DNA from: an uncultured Christensenellaceae bacterium
GTDB taxonomy: Bacteria; Bacillota; Clostridia; Christensenellales; UBA3700
Direction: 5' to 3'
Assembly (NCBI GenBank): GCA_944381345.1
Contig: CALWKU010000049.1
Location: 1 to 48,887 of the forward strand
Length of the DNA stretch: 48,887 bases
The notes beneath the pieces were generated by a model that was given only the letters and a program-made list of their open reading frames with translations, did no database searches and was not told the DNA's origin. Position numbers and translations under genes: made by a program. Of this stretch, positions 1 through 48,887 are shown piece after piece (the stretch's first letter is position 1; each line of letters starts with the position of its first letter).

Positions 1-2
1 CA

Positions 3-2468
3 AGTCTCGATTCTGCGCAGGATAATTACGCAAGGTCGAGCAACCGCATCAAGACGGGCGAGACAAAGACGATCGCCGGCTTTGAATGCGAAAAATACAC
101 CGCAGACGTGCACGTCAACGGCGACGACGAAGAGGACATCGTCTGGACCGCCGAATTTTGGATCGACAAAGCGACGGGGCTCGTGCTCGAATACAGCGGC
201 AGAGACAGCTGGGACGACCCCTCGTCCACGCTCAGATGCAGTCTCGTCCGCGTCGAAGAGACCGACTATGTCGGCGAGTTGCTCGCGCTGCCCCTTTACG
301 GGCAATTGCAGGCTCAAATGCCCGTCGACGAGATGCAAGAGGCGTTCTGCTTGGACGAAATTCCCTTTGACGGCATTGTCGGCGCGGAAGGCTGGTATGT
401 CGACGTCGAGCAAGCCGAGTACGGAGTCTACGCCGATCGCTTCTACGTCTACGGCGTGGATGATGATGAGCTTGCGGCGTTCGGCGAAAAGCTTGTCGCA
501 GACGGCTGGCGTGAGGACGGCTATGGCGCGTGGGTCTATGACGACGGCGGCGTCAACGGCGCGAAATACAATCAATACCGCGTGTTTGTCTCCGAGCAAG
601 GCGCCGGCGCCATCGAGGACAGACACGACGGCAGAGAAGTGACGATCTCCGTGACTCAAAAATCCCTGCCCGTGTTCATTTACGCTACTCAACCACTCGT
701 CGTGAGAATGGACGTAGAGGACATTTTTGGCGAAAACATCACCCACAAATACACCGTCCAAGCAGACGAAGAATACGTCGTCGTGACACGCGATGGAGAG
801 ACTGCCGTTTACAGGCGCACCGACGGCGGCATGCTGGTCGAGACGATGCCCGACGGCGCGCCCCATCCCGACGCGGCCGCGATCACTCCGGCGGAGTTTT
901 GCAGCGTCTGCTACGAGGTGTTTGAATGGATGACGCCGTCTTACTACGGTTCGTTTGACGACGTTGCCGAAGATGGCGGATCGCTTTGGAGCGAAGAGGG
1001 CAAGGAAACAGTCGCCGAAAGAGATGTCGTCAAGTTGAACGGCGGATATGTGACGGTGTGGTACGACGAGGAACTCGACCTCGTACTCAAACGCGAATAC
1101 AGCGACGGAACGCAGGGCGCGGAAGTCACCTACTACGGCGAGCCGGCGCAGGCATTCCCCGACGACAGACCGCAGCTTGAGACGGACGCGTTTGTTTGGG
1201 GCATGGATACGGCGATCGAAAACGGCGCGCTCGGCTGGAACGACCCCGAGGGCTACGCGGAGGCAAACTTCGACGATGTCACATATTTGAGCGACTACAA
1301 CGCAGCCACGGCGGCGGTCGAGGCATACCGCGCCGCAATCGAGCAATACGCCCAAGCCGTCTCGCTCTATGAGAGCGAAAGCAATTGGTACGGCGTATAT
1401 GCGACGGGCAAGTATGCGGTCAAAATAGACGCGTACCATTACGCCGAGGGCGAAAATGAGGGCGTCGGCGACAGTTGGAGCGTCACGATCGTTGAGTATG
1501 CGCTCAAGACGAGCGCCGAGGAGTTCTTCGGTATAGAGTGGGGCGTGCAGACGGCAAGCGTCGCCCGGAAGCTGGGCGAGGGCAAATACGCCTACACTCA
1601 ATCCGTGTCGAGCGAATGGGGCGAAGAGGAAAAGCCGGGCGACGATCTGCCGACGATCGATCTGGACAAGGACGGAGGCATGGCGCGGGCTAACGGCGCG
1701 CTCTATGTGTTCGACGGGCAAAGCGCGAAAGTGTACAACGGACTTGCCGACTTCGCCGGCATGCAATTCGTCTATTCGGTCGGCGAATACGCCGGTACTG
1801 TCGAGAGCGTCGTCGACGACTCGCTGCCGCCCGCGCTGACGATAAGCTATAACATCGCGGAGATGACGAGCGCGGGCACGGAGATCGTCAACGGCGTGAC
1901 TTGCGACAAGTACAAGGGAACAGCCAAGTTCAGAGGCGTAGAGAGCGAGTACACTATCTGCGTAAATAACGGCGTGACCTACCGCTATGAGGGACTCGTG
2001 ATCGGCGGAGATTTCGGCAGCGCGGAGACGGTCATATGCGAATTGAAGTTCGAGAGCGCAGAAGTCACGTTGGCCGCGCCCGAAAAAGACGAGGACTTGA
2101 TTGTCATGGGCGTCGAAAGCCCTGCGGCGGAATGGATTGACGGGCTGTGGCTGAACGGCGCGACGCTCGACGGTTTTACGTCGTACAAAGTCGATTATGT
2201 TACCGAAACCGCAATGCGAATAATTTTCACATTTGAGGGCGCGGCTCGTCCGTCGTGGACTTTCGGCGAACAGAGCGGAGTGATCGACGGAGAGGACGAC
2301 GTCATAGATCTCGGCGATATGATGCAGACCTTTGACATCTACGAGATTTGGAGCGAGCCCGAGACCGTAGTGGGCGAGGACGGCACGGAAGTCGTCGTAG
2401 GCAAAGAGGAAGTGATCGGCTTGGAAGTCCGTATGCGCTTTGAACTTAAAACGGATCAGTCGGTTTAG
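3..2468 (+). CDS. Large acidic, probably extracellular repeat protein (5'-truncated by window); three DUF4412/LolA-like motif copies
   Basis: Frame is open from nt 3 (SLDSAQDNY...KTIAGFECEKY...), so the true start is upstream of the window. Very D/E-rich, coding-like codon usage, followed by a terminator. Confidence 0.75.
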   Translation, partial: SLDSAQDNYARSSNRIKTGETKTIAGFECEKYTADVHVNGDDEEDIVWTAEFWIDKATGLVLEYSGRDSWDDPSSTLRCSLVRVEETDYVGELLALPLYGQLQAQMPVDEMQEAFCLDEIPFDGIVGAEGWYVDVEQAEYGVYADRFYVYGVDDDELAAFGEKLVADGWREDGYGAWVYDDGGVNGAKYNQYRVFVSEQGAGAIEDRHDGREVTISVTQKSLPVFIYATQPLVVRMDVEDIFGENITHKYTVQADEEYVVVTRDGETAVYRRTDGGMLVETMPDGAPHPDAAAITPAEFCSVCYEVFEWMTPSYYGSFDDVAEDGGSLWSEEGKETVAERDVVKLNGGYVTVWYDEELDLVLKREYSDGTQGAEVTYYGEPAQAFPDDRPQLETDAFVWGMDTAIENGALGWNDPEGYAEANFDDVTYLSDYNAATAAVEAYRAAIEQYAQAVSLYESESNWYGVYATGKYAVKIDAYHYAEGENEGVGDSWSVTIVEYALKTSAEEFFGIEWGVQTASVARKLGEGKYAYTQSVSSEWGEEEKPGDDLPTIDLDKDGGMARANGALYVFDGQSAKVYNGLADFAGMQFVYSVGEYAGTVESVVDDSLPPALTISYNIAEMTSAGTEIVNGVTCDKYKGTAKFRGVESEYTICVNNGVTYRYEGLVIGGDFGSAETVICELKFESAEVTLAAPEKDEDLIVMGVESPAAEWIDGLWLNGATLDGFTSYKVDYVTETAMRIIFTFEGAARPSWTFGEQSGVIDGEDDVIDLGDMMQTFDIYEIWSEPETVVGEDGTEVVVGKEEVIGLEVRMRFELKTDQSV

Positions 2469-2511
2469 GCGGCAAGAACATCTCCGACGCAGATCGGAAA
2501 AGCCAAAGCGG

Positions 2512-2541
2512 CGGAGCGCCTTCAAAGACGCTCCGTTTTTT
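2512..2541 (+). terminator. Intrinsic terminator after the first ORF
   Basis: CGGAGCGCC-ttcaaa-GACGCTCCG stem followed by TTTTTT. Confidence 0.7.
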
Positions 2542-2731
2542 GCGCGGAAGAGCAAAATCAAAGCAGTCGCAAAACGCGCTGCGATTTGACGTTAGTCCGA
2601 CGCAAAAGCGCATGATGATTTTTGCGTCGGAGAGCCCGTGTATCGGCGGCGCACACAAACGCACGAAACCGGCGGCGGCGATCGAGAACAAAAGTTGCGC
2701 CGAAATTTCGCCGTCCCCGTTTGTTCTTTGT

Positions 2732-2760
2732 TTGACTATACGCGCGCGCTGTGCTAAACT
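2732..2760 (+). promoter_or_regulatory. sigma-A promoter of the mgsA-nan operon
   Basis: TTGACT-17 bp-TAAACT with extended TG; RBS AAGGAG at 2767. Confidence 0.7.
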
Positions 2761-2778
2761 TGTGTAAAGGAGTATTGT

Positions 2779-3159
2779 ATGAAAGAGATCAAGACCGTCG
2801 CGCTGATAGCGCATGACAACAAAAAGGCGGAGATGGTCGCCTGGCCTATGAAGAACAAAGACCTTTTGGCAAAATTTCGGCTTTGCGGCACCGGAACGAC
2901 CGCGAAATTGGTCGCCGAGTCTACGGGACTCGACGTGTATCGCTATCTGTCCGGACCGCTAGGCGGCGATCAGCAGATCGGCGCGAAGATAGCCGAGGGG
3001 CAGATAGACGCGGTCATCTTCTTTTGGGACCCGCTGTCCATGCAGCCGCACGACCCCGACGTCAAGGCGCTGCTGCGCATAGCCGCGCTGTACGACGTGC
3101 CCATCGCTACCAACAAGGCGACCGCAGACTTTGTATTGACGTCGCCTTTGATGCGCTGA
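2779..3159 (+). CDS. mgsA: Methylglyoxal synthase
   Basis: ALIAHDx[28 protein letters not shown] motifs. Confidence 0.95.
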
Positions 3160-3160
3160 A

Positions 3161-3670
3161 ATGCCGCGCTTTGTCTGCATAGGGGACATCACCCGCTGCC
3201 GCACGGACGCGATCGTCAACGCCGCAAACAACTCTCTGTTGGGCGGAGGCGGAGTGGACGGGGCGATACACCGCGCCGCGGGAGCGGAACTGCTTGCCGA
3301 ATGCCGCGCTTTGGGCGGCTGCGAGACGGGCGGGGCAAAGGTCACGAAGGGATATCTTCTGCCCGCAAAATACGTCATCCACACCGTGGGACCGATATGG
3401 CACGGCGGCGGATTCGGCGAGGAGGAGAAGTTGAGGAGCTGCTATCGCTCGAGCCTTGCGATAGTCAAAGAACTCGGTCTGAAAAGCGTAGCCTTTCCGC
3501 TGATCTCGGCGGGCGTGTACGGCTATCCAAAACGCGACGCGTTCCGCATAGCGGCGGAGGAGACGGACGCCTTTCTCCGAGGGTACGAAGCGGATGTCTA
3601 CATCGTGCTGTACGGAGGCGGAGCGCTGATCTCGGGGGAGGTCGGAGAGCTTGTCGAAATGCCTCAATAA
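3161..3670 (+). CDS. Macrodomain protein (O-acetyl-ADP-ribose deacetylase, YmdB-like)
   Basis: [40 protein letters not shown] motifs. Confidence 0.92.
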
Positions 3671-3715
3671 GTGCGTTTAGCAGACACAGAACCAAAAAAC
3701 AGGAGCAAAACCGAT

Positions 3716-5032
3716 ATGATCTCAAAGCCTTTCAGCCTTTTTTCCAAGGAACGCGGACCCGTCAACAATTACCGCATTCCGTCCATCATCACCGCGGACG
3801 ACGGCACGGTCATCGCCTGCGCCGACGCGCGACTTTACGGCGGCAGCGACAACCCCAACCGCATAGAAAAGGTGATCTGCCGCTCGTTCGACAACGGCGA
3901 GTCGTGGACGGACATGCACTTTGCGGTCAAGGAGTGCGGCGAGGACATTGCCCACTCGTCGGCGGCGATCGACCCCTGCCTCGTCTTTGACCGACAAAAT
4001 GGCACGCTGCTGATGCTGTACAGCCACACCCCCGCCGGCGTCGGCATCCTCAACAGCCGCCGCGGCACCGGTTTTGACAAAAAGGGCAGACAGATCGTCA
4101 TGCACGGCAAGCGCAGACTGTCGCTCGAAAAGGACGGCAGACTCTTCGACAGAGATCTTGCGACCGAATACCGCGTCGACGAAAACTTCGACGTGCGCGT
4201 CGGCGAGAAAAAGGTCGGCAACATACGCACCGGAGAGGGCGGCTTCACCGAATACCGCACCTCGTATATGTACCTCGCCAAGAGCTTTGACAACGGCGTC
4301 ACCTGGACAAAGCCCGAGTGCATCTCCGCGCAGGTCAAAGACAAGTATATGTGCTTCATCGGCGCGGGCCCCGGAGTCGGCGTGCAGCTGACCGAGGGCG
4401 AGCACAAGGGACGTATCGTCGTGCCGATATACTTCACTCCGCGCTTTTGGCCGCTGATGGAGTGCGCGGCGTGCATCTTCAGCGACGACGGCGGCGCGAC
4501 GTGGACGCGCGGCGGAGTCATGGGCGAAAACCGCAAACGTCTCGGACTGTTCAAGGTCGGGCACAAGTTCATTGCGGACGGCGAGCGCACGAGCGAGGCG
4601 CAGATAATAACGCTGCCCGGAGGAGGATTGAAAGCGTTTGTGCGCAACCATTCGAGACGGCGCGAGGTCGCGGTCGCAACGAGCGACGACGGCGGCGCGA
4701 CGTGGAAGGATTTTCATTACATCGGCATACCGCAGCCGATATGCCAGATCGCCGCGCTCAACGTCATGGACGGCGGCCGCGAGGCGACGCTCGTACTCAA
4801 TGCGGCGAGCAAGACTAAGAGGGAGAACGGCGTCATCCGCATCTCGTACGACTACGGCGAGACGTTCGCGCACTCGCTCAAAATCAAGGACGGAGAGTTC
4901 GTGTACAGCTGCATGACGCAGATGAAGGACGGCTCGATAGGCGTGCTGTACGAGGGAAGCACGATGCACGAGACGGTGGATTTCGTAAAACTCGCATTGG
5001 ACGACATCAAGGCGTCCGCAAAGGAGGAATAA
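3716..5032 (+). CDS. GH33 exo-alpha-sialidase, no signal peptide
   Basis: YRIP motif; five Asp-boxes (SFDNGESW, SFDNGVTW, SDDGGATW x2, SYDYGETF); catalytic E (SEAQ), R (FVRN), Y (FVYS); RBS AGGAG at 3701 favours ATG 3716. Confidence 0.92.
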   Translation: MISKPFSLFSKERGPVNNYRIPSIITADDGTVIACADARLYGGSDNPNRIEKVICRSFDNGESWTDMHFAVKECGEDIAHSSAAIDPCLVFDRQNGTLLMLYSHTPAGVGILNSRRGTGFDKKGRQIVMHGKRRLSLEKDGRLFDRDLATEYRVDENFDVRVGEKKVGNIRTGEGGFTEYRTSYMYLAKSFDNGVTWTKPECISAQVKDKYMCFIGAGPGVGVQLTEGEHKGRIVVPIYFTPRFWPLMECAACIFSDDGGATWTRGGVMGENRKRLGLFKVGHKFIADGERTSEAQIITLPGGGLKAFVRNHSRRREVAVATSDDGGATWKDFHYIGIPQPICQIAALNVMDGGREATLVLNAASKTKRENGVIRISYDYGETFAHSLKIKDGEFVYSCMTQMKDGSIGVLYEGSTMHETVDFVKLALDDIKASAKEE

Positions 5033-5706
5033 TGGCACATCTCAACAGAGGACTTATCGTATCCTGTCAGGCGGTCAAAGGCGAACCGCTTTACGGGCTG
5101 GGCATCATGAAGTATATGGCGCGCGCCGCCGTTCAGGGAGGAGCGGTCGGCATCAGGGCGAATTATGTCAGCGACATCGTCGATATACGCGGCGAGGTCG
5201 ACGTCCCGATCATTGCGATCATCAAAGCGGAGTATCCGGACAGCGAAGTCTACATAACTCCTACCAAAAAAGAGGCGGACGACCTCATCGGGTGCGGCGC
5301 AAAGGTCATCGCTTTGGACGCGACGCTGCGTCCCCGTCCCAACGGCGAGACTCTCGAAGGGCTTGTGAAATATATCCGCGCCAACGCGCCCGACGTCGAG
5401 ATCATGGCGGATTGCAGCGATTTCGACGAGGCGGAAAACGCCGTCAGGCTCGGATTCGATTATGTAGGCACGACGCTGCGCGGCTATACCGCGCACACCA
5501 AGGGCGCGCAGCTGCCCGACGTCGAGTTTATAGGCAAATTGGTCAAGAGTTTCCCCGGCACGAAGATCATCGCCGAGGGCGGGATCTGGGAAAGAGGACA
5601 GCTTCAAAAAGTGTGGGCGCAGGGCGTGTACGCGGTCGTCATCGGCAGCGCGATCACGAGACCGCGCGACATCACAAGACGCTTTGCCGAGGTGATAGGC
5701 AAGTGA
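5032..5706 (+). CDS. nanE: N-acetylmannosamine-6-phosphate 2-epimerase
   Basis: LIVSCQA, GIRAN, VYITPT, GTTLRGYT, IIAEG, GSAITRP motifs. Confidence 0.95.
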   Translation: MAHLNRGLIVSCQAVKGEPLYGLGIMKYMARAAVQGGAVGIRANYVSDIVDIRGEVDVPIIAIIKAEYPDSEVYITPTKKEADDLIGCGAKVIALDATLRPRPNGETLEGLVKYIRANAPDVEIMADCSDFDEAENAVRLGFDYVGTTLRGYTAHTKGAQLPDVEFIGKLVKSFPGTKIIAEGGIWERGQLQKVWAQGVYAVVIGSAITRPRDITRRFAEVIGK

Positions 5707-6575
5707 AACTCGCGTGCATAGACATAGGCGGCACGACTATCAAGCGTATGCGCGCCGACGCGGCGAAAGGCGAGCCGATAGAGTCGTTCAAAGCGCGGGG
5801 ATACGCGTCGGCGCCGACGCGTGCGGGCGAGGGCTTTGACGCAATAAAGAACGCGGTGTATGCAAGCATAAGCGCATTGCTCAAAGAGGAGCGCTGCGAC
5901 GCGATCGCCGTCTCCACCGCGGGCACGGTCGATTGGGACAGCGGCGTCGTCACCTACGCGACGGACGCGCTGCCGGGATTTACCGGCTACGACATACGAG
6001 GCGATCTTGCCGACAGGTTTCGCCTGCCCGTCAAGGTCGTCAACGACGCGACCGCAGCCGCAGTCGCAGAGCATTGTTTCGGCGGCGCGAACGCAGACGA
6101 AGCGGTGCTGACGATAGGTACGGGATTGGGCAGCGCACTCGTCAAGGCGGGGGAACTCGACGCGTCGGCGGTCGTCGATCTTCATCTCGGGCATATTTGT
6201 TATGTCGAGGGCGGCGAGCCGTGCAAATGCGGCAAAAGAGGGTGTCTTGAACAGTATGTTTCGGCAAGCGCGATGAGGCGCATGAGCGGCAGCGGCGATC
6301 TGGACGCGGTCTTTGCGGATTATGAAAAATACCGCGCGGCGACGGACGCATTCCTTGAAGCGCTGGGTACGGCGGCGAGGCTCGCGTTTGACGCTGGAGC
6401 GCAAAACGTCATCATAGGCGGCGGCGTGATAGAGATCGTCGGCTGGTGGGACAGATTTGTACAAAAAACGGAGCCTGTGTTCGCAAAACGCATAAGACGT
6501 GCTGCGCTCGGCAACCGCGCCGGCGCGCTCGGAGCGGCATACGCGGCGCTCAACGGCAAATTCAAAAATCAATAA
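5703..6575 (+). CDS. nanK: ROK-family kinase, probable N-acetylmannosamine kinase
   Basis: GTG start overlapping nanE stop (GTGA); IDIGGT, VNDA, GTGLG, CxCGxxGCLEQY motifs; lies between nanE and nanA. Confidence 0.8.
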   Translation: MKLACIDIGGTTIKRMRADAAKGEPIESFKARGYASAPTRAGEGFDAIKNAVYASISALLKEERCDAIAVSTAGTVDWDSGVVTYATDALPGFTGYDIRGDLADRFRLPVKVVNDATAAAVAEHCFGGANADEAVLTIGTGLGSALVKAGELDASAVVDLHLGHICYVEGGEPCKCGKRGCLEQYVSASAMRRMSGSGDLDAVFADYEKYRAATDAFLEALGTAARLAFDAGAQNVIIGGGVIEIVGWWDRFVQKTEPVFAKRIRRAALGNRAGALGAAYAALNGKFKNQ

Positions 6576-6599
6576 CTCTGTTACGGAGGCATAAATTTT

Positions 6600-7493
6600 A
6601 TGTACGACAAAGAGAAGTTCAAGGGCATATTGCCCGCGCTTCTGACCCCGTTCGATAAGAACGACAAGGTCAGCAAAAAATCGGTCGAAAAGCTGATCCG
6701 CTATAACCTCGGAAAGGGAGTGGACGGCTTTTATGTAGGCGGTTCGACGGGCGAAGGTCTGCTGCTGACAAAAGAGGAAAGGGAGACTCTGTTCGAGTAC
6801 GCCGCGGAGGCGAACAACGGCAGATCGACCATGATCGCCCACGTCGGCACGGTTTGCACCGAACATGCGATCGAGATGGCGAAGAACGCCGAAAAGCTAG
6901 GTTACGACGCGATCAGCGCGGTCGCGCCTTACTACTATGCGTTCACGCCCGAACAGCGCAAGCAATACTACTACGACATCGCCGACGCGACGAGTTTGCC
7001 GATGATCGTCTACAACTTCCCGGCGGCGAACGGTTTCAATCTCGACAAGGGAACTGCGGAGGAGATGTTTGCCCACACCGACAAGTTCATCGGTATAAAG
7101 CACACCACGTCAGATCTGTTCGCGCTCGAACAGTTCAAGACGATGAAGGCGAAGCCCATCGTCTACAACGGTTTTGACGAGATGCTGATCGGCGGACTTG
7201 CTATGGGCGCGGACGGCGGCATCGGCAGCACCTACAACTTTATGGCGGAAAAGTTCATCACCATCTATCGCTCTTTTGTGAACAACGACGTCAAGACCGC
7301 ATGCTCGACCCAGTACGAGGTCAACGAGATCATCGCTCAATTGATCAAGTACGGCGTATTTGCGTCCGAGAAATACATCTTGGAGTGCCTCGGCATAGAG
7401 ATGGGCGACTGCCGCAGGCCTTTCCTGCCGCTGAGCGACGAGGGGAAGATGGCGATGCAGAAGATCGCCGCGCAGTTCGAAAAAGCGGAGTAA
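6600..7493 (+). CDS. nanA: N-acetylneuraminate lyase
   Basis: GGSTGE, VYNFP, Schiff-base Lys in GIKHT, NGFDE, GGIGSTYN. Confidence 0.93.
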   Translation: MYDKEKFKGILPALLTPFDKNDKVSKKSVEKLIRYNLGKGVDGFYVGGSTGEGLLLTKEERETLFEYAAEANNGRSTMIAHVGTVCTEHAIEMAKNAEKLGYDAISAVAPYYYAFTPEQRKQYYYDIADATSLPMIVYNFPAANGFNLDKGTAEEMFAHTDKFIGIKHTTSDLFALEQFKTMKAKPIVYNGFDEMLIGGLAMGADGGIGSTYNFMAEKFITIYRSFVNNDVKTACSTQYEVNEIIAQLIKYGVFASEKYILECLGIEMGDCRRPFLPLSDEGKMAMQKIAAQFEKAE

Positions 7494-7538
7494 ATAAAAA
7501 GAGAGAGCGTCGCCGCTCTCCCGATCGAGCGGGGCGGA

Positions 7539-8474
7539 TCAGTCGTCCGCTCCCTTGTAATATTGCTGCGGAGTCAATGTGCGTCTGCCCGAAAACGATA
7601 CCTCGAAATCGGACGGCGAAAGAGACGTTTCACCCCTTGTTTCGGCGAGGAATTTGGCGGAAAGTTCGAGGGTGCGCGCATGGGCTGCCTCCAGGATCGC
7701 GTCGACCGACAGGTCGAGCGAAGGCGAATCGTACTCGTTTGCGACGGACGGATAGGGGCGGCGTTCCGAGTTCATGAAGTCGACGCCGCCGTCGAGCGAG
7801 GGCGTGACGAAGCCGTAGATGTAGTTGGGTTTGCCCATCAGCGCGCCCGCAGCCTTTACGACGAGGCACGCGGGGGAGATCAGGTTGTCGAACACGCTTT
7901 GATATGTCGCCATGCGTTTTTGCGCGGCGAACAGTTTGTCGTAGGGCAGATCGGCGTCGAAGATCTTGCCGATCTCGGTCAGACAGGTCGCCGCCGCCGT
8001 GCGGGAAGCGTCGGTGCAGGGCAGCACGGTCTTGGCGCGAAAGCGCGTGCCGGCGCCTCTGTCGCGCAAAAAGAGGATGCGGTCGATCGCCGCTTCCTGC
8101 ATCATATGCAGCGACGGATAGAGGTCGGGCTTGAAAAAGCGGCGCATATAATTGCCCGCGTCGTGAATCATCAGCGGATGTATCGCGCTGTCCACCGCAT
8201 AATGGGAGACATAGCCGAGGCAGTAGGCGAGGATGTCGTCGCTGCCTGTGTCTGCGCACAGCCGCGCGAGCGCGGCGAATTGGTCGTATACCGCGCACGC
8301 GTGTACTTTGCCCGCTATGCCGCGGTATTTGCCGAATACGTAAAAGAGCAGGTCGGGTCCCTGCGCGCCGGCGAGGTAGACCTCTTTGCGGCGGGAGACG
8401 AGGCCGCGCGCCTTTTCGTCAAGATCGTTGGCAGCGCGCAGCGCGCTGCGGTAGTGGGTGTAATACGAAGCCAT
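7539..8474 (-). CDS. Zinc-dependent phospholipase C family protein
   Basis: N-terminal MASYYTH, GAQGPD, GYVSHYAVDSAIHP, HMMQEAAID; start moved to ATG 8474, just downstream of its promoter. Confidence 0.8.
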   Translation of the reverse strand: MASYYTHYRSALRAANDLDEKARGLVSRRKEVYLAGAQGPDLLFYVFGKYRGIAGKVHACAVYDQFAALARLCADTGSDDILAYCLGYVSHYAVDSAIHPLMIHDAGNYMRRFFKPDLYPSLHMMQEAAIDRILFLRDRGAGTRFRAKTVLPCTDASRTAAATCLTEIGKIFDADLPYDKLFAAQKRMATYQSVFDNLISPACLVVKAAGALMGKPNYIYGFVTPSLDGGVDFMNSERRPYPSVANEYDSPSLDLSVDAILEAAHARTLELSAKFLAETRGETSLSPSDFEVSFSGRRTLTPQQYYKGADD

Positions 8475-8483
8475 AACAATTGA

Positions 8484-8512
8484 ATTATAACACAACTGCG
8501 CCGCGTTGGCAA
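8484..8512 (-). promoter_or_regulatory. sigma-A promoter of the PLC-like gene (near-leaderless)
   Basis: Minus strand TTGCCA-17 bp-TATAAT with extended TG, 9 nt before ATG, no SD. Confidence 0.65.
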
Positions 8513-8535
8513 CATCGCGCGGCGTGCGGAGGAAA

Positions 8536-9651
8536 ATGAAATATCTGTTTTTCGATACCGAATGCGCGAACTGCTTTGACAAGACGGGCAAGCTGTTCAG
8601 CATAGGTTTTGTGCTGACCGACGAAAACTTCAACGTCCTGGAACCGCGCGAGGACATCCTGATCAACCCGGACGCGCAGTTCGATTGGTTCGTCGTCCGC
8701 AAGATGATGGCGTATGACCGCCGCATCTTCAAGTCGAAACCGAAGTTCGACGCCGTCTTTCCGAGGCTGACGAAAATGTTGGACGGCGCGGTCGCGGTCG
8801 GATTCAACACCGCCGCGGACGTCGTATATCTGCTGGACGAGTGCAACCGCTACAAACTCGATCCTCCCAAGATACGTTTCTTTGACGTGCAGATGTTCGA
8901 GCAAAAGCTTTCCGGGCGCGAAAACGTATGCAGGCTGACTTCCGCGTACGAGGAGTGGTGCAAGGCGGAGCCGCACGACGCCCATCGCAGCGATATGGAC
9001 GCGGAGATGACGATGGATGTTGCCAAGGCGCTGTGCGCGCATCTCGGGATGAATATGGACGAGGCGGTCGCCGCCTATCCCGACTTTGCCGGGGAGACGG
9101 ATGGGTTTTATTATGCTTATTCCACAGAGGAGATGCGAGATTCGCGCGACAAGACGCCCCGCCCGCACTACCGCAAGGTCAAGCCCGGGCAGGAAAACTT
9201 CTGTCTGCGCGGCAGCCGCAACCACGAGATGTTCATGCGCTACGCCGAGGACATAAACAAGCGTAACGAAGGAGCCAGGGTATGTCTTTCGGACAACCTC
9301 GAGAGCTTTGACTACGATCGCGCGATGCGCGCGCTGACCCGCATAGACGCCGCAGGGATGGGGTATACGCTCAAACCCGCCGAGGCGAAGATATATGCGT
9401 CGTGCGCCGTAAGAGACGAGACGGGCAGACCGCGTAAATGCTCAAAATACAGCCGTGCGCGCAGACTCGCCGCCGCAGGCGAGACTGAGATGATGACGAT
9501 AGACGAGTTCGAGCAGAGGTTTTCCCTGCCCGCCGACGCAAACCTCGACTGGGACCGCTTCGACGCGCCGGAGTACGCGCGTGAAGTTAAGCGCAGAAAG
9601 CGTAAGAGACGCAAGACGAACGATCCGACAAAACAGGGCGATCGCCGTTGA
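8536..9651 (+). CDS. DEDDh 3'-5' exonuclease (DnaQ-like) with C-terminal extension
   Basis: ExoI FFDTEC, ExoII GFNTAAD, ExoIII HRSDMDA; RBS GGAGG before ATG 8536. Confidence 0.8.
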   Translation: MKYLFFDTECANCFDKTGKLFSIGFVLTDENFNVLEPREDILINPDAQFDWFVVRKMMAYDRRIFKSKPKFDAVFPRLTKMLDGAVAVGFNTAADVVYLLDECNRYKLDPPKIRFFDVQMFEQKLSGRENVCRLTSAYEEWCKAEPHDAHRSDMDAEMTMDVAKALCAHLGMNMDEAVAAYPDFAGETDGFYYAYSTEEMRDSRDKTPRPHYRKVKPGQENFCLRGSRNHEMFMRYAEDINKRNEGARVCLSDNLESFDYDRAMRALTRIDAAGMGYTLKPAEAKIYASCAVRDETGRPRKCSKYSRARRLAAAGETEMMTIDEFEQRFSLPADANLDWDRFDAPEYAREVKRRKRKRRKTNDPTKQGDRR

Positions 9652-9676
9652 CAAACGTCAAAAGACGTGATACAAT
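9648..9676 (+). promoter_or_regulatory. sigma-A promoter for 9743 gene
   Basis: TTGACA-17 bp-TACAAT with extended TG. Confidence 0.7.
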
Positions 9677-9687
9677 GAAATGGTAGA

Positions 9688-9723
9688 TTTGGGCGGCAAA
9701 ACCGTTTGGTTTTGCCGCCCAAA
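9688..9723. repeat. Perfect 16-bp inverted repeat
   Basis: TTTGGGCGGCAAAACC-gttt-GGTTTTGCCGCCCAAA. Confidence 0.85.
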
Positions 9724-9742
9724 ATATTAAAGGAGGCATATT

Positions 9743-10249
9743 ATGGCAAAGAAAAAGTCAAGAAAGAAAAAGCTCTCGACCCTGACGATAGCGATGCTCG
9801 CCGTCGCGCTCGTCGGAGCGGTGTTGGCGGTCGTCGGACTGTTCAACGATTGGATGCATTACAGCATAGGGGATAATATAGAAACGGAGAGCATGACGCT
9901 GCAGGACTTTGCGGAAACAGAAAGCGCCAATCAGATCATGATGCAGACGTTTGCTTGGATCGCGGGTATCCTTGCGGTCGCGGGCTTTGCGTTGGTACTC
10001 GTGCGCATGCTCGTCAACATCGGTCCCGTCCGCCTTGCAGGAAAGATCGCGGGTATAGGCGCGGTCCTGTTCGGCGTCTTGGCGCTGATCTTCTCTTTTG
10101 TCGTCGCGTCCGAGGGCGTGATAGGAGGCAATTTCGGGTTCAGCATCGATATAGACGGCGTGGGCTGGGAGCTGTCCTACGGCGCGTATCTGCTCGCTGC
10201 AGGCTCGATCGTCGGCGGTATAGGAGCGTTTGTCGGCTCGAAGAAATGA
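9743..10249 (+). CDS. Hypothetical 4-TM membrane protein
   Basis: AAGGAGG RBS; basic N-terminus and four hydrophobic segments. Confidence 0.8.
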   Translation: MAKKKSRKKKLSTLTIAMLAVALVGAVLAVVGLFNDWMHYSIGDNIETESMTLQDFAETESANQIMMQTFAWIAGILAVAGFALVLVRMLVNIGPVRLAGKIAGIGAVLFGVLALIFSFVVASEGVIGGNFGFSIDIDGVGWELSYGAYLLAAGSIVGGIGAFVGSKK

Positions 10250-10480
10250 TCCCGCTCAGGGCGGTATTTGCGCCGTGACGACAAAAATTTTTGCGGCGCG
10301 ACGACCGCAAAAACAGCGAATGAAATACGTTTTTTGCGATATGTATTCGGTTTTTATGCGCAAAGGACGTATTTTTTCGCATTTTTGCGCGCAGGCGGAA
10401 AGGACGGCGAGCAACGCGCTTTTGCTTTATTTTTGCGCGCATATATGGTATTATATTACAAACGACATTCGGAGATGTTT

Positions 10481-11395
10481 ATGTTGCAAGACTTTTTGAA
10501 GATGAGAGGCGTGTCCGCCGGAACGCTGCAAAAGCTGCTCTCGTCCGCGTTCGAGATGAAGAGGCGCATACTTTCCGGCGACAAGTTTTCGGACGAACTC
10601 AAGGGCAAAATGGTCGCAACGCTGTTTTACGAGAACAGCACCCGCACCCGCACTTCGTTTGAGGACGCGTGCAAATATCTCGGCGCGACGGTCGCAAGCC
10701 TCGACGTTGCTGCTTCGAGCGTGCAAAAGGGCGAGTCGCTGATCGACACCGCCAAGACCATAGAGGCGATGGGCACGGACGCGATCGTCATCCGCCACTC
10801 CGTCTCGGGCGCGCCCCGACTCGTCGCGGACAATGTCGACATCCCCGTGATCAATGCCGGCGACGGATTGCACGCGCACCCCACGCAGGCGTTGCTCGAT
10901 CTGTTCACCCTCGTCGAGCGGTTCGGCAAGGTCGACGGGCTGACGGTGGCGATCATCGGAGACATCAAGCACAGCCGCGTCGCGCGCAGCAATATGGAGA
11001 GTTTGACGACGATGGGCGCAAAGGTCAAGGTGTTCGCGCCGCCGACGATGCTGCCGCTCGGGATAGAAAAGATGAAATGCACGGTGTGCGAGACGATCGA
11101 GGACGCGTTTGTCGGTTCGGACGCGGTGATGGGGCTGCGCATACAACTTGAAAGACAGCAGGTGGGGCTGTTCCCGAGTTACGGCGAATACACATCCTTC
11201 TTCGGCATCACCGACGCGAGGATGAAACTCGCCAACAAGGGCGCGGTCGTGCTTCATCCCGGTCCCGTCAACAGGGGCGTGGAGCTTGCTTACGACGTAC
11301 TCGACAAGGAATACTGCCTCAAAGACGTACAGGTCACCAACGGAGTGGCGACCAGAATGGCGCTGCTCAAAGAGCTTTTGGGAGGTGGACAATGA
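10481..11395 (+). CDS. pyrB: Aspartate carbamoyltransferase catalytic subunit
   Basis: FYENSTRTRTSF, HPTQALLD, HPGPVNRG; GGAG RBS. Confidence 0.96.
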   Translation: MLQDFLKMRGVSAGTLQKLLSSAFEMKRRILSGDKFSDELKGKMVATLFYENSTRTRTSFEDACKYLGATVASLDVAASSVQKGESLIDTAKTIEAMGTDAIVIRHSVSGAPRLVADNVDIPVINAGDGLHAHPTQALLDLFTLVERFGKVDGLTVAIIGDIKHSRVARSNMESLTTMGAKVKVFAPPTMLPLGIEKMKCTVCETIEDAFVGSDAVMGLRIQLERQQVGLFPSYGEYTSFFGITDARMKLANKGAVVLHPGPVNRGVELAYDVLDKEYCLKDVQVTNGVATRMALLKELLGGGQ

Positions 11396-12654
11396 TAGTT
11401 ATCAAGGCAGCCGATCTGTTCGGCAAGATCGTTGACATAGCGGTCGACGGCGATACCGTCGTCGAGGTCGGCGACGTCAAGCCGCCCAAGGGAGCCCTGG
11501 TCATAGACGCGAGAGGTCTGACCGCGCTGCCGGCGTTTATCGATATGCACGTGCATCTGCGCGAGCCCGGTTTCGAGTACAAAGAGGACATCGAGAGCGG
11601 CTGCCGCGCCGCGGTCGCGGGAGGCTTTTCCGCCGTCTGCTGCATGCCCAACACCAAGCCCGTCACCGACAACAGGTATATCGTAAAATACGTCAAGACG
11701 CGCGCCGCCGAGGTCGGTCTCGCCAAGGTCTATCCCATCGCGGCGATCACCGTCGGGCAGGAGGGCAAACAGATCGCCGAGTTCGGCAAGCTCAAACAGG
11801 CGGGAGCGGTCGCTTTTTCAGACGACGGGCGTCCGGTCGAAAACGCGCAGACGATGAGGATCGCGCTCGAATACGCCAAACGGTTCGACGCGCTTCTGAT
11901 CAGTCATTGCGAGGAGATGTCGCTCGTTGCCGGAGGCGTGATCAACGAGGGCTTCGTCGCGTCGGACGCGGGCTTCCGCGGCATAACGAGAGCGAGCGAG
12001 GAGGTCATGGTCGCCCGCGAGATAGTGCTTGCGGACGCGCTGTCGACAAAGGTGCATATCGCGCACATCAGCACGGAGGGCAGCGCGCGTCTTATACGCG
12101 ACGCGAAACGCGCCGGCATAAAGGTGAGCTGCGAGACATGCCCGCACTACTTCGCCGCGACCGACGGGCTTGCCGCGGACGGCGACCCTATGGCAAAGGT
12201 CAACCCCCCGTTGCGAGAAGAGAGGGACAGACAGGCGATCATCCGCGCGATACAGGACGGCACGGTCGACGCGATCGTCACCGACCACGCGCCGCACGCC
12301 GCGCACGAAAAGGGCGCGCTGAACGACGCCGCCAACGGTATAAGCGGGCTTGAGACCTCGTTTGCGCTGGCGTACACATACCTCGTCAAGAGCGGCGCGA
12401 TCTCGCTGCAAAAGCTGTCGCAATTGATGACGGAAAACCCCGCAAAGCTGGTCGGCATACCCTTCGGTTCGATCGAAAAGGGCGGGCTTGCGGACATAGC
12501 GCTTGTCGACCTCAACGAAAAATACAGCGTCGATCCGTCGAAGTTCTTCTCCAAGGGCAAGAACACTCCGTTCAAGGGGCGCGAAGTCTTTGGCAAGGTC
12601 ATAATGACGATGGTCGGCGGCGAAATAAAATTCAAGGACGGTGAAATATGCTGA
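11392..12654 (+). CDS. pyrC: Dihydroorotase
   Basis: DMHVHLREPG, MPNT, VNPPLR, TDHAPH, KGKNTPF. Confidence 0.95.
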   Translation: MIVIKAADLFGKIVDIAVDGDTVVEVGDVKPPKGALVIDARGLTALPAFIDMHVHLREPGFEYKEDIESGCRAAVAGGFSAVCCMPNTKPVTDNRYIVKYVKTRAAEVGLAKVYPIAAITVGQEGKQIAEFGKLKQAGAVAFSDDGRPVENAQTMRIALEYAKRFDALLISHCEEMSLVAGGVINEGFVASDAGFRGITRASEEVMVAREIVLADALSTKVHIAHISTEGSARLIRDAKRAGIKVSCETCPHYFAATDGLAADGDPMAKVNPPLREERDRQAIIRAIQDGTVDAIVTDHAPHAAHEKGALNDAANGISGLETSFALAYTYLVKSGAISLQKLSQLMTENPAKLVGIPFGSIEKGGLADIALVDLNEKYSVDPSKFFSKGKNTPFKGREVFGKVIMTMVGGEIKFKDGEIC

Positions 12655-13550
12655 TTGACAGATTGATCGACAAGATCAAAGAGACGGACAACCCGTCGGT
12701 CGTGGGATTGGACACCTGTATAGACTATCTGCCCGACGATGTGCGCGGCAAGTGCGAAACGCTTTATGACGCCGCCAAGTATATCACGGATTTCAACTTC
12801 GCGCTGATCGACGCGATCAGGGACGTAGTCCCGGCAGTCAAGGTGCAGGTCGCCTATTACGAGATGTACGGCGTCGAAGGAATGCGCGCGTTTTCCGATA
12901 CGCTCGCGTATGCGCGCCAGCACGGTCTGTTTACGATAGCCGACGTCAAACGCAACGACATCGGCAGCACGGCGTCCGCATACAGCAACGCATATCTCGG
13001 CGAGACGGTACTCGAGGGCAGCGCGGTTACGCCGTTCGAGAGCGACTTCGTCACGGTCAACGGCTATCTCGGCAGCGACGGAGTGCTGCCGTTCGTAGCG
13101 GACTGCAAAAAGAACGACCGCGGTATATTCGTGCTTGTCAAGACCTCTAATCCGAGCGGCGGCGAACTGCAGGACAGAGTGATGGACAACGGCAAGACGC
13201 TGTATGAAAACATGGCTTGCCTCGTCGACGGGTGGGGCGCGGATCTGCGCGGTAAATACGGTTATTCGAGCGTGGGCGCGGTCGTCGGAGCGACACATAA
13301 GGCGCAGGCGGAGGCGATCCGCAAAGCGCATCCTCATCTGTTTTTTCTCATACCCGGTTACGGAGCGCAGGGAGGAAAGGCGGAAGATCTCGCGGTCTGT
13401 TTCCGCGACGGCATAGGCGGCATCGTCAACTCGTCGCGCGGCATATTGACCGCGTACCGCAAGCCGCAATATGCGGGCAAGGCGTTCGACGAGGCGGCAA
13501 GGCTCGCCGCGATCGCAATGCGCGAGGACATAGACAAGTGTATCCGATGA
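12648..13550 (+). CDS. pyrF: Orotidine-5'-phosphate decarboxylase
   Basis: VGLD, DVKRNDIGST, KTSNP, PGYGAQGG, NSSRGI. Confidence 0.95.
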   Translation: MLIDRLIDKIKETDNPSVVGLDTCIDYLPDDVRGKCETLYDAAKYITDFNFALIDAIRDVVPAVKVQVAYYEMYGVEGMRAFSDTLAYARQHGLFTIADVKRNDIGSTASAYSNAYLGETVLEGSAVTPFESDFVTVNGYLGSDGVLPFVADCKKNDRGIFVLVKTSNPSGGELQDRVMDNGKTLYENMACLVDGWGADLRGKYGYSSVGAVVGATHKAQAEAIRKAHPHLFFLIPGYGAQGGKAEDLAVCFRDGIGGIVNSSRGILTAYRKPQYAGKAFDEAARLAAIAMREDIDKCIR

Positions 13551-14311
13551 AAGACCGCTCCGCAGTCGTGCTTGCCAACGAGCGCGTCGCCGACGGAGTG
13601 ATGAAAATGACGCTCTATTTCGAGGATCTGCCTCCGATCGAGGGCGGGCAGTTCGTGCATATCCGCGTACCCGACGGCGCGCACGTATTGCGCAGACCTT
13701 TCTGTATCTGCGATTTTGACAAAAAGGAGCGCACGATCGACGTCTGTTACGCGGTCGTGGGCGCGGGCACGGCACGGCTCGCCGAGGTCGAGCGTATGCA
13801 CAGACTTGACGCGCTGCTCCCTCTCGGAAACGGATATGCGCCCAAAGGAGACAGGATAATGCTGATCGGCGGCGGAATGGGCAGCGCGGTGTTGCCCGCG
13901 ATAATCACCGCCCATCCGGACAGGGAATATACCGTGTGTCTCGGTTTCGGCGACGTTTCCAAGGTCGTCCTTGCGGACGAGCTGAAGGCAAAGGGCGCAA
14001 AGGTCATCCTTGCGACCGACAACGGCAGCGCGGGAGAAAAGGGCTATGTCGCCGACGTAGCCGCGCGCATGATACGGCAGGAAAAGCCGGACGAGATCTT
14101 TTGTTGCGGTCCCGAGATAATCTACAAGATCCTCGCCCAAAAGAGCGAGATCGCGGGAATCCCGACAAAAATATCGCTCGAACAGCGCATGGGCTGCGGC
14201 ATCGGCGCGTGCCTCGTCTGCAACTGCAAGGTCAGACGTGCGGGCGTTGAGGAATATGTGCGCGTGTGCAAGGACGGTCCGGTGTTCGACATTACGGAGG
14301 TGGCGCTGTGA
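13547..14311 (+). CDS. pyrK: Dihydroorotate dehydrogenase electron transfer subunit
   Basis: LRRPF, GGGMG, CGP, MGCGIGACLVC, CKDGPVF. Confidence 0.94.
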   Translation: MKDRSAVVLANERVADGVMKMTLYFEDLPPIEGGQFVHIRVPDGAHVLRRPFCICDFDKKERTIDVCYAVVGAGTARLAEVERMHRLDALLPLGNGYAPKGDRIMLIGGGMGSAVLPAIITAHPDREYTVCLGFGDVSKVVLADELKAKGAKVILATDNGSAGEKGYVADVAARMIRQEKPDEIFCCGPEIIYKILAQKSEIAGIPTKISLEQRMGCGIGACLVCNCKVRRAGVEEYVRVCKDGPVFDITEVAL

Positions 14312-15216
14312 ATACCGCAGTAGAGATAGCGGGCGTAAAGTTCAAAAACCCGATAATCACCGCGAGCGGCACGTTCGGCTTCGGCGCGGAGTACGGGCAG
14401 TTCTATCCGCTGAGCGCGCTCGGCGGCATATGTACCAAGGGGCTGACGATCAAACCCAAACAGGGCAACCCTCCGCCGCGCGCCACCGAGGTGTACGGAG
14501 GAATGCTCAATGCGGTCGGCTTGCAAAATCCGGGCGTGGAGCGTTTTCTCGAGACGGACGACAAGCGGCTCGCGCAAGAGGACGTCGTCGTCATTGCCAA
14601 CGTCGCCGGAGCGACGCTCGACGACTATATCGCAATAGGCGAGCGCATCAACGACGCGCACGCGCAGATGGTCGAACTCAACATCTCCTGCCCCAACGTC
14701 AAGGAGGGCGGAATGGCGTTCGGCGTGCTGCCTTCGTCTGTTGAAAAGGTCACCGCCGCAGTCGTCAAGGTATGCAAAAAACCGGTGATCACCAAGCTGT
14801 CGCCCAACGTCGCGTGCATCGCCGACAACGCGCGCGCAGCCGAGGCGGGCGGCGCGGCGGCGGTGTCGCTGATCAATACGCTGTCGGGTATGGCTGTCGA
14901 TTGGAGGACTCGCCGTCCGGCGCTTGCCAACAACAACGGCGGTATGTCCGGTCCGTGCGTCAAACCGGTCGCGCTCAAGATGGTCTGGGACTGCTTCAAC
15001 GCGGTCGGAATCCCCATCATAGGTCTGGGAGGGATCGCCTCTTATACCGACGCGCTCGAATTCATGATCTGCGGAGCGCGCGCGGTGCAGGTGGGCACGG
15101 CAAACTTTACTTCGCCCACTGCGGCTTACGACATTGCCCGCGATCTTGCGGACCACGTCGCGCAAAACGATATCGATATCAACGACCTCGTCGGCTCGCT
15201 CGTTCTCAACGGCTGA
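14308..15216 (+). CDS. pyrD: Dihydroorotate dehydrogenase B catalytic subunit
   Basis: ASGTFG, NAVGLQNPG, NISCPN, KLSPN, INTL, GGMSG; GTGA overlap. Confidence 0.95.
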   Translation: MNTAVEIAGVKFKNPIITASGTFGFGAEYGQFYPLSALGGICTKGLTIKPKQGNPPPRATEVYGGMLNAVGLQNPGVERFLETDDKRLAQEDVVVIANVAGATLDDYIAIGERINDAHAQMVELNISCPNVKEGGMAFGVLPSSVEKVTAAVVKVCKKPVITKLSPNVACIADNARAAEAGGAAAVSLINTLSGMAVDWRTRRPALANNNGGMSGPCVKPVALKMVWDCFNAVGIPIIGLGGIASYTDALEFMICGARAVQVGTANFTSPTAAYDIARDLADHVAQNDIDINDLVGSLVLNG

Positions 15217-15235
15217 CGGTCAAAGGAGTATTTTT

Positions 15236-15826
15236 ATGATGACTACGGAACAGGCTTTGGAGATCTACCGCAAATGCGGCGCGGTGCTGAAAGGGCACTT
15301 CAAATTGACGAGCGGCAGACATGCCGACACCTATATGCAGAGCGCAAAGGTGTTCGTCGACACCGAGTGCAGCGAGCTGCTGTGCAAGGCTCTCGTTCAA
15401 AAGCTCGCCGACGCCGGTGTGGAGGCGGATATGGTCATTTCGCCCGCGATAGGAGGCATTTTGATGGGCTATGAGGTCGCGCGCCAGATGCGCAAGCCCA
15501 ACATCTTCGCCGAGCGCGAAAACGGCGAGATGACGCTGAGGAGAGGTTTTTCTTTCCCCGAGGGTACGCGCTTTGTCGTCACCGAGGACGTCGTCACCAC
15601 GGGCGGCTCGGTCAAAGAGGTCGTCGCCCTCGTCAAGAAAATGGGCGGAGAGGTCGCTGCGGTCGCGTCGCTCGTCGACCGCAGCAACGGCAAGGTCGAC
15701 TTCGGCGTCAAATTCGTCAATCTGATCAGTATGGATATCACGTCTTATGAGCCGGACGACTGCCCGCTTTGCAAAGAGGGCAAGATCGAATTGGTCAAGC
15801 CCGGTTCGAGGGTGTTCAACAAGTAA
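15236..15826 (+). CDS. pyrE: Orotate phosphoribosyltransferase
   Basis: GHFKLTSGRH, PRPP motif VTEDVVTTGGS; AAGGAG RBS. Confidence 0.95.
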   Translation: MMTTEQALEIYRKCGAVLKGHFKLTSGRHADTYMQSAKVFVDTECSELLCKALVQKLADAGVEADMVISPAIGGILMGYEVARQMRKPNIFAERENGEMTLRRGFSFPEGTRFVVTEDVVTTGGSVKEVVALVKKMGGEVAAVASLVDRSNGKVDFGVKFVNLISMDITSYEPDDCPLCKEGKIELVKPGSRVFNK

Positions 15827-16632
15827 TGTTCGGGCGGGCGGCTAACGCGTATGCCGAATTGCGCAAGAGGACGGATTTCGTCCCCGAGATCGCTATAGTT
15901 TTGGGCAGCGGGCTCGGCGGCGCGGTTGATCTCGAAGAGGAGTGTTCGATAGGGTACGACGAACTCGGACTTCCCGGTTCGACCGTACACGGACACAGGG
16001 GGCGTATGGTATTCGGCACGCTTTGCGGCAAAAAGGTCGTCGTGCTGCAAGGCAGGCTGCACTACTACGAGGGGCACTCGTCCGAGACGGCGGCGCTGCC
16101 CGACAGGGTTGCCGCGCTTGCCGGCGCAAAGACGGTTGTTTTGACCAACGCCGCCGGAGGGATAGCCCCCGACTTGGAGTGCGGAGACATCATGGCGATC
16201 CGCGACCACATCTGCCTTGCGCCCAATCCGCTGATAGGTCCCAACGACGACAGGATGGGTCCGAGATTTCCGGACATGACTGCGCCTTATGACCCGGAAT
16301 TGATCGAGCTTGCAAAGACGGCGGCGCGAAAGTGCGGTTTTGAACTCAAAGAGGGTGTGTACATACAATTTACCGGTCCGTCGTTCGAGACTGCCGCCGA
16401 GGTGAGGATGGCGGGGATAATGGGAGCCGACGCGGTCGGGATGAGTACCGCGATCGAGACGATCGCCCTGCGCCATATGGGAGTAAAGGTGTTGGGTCTG
16501 TCCTTTATCAGCAACAAGGCGTGCGGGCTTGCCGGCAAACCGCTGTCGCACGAGGACGTAAACCGCGAGAGCGAACGCGTCGTCGCAAAGATGCGCGGAT
16601 TGCTTGCTGCGATCGTCGGAGATATGCAATGA
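15826..16632 (+). CDS. punA: Purine nucleoside phosphorylase (trimeric PunA/XapA type)
   Basis: VLGSGLG, GRLHYYEG, TNAAGG, GPSFET, VGMST, ISNKA. Confidence 0.88.
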   Translation: MFGRAANAYAELRKRTDFVPEIAIVLGSGLGGAVDLEEECSIGYDELGLPGSTVHGHRGRMVFGTLCGKKVVVLQGRLHYYEGHSSETAALPDRVAALAGAKTVVLTNAAGGIAPDLECGDIMAIRDHICLAPNPLIGPNDDRMGPRFPDMTAPYDPELIELAKTAARKCGFELKEGVYIQFTGPSFETAAEVRMAGIMGADAVGMSTAIETIALRHMGVKVLGLSFISNKACGLAGKPLSHEDVNRESERVVAKMRGLLAAIVGDMQ

Positions 16633-17915
16633 AATTGAGGTTGTTCAACGCCAAGATATGGGACGGCGAAAAATTGTTCGACGGAGAACTGCGCACCGAA
16701 GCAGACAAAATATCGCGCGTCAGCCCCGTTTCCACGCTCGATTGGCAGGACTGGGACCGAGAGATAGACTGCGGCGGCAACCTGATCATGCCGTCGTTCA
16801 AGAACGGACACACTCATTCGCCGATGGCGTTTCTGCGCTCGCACGCAGAGGATCTGCCTTTGCAGGAATGGCTGAGCGAAAAGGTTTTTCCGTCAGAGGC
16901 GCTGCTGACCGACGAGGATTGCTACGACTTGACCAAGTTGGCTTGCGCGGAATATTTTTCGGGCGGGACGACATACGTCTGCGAGATGTACGGGCATACC
17001 CGTGCGGTCGCAAAGGCGCTCGCCGACAGCGGCGTCGCGGCGACGGTGACGGAGGGCATACTCGACTTCGACGGCTCGCCCGAATCCATAGAGGCAAAGA
17101 TCGACGACAGCGTCAAGTATTATAAGAATTTTCCTGCCCGTGTGCGTTACGGCATCTCTATCCATGCGCAGTACACCTGCGGAGAGGGGACGTTGAGCGC
17201 GGTCAAGCGGGCGGTGGACAAGTATAAAATGCCGCTGTTCGCGCACGTTTCGGAGACAAAGCGCGAGGTGATATCCTGCGTCGAACAGACGGGCGAAACG
17301 CCGCTTGCGTACCTTGCCGCAAAGGGATTGTTCGACTGCGGCGGGGCGGCGTTTCACTGCGTACACGTCACTTCGGAGGAGATGGATACGATGGCGCGGA
17401 AGGGCATTGCAGCCGTCACCTGTCCGTGCAGCAATCTCAAACTTGCCAGCGGGATCGCTCCGCTTGCCGAGATGAAAAAGAGAGGAGTCAATGTCGGCAT
17501 AGGGACGGATGGCGCGGCAAGCAACAATGCTCTCGATATGTTCCGCGAGACCTATCTTGCGGCGGCGCTGCAAAAGTATGCGACCGGCGACGCGGCGGCG
17601 ATGAACGCGGAGTTTGTCCTCAAAGCGGCGACGCGCGCGAGCATATACGGCGTTGACGATATGGACGTGCTCGTTCCGGGCGCGGCGGCGGACTTTGTGA
17701 TGATAGATCTCGGCGCGCCGAATATGCAGCCCGGCAACGACATCCTCGCCGACGTAGTCTATGCGGCGGGCAAGCACAACGTGTTGATGACCGTCGCGGG
17801 AGGCAGGATAGTGTTTGAAAGCGGCAGAGCGGACGTGGGAGAGGACTACGACGCGCTCAAAGAGAGATGCCGCGCTATAGCGAAGAGGATCGCGGATGCA
17901 AGAGCAAGAACGTAA
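16629..17915 (+). CDS. Amidohydrolase, MTA/SAH deaminase-like
   Basis: NGHTH, HAQYT, HVSET, SNLKLASG, GTDGAASNN. Confidence 0.85.
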   Translation: MKLRLFNAKIWDGEKLFDGELRTEADKISRVSPVSTLDWQDWDREIDCGGNLIMPSFKNGHTHSPMAFLRSHAEDLPLQEWLSEKVFPSEALLTDEDCYDLTKLACAEYFSGGTTYVCEMYGHTRAVAKALADSGVAATVTEGILDFDGSPESIEAKIDDSVKYYKNFPARVRYGISIHAQYTCGEGTLSAVKRAVDKYKMPLFAHVSETKREVISCVEQTGETPLAYLAAKGLFDCGGAAFHCVHVTSEEMDTMARKGIAAVTCPCSNLKLASGIAPLAEMKKRGVNVGIGTDGAASNNALDMFRETYLAAALQKYATGDAAAMNAEFVLKAATRASIYGVDDMDVLVPGAAADFVMIDLGAPNMQPGNDILADVVYAAGKHNVLMTVAGGRIVFESGRADVGEDYDALKERCRAIAKRIADARART

Positions 17916-18360
17916 AAAGAAGAGGCGGATGCGCACGCTGATCACGATCGCGCTCACCGTTGCGGCGATCGGCGTCGTTATAGGAATAATGTTCGCGGTC
18001 GACAGCTGCGAGCAAAAGATCTATCTCGACATGGGGCAGACCTACGAGGCGGGAGATCGAAGCCTCACGCCCACGGACATGAAGGTGTTCCGCGGTTCGG
18101 AGACGCTGTACGTATTCTTGACGCTCGAAGGCGGCGGCGTTTCGATCGACGAGTTGGCGTTGGACGGCGAGGCGGTCTCGGACGATACCGCGGCGGCGGA
18201 ACGCTACGGTTTTACCCTCTTTCGGGGCGAGGAATTGAACGGCACGGGCGTCGTGATGTTCGCGGTCAAAGAGAGCGGAAAAGAGAGCGAACTGACCTAC
18301 CGCAAGGCGGTGTTCAGAGTTGGGAGATTGACGCCGCAGGGCGGTGTTCAGAGTTGGTAG
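17896..18360 (+). CDS. Hypothetical N-terminally membrane-anchored protein
   Basis: Basic N-terminus, one hydrophobic helix ending VDSC, acidic soluble domain; overlaps upstream stop. Confidence 0.65.
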   Translation: MQEQERKKKRRMRTLITIALTVAAIGVVIGIMFAVDSCEQKIYLDMGQTYEAGDRSLTPTDMKVFRGSETLYVFLTLEGGGVSIDELALDGEAVSDDTAAAERYGFTLFRGEELNGTGVVMFAVKESGKESELTYRKAVFRVGRLTPQGGVQSW

Positions 18361-18444
18361 ATATACGCCGCAAGGCGATCGTAACGCACACGGGTGCGGA
18401 AAAATAAAGAATATGCGGCAACGCATCGACATATAGGAGACGCA

Positions 18445-20019
18445 ATGATCCAAGTTACAGACCTTACGCTTCAATTCGGCGGAAGAAAATTGTTTGAGGA
18501 GGTCAACCTCAAATTCACCGAGGGCAATTGCTACGGCATCATCGGCGCGAACGGCGCCGGGAAATCCACCTTTCTCAAAGTGCTTTCGGGCGAGATAGAA
18601 CCGACGCGCGGGCACGTGTCCGTCGGCAAGGGGCAGCGTATAAGCGTGCTTCACCAAAATCAAAACGACTTTGACGACTGCACGGTGATGCGTACCGTGC
18701 TGCTCGGGCACAAGCGGCTCATGGACATATGGGACGAAAAGGACGCGCTTTATGCAAAGCCCGACTTTTCGGACGAGGACGGCGTGCGCGCCGGCGAACT
18801 TGAAAACGAGTTCGCCGAACTCGGCGGATGGGAGGCGGAGAGTGAAGCGGCGTCGCTGCTCAACGAGCTCAAATTCGGCGAGGAATATCACGACAAGCCG
18901 ATGAAGGAGCTGGACGCCAAGCAAAAGGTCAAGATCTTGCTGGCTCAGGCGCTATTCGGCAACCCCGACATCCTCATCCTCGACGAGCCGACCAACAATC
19001 TCGACGCAAAGAGCGTGATTTGGCTCGAAAAGTTTTTGCTCGACTTCAAGAACACGCTTATCATCGTCTCGCACAACAGGCACTTCCTCAACAAGGTGTG
19101 TACGCACATATGCGACGTCGATTACGGCAAGATAAATATGTATGTCGGCAACTACGACTTTTGGTACGAGACGAACCAATTGCTGCAAAAGCAGGCGCGC
19201 GAAGCCAACAAAAAGGCGGAGGCGAGGGCAAAGGAACTGCAGGACTTCATCGCTCGCTTTGCTGCCAACGCGTCCAAGTCGCGCCAGGCGACCTCGCGCA
19301 AAAAGGAGCTGGAAAAGCTCACTCTCGAGGACATCAAACCGTCGATGCGCAAGTATCCGTATATCAATTTCGAGTTTGCGCAAGAACTCGGCAAAGAGGT
19401 GCTGACAGTCGAAGGCTTGACAAAGAACGGCTTTTTCAAGGACGTGAGTTTCACCGTGCAAAAGGGTGAAAAGATCGCGTTTATCGGCGACAGATCGGTC
19501 GAGGTGTCCATGCTGTTCGATATACTCGCCGGCGTCGAAAAGCCCGATTCGGGCAAGGTCGTATGGGGCAAGACGGTGACCACCGGCTATTTGCCGCAGA
19601 ACTTCGATCCATTCTTCGACGGCTGCAAGCTCAATCTCGTGCAGTGGATAGACAGGTGGTCAAAAGAACACGACGAGACCTATCTGCGCAGTTGGCTTGG
19701 CAGAATGCTGTTCTCGGGCGACGAGGTAAAAAAGAGCGCGAGCGTACTCAGCGGAGGCGAAAAGGTGCGCTGCATGATGGCGCGCGCCATGCTGACCGCC
19801 GGCAATGTGCTGATCATGGACGAGCCGACCAACCACCTCGACCTCGAGGCGATCACCGCGCTGAATAAGGGATTGATCAATTATAAGGGGTGTCTGCTGT
19901 TCTCGTCCCACGACCAGGAGCTGATGCAGACCACCGCAAACCGCATCATAGAGATCAACGGTACAAAGACTTTCGACAAGCTCACCACATACGAGGATTA
20001 CCTCGAAATGAGCGATTGA
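18445..20019 (+). CDS. ABC-F family ATPase (YbiT/YkpA-like)
   Basis: Two NBDs (GANGAGKST, LDEPTNNLD, LSGGE, MDEPTNHLD), no TM, linker ANASKSRQATSR; AGGAG RBS. Confidence 0.92.
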   Translation: MIQVTDLTLQFGGRKLFEEVNLKFTEGNCYGIIGANGAGKSTFLKVLSGEIEPTRGHVSVGKGQRISVLHQNQNDFDDCTVMRTVLLGHKRLMDIWDEKDALYAKPDFSDEDGVRAGELENEFAELGGWEAESEAASLLNELKFGEEYHDKPMKELDAKQKVKILLAQALFGNPDILILDEPTNNLDAKSVIWLEKFLLDFKNTLIIVSHNRHFLNKVCTHICDVDYGKINMYVGNYDFWYETNQLLQKQAREANKKAEARAKELQDFIARFAANASKSRQATSRKKELEKLTLEDIKPSMRKYPYINFEFAQELGKEVLTVEGLTKNGFFKDVSFTVQKGEKIAFIGDRSVEVSMLFDILAGVEKPDSGKVVWGKTVTTGYLPQNFDPFFDGCKLNLVQWIDRWSKEHDETYLRSWLGRMLFSGDEVKKSASVLSGGEKVRCMMARAMLTAGNVLIMDEPTNHLDLEAITALNKGLINYKGCLLFSSHDQELMQTTANRIIEINGTKTFDKLTTYEDYLEMSD

Positions 20020-20028
20020 GGAGGAAAT

Positions 20029-20514
20029 ATGGATAAGCAAAACGAAACCATTCTCAAGATTCTGAAACAGGACAGCCGCTTTACCGCGGCGCAGATCGCC
20101 GCCGCGAGCGGTTTGACCGAGGCGGAGGTGCAGGGGCGCATCGCCGCAATGGAGAACGAGGGCGTCATCTCGGGCTACACCGTGCTGACCGACATCGAAA
20201 AGGCGGACGAGGACGCGGTCGTCGCGCTGATCGAGGTCAAGGTTACGCCGATGATGAGCGCGGGCTTTGACTCTATTGCGCGCAGCATCTGCCGCTATGA
20301 GGAGGTCAAGGATCTTTATCTGATGAGCGGAAGTTACGATCTCGCGCTGATCGTCGAGGGACGCAATCTGCGCGAAGTGTCGCGGTTTGTGTCCGAGAAG
20401 CTGTCCGTACTCAAAGACGTCACGTCGACGTCGACACACTTTATCCACAAAAAATATAAGAACGAGGGCGTCGTCCTTTGCCGCGAGGAAGAGAAGAGAG
20501 AAGAACTCATATGA
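20029..20514 (+). CDS. Lrp/AsnC-family transcriptional regulator (YugG/AlaR-like)
   Basis: N-terminal HTH, EGVISGY, MSGSYDL, TSTHF. Confidence 0.9.
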   Translation: MDKQNETILKILKQDSRFTAAQIAAASGLTEAEVQGRIAAMENEGVISGYTVLTDIEKADEDAVVALIEVKVTPMMSAGFDSIARSICRYEEVKDLYLMSGSYDLALIVEGRNLREVSRFVSEKLSVLKDVTSTSTHFIHKKYKNEGVVLCREEEKREELI

Positions 20515-21701
20515 ACTACGACAAGTATTTCACCGACACGGTCAAAAACATCAAGCCGTCGGGGATAAGAAAATTTTTCGACGCGGCGTCGATATACAAG
20601 GACGTCGTGTCGCTTGGCGTCGGAGAACCGGACTTTGACACGCCGTGGACGGCGCGCGAGGCGGCGATCCGCAGCATCCGCAGCGGGTTCACCCACTATA
20701 CCGCCAACAGCGGACTTATCAAACTGCGCGAAGAGATCGCGCGGTATATGTCCGTACGCTTCGGACTGGATTATGACCCGAAGGACGAGATCTTCGTCAC
20801 GGTCGGCGCAAGCGAACCGATATATCTGATGCTGCGCACGTTCGTCGGCGAGGGCGACGAAGTCGTCGTCCCCGATCCGTCGTATGTCTCGTATGCGCCG
20901 AGCGTCGAGCTTTGCGGCGGCAAGGCGGTCAGCGCCAAGTGCAGAGTGGAGGATTCGTTCGCGCTCACACCCGAAGCGCTCGAAGCGGCGATCACTTCAA
21001 GGACTAAGGTGCTCATACTGCCGTATCCCAACAACCCTACCGGCGCGATCATGACCGAACAGCAGCTCAAAGCGATCGCCGAAGTCGTCAAAAAACACGA
21101 CCTGTTCGTGCTGTCGGACGAGATCTATGCCGAACTGACCTACGGCGGCAAACACGTCAGCATCGCGTCGATCGACGGTATGCGCGAACGTACTGTCGTC
21201 ATCAACGGATTCAGCAAGGCGTTTGCAATGACGGGCTGGAGATTGGGCTTTGTCTGCGCGCCCGAAGAGGCGGAAAAGCAAATGCTCAAGATCCACCAGT
21301 ACATCATCATGTGCGCCCCGACAAGCGCTCAATACGCCGGGCTGCAAATGTTGCGCTCCGCGTTTGAGGACGATTTTTCGGCGGTCGAGGAGATGCGCGA
21401 CGAGTACAACGTGCGCCGCCGCTTCCTTGTCGACCGCCTCAACAGGATGGGATTGACTTGCTTTGAACCGAAAGGCGCGTTTTATGTGTTCCCGTGCGTG
21501 CGCTCGACGGGTATGGACGGCGAGCGGTTCGCCGAGAAACTGATCGAGAGCAAAAAGGTAGCCGTCGTACCCGGCGGAGCGTTCGGAGAGAGCGGTAAAG
21601 ACTTCGTCCGCATCAGCTACGCGTACTCGCTGTCCGATCTCAAAAAAGCAATGGACAGGATCGAGCAATTTGTGGAAGAATTAAGGGCGAGCAAACAATA
21701 A
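20511..21701 (+). CDS. Class I/II PLP aminotransferase (YugH/AlaT-like)
   Basis: SLGVGEPDF, YPNNPTG, DEIY, NGFSKAFAMTGWRLG. Confidence 0.92.
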   Translation: MNYDKYFTDTVKNIKPSGIRKFFDAASIYKDVVSLGVGEPDFDTPWTAREAAIRSIRSGFTHYTANSGLIKLREEIARYMSVRFGLDYDPKDEIFVTVGASEPIYLMLRTFVGEGDEVVVPDPSYVSYAPSVELCGGKAVSAKCRVEDSFALTPEALEAAITSRTKVLILPYPNNPTGAIMTEQQLKAIAEVVKKHDLFVLSDEIYAELTYGGKHVSIASIDGMRERTVVINGFSKAFAMTGWRLGFVCAPEEAEKQMLKIHQYIIMCAPTSAQYAGLQMLRSAFEDDFSAVEEMRDEYNVRRRFLVDRLNRMGLTCFEPKGAFYVFPCVRSTGMDGERFAEKLIESKKVAVVPGGAFGESGKDFVRISYAYSLSDLKKAMDRIEQFVEELRASKQ

Positions 21702-21779
21702 TGCTACGAAAAAGCCTATTTTTGTTAAAAATACGGTTTTTATGGCGTGAAAAATTTTTTGAAAAATTTTGAAAAACAG

Positions 21780-21808
21780 TTGACAGATCGCAGGTTGCGT
21801 GGTATAAT
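21780..21808 (+). promoter_or_regulatory. Consensus sigma-A promoter with AT-rich UP-like tract
   Basis: TTGACA-17 bp-TATAAT with extended TG; A/T tracts at 21751-21779. Confidence 0.85.
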
Positions 21809-21814
21809 GCGACT

Positions 21815-21905
21815 GTAATCAAACAGAGCTCATAATTTTCCCCCTTATCATATTAAGGAAGGGAGGTGCGAGGTAAATAGCCTTGTACCTCCCTTTCTTG
21901 TTCTT
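21815..21905 (+). ncRNA. Candidate small RNA (~85-90 nt)
   Basis: Consensus promoter, no ORF, 19-bp terminator stem; CU-rich anti-SD/anti-AUG tract. Confidence 0.65.
21855..21905 (+). terminator. Intrinsic terminator
   Basis: AAGGAAGGGAGGTGCGAGG-taaatag-CCTTGTACCTCCCTTTCTT with three G.U pairs that form only on the + strand, then a U-rich tail. Confidence 0.8.
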
Positions 21906-21980
21906 GCCCACATACGCGTACCGCGGTCATTTTTGGAACTTTGTACAAAGACAGGCAGGCACGGGGGAAACGGCTTGCCC

Positions 21981-22718
21981 TCATCCCAGTTGCGGGGTCA
22001 AGAAATCGGCGATGATCTTGTATGCCGTTGCGTTGACGTGCAGTCCGTCCGGGGTATAGCGGGCGTCGAGCAAGCCGTCTTTATCTTTCAGCAGCGAGTG
22101 GATGTCGATAAAGGTTGCGCCGAGGCTTTCGCAGATTTCGGGCAGCGCGGCGTTGACCGCAAGCACATCTTCGTTTTTGCGATCGGAGACAAAATTCATA
22201 TATTGAGGGAAGGTGTAGGGATTGAGAGGATAGAGGGATTGAACGATGATTTTCGCGGAGGTTTCTTCGGCGAGGATGGACAAAAGTTGCGATATGTTTT
22301 CAGTTATTTGTTCGGGAGTGCCGCCGTGGTGAAGGTCGTTGGCGCCGCCCAAAAACACGACGACGGACGGTTCGAGAGCTACGACGTTGGAGCGGACGCG
22401 ATCGAGCATGCCGTTCGTGGTGTCGCCCGCGATGCCGCGGTTGATCGCGTCAAGTCCGGGATAGAATTCGTCAAGGTCGCAGAATTCGGTCAGCGAGTCG
22501 CCGAAGAACACGACGCCGCCGTGCGGATCGTCGCTTGCGGCGTAGGCGTCAGCCTTTGATTGTTTTGAACCGATGAGTTTGAACATATTGTCGCCGTAAG
22601 CCTGCCAAAATACGAGAAATACGGAAAGCGCTACGCAGACGAGAGCGAACGAGACCGAAAGCAGCGCGAGGCGCAGCTTCTCGCCGAAAAATTCGTCTTT
22701 TGCGGAGCGACGTTTCAT
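21981..22718 (-). CDS. GDSL/SGNH esterase-lipase with N-terminal membrane anchor
   Basis: FFGDSLT, NRGIAGD, GGAND, DGLH blocks; ATG 22718 sits 6 nt downstream of TATAAT. Confidence 0.9.
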   Translation of the reverse strand: MKRRSAKDEFFGEKLRLALLSVSFALVCVALSVFLVFWQAYGDNMFKLIGSKQSKADAYAASDDPHGGVVFFGDSLTEFCDLDEFYPGLDAINRGIAGDTTNGMLDRVRSNVVALEPSVVVFLGGANDLHHGGTPEQITENISQLLSILAEETSAKIIVQSLYPLNPYTFPQYMNFVSDRKNEDVLAVNAALPEICESLGATFIDIHSLLKDKDGLLDARYTPDGLHVNATAYKIIADFLTPQLG

Positions 22719-22724
22719 ACCGAT

Positions 22725-22753
22725 ATTATAAGCGTTTTGGCGGAGCAAGTCAA
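22725..22753 (-). promoter_or_regulatory. sigma-A promoter giving a leaderless GDSL transcript
   Basis: Minus strand TTGACT-17 bp-TATAAT-6 nt-ATG. Confidence 0.75.
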
Positions 22754-22824
22754 CAAAGGAAGGGAAACGAACCGTGCGGGGAAAATTCGTTTCAAAAAGG
22801 TTGTCGAAATTATGGTTATAAATA

Positions 22825-22854
22825 TTTACAAACACGTGCGCGATATGATATAAT
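22825..22854 (+). promoter_or_regulatory. sigma-A promoter of the giant repeat protein
   Basis: TTTACA-18 bp-TATAAT with extended TG. Confidence 0.6.
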
Positions 22855-22885
22855 GGTCGCAGAATGTATTGGAGAAGGTTTATCT

Positions 22886-25800
22886 ATGAGCAAGAAAACC
22901 GATAAAAACAACCTCAAAACAAAATTTGATCCCGAGCGCGTCTCCAAGGCGGGCCCCGACAACGATCTTCTTCTCGACTACGAGTCCGAGCGCATCGTGG
23001 CAGGGAAAGGCGGCATGGAAAAAACCGTCGGTTACAATCTGCCGCCAAAGAAAAGCGACATCCGCTACGGCAAAAAGGTAGATCCCGAGCGCAGGGTACA
23101 CAGATACCACGGTCCCGGCGTGGGACTCTTGGTGTGTGTGATGCTGTTTCTTGTCGTGTTGGCGTGCGCGGCGTGCGGCGGAACGGTGTGGGCGTGGAAC
23201 AATTATGCCTATCCCTACGTCAATCTGTCGCTGCCCGAGGCGATCTCGCTGGCGTCGGAGATGTACGAGGCAGACCCGTCGAAGATCGTCACCAACCCCT
23301 ACGAGCCCAAGGCGGATCTGGACAGCTTTTATGCGTCGTTCAAAGAGGGGATGTATCTTGCCGACGATTGCAATATAACCATCAGAGACATCGTCAACGC
23401 CGTACTCCCCGAAGAGAGCGAGGGCGAACAGACCGGCGACGACGTAAATGCCGAAAATCCGGATACGGGCAGCGAACAGCTCAACGCGCTGCTCGAGATG
23501 TTGAAGTTCGATTTCGACAGTCTTGACAAAAAGCAAAACGCCGCGCTCGAAAATGAAGTTCTCGAGATAAGCGACAAAGAACTCGCCGCGGTGCTCAACG
23601 AGGCGATGCAGATCGCGTTCGATATGGAGCAGATCAACGAGGTCACCGGTCAATTGGGAGAAGAGATCAAGAACGTCGTCAAGGTGGAACAGGTGGTCAT
23701 CGAGGACGTCGAGAGCGTGACAAAGCAGGAAAACACCCGCGTACTCGTCACCGTTTCCGTCAACATAGGCGACAACATCACAGCCATCGCAAACAATGCT
23801 TACAACAACATATTGCGTCCGTCGCTTGAAGAAGATAACCCCGATCTTGTCAAGACGTTGGACGACGTCGTTGACAAGGCGATCCCTGTTCTTCAAAAGA
23901 TATTGCCCAAGGTACTCTATTTGACCGTCGCCGTATATCCCAACGACAGCGGCAAAGAGGCGCTTATCACCTACAACAACGTCGTCGACAACAACAAACA
24001 GGAATTGATAGACAAGGTCTTTGCAGGCGAATTGCTGCAGATCGCGGGCGTAGACGTCAATCTCAACGGCGTCATTGATTACGAAGAGGAACAGGGACAG
24101 CCCATTCCGCAGATCGTGAGCAGTATCGTCGCAGGGACGATCGAGTCGATGAGCGAGACGATCACGCTCAACTTTACCAACACCGAGGACAATGAAGGCG
24201 TGTTCCGAACCAAACCCATCGAGTTCATGCTGTCCATTCTCGGCGCTGACAACATCAGCCAGGCGCAGTTCCTCGCGATCATGCGCGACATCCAAGTGCC
24301 GTACGACCGCATGACGGCGAAATACGACGAAAACACGGCTTACAGCGAGCTGACGCTTGCCCAAAACCTGCAATACTTCATTGACGGCGATAACAATGAC
24401 GTCTCGTTCACAAGCAAGTATTACTTCAACAACGAGCGCGAGGACGGTAGTTCTTTCATCAATACGGACAACATCTTTACCAGTATAGACAGCATGATGA
24501 CCGAAGAGATGATCGACCGCATCATGATCAAATCTTCCGAGGAATGGAAGCAGAACGGTGGATACAACGCAGATGCGCACAAGCCCATGGCGTTGTACAA
24601 CGCGCTGCCGGGACTTATCAACGGCTATCTCAGCTCTGAAACCGAGGGAGGCATCGCGGGCATGCCCGCAAAGGTGCTCGCAGCGGGCTATGAGAACGGT
24701 TCGCTCGTGCTGACGATCAAGGCAGAGCTGCTTGCGCTGGTCGAAGAGTCGCTCGGAGGAGAGGAAGAAGGCGAGTCCGACCCGATGGCGGATATCGTCG
24801 GGCAATTGATCCCCGAGGCGATCTATCTCAACGTGATCTATCCGCTCGACGGTTCGGGCGCAACGACGATCACGATCAACGACGTCGATGAGGAGTATGG
24901 CGACGGACAATCGGCGGAGGACTTTGAGACCATTTTCAATTTGCTCGCGCTGTTCGGAGTCAATCTTGAGATGGAAACGGAAAGCGGAGTGATCGTCATC
25001 GACAATTATGACGAGATCTGCGAGATGGTCGGCGACACGATCGCTTCGGCGTTCGACGAGATCGCCAATCGGCTCGGCGGCGAACTGATTTTCATCGAGG
25101 ATGGCGTCCTGTTCCCCAACATCTTCCAGGTCATCTCCGCCAATCAGATCTTCGGCTATACCTCGGATGAAATCGAGGCGGGCATTTCTCAGGAAGAGTT
25201 TGACAAAGAATATGCTCCCAGCGACGAGGACATATACAACATCCTCGCCGCGATGTACGGCTACGGCACTCCCGATAAAACGGTCGAGGACAGCGTCGAC
25301 AATTTGAGAGAGCAGCTGTCCGACAAATACTATGTGACGTTTGAAAAGAGTGAGTCGGGCGAAGGTCAGACAGAAGCGTCCGTGCTGCTCGGTCAGATCG
25401 AAGGGCTCAAGGACAACTTCGAGAACTCGGTCAGAATGAAGGAGCAGGAAGTGAATAATGTCGTCTTGTCGGGCATGGTCGACGATGAGAGGTCTACCGA
25501 CGAGCTCAAGCCGCAGCTCAATTCCGACGACATCGCGACGCTGGTCGAGGCGTCGGGAGAGTTGAGTATGGCGTCCGTATCCACGATCAAAGACGTTGAG
25601 GTCAGACAGAGCCGCATTTACATCAACGAAAATGGCAATGCGTGCGTGGAACTCATCCTCACCGCGATGACGATCGACTTCTCCAACGCGGGGGGAGACG
25701 CCGCGAAATTTGAAAATCTCTTCCCCGACACGCTGTCCATCATCGTCACGATCGAGCAAAAGCCCGAGAGCGACACCTCCGAGGGGAGATTCAACGTCAC

Positions 25801-27061
25801 ATACAACATCAACGGCATCGAAGACGAGTTGATGACAAAGACCATGTTCTTCATGACAAGATTGTCGGGCGACGAATCGATGTCCCAAGATAGCATCGAA
25901 GAGACCATCAACACCGGCGTCAACGGAGCGTTCGACAAGCTGGATATGGGCGGAATGATCGACATCGACATCACCGTGAACGACCAAAACGAAGGCGTCG
26001 TTCAATTGGATACCATCTTTGCGATCGCCACCGCCGAGTTGTGGGCGGAGAGAGACGAAGAGGGCAACATCACGGGAGTGATCGAGGGCAAGCCGACCGA
26101 TGACGAATTCAGAGGTACCATCAAGGCGCTTTGGAGCGGGTTGCCCGAGTATGGCTATGCGAACGGCGACGCTATCGACAAGTTGGGATATACCGCAAAC
26201 GTAGCGCCGTTCTATGTAGAACCGCATATGGATGGCATTACGTTGACAAGCGTGACCGCAGATACCCGCATTTCGGACGCGTTTATCGGATCGCAGATCA
26301 TAGCAAACAATAACATGGAAAAAATAGCGCAAGCGTTGCAGGTCCATACCGAAGGGATCGATCTGTATCAGGCGCTTATCTTGCCCGCGAACGATGAAAA
26401 AGCCAACGAGACGTACGGAGAAAAAGGCAGATACGTCGGCGTAAAGGAATATTTCAATGGAACGGGATTGATCCAAGATGGTGAAGCCAATATGCTGTTC
26501 ACGTTTGAACTCAGCAAAGCTGCGTTCAGCGAGGAAGGGCAGAAGAACAACCTCATCCCGGACGCCATGTATGTCAGCGCAAGCATCCCCATCGGTCAGG
26601 AATTGAACGCAGACACGGAGATCAAAATCCTGATCAACAAGCTCACTACGGAACAAGCAGATATCGTTAAGCGCATAATGGAGATCGGCGATTACGGCGC
26701 CCAAGGCTTGTTCGGAGCAAACAGTGAAATAGCGCAGAATATCGGCGATATCGTATTGGTCAAATTGACCGTCGACGAATTGGGAGAATATGGTGATGCT
26801 GCCGTAGCAGCAGGCTTTGAAGAGGTCGATATCACCGTAAATATGTTGTTTGCGGCAGCGGGAGACGGGACGCATTTTGCCTCCGAGATCACCTCAACAG
26901 ACCAATATGAAAACAACTATATCTATTGGGATCTTGTCGGTGATTATGAGAAAGCCGATCCTACGGACTTTATGGAAGGATGGTCTGCACCCGATGTCAA
27001 GAACGTCGCTCTCGGCTATATGGCTTACAGCTACGAATACGTTATCGGGGCGCAGCAATGA
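22886..27061 (+). CDS. 1391-aa single-pass membrane-anchored acidic protein with ~300-aa internal repeats
   Basis: GGAG RBS before ATG 22886; one TM (VGLLVCVMLFLVVLACAACGGTVWAW); periodic motifs described in findings. Confidence 0.85.
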   Translation: MSKKTDKNNLKTKFDPERVSKAGPDNDLLLDYESERIVAGKGGMEKTVGYNLPPKKSDIRYGKKVDPERRVHRYHGPGVGLLVCVMLFLVVLACAACGGTVWAWNNYAYPYVNLSLPEAISLASEMYEADPSKIVTNPYEPKADLDSFYASFKEGMYLADDCNITIRDIVNAVLPEESEGEQTGDDVNAENPDTGSEQLNALLEMLKFDFDSLDKKQNAALENEVLEISDKELAAVLNEAMQIAFDMEQINEVTGQLGEEIKNVVKVEQVVIEDVESVTKQENTRVLVTVSVNIGDNITAIANNAYNNILRPSLEEDNPDLVKTLDDVVDKAIPVLQKILPKVLYLTVAVYPNDSGKEALITYNNVVDNNKQELIDKVFAGELLQIAGVDVNLNGVIDYEEEQGQPIPQIVSSIVAGTIESMSETITLNFTNTEDNEGVFRTKPIEFMLSILGADNISQAQFLAIMRDIQVPYDRMTAKYDENTAYSELTLAQNLQYFIDGDNNDVSFTSKYYFNNEREDGSSFINTDNIFTSIDSMMTEEMIDRIMIKSSEEWKQNGGYNADAHKPMALYNALPGLINGYLSSETEGGIAGMPAKVLAAGYENGSLVLTIKAELLALVEESLGGEEEGESDPMADIVGQLIPEAIYLNVIYPLDGSGATTITINDVDEEYGDGQSAEDFETIFNLLALFGVNLEMETESGVIVIDNYDEICEMVGDTIASAFDEIANRLGGELIFIEDGVLFPNIFQVISANQIFGYTSDEIEAGISQEEFDKEYAPSDEDIYNILAAMYGYGTPDKTVEDSVDNLREQLSDKYYVTFEKSESGEGQTEASVLLGQIEGLKDNFENSVRMKEQEVNNVVLSGMVDDERSTDELKPQLNSDDIATLVEASGELSMASVSTIKDVEVRQSRIYINENGNACVELILTAMTIDFSNAGGDAAKFENLFPDTLSIIVTIEQKPESDTSEGRFNVTYNINGIEDELMTKTMFFMTRLSGDESMSQDSIEETINTGVNGAFDKLDMGGMIDIDITVNDQNEGVVQLDTIFAIATAELWAERDEEGNITGVIEGKPTDDEFRGTIKALWSGLPEYGYANGDAIDKLGYTANVAPFYVEPHMDGITLTSVTADTRISDAFIGSQIIANNNMEKIAQALQVHTEGIDLYQALILPANDEKANETYGEKGRYVGVKEYFNGTGLIQDGEANMLFTFELSKAAFSEEGQKNNLIPDAMYVSASIPIGQELNADTEIKILINKLTTEQADIVKRIMEIGDYGAQGLFGANSEIAQNIGDIVLVKLTVDELGEYGDAAVAAGFEEVDITVNMLFAAAGDGTHFASEITSTDQYENNYIYWDLVGDYEKADPTDFMEGWSAPDVKNVALGYMAYSYEYVIGAQQ

Positions 27062-27951
27062 AAAAGTACGATACGATGACCATAGGGCATATCTCGCTCG
27101 ATTACAACATCGACTACCTCGACGATCAGATCGTCGAGGTGGGAGGTGCGGTGATCTATTCGTCCGCGGCGGCGTATGCGGGAGGCTACAAGGTCGCGGC
27201 GGTCACCAAGCTCGCGCAAAAGGATATCGACAGACTGTCCGAACTTGTCATCCCCAAAGAGGATGTATATTGCATACCATCCGCTGTCAGCACGTCCATT
27301 CGCAACAAGTATCACACCGCCGACAAAGAGAGGCGCACATGCACCTGCCTTGGGCAGGCGGACCCCTTTCGCATAGAGGACATTCCCGATGCGGAGGTCG
27401 GGGTCTATCATCTCGCCGGGCTTATCTTCGGCGATTTCGACGGCGAGTTGATCAAGGCTCTCGCCCAAAAGGGCAAGGTCGCGGTCGACGTGCAGGCGCT
27501 GCTCAGGCATGCCGACAAAAAGACGGGCGCGATGTACTTTGAAGATTGGGCGGAAAAGAAAGAGCTGCTGCCCTACATCGACTATCTCAAAACGGACGCC
27601 GCCGAGGCGGAGATCCTCACCGGACAGCCCGACAGATATGTCGCCGCGAAGATGCTGCACGCATGGGGCGCGAAAGAGGTCGTGATCACGCACAATACCG
27701 AGGTCATCGCCTTTGACGGCGAACACACCTACGCCTGTCCGATCAGGGCGCGCAATCTCAGCGGGCGCAGCGGAAGAGGAGACACTACGTTCGCCGCATA
27801 CATCACCGAGCGTCAAAACGCGAGCATGAAGGACGCGCTGCTCTGGGCGACCGCGACCGTTTCGGCAAAAATGGAAAAGCCGGGACCGTATCGCGGATCA
27901 AGGCGCGACATAGAGGCGTACATAGACGAGTTTTATTCCGACGTAAAGTGA
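27058..27951 (+). CDS. PfkB/ribokinase-family kinase with PPi-dependent signature
   Basis: GGAVIYS, LKTDAAEA, GRSGRGDT, KMEKPGP; ATGA overlap with upstream gene. Confidence 0.88.
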   Translation: MKKYDTMTIGHISLDYNIDYLDDQIVEVGGAVIYSSAAAYAGGYKVAAVTKLAQKDIDRLSELVIPKEDVYCIPSAVSTSIRNKYHTADKERRTCTCLGQADPFRIEDIPDAEVGVYHLAGLIFGDFDGELIKALAQKGKVAVDVQALLRHADKKTGAMYFEDWAEKKELLPYIDYLKTDAAEAEILTGQPDRYVAAKMLHAWGAKEVVITHNTEVIAFDGEHTYACPIRARNLSGRSGRGDTTFAAYITERQNASMKDALLWATATVSAKMEKPGPYRGSRRDIEAYIDEFYSDVK

Positions 27952-28009
27952 CATAAGTGCGTTTTATCGGCACATATGCGCAAAAAATCAAAAATTGTCG
28001 TCGGTATGA

Positions 28010-28039
28010 TTGACAACAGATATATATTGGTAGTAATAT
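28010..28039 (+). promoter_or_regulatory. Probable sigma-A promoter for 28074 gene
   Basis: TTGACA-18 bp-TAATAT. Confidence 0.5.
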
Positions 28040-28073
28040 AAAAATACTCAATCGATCCGTGTGGGAGGAAGAG

Positions 28074-28754
28074 ATGAGACAGGACAAGACAGACGATCTC
28101 GAAATACAATTCAACTTGGACGAGTTCTATGAGGATCTCTCCGAGTTTGACTTGCCGGAAGAGACGCCGGCGACGCCCGTTCAAGAACCGGGCTTTGTCA
28201 GACCGGCTCCGCAACCGGTCATGGCGGCGCAGCCCCAACCGGTGCCCGAACAGGAACCCGTTCCCATGGACGAGCCCGTTCAGCCCGTCTATCAGCCCGT
28301 GCAATACTATTCCGCAAAGGGCGTCGGCGCGATCGATATCAGAGATCCGTTCATCGTCAGGTTGGAACAGCTCGGTCCCGTCATCCAAAGCTATCACGAC
28401 AGATTGCAGGCGCACCTTACGTCCTATCGCAAGGTCAAGAGCCGTTACAGCATGCGCTGCGACAGTTTCCGCAGCGGACGCAATCTGCTCGCAAAAATGG
28501 CTGTCGGCGGCAAGACGCTCAAGCTCTATCTCGCTCTCGATCCCGACGATCAGGCGCTCGCTGCAGGCAAGTACCACCCGCGCAACGTCGGCGACACCAA
28601 GGCGTACGAGGAAGTGCCGCTCATGTTGCCCATCCGTTCCGACCTTGCCGTGCGCAAAGCTATGCGCGTGATCGACTATATGATGAAGAACTTCCAGATA
28701 CCCAAGAAGCGTAAGCGCAGACCGAATGGGTACAAAAATCAAATACAAAGTTAG
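28074..28754 (+). CDS. Hypothetical protein: acidic and Pro/Gln-rich N-terminus plus basic globular C-domain
   Basis: GGAGG RBS, own promoter and terminator; C-domain KVKSRYS...GKTLKLYLALDP. Confidence 0.8.
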   Translation: MRQDKTDDLEIQFNLDEFYEDLSEFDLPEETPATPVQEPGFVRPAPQPVMAAQPQPVPEQEPVPMDEPVQPVYQPVQYYSAKGVGAIDIRDPFIVRLEQLGPVIQSYHDRLQAHLTSYRKVKSRYSMRCDSFRSGRNLLAKMAVGGKTLKLYLALDPDDQALAAGKYHPRNVGDTKAYEEVPLMLPIRSDLAVRKAMRVIDYMMKNFQIPKKRKRRPNGYKNQIQS

Positions 28755-28771
28755 TTGACCGCGTATAAGAC

Positions 28772-28805
28772 GCCCGCCGTTGTAATGATGCAGCGGCGGG
28801 CTTTT
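28772..28805 (+). terminator. Intrinsic terminator
   Basis: GCCCGCCGTTGTA-atga-TGCAGCGGCGGGC-TTTT. Confidence 0.85.
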
Positions 28806-28896
28806 CGTATATCTTTGTCACGTTTGCGGTTTTCTTGCTTACGTGCTTTAAGTACGCTCGCTTAGATAAAGCCGCACACTCCGAGAGCGTCTCCGC

Positions 28897-29052
28897 GGTC
28901 AATTTCGAGACGCGGTTGAAATTCGGGGGAAAAACAGGAACGAAAGCGTAAATTAAAAGTCTGTTCGAGGCGCGGTAGAAATTTGGAACAGAAATCAAAA
29001 CAAAAGAGCAAAACAAAAGGTCAATTCGTGGCGCGGCTGAAATTCGGGAAAA
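28897..29052. repeat. Three degenerate ~30-bp direct repeats at 60-61-bp period
   Basis: TTCGAGACGCGGTTGAAATTCGG / TTCGAGGCGCGGTAGAAATTTGG / TTCGTGGCGCGGCTGAAATTCGG; CGCGG cores at 28911, 28971, 29032. Confidence 0.75.
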
Positions 29053-29971
29053 GCAAAGCAAGATCATAATTTAAAGAATACACCAAATTTAGGATGCGAT
29101 ATTTAGTGCCGACACGTTGAAAGTTTTGCAAGCGCAATCAGTTAATACATCTTTTCGCAAATATTATGGATAATTTATCCGCTTTGACAGATATAGATCA
29201 CGGCGCAAGTTAAAGAGCGTAAAATTCGGTTCTAAGCGTCACGTGTTCTCCCTACCGTTGCCCGGTACAAAGCCAACTTTGCGCACTTCGTGCGCCGGGC
29301 CGGTAAGGGGCGACAGCCATATTTTATCCGCTTGAATATGCTTGGCGGTGAGCGAAGTTTGTTTGTCAAGACATCTTTCGGTTTTTATCGGCGATGCGTT
29401 CCGCATGAAAAGGTTGTAAAGTAACGGCTGTCTATCACGTGCTGCATTCATAACGATAATTGAGCGGCATTATATTCTGCGTTAAATAGTATCTTCCGCG
29501 CTGTGTACTATTGATAAAATTATCCCCTTTACGAGCGACGCGAGTTCGGGACAATTTCTGTTCCGCGCTCGCTTTGCGGCGCGGCTCAGATCGCCGTCTC
29601 GGGCGGCTCTTTTGCCTCTCTCTAAACGTCTTGCGTACCATTGAGGTACTCGACGCAACCCCTTAGGGGCAAAATTTGCGCAAAATCTCTCGCCCGATAC
29701 TACTTGGTTCTGTTTATCTAATCGGGTTTATACCGATAAAACAATCAAGAAGTACGGAGAAAGTTTTCGGCAGATTCGTCGGGAAAAGCGCAAAGTAATT
29801 GCTATCAAGGCGAAGGTGTTTTGGAAGAAGCGGGTGTTGTTTGCCGAAAGTCACAAACGTAAGCCGCTTTATCTGCGGCAGCCAAAACCGTCCGAAAACC
29901 CGTGTCGGGAGAAAGAAACTTGGATAATGCGGACTTTGCGAAAATTTTACGTTGGGCGCAAGGCGAGACCG

Positions 29972-30001
29972 TTGCAAGGCGAGCGGCGCGTATGATATAA
30001 T
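29972..30001 (+). promoter_or_regulatory. sigma-A promoter giving a leaderless methyltransferase transcript
   Basis: TTGCAA-18 bp-TATAAT with extended TG, 6 nt before GTG 30008, no SD. Confidence 0.7.
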
Positions 30002-30007
30002 AATTTT

Positions 30008-30724
30008 GTGGATAGGATAGACGATCTTCAATGCGCGGGGCTGAGGCTAAAACAGGACAGCGAGTCTTATTGTTTTACGTCCGATGCGGTCATCCTCGCC
30101 AATCTCGTCAAGGTCAAAAACGGCGGAGTCGTCGTCGATTTCGGGACGGGCACCGGTGTGATCGCGGTGCTTTTGACCGCAAAGACAGGGGCAAAACGCA
30201 TATACGCTGTCGAAAAACAGCCCGGGCTGTTCAAGCTGGCGTGCGAAAACGTCGCGCTCAACGGATTGGACGGCAGGGTCGTGCCTATCGAGGGCGATAT
30301 CGAGGACGCGCCGAGGCTGTTGGGCAAGGGGAGCGCAGACGCCGTCGTATGCAATCCGCCGTACTTCAAAATGGGCAGCGGCGAGGTCAGAGGGGGCGAA
30401 AGCGCATTGGCGAGGCATGAGAGCGGCGAAGGACTCGCGGGCATAATGCGCGCCGCCGCGACGGTGTTGAGAACCGGCGGAGAACTGTTTTTGATACACC
30501 GGGCGGAGAGATTGTCCGAGGTGTGCGCGCTTGCCGAGGAAGCGGGACTTGCAGTCAAAGAGATGATATTGATACGCGCGCGCGAGGACGCCGAACCCAA
30601 GACGTTCGTTGTCAGGGCGCGCAAGGGCGCGGCGCAGGGAATGACTTTGCGCACGCTTACGGTGACGAACAGGGACGGCAAATATACGGACGAAGTAGCA
30701 AATATGTACGGAGAGGCAAGATGA
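30008..30724 (+). CDS. tRNA1(Val) adenine-37 N6-methyltransferase (YabB/YfiC-like)
   Basis: FTSDAVILA, DFGTGTG, CNPPYF, ARHE; directly upstream of rsmI. Confidence 0.88.
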   Translation: MDRIDDLQCAGLRLKQDSESYCFTSDAVILANLVKVKNGGVVVDFGTGTGVIAVLLTAKTGAKRIYAVEKQPGLFKLACENVALNGLDGRVVPIEGDIEDAPRLLGKGSADAVVCNPPYFKMGSGEVRGGESALARHESGEGLAGIMRAAATVLRTGGELFLIHRAERLSEVCALAEEAGLAVKEMILIRAREDAEPKTFVVRARKGAAQGMTLRTLTVTNRDGKYTDEVANMYGEAR

Positions 30725-31539
30725 ACAAAGCGGGCAAATTGCATATCGTCGGCACGCCGATAGGTAATATGGGCGACATCACTTTGAGAGCGATCGAGAC
30801 GCTCAAAGCGGTAGATCTGGTCGCGTGCGAGGACACGCGCCGAACGTTAGGGCTGTTGACGCATTTCGGCATCAAAAAGCCGCTGGTCAGCTACTACAAA
30901 CCGAAGGAAAGAGAGGGAGCGAGGCGGGTCTTGGCGTCGTTGGAAAGGGGCGACGATGTCGCGCTGGTCACAGACGCCGGGATGCCGTGCATTTCCGATC
31001 CCGGCGCGTTGCTCGTCAAAGAGGCGAGAGAGATGGGGTACGAGGTGACGTCAGAGCCGGGTCCCACCGCCGTCGCCACGGCGATGGCGCTTAGCGGAAT
31101 TTTGGAGCCTGTGTTTGTATTCGCAGGTTTTCTGCCGTCAAAAAGAAAGGACGCCGAGGCGCTTTTGACAAGATGTGATAAAGCAAAAGGCACGATTGTG
31201 CTGTACAGTTCGCCGCATTCGATCAACGACGATCTCAAGTTGATATACACGCTGCTCGGCGACAGGGACGTGCATATTGTCCGTGAGCTGACCAAGGTGT
31301 ACGAGAGCGTCGAAAAGGTGAGTTTGCCGTACGAGACGGAAGAGCCGAAGGGAGAATTCGTGCTGCTCGTCGAGGCAAAAGCCGAGAATGAAGAAAAACC
31401 GCAGGGGTCGCTCAAAGAACAGCTTGCGGCGATGATCGCGTCGGGGACGGACAAAAAAGAGGCGGTCAAAAAGGTGGCTAAACTCAACGGAGTCCACAAA
31501 GACGCCGTGTATAAATTGACCACGGGAGACGGCGAGTGA
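30721..31539 (+). CDS. rsmI: 16S rRNA C1402 2'-O-methyltransferase
   Basis: VGTPIGN, CEDTR, DAGMPCISDPG, RELTKVYE, KGEFVL. Confidence 0.94.
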   Translation: MNKAGKLHIVGTPIGNMGDITLRAIETLKAVDLVACEDTRRTLGLLTHFGIKKPLVSYYKPKEREGARRVLASLERGDDVALVTDAGMPCISDPGALLVKEAREMGYEVTSEPGPTAVATAMALSGILEPVFVFAGFLPSKRKDAEALLTRCDKAKGTIVLYSSPHSINDDLKLIYTLLGDRDVHIVRELTKVYESVEKVSLPYETEEPKGEFVLLVEAKAENEEKPQGSLKEQLAAMIASGTDKKEAVKKVAKLNGVHKDAVYKLTTGDGE

Positions 31540-32450
31540 AAATTTTGGAAATAGAAAATCTGGTCAAGGCGTTCGGAGAGGTGCGTGCTGTCGACGGAAT
31601 TACATTTTCGGTCGAACGCGGCGCGCTTTTCGCATTTCTCGGACTCAACGGCGCGGGCAAGAGTACGACCATCAACATCATATGCACGTTGCTGCAAAAG
31701 GACTCGGGCAAGGTGACCGTCGCCGGAGAGGATCTCGACGCCTCGCCCGAGAAAGTGCGGGAGAAGATAGGGATCGTTTTTCAAAATTCCGTGCTCGATC
31801 CGTCGCAGACGGTCTCGTCCAACCTTGCGACGAGAGCGAGCCTGTACGGCATGAATGCGGCGCAGGCGAAAAAGCGTATCGCAGAACTCGCCGAGACGCT
31901 GGGCTTCGGTGAGTTTTTGGGCAGGAAGTACGGCAAATTGTCGGGCGGTCAGCGACGTAAGGTCGACATCGCGCGCGGGCTTTTGCATTCGCCCGAACTT
32001 CTCATTCTCGACGAGCCTACCACGGGATTGGATCCGCAGACGCGCCGCGCGGTTTGGGACGTGATCGGCGACATACGCCGTACGCACGATACGACAGTCT
32101 TTCTTACCACGCACTATATGGAGGAGGCGGACGGAGCGGACGACGTCGTCATCCTCGACGCGGGCAAGATCGCCGCGCACGGCTCTCCGATCAAGCTTAA
32201 AGAACAGTTTTCGCGCGATACGGTCACCGTTTATGCAGAGCGGAGCGAAGCCGCGGACAAGCTGTTCGAGGGCGAAAAGTGGATTTATGGCGAGGGAGCT
32301 TACCGCGTCGTCGTCGACGGGGGAGAACAGGCAAAGGCGCTGCTCGACAAGTGCGCGCCCGTCCTGCGCTCGTTTGAGGTCAAAAAAGGAGATATGGACG
32401 ACGTCTTTCTCACCGTTACGGGCAAGCGTCTCGAAGGAGGCGCGGTATGA
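31536..32450 (+). CDS. ABC-2 type exporter ATP-binding protein
   Basis: GLNGAGKST, LSGGQ, LDEPTTGLD, TTHYMEEA. Confidence 0.92.
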   Translation: MKILEIENLVKAFGEVRAVDGITFSVERGALFAFLGLNGAGKSTTINIICTLLQKDSGKVTVAGEDLDASPEKVREKIGIVFQNSVLDPSQTVSSNLATRASLYGMNAAQAKKRIAELAETLGFGEFLGRKYGKLSGGQRRKVDIARGLLHSPELLILDEPTTGLDPQTRRAVWDVIGDIRRTHDTTVFLTTHYMEEADGADDVVILDAGKIAAHGSPIKLKEQFSRDTVTVYAERSEAADKLFEGEKWIYGEGAYRVVVDGGEQAKALLDKCAPVLRSFEVKKGDMDDVFLTVTGKRLEGGAV

Positions 32451-33364
32451 AGAATAAGCTGCGTGCGCTCGGCAGTCTCGTGCTTCGCAACCTCAAGATC
32501 TTCCTCAGCGACAGGGCGGGGGTGTTCTTCTCGCTGCTCGCACCGCTCATCGTGCTGTTTTTGTATTTGCTTTTTCTCAAGGATATACAGCTCGACTCGA
32601 TAAGATCGATGTTTGAAGGAGCGCCCGTTGACGAGCAACTTCTCGACAACATCGTCAACAATTGGATGCTCGCCGGCGTCGTGTCCGTCGCGTGCATCAC
32701 GGTGTCCTTCTCCGCGCAGGAGCGGTTGATCAAGGACAAGGAGACCGGCGTCATCGCCGACATCAAGTCGTCGCCCGTCGCGCGCCCGGTCATAGACGCG
32801 TCGTACTTTCTCTCCAATCTTGCGATTACAGTCTGTATTTGCGGCGCAGTCCTCGCGGTCGCGCTCGTCTATGTAGCGATCGCCGGCTGGACGCTGAGTT
32901 TTGCCGACGTCGTCGGGATGATCGGCGCGCTGCTGATGTCATCGCTGTCGGCAAGCCTCGTCACGGGACTCGTCTCCAAGGCGATCAAGACAAGCTCCCA
33001 ACACGGCGCGCTCGTAGGCATCGTCAGCGCGGCGATAGGATTTCTTATGGGCGCGTATATGCCCACGTCCATCTTCCCGACCGCGGTGCAATATGTGACG
33101 CTGTTTGTACCGGGGACATATTCTGCGGCGCTCTTCCGCGAGCTGTTCATGAGGGGAGCGATCGAGGACGTCGGCGCGCTGTCGCCGCAGGCGTCCGAGG
33201 CGATTGAGGAGGCGTACACGCTCAAACTCGACTTTTTCGGCAAACAGATCGGCGCAAACGAAACCGCGATCGTGTTCGCGGCGACGATCGTGCTGTTTGC
33301 GCTGCTTTGGGTAGTTTGCGGGGCGGTCGGCAAAAAGAAAAAGAGACCGATCGGGAAGAGGTGA
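32447..33364 (+). CDS. ABC-2 type exporter permease
   Basis: About six TM helices, coupled to the ATPase by an ATGA overlap. Confidence 0.88.
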   Translation: MKNKLRALGSLVLRNLKIFLSDRAGVFFSLLAPLIVLFLYLLFLKDIQLDSIRSMFEGAPVDEQLLDNIVNNWMLAGVVSVACITVSFSAQERLIKDKETGVIADIKSSPVARPVIDASYFLSNLAITVCICGAVLAVALVYVAIAGWTLSFADVVGMIGALLMSSLSASLVTGLVSKAIKTSSQHGALVGIVSAAIGFLMGAYMPTSIFPTAVQYVTLFVPGTYSAALFRELFMRGAIEDVGALSPQASEAIEEAYTLKLDFFGKQIGANETAIVFAATIVLFALLWVVCGAVGKKKKRPIGKR

Positions 33365-33401
33365 GCCGATCGTCTTTGCTGAGGAGTGCGGTCGTAACTT
33401 C

Positions 33402-33424
33402 AAGCGCGCGAACATCGCGCGCTT
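33402..33424. terminator. Probable bidirectional terminator hairpin
   Basis: AAGCGCGCGA-aca-TCGCGCGCTT between convergent genes. Confidence 0.55.
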
Positions 33425-33459
33425 TATCATTGCCCGGCGTTTGACAGAAAGGCGATATT

Positions 33460-33975
33460 TTACATCAGCGTACACAGCAGACAGGACGCAACCGCGCCCA
33501 AAAGACAGCAAAACAAAGAGACGGGCAGCGCGTAGCGCAGCTTGCGCACTTTGGTAGTCGACACATAGACGGTGCAGACGTAAAATACGGTCTCGCTTGC
33601 CCCGACGATCACGCTGCCGCAGCGCGCGATATAGCTGTCCGCGCCGTATTCGGCGATCAGCTTTTCCAATACGGCAAGAGAGCCGTTGCCGCTCAAAGGA
33701 CGGACTATGACCAGCTCGCAAAGCTGCTCGGGAATGCCCAAAAAGCGAAAGACGGGCGCAAGCAGATCGGTAAGCGCGGCGGACAATCCGCTGACCGCAA
33801 ACAGCTCGGTCGAGATCAATACCGCGCATATATAGGGAAAGACGGAAAGCACAAGTCCAAGGCTTTCCTTGGCTCCCGTCACAAAACTGTCGTAGACGTT
33901 TACGCGACGAAAGAACCCTATCGCCAATACGGCGATAATAAACACAGGCAAGAAAAAATCACTCAAAGCGCGCAC
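33460..33975 (-). CDS. spmB: Spore maturation protein B (start may be TTG 33966)
   Basis: VYDSFVTGAKE, RPLSGNGS, YGADS, SETVFYV, LRYAL. Confidence 0.88.
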   Translation of the reverse strand: MRALSDFFLPVFIIAVLAIGFFRRVNVYDSFVTGAKESLGLVLSVFPYICAVLISTELFAVSGLSAALTDLLAPVFRFLGIPEQLCELVIVRPLSGNGSLAVLEKLIAEYGADSYIARCGSVIVGASETVFYVCTVYVSTTKVRKLRYALPVSLFCCLLGAVASCLLCTLM

Positions 33976-34567
33976 CTTTGAGAGGGACGGGCGGCAACGG
34001 TTGTTTGCGCGGTTTTTTGATAGAGACGAGCGTCTTGACGACGATCACGCCCGCGATCGTCGAGACGGTCGTTGCAAGCAGCGACGGCAGGATAATGTCG
34101 CCCGGCGACGCCGATCCGGCAGCCGCGCGAAGTCCGACCACCGTCGCCGGGATGAGCTGTATCGACGTAGCGTTGATGACGAGAAAGAGGATCATGTTGT
34201 CGGTTGCGCGCTCCGTGCCGTCCTGCATACGCTCCATAGCCTTTATTCCGAGCGGCGTCGCCGCTCCGCCCATGCCCAAAAAGTTGGCGGTGAAGTTGAG
34301 GGTGATGAGGTCGCGCGTCTTGCCGTCCTCGCCCTTGAACAGCTTGCGCGTCAGAGGAGAACACGCCTTGCCGAGAGCCTTGCTCATTCCGAGCTTGTTC
34401 ATGACGTCGAGTACGGACAGCCAGATAGCATAGATCGCGCACAGTTTGAGCGCAAGCGCGATCGCGCCCGACGCGCCGTCTATCATCGCGGGGAACGCCT
34501 GTGACGGGGACGAGAAGAGCATCATCAACAGCGACGATACGGTCATCACGAAAAACACGCAATTCAT
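33959..34567 (-). CDS. spmA: Spore maturation protein A
   Basis: ANFLGMGGAATPLGIKAM, FLVINATSIQLIPATV. Confidence 0.9.
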   Translation of the reverse strand: MNCVFFVMTVSSLLMMLFSSPSQAFPAMIDGASGAIALALKLCAIYAIWLSVLDVMNKLGMSKALGKACSPLTRKLFKGEDGKTRDLITLNFTANFLGMGGAATPLGIKAMERMQDGTERATDNMILFLVINATSIQLIPATVVGLRAAAGSASPGDIILPSLLATTVSTIAGVIVVKTLVSIKKPRKQPLPPVPLKGARFE

Positions 34568-34620
34568 ATCGATATTTTACTGCGCCGCCGTCCGCGATAT
34601 GCGAGGGCGGGCAAAAACGT

Positions 34621-34649
34621 TTTACAAATGCGCGCGGAAGATATATAAT
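34621..34649 (+). promoter_or_regulatory. sigma-A promoter of the metG operon
   Basis: TTTACA-17 bp-TATAAT. Confidence 0.7.
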
Positions 34650-34695
34650 ATATAACATCGACATCACCGAGCGCATATGCGCCGAGGAGGAGTTT

Positions 34696-36654
34696 ATGGC
34701 TTCCGAATATTACATCACCACCGCGATCGCCTACGCGTCCGGAAAACCGCATATCGGCAACACTTACGAGATCGTGCTTGCCGACGTGCTTGCGCGTTTT
34801 CGCCGCAAGCAGGGCTACGACGTCTTTTTTCAGACGGGTACGGACGAACACGGCGAAAAGAATCAGCTCAAAGCCGAGGCGGCGGGCGTTTCGCCTCAGC
34901 AGCTCGTAGACCGCAATTCCGCCGAGATCAAGCGCATATGGGATCTCATGGACACGTCCTACGACCGCTTCATCCGCACGACCGAGCCTTATCACAAGGA
35001 GCAGGTCGCAAAGATCTTCGACAAGTTTTTGAAGTCGGGCGACATCTACAAAGGCGAGTACAGCGGCTGGTATTGCACGCCGTGCGAGTCATTTTGGACT
35101 GAGAGCCAACTCGTCGACGGCAAGTGCCCGGACTGCGGCAGAGAGGTCAAACTCGCCAAGGAAGAGGCGTACTTCTTCCGTATGAGCAAATATGCGGACG
35201 CGTTGATGAAATATTATGACGAACATCCCGAATTCATCGTTCCCGTCTCGCGTAAAAAGGAGATGGTCAACAACTTTTTGAAGCCGGGGCTTCAAGATCT
35301 GTGCGTAAGCCGCACAACGTTCGATTGGGGTATAAAGGTCAAGAACGATCCGCGCCACGTCGTTTACGTATGGCTGGACGCGCTGACAAACTACATCACG
35401 GGACTCGGCTACGACGCCGACGGAAAGAGCGACGAGAAGTTTGAAAAGTATTGGCCCGCCGATGTGCATATCGTCGGTAAGGACATCGTCAGGTTCCACA
35501 CGATATATTGGCCCATCTTTCTGATGGCGTTGGGACTGCCGTTGCCAAAGCAGGTGTTCGGGCACGCGTGGCTGCTGCAGGACGGCGGCAAGATGAGCAA
35601 GTCGAAAGGCAACGTCATGTACGCCGACGACATGGTCGACATCTACGGCGTCGACGCGGTCAGATACTGTCTGATGAGTATGATGCCTTTCGACAACGAC
35701 GGCGTGATCGGCTGGGATCAGGTCACCGAACTCATCAACAACGAGCTTGCCAACGTGTTCGGCAACCTCGTCAACCGCACCGTTGCGATGATCAACAAAT
35801 ACTTTGGCGGAAAGGTGAGCGACGCCGGCGTCGCCGAAGAGGTCGACGACGATCTCAAAGAGGTCGTGACTTCCGCGTACGCCAAGTTTGAAAAGGACAT
35901 GGAGGCGTTCCGCGTCGCAGACGCGCTGGGCGAGATAGTCTCCGTATACCGCCGCGCGAACAAGTATATCGACGAGACCGCGCCGTGGACTCTCGCCAAG
36001 GACGGATCCAAGGCTGACAGACTGCGCACCGTGTTGTACAACCTGTGCGAGAGCATAGTCACTGCGACGAGCATGCTCGAGTGTTTTATGCCGGGCAAAT
36101 GCGCCAAAGTGTTCGAGGAGCTGGGGACGAGCCCGCGCGAGTTTTCAAGCTTAGGCGAGTTCGGCGTGCAGAGCGAGTACAAGGTCGTCGAAAAGGCGGA
36201 GATACTCTTTGCCCGTCTCGACGCAAATGAGATAAACGACAGGGTCGAGCGTATGTTCGATGAGCGCGCCAAAGCCGCCGAGAAGGCTCAAAAGCCGCAA
36301 CAGGTCGAGCAAAAGCAAGCAAAAGACGAGATCTCGATCGACGACTTTGCCAAGATCGAGCTCAAAGTCGGTAAGGTCGTTGCGTGCGAAAAAGCGCCAA
36401 AGGCGGACAAGCTGCTGTGCTCCAAGATCGACGTCGGCGAGGACAAGCCGCGCACCGTCGTCAGCGGCATCGCCGCATACTATTCGCCCGAACAGATGGT
36501 CGGAAAGAGCGTGATCGTCGTCACCAATCTCAAACCGGTCAAGCTGCGCGGCATATTGTCCGAGGGTATGATCTTGTGCGCGGAGGGCGAGGACGGCAAG
36601 CTGTCAGTCGTGTCGCCCGAGACCCTGATCGCGCCCGGCGAAGAGGTCAGATGA
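34696..36654 (+). CDS. metG: Methionine--tRNA ligase
   Basis: HIGN, GTDEHG, Zn knuckle CxxC...CPDC, KMSKS, C-terminal tRNA-binding domain; GAGGAGG RBS. Confidence 0.97.
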   Translation: MASEYYITTAIAYASGKPHIGNTYEIVLADVLARFRRKQGYDVFFQTGTDEHGEKNQLKAEAAGVSPQQLVDRNSAEIKRIWDLMDTSYDRFIRTTEPYHKEQVAKIFDKFLKSGDIYKGEYSGWYCTPCESFWTESQLVDGKCPDCGREVKLAKEEAYFFRMSKYADALMKYYDEHPEFIVPVSRKKEMVNNFLKPGLQDLCVSRTTFDWGIKVKNDPRHVVYVWLDALTNYITGLGYDADGKSDEKFEKYWPADVHIVGKDIVRFHTIYWPIFLMALGLPLPKQVFGHAWLLQDGGKMSKSKGNVMYADDMVDIYGVDAVRYCLMSMMPFDNDGVIGWDQVTELINNELANVFGNLVNRTVAMINKYFGGKVSDAGVAEEVDDDLKEVVTSAYAKFEKDMEAFRVADALGEIVSVYRRANKYIDETAPWTLAKDGSKADRLRTVLYNLCESIVTATSMLECFMPGKCAKVFEELGTSPREFSSLGEFGVQSEYKVVEKAEILFARLDANEINDRVERMFDERAKAAEKAQKPQQVEQKQAKDEISIDDFAKIELKVGKVVACEKAPKADKLLCSKIDVGEDKPRTVVSGIAAYYSPEQMVGKSVIVVTNLKPVKLRGILSEGMILCAEGEDGKLSVVSPETLIAPGEEVR

Positions 36655-37430
36655 TCGATTCGCACGCCCATATCACGGAGGAGAGACTTGCGCCCGAGTG
36701 CGGCAGGATCATTGCCGATATGCGCGCGGACGGTCTGACCGCGCTGATAGAGGCGGGATGCGACGCCGCGACTTCGGCGCAGGCGGCAAAACTCGCCGAG
36801 GACAATGAAGGAGTGTTCGCGATCGTCGGCACTCACCCCGAATTTGCCTCCGACTACGGCGACAAAGAGGCAGCGCTCTATGCGCGCCTTGCGGCAATGC
36901 CCAAGGTGGTCGGCATAGGTGAGATAGGGTTGGATTACTATTACGAGACGCCGCCGCGCGACGTGCAAAAGCGCGCGTTCGTCGCTCAATTGGAACTAGC
37001 GCACTCGCTGCATATGCCCGTCGCGCTCCATATCCGCGACGCTTACGGCGACCTTGCGGACATTCTCAAAGAACATCCGTCGTGGGTTGCGGACGGTATG
37101 CTGATGCATTGTTACAGCGGCAGCGCCGAGTTTGTCAAGCAGCTTGCGCGTTACGACGCATTTTTCGCGTTCGGCGGCGCGGTAACTTTCAAAAACGCAA
37201 AAAAGCAGGACGTCATCAAGGCGACGCCCAAGGATAGGCTGCTCGTAGAGACGGACTGCCCGTACATGACGCCGGTGCCGTTTCGAGGCAAACTCAACGA
37301 GCCAAAGTATGTCCGCCATACGCTGGCGTTCGTCGCCGAGACGCTGGGCATGACGTTTGAAGAAGCGGAAAAACTTACCGAACAAAACACTCTTACGCTC
37401 TTCCCGAAGATGAAGGCGTTTGTCAAATGA
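36651..37430 (+). CDS. tatD: TatD-family nuclease
   Basis: DSHAH, GEIGLDY, HIRDA, HCYSG, ETDCPY. Confidence 0.93.
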   Translation: MIDSHAHITEERLAPECGRIIADMRADGLTALIEAGCDAATSAQAAKLAEDNEGVFAIVGTHPEFASDYGDKEAALYARLAAMPKVVGIGEIGLDYYYETPPRDVQKRAFVAQLELAHSLHMPVALHIRDAYGDLADILKEHPSWVADGMLMHCYSGSAEFVKQLARYDAFFAFGGAVTFKNAKKQDVIKATPKDRLLVETDCPYMTPVPFRGKLNEPKYVRHTLAFVAETLGMTFEEAEKLTEQNTLTLFPKMKAFVK

Positions 37431-38053
37431 AAGATCAATATGTATACCAAACGGGCACGGGGCTTTATGTCAATCTGACCAATCGCTGCAGCAACCGCTG
37501 CGATTTCTGCGTGCGCAACTACGACGCAGACAAGACCAAACATCACGGTTTTGCGGGCTACGATCTTTGGCTCGACCACGAGCCGTCGTCGGACGAAGTC
37601 GTCGCCAAAGCAGCCGCCGCGCTCGACGCTCATCCCGAGACAGAAGAGATCGTGTTCTGCGGCTACGGAGAACCGACGTACCGCGTCGAACAGCTTTGCG
37701 CAGTCGCAGACTTCGCGCACGAGAGAGGACTCAAAACGCGTCTCAACACCAACGGGCACGGCAACGCGATCAACGGGCGCGACATCACGGACGATATCGT
37801 CGCGCATATCGACACGATAGGAGTCAGCCTTAATGCGACCGACGCGAAAAAATACGACGCGATCTGCCACGGCAAGTGGGGCGAAAAGAGTTTTGACCTC
37901 ATGCTCGACTTTGCGGGGCGGTGCGTCAAAAGGGGAGGCAACGTCGTGATGTCCGTCGTCGACATCATAGGACAAGAGGAGATAGCGAAGGCGCAGGCGA
38001 TCGCCGATTCGATCGGCGCGAAACTGCGTGTGCGCAAGATGATCAATGGATAG
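37427..38053 (+). CDS. TatD-associated radical SAM protein
   Basis: YVNLTNRCSNRCDFC (CxxxCxxC), FCGYGEP, RLNTNG, SLNA; follows tatD. Confidence 0.9.
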   Translation: MKDQYVYQTGTGLYVNLTNRCSNRCDFCVRNYDADKTKHHGFAGYDLWLDHEPSSDEVVAKAAAALDAHPETEEIVFCGYGEPTYRVEQLCAVADFAHERGLKTRLNTNGHGNAINGRDITDDIVAHIDTIGVSLNATDAKKYDAICHGKWGEKSFDLMLDFAGRCVKRGGNVVMSVVDIIGQEEIAKAQAIADSIGAKLRVRKMING

Positions 38054-38867
38054 GATAGCGGACATCCTCAAACGGCACGGGTTCGGCTTTGACAAGCGAC
38101 TCGGTCAAAATTTTTTGACCGACGCCAACCTGCTTGCCGCGATCGCCGAGGACGCGGGAGTTACGGACGGGGACGTCGTACTCGAGATAGGCGCGGGCGC
38201 GGGGACTTTGACGCGCGCGCTTGCCGACAGGGCAAAGAGGGTGGTCGCGCTCGAGGTGGACGAACATCTGCGCCCCGTCCTTGCCGAGACGCTCGCGGAC
38301 AAGGGCAACGCAGAGGTTGTATTCAAAGATTTTCGCTCGGTCAAAGACGACGAGCTGCGCGCTTTGGCCGGGGACAGGTTCAAGGTGGTCGCCAATCTGC
38401 CGTACTACATCACTACGCCGATCGTGATGCGCTTTGTCGAAGGGGACGTGCGCCCGGAAAGCATGTCGGTGATGGTACAAAAGGAAGTCGCCGACCGTCT
38501 CGCCGCTTCGCCGGGAACAGCCGATTACGGCGCGATCACCGCGTCGGTCGCGCTGTGCTGCGACGTAAAGATAACTCGTTTTGTGCCGCGGTCGCTGTTC
38601 ACGCCCCCGCCCAACGTCGACAGCAGCGTCGTCAGATTGGATTTTGTCGACAAGATGCCGAGAGCAAAAGAACAAAAGACGAGCCGACTGATCGGCGCGG
38701 CGTTTGCGATGAGGCGCAAGACTTTGGTCAACAATCTCGCCCATGCCGGATATGCGAAAGATGCGGTCACGGCGGCGCTCGAAACGATGGGACTGCGCGC
38801 CGACGTCAGGGGAGAAGTGCTGTCTTATCTCGACTTCGCAAAATTGCAAAATTTGCTGTCTGTGTAG
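38046..38867 (+). CDS. rsmA: 16S rRNA A1518/A1519 dimethyltransferase
   Basis: LGQNFL, EIGAGAG, ANLPYYIT, QKEVA, PPPNVDS, RRKTL. Confidence 0.95.
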   Translation: MDRIADILKRHGFGFDKRLGQNFLTDANLLAAIAEDAGVTDGDVVLEIGAGAGTLTRALADRAKRVVALEVDEHLRPVLAETLADKGNAEVVFKDFRSVKDDELRALAGDRFKVVANLPYYITTPIVMRFVEGDVRPESMSVMVQKEVADRLAASPGTADYGAITASVALCCDVKITRFVPRSLFTPPPNVDSSVVRLDFVDKMPRAKEQKTSRLIGAAFAMRRKTLVNNLAHAGYAKDAVTAALETMGLRADVRGEVLSYLDFAKLQNLLSV

Positions 38868-38879
38868 GTTATCGCTATA

Positions 38880-39278
38880 TTATTGCTCGAATTCTTCCGG
38901 GTGCGAGGCGCGGTATTCTTTTTCGCTCGTCTCAAGCTCGGCATATTTTTGTCTTATTTTTTTGTCTCGGTTGAATGCGGTCAAACCTACCGAAGCGACC
39001 GCCGCGGTCACGGCGATCAACGCATAGCAAACAGTCGTTGCTCCGAGTACGCCCGTCAATATGCATACGTGCAGGGACGCGAGAACAATCAGAGTCAATA
39101 TGCCGGCGCGCCGCACTATATAGCGGCTCGCGCGCTTGCCGCGCTCGCTGCGCGGGTCTTTGTGGTAGCCGGCAAGCAATATCCCGCCCGCGCCGAACAG
39201 AAAGCACATGCCTATCGCATAGACGGGCGCAAGCACCACTGATACGATCACCGCAACTGCAATGTTGAGTTCGGGCAT
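38880..39278 (-). CDS. Small 3-TM membrane protein
   Basis: GGAGGTGA RBS before ATG 39278; hydrophobic helices; LLAGY motif. Confidence 0.75.
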   Translation of the reverse strand: MPELNIAVAVIVSVVLAPVYAIGMCFLFGAGGILLAGYHKDPRSERGKRASRYIVRRAGILTLIVLASLHVCILTGVLGATTVCYALIAVTAAVASVGLTAFNRDKKIRQKYAELETSEKEYRASHPEEFEQ

Positions 39279-39304
39279 ATTCACCTCCGAGTGCTTTCAA
39301 GTGC

Positions 39305-39332
39305 ATTATAGCATAACGGGGGGTGGTGTCAA
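39305..39332 (-). promoter_or_regulatory. sigma-A promoter
   Basis: Minus strand TTGACA-16 bp-TATAAT with extended TG. Confidence 0.7.
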
Positions 39333-39414
39333 TACCGATTTTTGCGGCAAACAGCGTTCGTTCGCGGAATATCGCGCGATATCCGAAACTATATTGAAGT
39401 GTAACGGAGGCGAT

Positions 39415-40179
39415 ATGAAAGTGATCCAAAGATTCGTACTGAAAAGCGGCGGCGAGGCTAAGGGCGCAGCAAAAGTCGCTGCGGGAAGTGAAGGCAATTA
39501 TGTCGAAGCGGTCTGCGCGCTGCCGTTTGACGCGGTCGTAGCGACGTCGGGCAACGAGGCGATCGAGGTGCGCGACGGCAAACCGCTGCCGGTCGGCGTG
39601 GACGGCGTCGCGCTCTATCTCGGGCAAGAACTTGTCGCGTCGGGCGGAGCGAGGGCGGGATATGCGCCCGCATATGAGGGGAAAACGCCCTCGGCGACGG
39701 AGGAGAATGCCTCGGGAACGGCCGCCGCTTCCGAAAACTTCGGAAAGACAAAGGAAAGCGGGGCAGCCGCGTCCGGCGGAGAAAAGCCGCAAGCAGCGAG
39801 TGCGGAGAGCGATGAAGGACGTAACATTCCGCAGACGAGCGAGACGACGGGCGGAGAGACAAAAGAAGGCGGATTTTTCAAATTGATCGAGCCGAAACTG
39901 ACCGAATTGTTTGAAGGCAGAGAGAGGGTGAGCGGACTGGAAGCGGTTTTCCCCGACTCGAAGTGGGTAAGCGTGGACGACGGCGACGAGCCGGCATATG
40001 TCGTCGGCGTCGTCGGAAAGCCTGTGCAATTCATCTGTTACGGAGTGCCCGACGCGGACGGAAGCGCTCCGCCGAAAGGCAGAGAAGAGTGCCGTCAATG
40101 GTTGCCGCTGCCGGGCGGCGGCGGATATTGGATGATGTATCAATCCGCAGATGACGGAAGCACGTTGACCGCGTTATAA
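39415..40179 (+). CDS. Hypothetical two-domain protein with low-complexity linker
   Basis: GGAGG RBS; C-domain PDSKWV...ICYGVP...GYWMMYQ. Confidence 0.75.
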   Translation: MKVIQRFVLKSGGEAKGAAKVAAGSEGNYVEAVCALPFDAVVATSGNEAIEVRDGKPLPVGVDGVALYLGQELVASGGARAGYAPAYEGKTPSATEENASGTAAASENFGKTKESGAAASGGEKPQAASAESDEGRNIPQTSETTGGETKEGGFFKLIEPKLTELFEGRERVSGLEAVFPDSKWVSVDDGDEPAYVVGVVGKPVQFICYGVPDADGSAPPKGREECRQWLPLPGGGGYWMMYQSADDGSTLTAL

Positions 40180-40331
40180 CGCGATACATATCGCAAAAAA
40201 CGCCGTGGCAAGACCAAATATGCCGTTGCGGAGGAACGGGACGTTCGGCTTTGAAATTCGTGTGATCGTTAGTCTCGCCCGATATAAATGTAATAAATAA
40301 GTAAAATCTTGCGCGCCGCGACCAAAAAGCA

Positions 40332-40360
40332 TTGACCGTCCCCGCCCGTTGACATAAAAT
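40332..40360 (+). promoter_or_regulatory. sigma-A promoter
   Basis: TTGACC-17 bp-TAAAAT. Confidence 0.65.
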
Positions 40361-40388
40361 AGACGTACAACAAAAAGGGAAGGTCATT

Positions 40389-42878
40389 ATGCTCGAACTT
40401 CGCAACATCACAAAAGATTACCCGGTAGGCGACGGCGTAGTCCGCGCGCTCAAGGGCATCGATCTCAAATTCCGCGACACCGAATTCGTCTCCGTGCTGG
40501 GGCAGTCGGGCTGCGGCAAGACTACGCTGCTCAACATCATAGGCGGTCTCGACCGCTATACGTCGGGCGACCTTCTGATCGACGGCGTGTCTACCAAGGT
40601 CTATAAGGACGTCGATTGGGACGCATATCGCAACCTCAGGATAGGTTTTGTCTTTCAAAGTTACAACCTCATTTCGCATATGACCATTTTGGACAACGTC
40701 GCCATGGCGTTGACGCTGTCCGGCGTCAGCCGCTCCGAGCGCAACAGGCGCGCCCGCGAGGCTCTCGCCAAGGTCGGGCTTTCCGAGCAGGTCAAGAAAC
40801 TGCCCAACCAGCTTTCCGGAGGACAGATGCAGCGCGTCTCTATCGCGCGTGCGCTGATCAACGATCCCGAGATCATTCTTGCCGACGAGCCTACGGGCGC
40901 GCTCGACAGCGCGACGAGCATTCAGGTCATGGACATCCTCAAAGAGATATCCGAGACCCGCCTCATCATCATGGTCACGCACAACTCCGAGCTTGCGGAC
41001 AAATATTCCACACGCATAGTGCGCCTTAAAGACGGAGAGGTCATCGACGACAGCGATCCGTTCACTCCCGATGAGAACACGGAGGCGCAGGCGAAAGAAC
41101 TTGCCGCGACAGGGATCGGAACTCAATTGACCGAAAAGGAGAAAAAGAAAAAGCTCAAGCGCACGAGCATGAGCTTTTTGACCGCTATCAAGCTGTCGTT
41201 CCGCAACCTGATGACCAAAAAGGGCAGGACGATCATGACCGCGATCGCGGGCAGCATAGGCATCATAGGCGTGTCGCTGGTGCTGGCGATCTCCAACGGC
41301 TTCACAAGTTATGTCACAAATCTCCAAACGACGGTGCTGTCGGGCTATCCGGTGCAGATCACGAGCCAAACTCTCGATACAGAAGCGATCATGGCGCTGT
41401 TTATGGGTACGACGAGCGATTCGGGCAGAGTGCAATATCCCCAGGACGGACAACTCAACGGCTTCGATTCCTCCGACGCGATAGACGGACTGTTTACATC
41501 AAACGACATCTCGCAAGAGTATATAGAGTATGTCCAAAAGGCGCAGGACTACGGCTGGGCAAGCAGCATCGATTACGGCTACGGCATGGAATATACCGTC
41601 GTCAACAAGACGCAATCTACGGCGCAAGGCACGCCCTCATACGAAAAGGTCAACAACCTCGGCGGAATGATGGGGTTGGCGCAAGGCGGCGGTCCGTCGA
41701 TAGGCTGGTATCAATTGCTTGAAAACAAAGACCTGATCTTGTCGCAATACGATGTCATAACAGGCAAGTTCCCCGAGAACAAAAATGAAGTCGTGTTGGT
41801 CGTCGACACCTACAACACCGTCAACACCACGGTGTTGGAAGGCTTGGGGATCCCGTTTAAGGAATACTCCGACGTGCACGACAATATAAAAATGCCGTTG
41901 GAAACGGTGTTGGGAAAAGAGCTGACCATACTCGACAACAACGCTCTCTACAAAAAGCTCGACGAGCCGAGCGGCAACAGATTGTTTGAGAAGAGAGAAG
42001 ATGACGAAGAGTTTTATCGTCAATGCGTAGAGGGCGAGTACACGGAGGGTGTGACCAAGGTACAGGTGGTCGGCGTGCTGCGCCTCAAAGAGGACGAAAT
42101 GCTCGGTTTGCTGACCCAGGGCATCAACTATCTTCCCGAACTGCGCGATGAGATAATGGCGAGCAATGCGGAATCGGAGATCGTACTTGCGCAGAAAGAA
42201 AACACCGAGTACAACATCGTTACCGGGGATAAGTTTTCTTCTTCAACAAGCATCATCGATAGCGACGCGCAGACATATAAGCAATGTATGCAGCAGCTCG
42301 GCGGCGACAACACCCCGACAGACATGAACATCTATCCCGTCGACTTTGAGGCGAAGGAACAGATCATAAACCATCTTGACGCGTGGAACTCGGCCCACCC
42401 GGACAACGAGGTCAAATATACCGACTTGTCCGCGACCGCGACGGAGATGATGAACGAGATCATCCGCATCATATCCATAGTTCTCGTCTGTTTTGCGGCG
42501 ATCTCGCTGGTCGTGTCGTCGGTGATGATCGGCATCATAACCTACGTCTCCGTCGTCGAGAGGACAAAGGAGATAGGCATATTGCGCTCGCTTGGCGCGC
42601 GCAAGAGGGATATTTACAACGTGTTCAACGCCGAGAGCTTTATCGTCGGATTGTTCGCGGGCGTGATCGGCGTAGTCGTCACCTACATTTTGCAGCCTAT
42701 CGTCAATGTGGTCATTCAGAACATCGCAAATATGCCGACGCTGTCGCTTTGCTCGTTCAACCCGCTGCATGCGCTGCTCATGGTCGTTATCAGTTTCTGT
42801 CTGACGGTGATCGCGGGGCTTGTGCCCTCGTCCGTCGCGGCAAAGCGCGACCCGGTCGTGGCGTTGAGATCGGAATGA
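40389..42878 (+). CDS. MacB/FtsX-type ABC transporter, fused ATPase and permease
   Basis: [20 protein letters not shown]; [14 protein letters not shown]; ends DPVVALRSE. Confidence 0.93.
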
Positions 42879-42922
42879 CATATTTGACCGAGGCGAGCCT
42901 CGGCGATAATATAACCTCATAC

Positions 42923-42953
42923 AAAGCGGCGGTCCTTCGGGGTCGCCGCTTTT
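42923..42953 (+). terminator. Intrinsic terminator
   Basis: AAAGCGGCGGTCC-ttcg-GGGTCGCCGCTTTT. Confidence 0.85.
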
Positions 42954-42967
42954 GCGAAAAAGATGAC

Positions 42968-42996
42968 TTGAAAATAAGGAAAGGGTGTGTTATAAT
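42968..42996 (+). promoter_or_regulatory. sigma-A promoter of GH16 gene
   Basis: TTGAAA-17 bp-TATAAT with extended TG. Confidence 0.7.
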
Positions 42997-43032
42997 CGAA
43001 TTAAAGGCGCGATATACGCCAAAAAGGACAAC

Positions 43033-43911
43033 ATGAAGAAATTGCTTGCGACTATCGCCGCGACAGCTTTGCTCATCACTCTTGCGGTCTCGGCGGTTTC
43101 TTGTGTGCACAGTCCCGACGAGGACAGCGTCATCGACTACGACGCGTTGGGCGAACCCGTCTTTGCAGACGACTTCGACGGCTTTGACGCGACGGTCTGG
43201 AAAGCCGCGAACGACGGCGTGCGCCGCGGAGGCTATTGGGATATGGGACAGATCGAAGCCGTGGACGGAAATCTCGTCATCACGACCGAGTATCTTGAGG
43301 ACGGCACGTTCGGCGCGGGGTGGTACACCGGCGCGATCGTCTCCGAACGCCGGTTTGAGGGCGGAGGATACTATGCCGAAGTGCGCTGCAAGCTGCCGGC
43401 AGGCGCGGGGCAATGGGGCGCGTTTTGGCTCAATTCGCCCGATATGACCGCCGACGGAAACGGCACGGAGATAGACGTCGTCGAGGGTGCGTATTACGAT
43501 GATCCGAAAATGGATGATAAGTACAAAGACACAGCGTTCCACACTATCCACGCGTTCGGCTACGGCGACGAACACGAGTCCAAACAGTCGCCCTACTACA
43601 AGGTCGAAAGAGGGATCTATGACAGTTTCAATACCTACGGAGTCTACTGGGACGAGGACGGTTACAAGTTTTTCGTCAACGGAATGCTGACATGGGAGAC
43701 GGATTTCTGTCCGAGCGAAGCCGCCGAATATCTGGAGCTTTCGGTCGAGATCGCGGGCGCGTACGACAGCGCCGATCCGTCCAATCCCGACAACAAATAC
43801 ACTTGGGGAGGAGAGATCACGTCCAACGAGGGCGGTAAAGACTTTGTCTCCGAGTTCGTCATAGACTATGTCAAGGTCTACAAGACGGACGGTATCCCTT
43901 TTGTAAAGTAA
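43033..43911 (+). CDS. GH16 glycoside hydrolase, probable lipoprotein
   Basis: Signal peptide ending AVSC; WGAFWL; catalytic EIDVVE; IDYVKVY. Confidence 0.9.
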   Translation: MKKLLATIAATALLITLAVSAVSCVHSPDEDSVIDYDALGEPVFADDFDGFDATVWKAANDGVRRGGYWDMGQIEAVDGNLVITTEYLEDGTFGAGWYTGAIVSERRFEGGGYYAEVRCKLPAGAGQWGAFWLNSPDMTADGNGTEIDVVEGAYYDDPKMDDKYKDTAFHTIHAFGYGDEHESKQSPYYKVERGIYDSFNTYGVYWDEDGYKFFVNGMLTWETDFCPSEAAEYLELSVEIAGAYDSADPSNPDNKYTWGGEITSNEGGKDFVSEFVIDYVKVYKTDGIPFVK

Positions 43912-43917
43912 GAAGAT

Positions 43918-43954
43918 AAAAAACCGCCGCGGCAACGTCGCCGCGGCGGTTTTT
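43918..43954. terminator. Bidirectional terminator
   Basis: AAAAACCGCCGCGGC-aacgtc-GCCGCGGCGGTTTTT between convergent genes. Confidence 0.88.
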
Positions 43955-43958
43955 CGAA

Positions 43959-44366
43959 TTATTCCCTGTTTTCTTTCTCTTCGCTGCGCATTTGAGTTTC
44001 AATGCGCTCCTGTTTCTTTTTGACTGCTTCGGACGCCTTGTTGCACGCCTTGTTCATCAATATCGACACAACGATGATGATCGCTATCGTGATGAAGATC
44101 GCCAACACTCCTTTCCACATGATGTTGAGCGCGGCGATGACGTTGTCCTTGTCAAAGTGCAGATCGACGATGGAGTCGTCCTCGGAGGGAGCGGCGTCCT
44201 CGTCGGGGGTTTCACTCTCAGTCCCCTCGGCGGGAGTTTCGACGACCTCGTCGGCGGGAGCGCTATCTTCGGCGACCGCCGTTTGTCCGAACGCGAACAC
44301 GGTCAGCAGCACTATCAGGCACAACAGCGTGCCGGTGAATACCTTTTTCAAAACATTGCTTTTCAT
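43959..44366 (-). CDS. OadG-related small membrane subunit with N-terminal signal peptide and acidic linker
   Basis: GGAGGTG RBS; C-terminal ALNIMWKGVLAIFITIAIII helix of OadG type; directly downstream of oadB. Confidence 0.7.
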   Translation of the reverse strand: MKSNVLKKVFTGTLLCLIVLLTVFAFGQTAVAEDSAPADEVVETPAEGTESETPDEDAAPSEDDSIVDLHFDKDNVIAALNIMWKGVLAIFITIAIIIVVSILMNKACNKASEAVKKKQERIETQMRSEEKENRE

Positions 44367-44379
44367 ATCGCGCACCTCC

Positions 44380-45495
44380 TCAAGCGAGTACCAGACTGAT
44401 GATCAGTCCGCCCACGATCGCCGAAGCGATCTGACCCGAGACGTTGGCGCCTATCGCGTGCATCAACAGGTGGTTGGTTGGATCTTCTTTGAGTCCCATC
44501 TTTTGGATGACTCTCGCCGACATCGGGAAGGCGGAAATGCCAGCCGCGCCGATCATCGGGTTGATCTTCTTTTTGGAGAACAAATTCATCGCCTTGGCAA
44601 AGCCGACGCCCGCCGCGGTATCAAAGATGAACGCCAGAAGTCCGAGCGCGAGGATGAGCAAAGTCTCGACCTGCAGAAAGTCCTCGCCCCTCATCTGCGA
44701 CGCGATCGTGAGACCCAAAAGCAGAGTGATCAGGTTGGCAAGGATGTTTTGCGCAGTCTCGGACATCAATCTCAGCACGCCGCATTCGCGCAGCAGGTTG
44801 CCGAACATCAGGAATCCTACCAAAGCCAGCGACTTGGGAGCGATGAGTCCCGCGACCACCGTGACGACGATGGGGAAGAGTATCTTGGTAGTGCGCGACA
44901 CCTGAGTGGAATTGTATTCCATGCGGATGAGGCGCTCCTTCTTGGTCGTCATCAGTTTGACGACCGCGGGCTGTATGATCGGGACGAGCGCCATATACGA
45001 GTAGGCGACGATAGTGATCGGTCCGAGATATTTGCTGCCGAGAGCCTGCGCAACGACGATCGAGGTTGGCCCGTCCGCCGCGCCAATGATCGCGATGGAC
45101 GCCGCGTCGTTCAGCCCGAAGCCGACAAGCGTTGCGAGCAACAGCGTCATGAAGATGCCGAATTGCGCCGCGCCGCCCAGCAGGAACAGCTTGGGGTTGG
45201 AAAGCAACGGCCCGAAGTCTATCATCGCGCCTATGCCGATGAACAGCAATATAGGCATCGCTTCGGACGCGCCTATGCCTATGTCGAACAGCCAATCGAT
45301 GATGCCTATGCCTTCTTCCGAAGTGACGACGTTGGAAAGGGGGATATTGACAAGGATCGCGCCGAAGCCCATGGGCAACAAAAGCGACGGTTCCATGTCA
45401 AACTTGATCGCAAGAAAGATCAAAAGCCCGCCTATGACCCACATCACGACGTGATACCATTCGACCGCTTGGATTGTGTTGATCAAGAAATCCAT
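44380..45495 (-). CDS. oadB: Sodium ion-translocating decarboxylase beta subunit
   Basis: EPSLLLPMGFGAILVN, GIGAMIDFGP, AAQFGIF, IIGAADGPT, YSYMALVP, SAFPMSAR, GANVSGQI. Confidence 0.93.
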   Translation of the reverse strand: MDFLINTIQAVEWYHVVMWVIGGLLIFLAIKFDMEPSLLLPMGFGAILVNIPLSNVVTSEEGIGIIDWLFDIGIGASEAMPILLFIGIGAMIDFGPLLSNPKLFLLGGAAQFGIFMTLLLATLVGFGLNDAASIAIIGAADGPTSIVVAQALGSKYLGPITIVAYSYMALVPIIQPAVVKLMTTKKERLIRMEYNSTQVSRTTKILFPIVVTVVAGLIAPKSLALVGFLMFGNLLRECGVLRLMSETAQNILANLITLLLGLTIASQMRGEDFLQVETLLILALGLLAFIFDTAAGVGFAKAMNLFSKKKINPMIGAAGISAFPMSARVIQKMGLKEDPTNHLLMHAIGANVSGQIASAIVGGLIISLVLA

Positions 45496-45518
45496 ATCAT
45501 GCTCCTCTTATAGTTCTG

Positions 45519-45550
45519 AAAACCGCAGACCGACGTCGTCGATCCGCGGT
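45519..45550 (-). terminator. Leader terminator (riboswitch expression platform)
   Basis: Minus strand ACCGCGGAUCGAC-gac-GUCGGUCUGCGGU-UUUC, upstream of the oadB RBS; G.U pairs fit the minus strand. Confidence 0.8.
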
Positions 45551-45630
45551 CTCGTCATTTGAAATTAAACCGGAAGGCGATGCCTTCGTGTTAGCGGCTA
45601 ATTGCGCCATGCGCCGACTACTCCCCGCGA
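45544..45630 (-). ncRNA. yybP-ykoY-type (Mn2+-class) riboswitch aptamer, variant L3
   Basis: Minus strand UCGCGG-GGAGUA-GUC...GCUAACAC-GAAGGCaucGCCUUC-CGG...GAC-GAGA-CCGCGG: hallmark GGGGAGUAG and GAGACC ends, four stems. Confidence 0.8.
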
Positions 45631-45649
45631 GGTTTTCCTTTTCTTCAAT

Positions 45650-45679
45650 AGTATAAAATAACGCGAGCGTCAAAGTCAA
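45650..45679 (-). promoter_or_regulatory. sigma-A promoter of the riboswitch-oadB-oadG transcript
   Basis: Minus strand TTGACT-18 bp-TATACT. Confidence 0.7.
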
Positions 45680-45706
45680 CAATTTTTTATTGGGTGTGCG
45701 CTTGCG

Positions 45707-45735
45707 TTGCGCGCGGACGAAGATAATGGTATAAT
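45707..45735 (+). promoter_or_regulatory. sigma-A promoter of luxS
   Basis: TTGCGC-17 bp-TATAAT with extended TG. Confidence 0.65.
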
Positions 45736-45767
45736 CAATGAGAGCGCACAAGCTCACGAGGTGAACA

Positions 45768-46235
45768 ATGGAGAGGATCGCAAGTTTTTCCGTCGACCAC
45801 GAAAGACTGCTGCCGGGGCTGTATGTTTCGCGCAGGGATAATAGGGACGGCGTAGTCGTCACGACGTTCGATCTGCGCTTCACCGCGCCCAACCGCGAGC
45901 CGGTGATGGATATGCCCGCCGTGCACACGATAGAGCATATCGGCGCGACATTTTTGCGTAACGGCGCGCGCAAAGACGACGTCGTTTACTTCGGACCTAT
46001 GGGCTGCCGTACCGGGTTTTATCTGCTTATGTTCGGCAACCTTTCGGCGCGCGACGCGCTGCCGCTCGTGACGCAAATGTGCGAGTTTGTTCTGTCTTTC
46101 GACGGAGATATCCCCGGCGCAAAGCCGGCAGAGTGCGGCAATTGGTCGGAACAAAACCTTGCAATGGCGAAGTTCTATGTAAAGAGATACTTGGACGATA
46201 TCAAGGAAGATCCGCGCACGGAATATCCGAAATAA
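45768..46235 (+). CDS. luxS: S-ribosylhomocysteine lyase
   Basis: SFSVDH, FDLRF, HTIEH, GPMGCRTGFY, IPGA...CGN. Confidence 0.95.
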   Translation: MERIASFSVDHERLLPGLYVSRRDNRDGVVVTTFDLRFTAPNREPVMDMPAVHTIEHIGATFLRNGARKDDVVYFGPMGCRTGFYLLMFGNLSARDALPLVTQMCEFVLSFDGDIPGAKPAECGNWSEQNLAMAKFYVKRYLDDIKEDPRTEYPK

Positions 46236-46312
46236 CAGGAGCCCGTGTTTGTAAACACAGTTTTAGTTTGCCGCCGTCCGCTTCAAAGAGGGCAGGGAGT
46301 CATAATATTTAG

Positions 46313-48511
46313 ATGAAAGGTACAGTGCTTGAAGTTATTTTTCGCAACGCCGACAACGGCTACTGCGTCCTCTATATGCAGGGGGACGCGCTGCCGTTCA
46401 CCGCTGTCGGGGTGTTTCCGCCCGTCACCGAGGGCGAGACGTTGGAGATGGAGGGCAATTGGGTCAAAAACGTCCGGTTCGGCGAGCAATTTTCCGCGAC
46501 GTCGGTCAAGGTGCTGCCGCCCACTTCCACAGAGGCGATCTTCAAGTATCTCTCGGGAGGTCTGTTCAAAGGCGTGGGCGAGGTAACAGCGTATGCGATC
46601 GTCGAGAAGTTCGGAGCAAAGACCCTCGACGTCATCGAACACCAGCCCGCGCGGCTTGCCGAGATCAAGGGTATTTCGCTCAAAAAGGCGCTTGCCATAC
46701 AGGAGTCCATGCTCTCGCTCAAAGAGATGCAGGACACGATCGTTTATCTTCAAAATTACGGCGTTTCGCTCAACCTTGCGGTCAAGATATTCAAGGCGTA
46801 CGGCAAGTCCACCGCCAAGATCGTCGAAAGCAATCCCTACAAACTCGTCGACGACATCGAAGGCGTAGGCTTTTTGACCGCAGATAAGATCGCGGCGCAG
46901 ATAGGCGTTGCTCCCGACAGCCGTTTCCGAATTGCCGCGGCGGTCGTTCATGTACTCAAAGAGGCAGCCAACAAAAACGGCGACACCTATCTGCCCGAGA
47001 ACAAACTCGTCGCAGAAGTGGATTCGCTGCTGCGCCTCGACGCGCTCGACGCAGAGACGCTGATCAAGGATATGGTCGAGGATTGCGAGGTCACGGGCAA
47101 GATCGTCAGACTCGACAAGGACGGCGAGACCGTCGATATGCTTGCGGGCAACTATGTGTGCGAAAAGTCGATCGCGACATACGTCAGGGCGATGCTCGCC
47201 AACACAGCGAGCCTGCCTCTCGACGCGGACGAGGAGATCGCTCTGTACGAAAAGCTCAACAAGATCAAGCTGCATTCCTCGCAGGCGGAGGCTGTGCGCA
47301 GCTGCCTTATGAAGGGCGTCAACATCATCACAGGCGGACCGGGCACCGGCAAGACCACGATCGTCAAATGCATAATACATCTGTTGCGCAGTCGTAATTA
47401 CACCGTCTGTCTGTGCGCTCCGACGGGTAGGGCGGCAAAGCGCCTCACCGAGACCACAGGGGTAGAGGCAAAGACGATACACCGGCTGCTCGACCTCGAT
47501 TTTTCGGACGGCAAGGGCAAGTTTATGTTCAACGAGTCGACCAAACTCGACGAGGACGTCATCATCGTCGACGAAGTCAGTATGTGCGACGACTATGTGT
47601 TCAATGCGCTGATCAAGGCGATCAAGTTCGGCGGCAGACTGATAATGGTCGGCGACAAGGATCAGCTTCCGTCGGTCGGCGCAGGCAATGTGCTTGCCGA
47701 TATGATCGCAAGCGGCATTGTCCCCGTCAGCTACCTTACGCAGATATACCGCCAAAGCGACGACAGTCTTATCGTCGAAAACGCCCACCGCATCAACGCC
47801 GGCAAGATGCCCGTTCTCAACAATCGCAGCCGCGACTTTTTCTTCGACAACAAGTCCGATCCGGAGGATATACTCTTGACCGTCACGGATATGGTCACGC
47901 GCCGTATCCCCGCATACGCCGCAGTAAAGCCCATGGACATTCAGGTGCTTTGCCCGATGAAAAAGGGCGTTATCGGCGTCGAAAATATGAACGACACCCT
48001 TCAAAATGCGCTCAATCCCGCCGCGAGGGGCAAGACGGAACTCAAAGTGGGCTTGCGAACGTTCCGTACCGGAGATAAGGTCATGCACACCGTCAACAAT
48101 TACGACCTGCAATGGACGGATGAGGAGGGGGGAGCAGGAGCGGGCGTGTTCAACGGCGACATCGGCAGGATCGAACAGATCGACCCCGTCGTTCCGTCGA
48201 TGACCGTTCTGTTTGACGACGGCAAACGCGTCAAATATATGCAAGGCGACTTTGACGACCTCACCCTCGCCTATGCGATCAGCGTCCACAAATCGCAAGG
48301 CTCGGAATTCCCCGTCGTCATCATCGCGCTGATGAGTGGCAACTATATGATCCTCACCCGCAATCTGCTCTATACCGCCGTCACACGAGCCAAAGAGATG
48401 GCTGTCCTCGTCGGCTCGTCGGACAATCTCGAAAAGATGGTCAAAAACAATTACACCGCCAAGCGGTATAGTATGCTCGAAGTTTTTTTAAGGACCGCGC
48501 AAGCGGGATGA
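46313..48511 (+). CDS. recD2: ATP-dependent RecD-like DNA helicase
   Basis: N-terminal OB/HhH region, GGPGTGKT, APTGRAA, DEVSM, GDKDQLPSVG, HKSQGSE, YTAVTRA. Confidence 0.95.
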   Translation: MKGTVLEVIFRNADNGYCVLYMQGDALPFTAVGVFPPVTEGETLEMEGNWVKNVRFGEQFSATSVKVLPPTSTEAIFKYLSGGLFKGVGEVTAYAIVEKFGAKTLDVIEHQPARLAEIKGISLKKALAIQESMLSLKEMQDTIVYLQNYGVSLNLAVKIFKAYGKSTAKIVESNPYKLVDDIEGVGFLTADKIAAQIGVAPDSRFRIAAAVVHVLKEAANKNGDTYLPENKLVAEVDSLLRLDALDAETLIKDMVEDCEVTGKIVRLDKDGETVDMLAGNYVCEKSIATYVRAMLANTASLPLDADEEIALYEKLNKIKLHSSQAEAVRSCLMKGVNIITGGPGTGKTTIVKCIIHLLRSRNYTVCLCAPTGRAAKRLTETTGVEAKTIHRLLDLDFSDGKGKFMFNESTKLDEDVIIVDEVSMCDDYVFNALIKAIKFGGRLIMVGDKDQLPSVGAGNVLADMIASGIVPVSYLTQIYRQSDDSLIVENAHRINAGKMPVLNNRSRDFFFDNKSDPEDILLTVTDMVTRRIPAYAAVKPMDIQVLCPMKKGVIGVENMNDTLQNALNPAARGKTELKVGLRTFRTGDKVMHTVNNYDLQWTDEEGGAGAGVFNGDIGRIEQIDPVVPSMTVLFDDGKRVKYMQGDFDDLTLAYAISVHKSQGSEFPVVIIALMSGNYMILTRNLLYTAVTRAKEMAVLVGSSDNLEKMVKNNYTAKRYSMLEVFLRTAQAG

Positions 48512-48713
48512 GGGCAAGGTTTTGACGTGATCTTTTGCGCGCATACTTCGTCTAGCCCCTCGCTAAGACCGCAGAGGGTATTGACCTTCGGGGACGCGAC
48601 TCGTCTGCGCGCAAAATCCCTACGTCAAAACTGCTTCGCACCGGCAAACAACGCCGACGGCAAAACGCTGTCGGTATTTTTTGCCGGCTTGCCCTCACCC
48701 CGCTTGCGCGGTC
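48493..48713. repeat. Nested inverted-repeat element (MITE/REP-like or structured RNA)
   Basis: 26-bp terminal arms 48493-48518 / 48688-48713 (1 mismatch); inner stems 48519-28/48622-31, 48533-43/48606-16, 48641-48/48680-87. Confidence 0.8.
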
Positions 48714-48791
48714 TTAATTTATTTGCTTGTTACATCGGCGGGAAGGAGAGCGCGCGTCGGCGCGCGGCTAAGACCGCAGAGGGTATTGACC
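48562..48791 (+). repeat. Perfect 25-bp direct repeat, two copies
   Basis: GCTAAGACCGCAGAGGGTATTGACC at 48562-48586 and 48767-48791. Confidence 0.9.
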
Positions 48792-48887
48792 ATTTCAGTT
48801 CCGCGCCGCAAAGCGAGCGCGAAAACGTGGGAAGAAATGACAAGGCGGATCGTCCCCCGAATTGACACAATTTTTGACACAAAAAAC

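Follow-up and report, generated by a model that had tools for sequence, protein, structure and literature searches.

A leader that resembles a manganese riboswitch stands, on one contig of an uncultured Christensenellaceae bacterium, before genes that resemble two membrane subunits of a Na+-translocating decarboxylase. This pairing raises the question of what the RNA senses and what the two proteins do when they are made under its control. A first-pass annotation of the window, by which we mean the entire 48,887-nt stretch of DNA that was analyzed (contig CALWKU010000049.1), had described a variant yybP-ykoY riboswitch that turns on an orphan pair of genes. Every element that it had listed was recovered in its place on the minus strand, and the unit reads, in the direction of transcription, as follows:

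45650..45679, minus strand: sigma-70-like promoter, TTGACT-18-TATACT, with 10 of 12 consensus matches (a consensus match only)
45544..45630, minus strand: aptamer of the three-way-junction yybP-ykoY type, from sequence, fold, and covariation
45519..45549, minus strand: intrinsic terminator forming the expression platform, with 5' arm CCGCGGAUCGAC and UUUU after it
45502..45508, minus strand: ribosome-binding site AGAGGAG, read directly, 6 nt 5' of the oadB ATG
44380..45495, minus strand: oadB', 371 amino acids, paralogue of the Na+-translocating decarboxylase beta subunit (PF03977, 2e-149)
43959..44366, minus strand: gamma-like open reading frame, 135 amino acids (PF04277, 27.2 bits against a cut-off of 27)
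43918..43955, minus strand: unit-ending terminator, a 17-pair stem with 10 G-C pairs, then a U run

As first described, this is a two-gene oadB/gamma unit from which a gene for an alpha subunit or biotin carrier is absent. The term orphan pair holds for the unit and not for the genome, where an alpha subunit and a carrier are encoded on another contig, C80. Contigs from sequencing runs matched positions 43900-45700 in fragments only, with two of the runs probably being DNA, and metatranscriptome contigs supplied one exact 204-nt piece, which lies inside oadB.

The aptamer is composed of the following parts, listed from its 5' end:

45630-45625 and 45549-45544, minus strand: P1, UCGCGG/CCGCGG
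45624-45619 and 45553-45550, minus strand: L1, GGAGUA/GAGA
45618-45616 and 45556-45554, minus strand: P1.2, GUC/GAC
45614-45604, minus strand: P2 hairpin, GCGC-AUG-GCGC
45603-45595 and 45572-45563, minus strand: P3 (P3.1), AAUUAGCCG/CGGUUUAAUU
45594-45588, minus strand: L3 bulge, CUAACAC, 7 nt
45587-45573, minus strand: P3.2 hairpin, GAAGGC-AUC-GCCUUC
within 45544..45630, minus strand: joiner UCAAAU (UNAAA), where P4 would stand

Within L3, U45593 occupies the C40 position and A45592 the A41 position of the L. lactis RNA, an assignment made through the SSRC10 consensus and the numbering in the available part of PMC6649816. The L3 drawn at first pass had a further G at its head, which pairs with C45572. 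The hairpin then labeled P4 is P3.2 in yybP-ykoY nomenclature; a true P4 is absent, and consensus folds of the orthologous leaders yielded no fourth hairpin.

This structure goes beyond chance, as evidenced by covariation and by unaided folding. Among 17 orthologous leaders, RNAalifold arrived at the same fold without guidance, and the covariation score was reached by none of 500 shuffles. Paired cells amount to 99% in these leaders, and across 87 copies of the RNA they amount to 96.3% (against 70.1% when shuffled and 28-43% when slid), with both-sided changes at 23 of 26 pairs, these pair counts being flattered by the fitting of alignments A4 and A6 to the model. Model R1 recognizes the stretch 45541-45634 with 82.8 bits.

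Judged from its sequence and architecture, the leader is a yybP-ykoY (Mn2+) riboswitch in the compact three-way-junction form that has already been described. The type proposed at first pass is borne out by the match to the mgtA riboswitch of S. pneumoniae, as characterized in the available part of PMC6649816. The two RNAs share a three-way junction with UNAAA in place of P4, the 5' L1 strand GGAGUA and 3' L1 strand AGA, an L3 bulge of 7 nt whose third position is the metal-binding A, a C-G pair above L3 in P3.1, and a terminator directly after P1, with an ON logic that we infer for the window leader. The joiner in oadB- and mntP-linked copies is mostly U[G/U/C]AAA. The RNAs differ in that the streptococcal riboswitch has C49, reported there as invariant, where the window leader has U, and in that it precedes a P-type ATPase gene rather than one for an OadB paralogue. 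S. pneumoniae and the window organism also belong to different classes of Firmicutes.

At gathering thresholds, Rfam returned no family anywhere in the window. Searched over 311 nt of leader, the yybP-ykoY model RF00080 matched nothing at E<=10 (against a mark of at least 45 bits), and its best score genome-wide was 7.9 bits, with nothing at the oadB leader. The first-pass annotation had named this search as one that could overturn its reading, and formally the outcome went against it; we attribute the missing match to a blind spot in the model, which fails to see the three-way-junction form, as documented in PMC6649816 (in part). RF00080 scored 17.8-24.2 bits on oadB-linked copies from another genus. 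Of 17 loci with mntP-linked sister copies, which match its P3/L3 segment (GUCAACAUACUUG), 10 received 21.6-30.3 bits. The window leader shares the L1 and L3 docking motifs of the four-way-junction consensus; however, it lacks the P4 hairpin and reads CUAACAC at L3 where the consensus has ACAUACU.

Only SSRC10 (RF02617) and a chance microRNA match appeared on the leader when all Rfam hits at E<=10 were admitted. SSRC10 is the sole Rfam family that aligns, with 22.2 bits on the leader against a gathering score of 56 and 30.8-41 bits on six oadB-linked relatives, and its alignment spans P3, L3, P3.2, the joiner, the 3' L1 strand, and the terminator. Unlike the element proposed here, it is filed as a small RNA ("Streptococcus sRNA 10") and not as a riboswitch; in S. 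pyogenes, it precedes a "putative calcium transporter" (PMC3675131). The Na+-I riboswitch (DUF1646 motif, RF03071) was considered as an identity for the leader and rejected: its model found no match there at E<=10 (against a mark of at least 40.5 bits), and its best score genome-wide, 13.2 bits, fell at another locus. It is likewise an ion-sensing RNA of the ON type that sometimes precedes pycB, but it has an unrelated two-stem fold of 55 model positions and senses Na+ (PMC9337991, in part).

The leader appears to be built as an ON switch, as first proposed, because its terminator competes with P1. This terminator (45549-45519) comprises 12 pairs and UUUU in a hairpin scan and 16 pairs in the fold of the whole leader; the 3' strand of P1 doubles as its 5' arm, and the unliganded minimum-energy fold contains the terminator and not P1. 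The overlap recurs in 60 of 67 oadB-linked copies, where a hairpin with a U run begins 0-3 nt after AGAC and takes in the P1 3' strand. We infer that at low metal L1 and L3 would be undocked, and the short P1 (four conserved pairs, six here) would lose to the stronger terminator, such that transcription stops before oadB. When a cation, most likely Mn2+, bridges L1 (GGAGUA/AGA) and L3 (A45592), P1 would be held and the terminator blocked, and oadB' and its gamma-like partner would be made.

That the leader is a plain attenuator or a small RNA rather than a ligand sensor strikes us as very improbable. Northern blots have revealed SSRC10 as a distinct small RNA (PMC3675131), and no Rfam riboswitch model passes its threshold on the leader; however, a terminated riboswitch leader would resemble a small RNA on a blot, and the invariant loops, the covarying stems, and the location of 85 of the 87 copies before a transporter gene fit a cis-acting sensor. 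The closest characterized relative, moreover, is a metal-responsive ON switch (PMC6649816, in part).

Conservation of L1 and L3 bears on which ion such a sensor would answer to. GGAGUA forms the 5' L1 strand in 87 of 87 copies of the first set and 31 of 32 copies of a wider oadB-linked sample; NAGA forms the 3' strand in 29 of those 32. In the three-way-junction subtype of PMC6649816, the G-G-A of the 5' strand is conserved and the AGA of the 3' strand invariant. The adenine at the A41 position, whose retention had been pointed out at first pass, is present in all 67 oadB-linked copies (35 of 35 and 32 of 32). According to PMC6649816 (in part), N7 of this adenine (A41 in L. lactis, A50 in S. 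pneumoniae) contributes the Mn2+-specific site, while the cytosine before it (C40 and C49, respectively) is invariant in streptococci; the mutagenesis reported at C49 in S. pneumoniae consists of the double mutant C49A/A50U only. U replaces this cytosine in 20 of 35 oadB-linked copies of the first set and 2 of 32 in the wider sample, with C in the remainder. The GCUA form of L3, which the first-pass annotation had suggested testing as a trait shared by oadB-linked copies, therefore marks a lineage only, as most other oadB-linked copies read UCA. The commonest L3 of the wider sample, UCAAUAC, occurs in 8 of its 32 copies and is exactly what the streptococcal SSRC10 consensus reads. Because the metal-binding adenine persists in all 67 copies and GCUA is confined to a lineage, a new ligand, as the first-pass annotation had entertained, is unlikely on these sequences, the more so as the same gene stands behind C-type L3 loops.

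One version of that idea would have the U at C40 in CUAACAC shift the aptamer to Ca2+ or Na+, with oadB' answering to that ion. The 20 copies with U at L3 position 2 fit it, as does the finding that an oadB-linked variant and an mntP-linked copy of the ACAUACU type occur together in every one of the genus's 15 genomes, such that two flavors are maintained. L3 ends in CAC in 28 of 35 oadB-linked copies versus 0 of 37 mntP-linked ones, and CAC-type loops also precede genes for P-type ATPases (L088 and L100) and a Na_Ca_ex protein (L111). The S. pneumoniae aptamer bound Ca2+ more tightly than Mn2+ in vitro (PMC6649816, in part), so Mn2+ is not the sole ligand candidate, and Na+-I riboswitches occur before oxaloacetate decarboxylase genes (PMC9337991, in part). 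Nevertheless, we regard a shifted ion as improbable: the Mn2+-site adenine is never lost, L1 is unchanged, RF03071 is silent on the leader, and 30 of the 32 copies in the wider sample have C at position 2, eight with the exact streptococcal L3, before the same gene. The correlation between L3 and downstream gene is also confounded by descent.

Sorted by downstream gene, the 87 copies precede mntP (37), oadB (35), P-type ATPase genes (10), Na_Ca_ex genes (3), and unassigned genes (2), counts that come partly from targeted sampling and are not frequencies. The window's own genome has an mntP-linked sister copy at C20:1-75. The riboswitch-oadB link recurs across the family and the order, and named gut Clostridia have it at 32 of 80 related loci. 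None of the other 48 oadB loci, which lack the RNA, showed the L1 motif in leader position, and a scan of 20 of these gave no Rfam family besides tRNA and Gut-1. Tallies from genome-wide R1 searches are lower bounds, since the speed filters discarded real copies; switching the filters off brought out 12 that had been missed, with scores of 47-70 bits. An R1 match at G000:C83:19459-19551 (20.9 bits) lacks GGAGUA and was dismissed as chance. A literature search found no paper describing the riboswitch-oadB link, and the apparent novelty seems to lie in the regulated gene, a separate copy of a Na+-pump membrane subunit that is apparently built to work alone.

The encoded protein matches the beta-subunit profiles PF03977 (497.8 bits against a cut-off of 31.6, 2e-149) and TIGR01109 (413.1 against 190.6 bits) and the solved St-OadB, 6IVA (9.4e-91). 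Riboswitch-linked copies form a separate clade in a quick tree, and their sequences indicate that this OadB is a deep, old, and distinct paralogue of the decarboxylase beta subunit. The window oadB' retains E40, D203, S382, and N412, as does every riboswitch-linked copy whose sequence extends over them; this is what a working pump subunit would show and speaks against a stand-alone role. Y229, N373, G377, and R389 are also kept in every riboswitch-linked OadB covering them. Na+ binding, folding, or the decarboxylation of carboxybiotin depends on each of these residues, according to the available part of PMC7274780. The same source places R304 at the cytoplasmic face and reports that R304A moderately inhibits; Arg304 is found in 21 of 21 operon-type copies versus 0 of 22 riboswitch-linked ones, and Leu takes its place in the window oadB'. 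Set beside the Salmonella beta-gamma structures (6IVA/6IWW; PMC7274780, in part), oadB' shares the beta fold and the Na+-site residues but lacks both Arg304 and the periplasmic insertion (chain residues ~62-119). Each genome checked for it, 15 in the genus and 5 in other families, encodes a second, mostly longer OadB besides oadB', with an operon location shown for this second copy only in the window's own genome.

From its N terminus, the gamma-like protein runs through a hydrophobic segment and an acidic linker into the OAD_gamma helix (residues ~79-107) and a 30-residue charged tail. It covers positions 3-55 of the 76 in PF04277, with 56-76 unmatched, and matches none of the NCBIfam profiles, whereas the gamma subunit of the C80 operon matches positions 2-75 and carries a stretch (...EVVAVITAALTAYY...) that the window tail does not have. 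Tails are at most 15 residues long in 23 of 40 complete gamma-like reading frames. By these comparisons, the partner is without the alpha-recruiting C-terminal tail. Salmonella gamma has such an alpha-binding tail, whose deletion severely reduced copurification of alpha (PMC7274780, in part); the window unit has neither the tail nor an alpha gene. The protein is predicted to bind oadB', with its helix packed on beta, as gamma does in the Salmonella complex. The complex prediction scored 0.61, versus 0.00 for the best of three controls, on a measure whose pass level 58 of 80 solved complexes and 2 of 110 mismatched pairs attained. The runs shared at least 94% of contacts and partner pLDDT was at least 77; as a like complex has been solved, the predictor may owe this pass to having learned that structure.

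The genome check for oadA, mmdA, or gcdA suggested at first pass turned up a full decarboxylase operon: the C80 cluster contains Carboxyl_trans, OAD_gamma, Biotin_lipoyl, OAD_beta, and HMGL-like+PYC_OADA genes. This finding keeps an ordinary-pump reading alive. The stand-alone transporter that the first-pass annotation had envisaged is a candidate reading, to which the missing Arg304 and the tail-less gamma lend some support. Taking these observations together, we consider it probable that a Mn2+-class ON riboswitch governs the pair and that oadB'/gamma' serves cation homeostasis under Mn2+ excess, with no stable attachment of alpha; homeostasis is the most likely role because MntP, P-type cation ATPases, and proteins of the Na+/Ca2+-exchanger family stand under this type of RNA in the window's own genome and its relatives. 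A narrower proposal, which we hold tentatively and at somewhat short of even confidence, is that oadB'/gamma' represents a new family of alpha-independent cation transporters, descended from the beta-gamma core of the decarboxylase Na+ pump and induced by Mn2+, that moves a divalent cation by export or exchange (Mn2+, perhaps in return for Na+ or H+).

The same RNA could instead control a second, inducible beta-gamma module for the C80 decarboxylase, which would raise Na+ extrusion under Mn2+ excess, for example, for driving Na+-coupled divalent-cation exchangers. The functional residues listed above are kept where covered, the C80 cluster holds the decarboxylase genes named above, a second OadB is present in each genome examined for it, and in genome G051 one copy of the riboswitch precedes oadB' (L087) and another a Na_Ca_ex gene (L111). 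We find this reading rather doubtful, however, given the truncated profile coverage of gamma' relative to the operon gamma, the short tails of its relatives, the effect of deleting the Salmonella tail, and the disappearance of Arg304 from every riboswitch-linked copy. Also, none of 32 loci bearing the riboswitch has a gene for an alpha subunit, carrier, or carboxyltransferase within 1.5 kb.

The implications extend beyond this locus. RF00080 overlooks the three-way-junction form and SSRC10 has its Rfam entry as a small RNA, so the Mn2+ regulons of gut Clostridia are underannotated. The beta subunit of decarboxylase Na+ pumps has so far been known only within the biotin-dependent pump; a conserved subfamily with a kept ion site, a lost Arg304, a tail-less gamma, and control by a metal riboswitch would point to an unrecognized transporter function, a lead for this gut protein subfamily that metal tolerance and transport assays could follow up. 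If the proposal of an alpha-independent transporter is true, oadB'/gamma' would be a fourth kind of efflux system under Mn2+-riboswitch control, beside MntP, TerC-type proteins, and P-type ATPases.

An 87-nt structured leader precedes an orphan-looking oadB gene on the minus strand, in a unit laid out as follows.

45679-45650, minus strand: promoter-like site (consensus match)
45630-45544, minus strand: structured leader, 87 nt (sequence and fold)
45549-45519, minus strand: hairpin and U-run (terminator)
between the terminator hairpin and oadB, minus strand: ribosome-binding site
45495-44380, minus strand: oadB (PF03977, 2e-149)
44366-43959, minus strand: gamma-like ORF of 135 aa (PF04277, 27.2 bits against a cut-off of 27)
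43955-43918, minus strand: strong terminator, end of the unit

The leader structure is conserved. Blastn recovered its core in 14/14 other genomes of the genus and in two of three genomes of a second genus from the same sample; the leader lies directly 5' of oadB in all 17 loci, and a gamma-like ORF follows oadB in 16 of them. Across these 17 sequences, 99% of cells in the proposed structure are paired, five pairs have changes on both sides, and the covariation score was matched by 0/500 shuffles; RNAalifold returned the same fold. When 87 copies were aligned to the covariance model R1, both-sided changes appeared at 23 of 26 pairs and 96.3% of cells were paired (70.1% shuffled, 28 to 43% with partners slid), in an alignment whose fitting to R1 favors the structure. 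All the stems listed in the first-pass annotation were found in the window sequence, with two labels revised: the G of its L3 (GCUAACAC) pairs with C45572, leaving a 7-nt bulge, CUAACAC, and its P4 hairpin is P3.2, true P4 being absent.

Rfam at gathering score found no family in the whole window, and at E<=10 the leader matched only SSRC10 (RF02617, filed as a Streptococcus sRNA; 22.2 bits). The yybP-ykoY label given earlier gained nothing from the corresponding Rfam Mn2+ model, RF00080, which gave no match for the leader at E<=10; neither RF00080 nor the Na+-I model RF03071 matched the leader, or the locus in a genome-wide search, and nothing in the organism's own genome scored above 7.9 bits with the Rfam Mn model. 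Martin et al. 2019 (PMC6649816) describe the Streptococcus pneumoniae mgtA riboswitch as a three-way-junction form of yybP-ykoY in which an invariant UNAAA replaces P4, the 3' L1 holds AGA, L3 has C49-A50, and a terminator follows; A50 corresponds to Lactococcus lactis A41, which contacts the Mn site through its N7. Against that description, the window leader has exactly the same layout, with UCAAA for UNAAA, GAGA for the 3' L1, and U-A at the C49-A50 places.

Searching the same genomes with R1 revealed second, weaker copies. The mntP-linked copies have a sub-threshold RF00080 match in 10/17 loci (21.6 to 30.3 bits), mainly over the P3/L3 segment. The own-genome example, outside the window (G000:C20:1-704), is a compact-type riboswitch with L3 GUCAACAUAC, cut by the contig end and directly 5' of an MntP gene (PF02659, 1.2e-55). 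The oadB-linked riboswitches score 30.8 to 41 bits with SSRC10 where RF00080 gives 17.8 to 24.2 bits. SSRC10 itself, in our reading, most likely represents this three-way-junction riboswitch as it occurs in streptococci, filed as a small RNA, because in Streptococcus pyogenes it lies 5' of a "putative calcium transporter" (PMC3675131). RF00080 does not cover the three-way-junction form. The window RNA very probably belongs to an established riboswitch class, in a compact form that has already been described. At one oadB-linked locus (L212:1277-1394), the UNAAA place holds 21 inserted nt that include a small hairpin, apparently a P4 that was kept or regained, so that three- and four-way-junction forms would both occur 5' of this type of oadB. 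A weak R1 match elsewhere in the own genome (G000:C83:19459-19551, 20.9 bits), upstream of large unannotated ORFs, has no GGAGUA motif and is probably a chance match.

The link to oadB extends well beyond the genus. With filters off, the RNA is seen at 12 of 13 short second oadB copies from three further genera of the family (47 to 70 bits); the filtered genome-wide search had missed every one of these 12. Order-wide, at least 29 of 151 genomes have matches, some of which are oadB-linked and lie in other families (L084-L087, L098, and L108). An alignment of the short OadB, searched against a single genome from each species, yielded 80 loci (61 to 81% identity) that, going by record titles, come mostly from gut Clostridia (Christensenellaceae, Oscillospiraceae, Lachnospiraceae, and Acutalibacteraceae). 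The RNA is present at 32 of these, 29 detected by R1 and three more by the broader model R2; at the remaining 48, the L1 motif is absent from the leader position, and 20 of these 48, when scanned, held no known riboswitch family. Full-text literature searches returned no paper linking the yybP-ykoY or manganese riboswitch to oxaloacetate decarboxylase or oadB: the sole paper with both terms concerns the unrelated Na+-I class, and a 2026 preprint mentions Mn-riboswitch-like structures outside the Rfam model and does not mention a decarboxylase.

The L3 of each copy was compared with the gene that follows it.

L3 by downstream gene in 87 riboswitch copies, drawn partly from targeted sampling, so that counts are not frequencies
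mntP, 37 copies: ACAUACU in 25; CAC ending in none
oadB, 35 copies: CAC ending in 28 (CUAACAC 12, UCAUCAC 7, GUAUCAC 3, GUAACAC 2, four others 1 each); ACAACCU in 5; odd in 2
P-type ATPase, 10 copies: mixed
Na_Ca_ex, 3 copies: mixed
no assigned gene, 2 copies: ACAGCAC

Notably, each of the 15 genomes of the genus keeps two L3 flavors together in the same cell. All 35 oadB-linked copies have A at position 3, the counterpart of L. lactis A41; at position 2, 20 have U and 15 have C. The protein-anchored sample (named genomes) has A at position 3 in 32/32 and C at position 2 in 30/32, its commonest L3 being UCAAUAC (8/32), the SSRC10 consensus. The GCUA loop pointed out in the first-pass annotation is therefore a trait of this lineage, not tied to oadB control in general. 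The two ACAGCAC copies (L054:132-223 and L055:1501-1592) precede a 185-aa ORF outside all four transporter classes. Also, genome G051 has two riboswitches with CAC-type L3, one 5' of oadB (L087:1501-1595) and one 5' of a Na_Ca_ex gene (L111:1501-1593), a pairing that could mean that the two transporters are functionally connected.

Of the 67 oadB-linked copies, 60 have a U-run hairpin that starts 0 to 3 nt past the invariant AGAC and therefore uses the 3' strand of P1 as its 5' arm. Among the seven exceptions, AGAC is missing from the aligned stretch in three, the search rule found no U-run hairpin in two, one has a stem of only three pairs, and in one the rule chose a later U-run, though a 15-pair hairpin begins at AGAC. 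Moreover, the minimum-energy fold of the window leader without ligand contains the terminator and lacks P1. Both observations bear out the ON-switch design claimed earlier, and the leader is probably built in this way. Mn2+ is the most likely signal, a reading we hold with somewhat less assurance; Ca2+ stays a serious candidate, since the aptamer of S. pneumoniae binds Ca2+ more tightly in vitro (PMC6649816).

The regulated OadB is one of two. The second OadB in the own genome (510 aa, 48% identical) is the OAD_beta member of a cluster on contig C80 that also has Carboxyl_trans, OAD_gamma, Biotin_lipoyl, and HMGL-like+PYC_OADA genes. Accordingly, the earlier statement that the unit has no alpha or carrier gene stands, and the genome encodes both away from the riboswitch. 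In the C80 cluster (G000:C80:13477-18727), carboxyltransferase genes of two kinds (Carboxyl_trans and HMGL-like+PYC_OADA) surround those for gamma, a separate biotin carrier, and the 510-aa beta; the pump may accept two substrates. Both OadB copies occur in 15/15 genomes of the genus and in 5/5 riboswitch-oadB genomes from other families. In a quick maximum-likelihood tree of 42 sequences, two truncated ones having been left out, one very long branch (SH-aLRT 100) parts 21 riboswitch-linked from 21 operon-type copies, the latter chosen by long open frames, with operon location shown for the own-genome copy alone. The window OadB matches the solved Salmonella beta subunit 6IVA (9.4e-91), and E40, D203, Y229, N373, G377, S382, R389, and N412 (6IVA reference) are kept in every copy covering them; N311 is lost in 4/22 riboswitch-linked copies. 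Arg304 is Arg in 21/21 operon-type and 0/22 riboswitch-linked copies (Leu in 16, Asn in 4, Ser in 2), and R304A moderately inhibits the Salmonella enzyme (PMC7274780). As one of about 96 columns separating the groups, Arg304 taken alone is a hint, not proof.

Of 55 loci, at least 49 have a single-helix gamma-like ORF 3' of the riboswitch-linked oadB. By a simple rule, its tail past the helix is 3 to 30 aa long, and at most 15 aa in 23 of 40 complete ORFs. When 10 were compared with the OAD_gamma profile, seven aligned to its first half alone, at scores below threshold. The gamma of the operon covers positions 2 to 75 of the 76 in the profile and has an 84-aa tail. In Salmonella, deleting the gamma tail severely reduces co-purification of alpha (PMC7274780). 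In both gammas of this organism (window 43959-44366; G000:C80:14894-15358), an additional hydrophobic stretch at the N-terminus precedes the OAD_gamma helix; in the operon gamma this stretch includes a lipobox-like ...LAFAAAC..., and the window gamma also has a long acidic linker, absent from relatives. The predicted complex of the window gamma helix with its OadB scored 0.61 (best of three controls, 0.00), a mark reached by 58/80 solved complexes and 2/110 mismatched pairs, with runs agreeing in at least 94% of contacts and partner pLDDT of at least 77; this predicted binding may reflect likeness to a solved complex only.

The riboswitch-linked oadB and gamma are a distinct paralogue pair. 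They could supply the C80 decarboxylase, whose alpha and carrier the same genome encodes, with a spare beta-gamma module, though we consider this rather unlikely. None of the 32 riboswitch-bearing loci has a homologue of alpha, carrier, or carboxyltransferase within 1.5 kb; five of the 48 RNA-less loci do. Over the spare-module reading we tentatively favor an alpha-independent role, in which the pair would handle cations.
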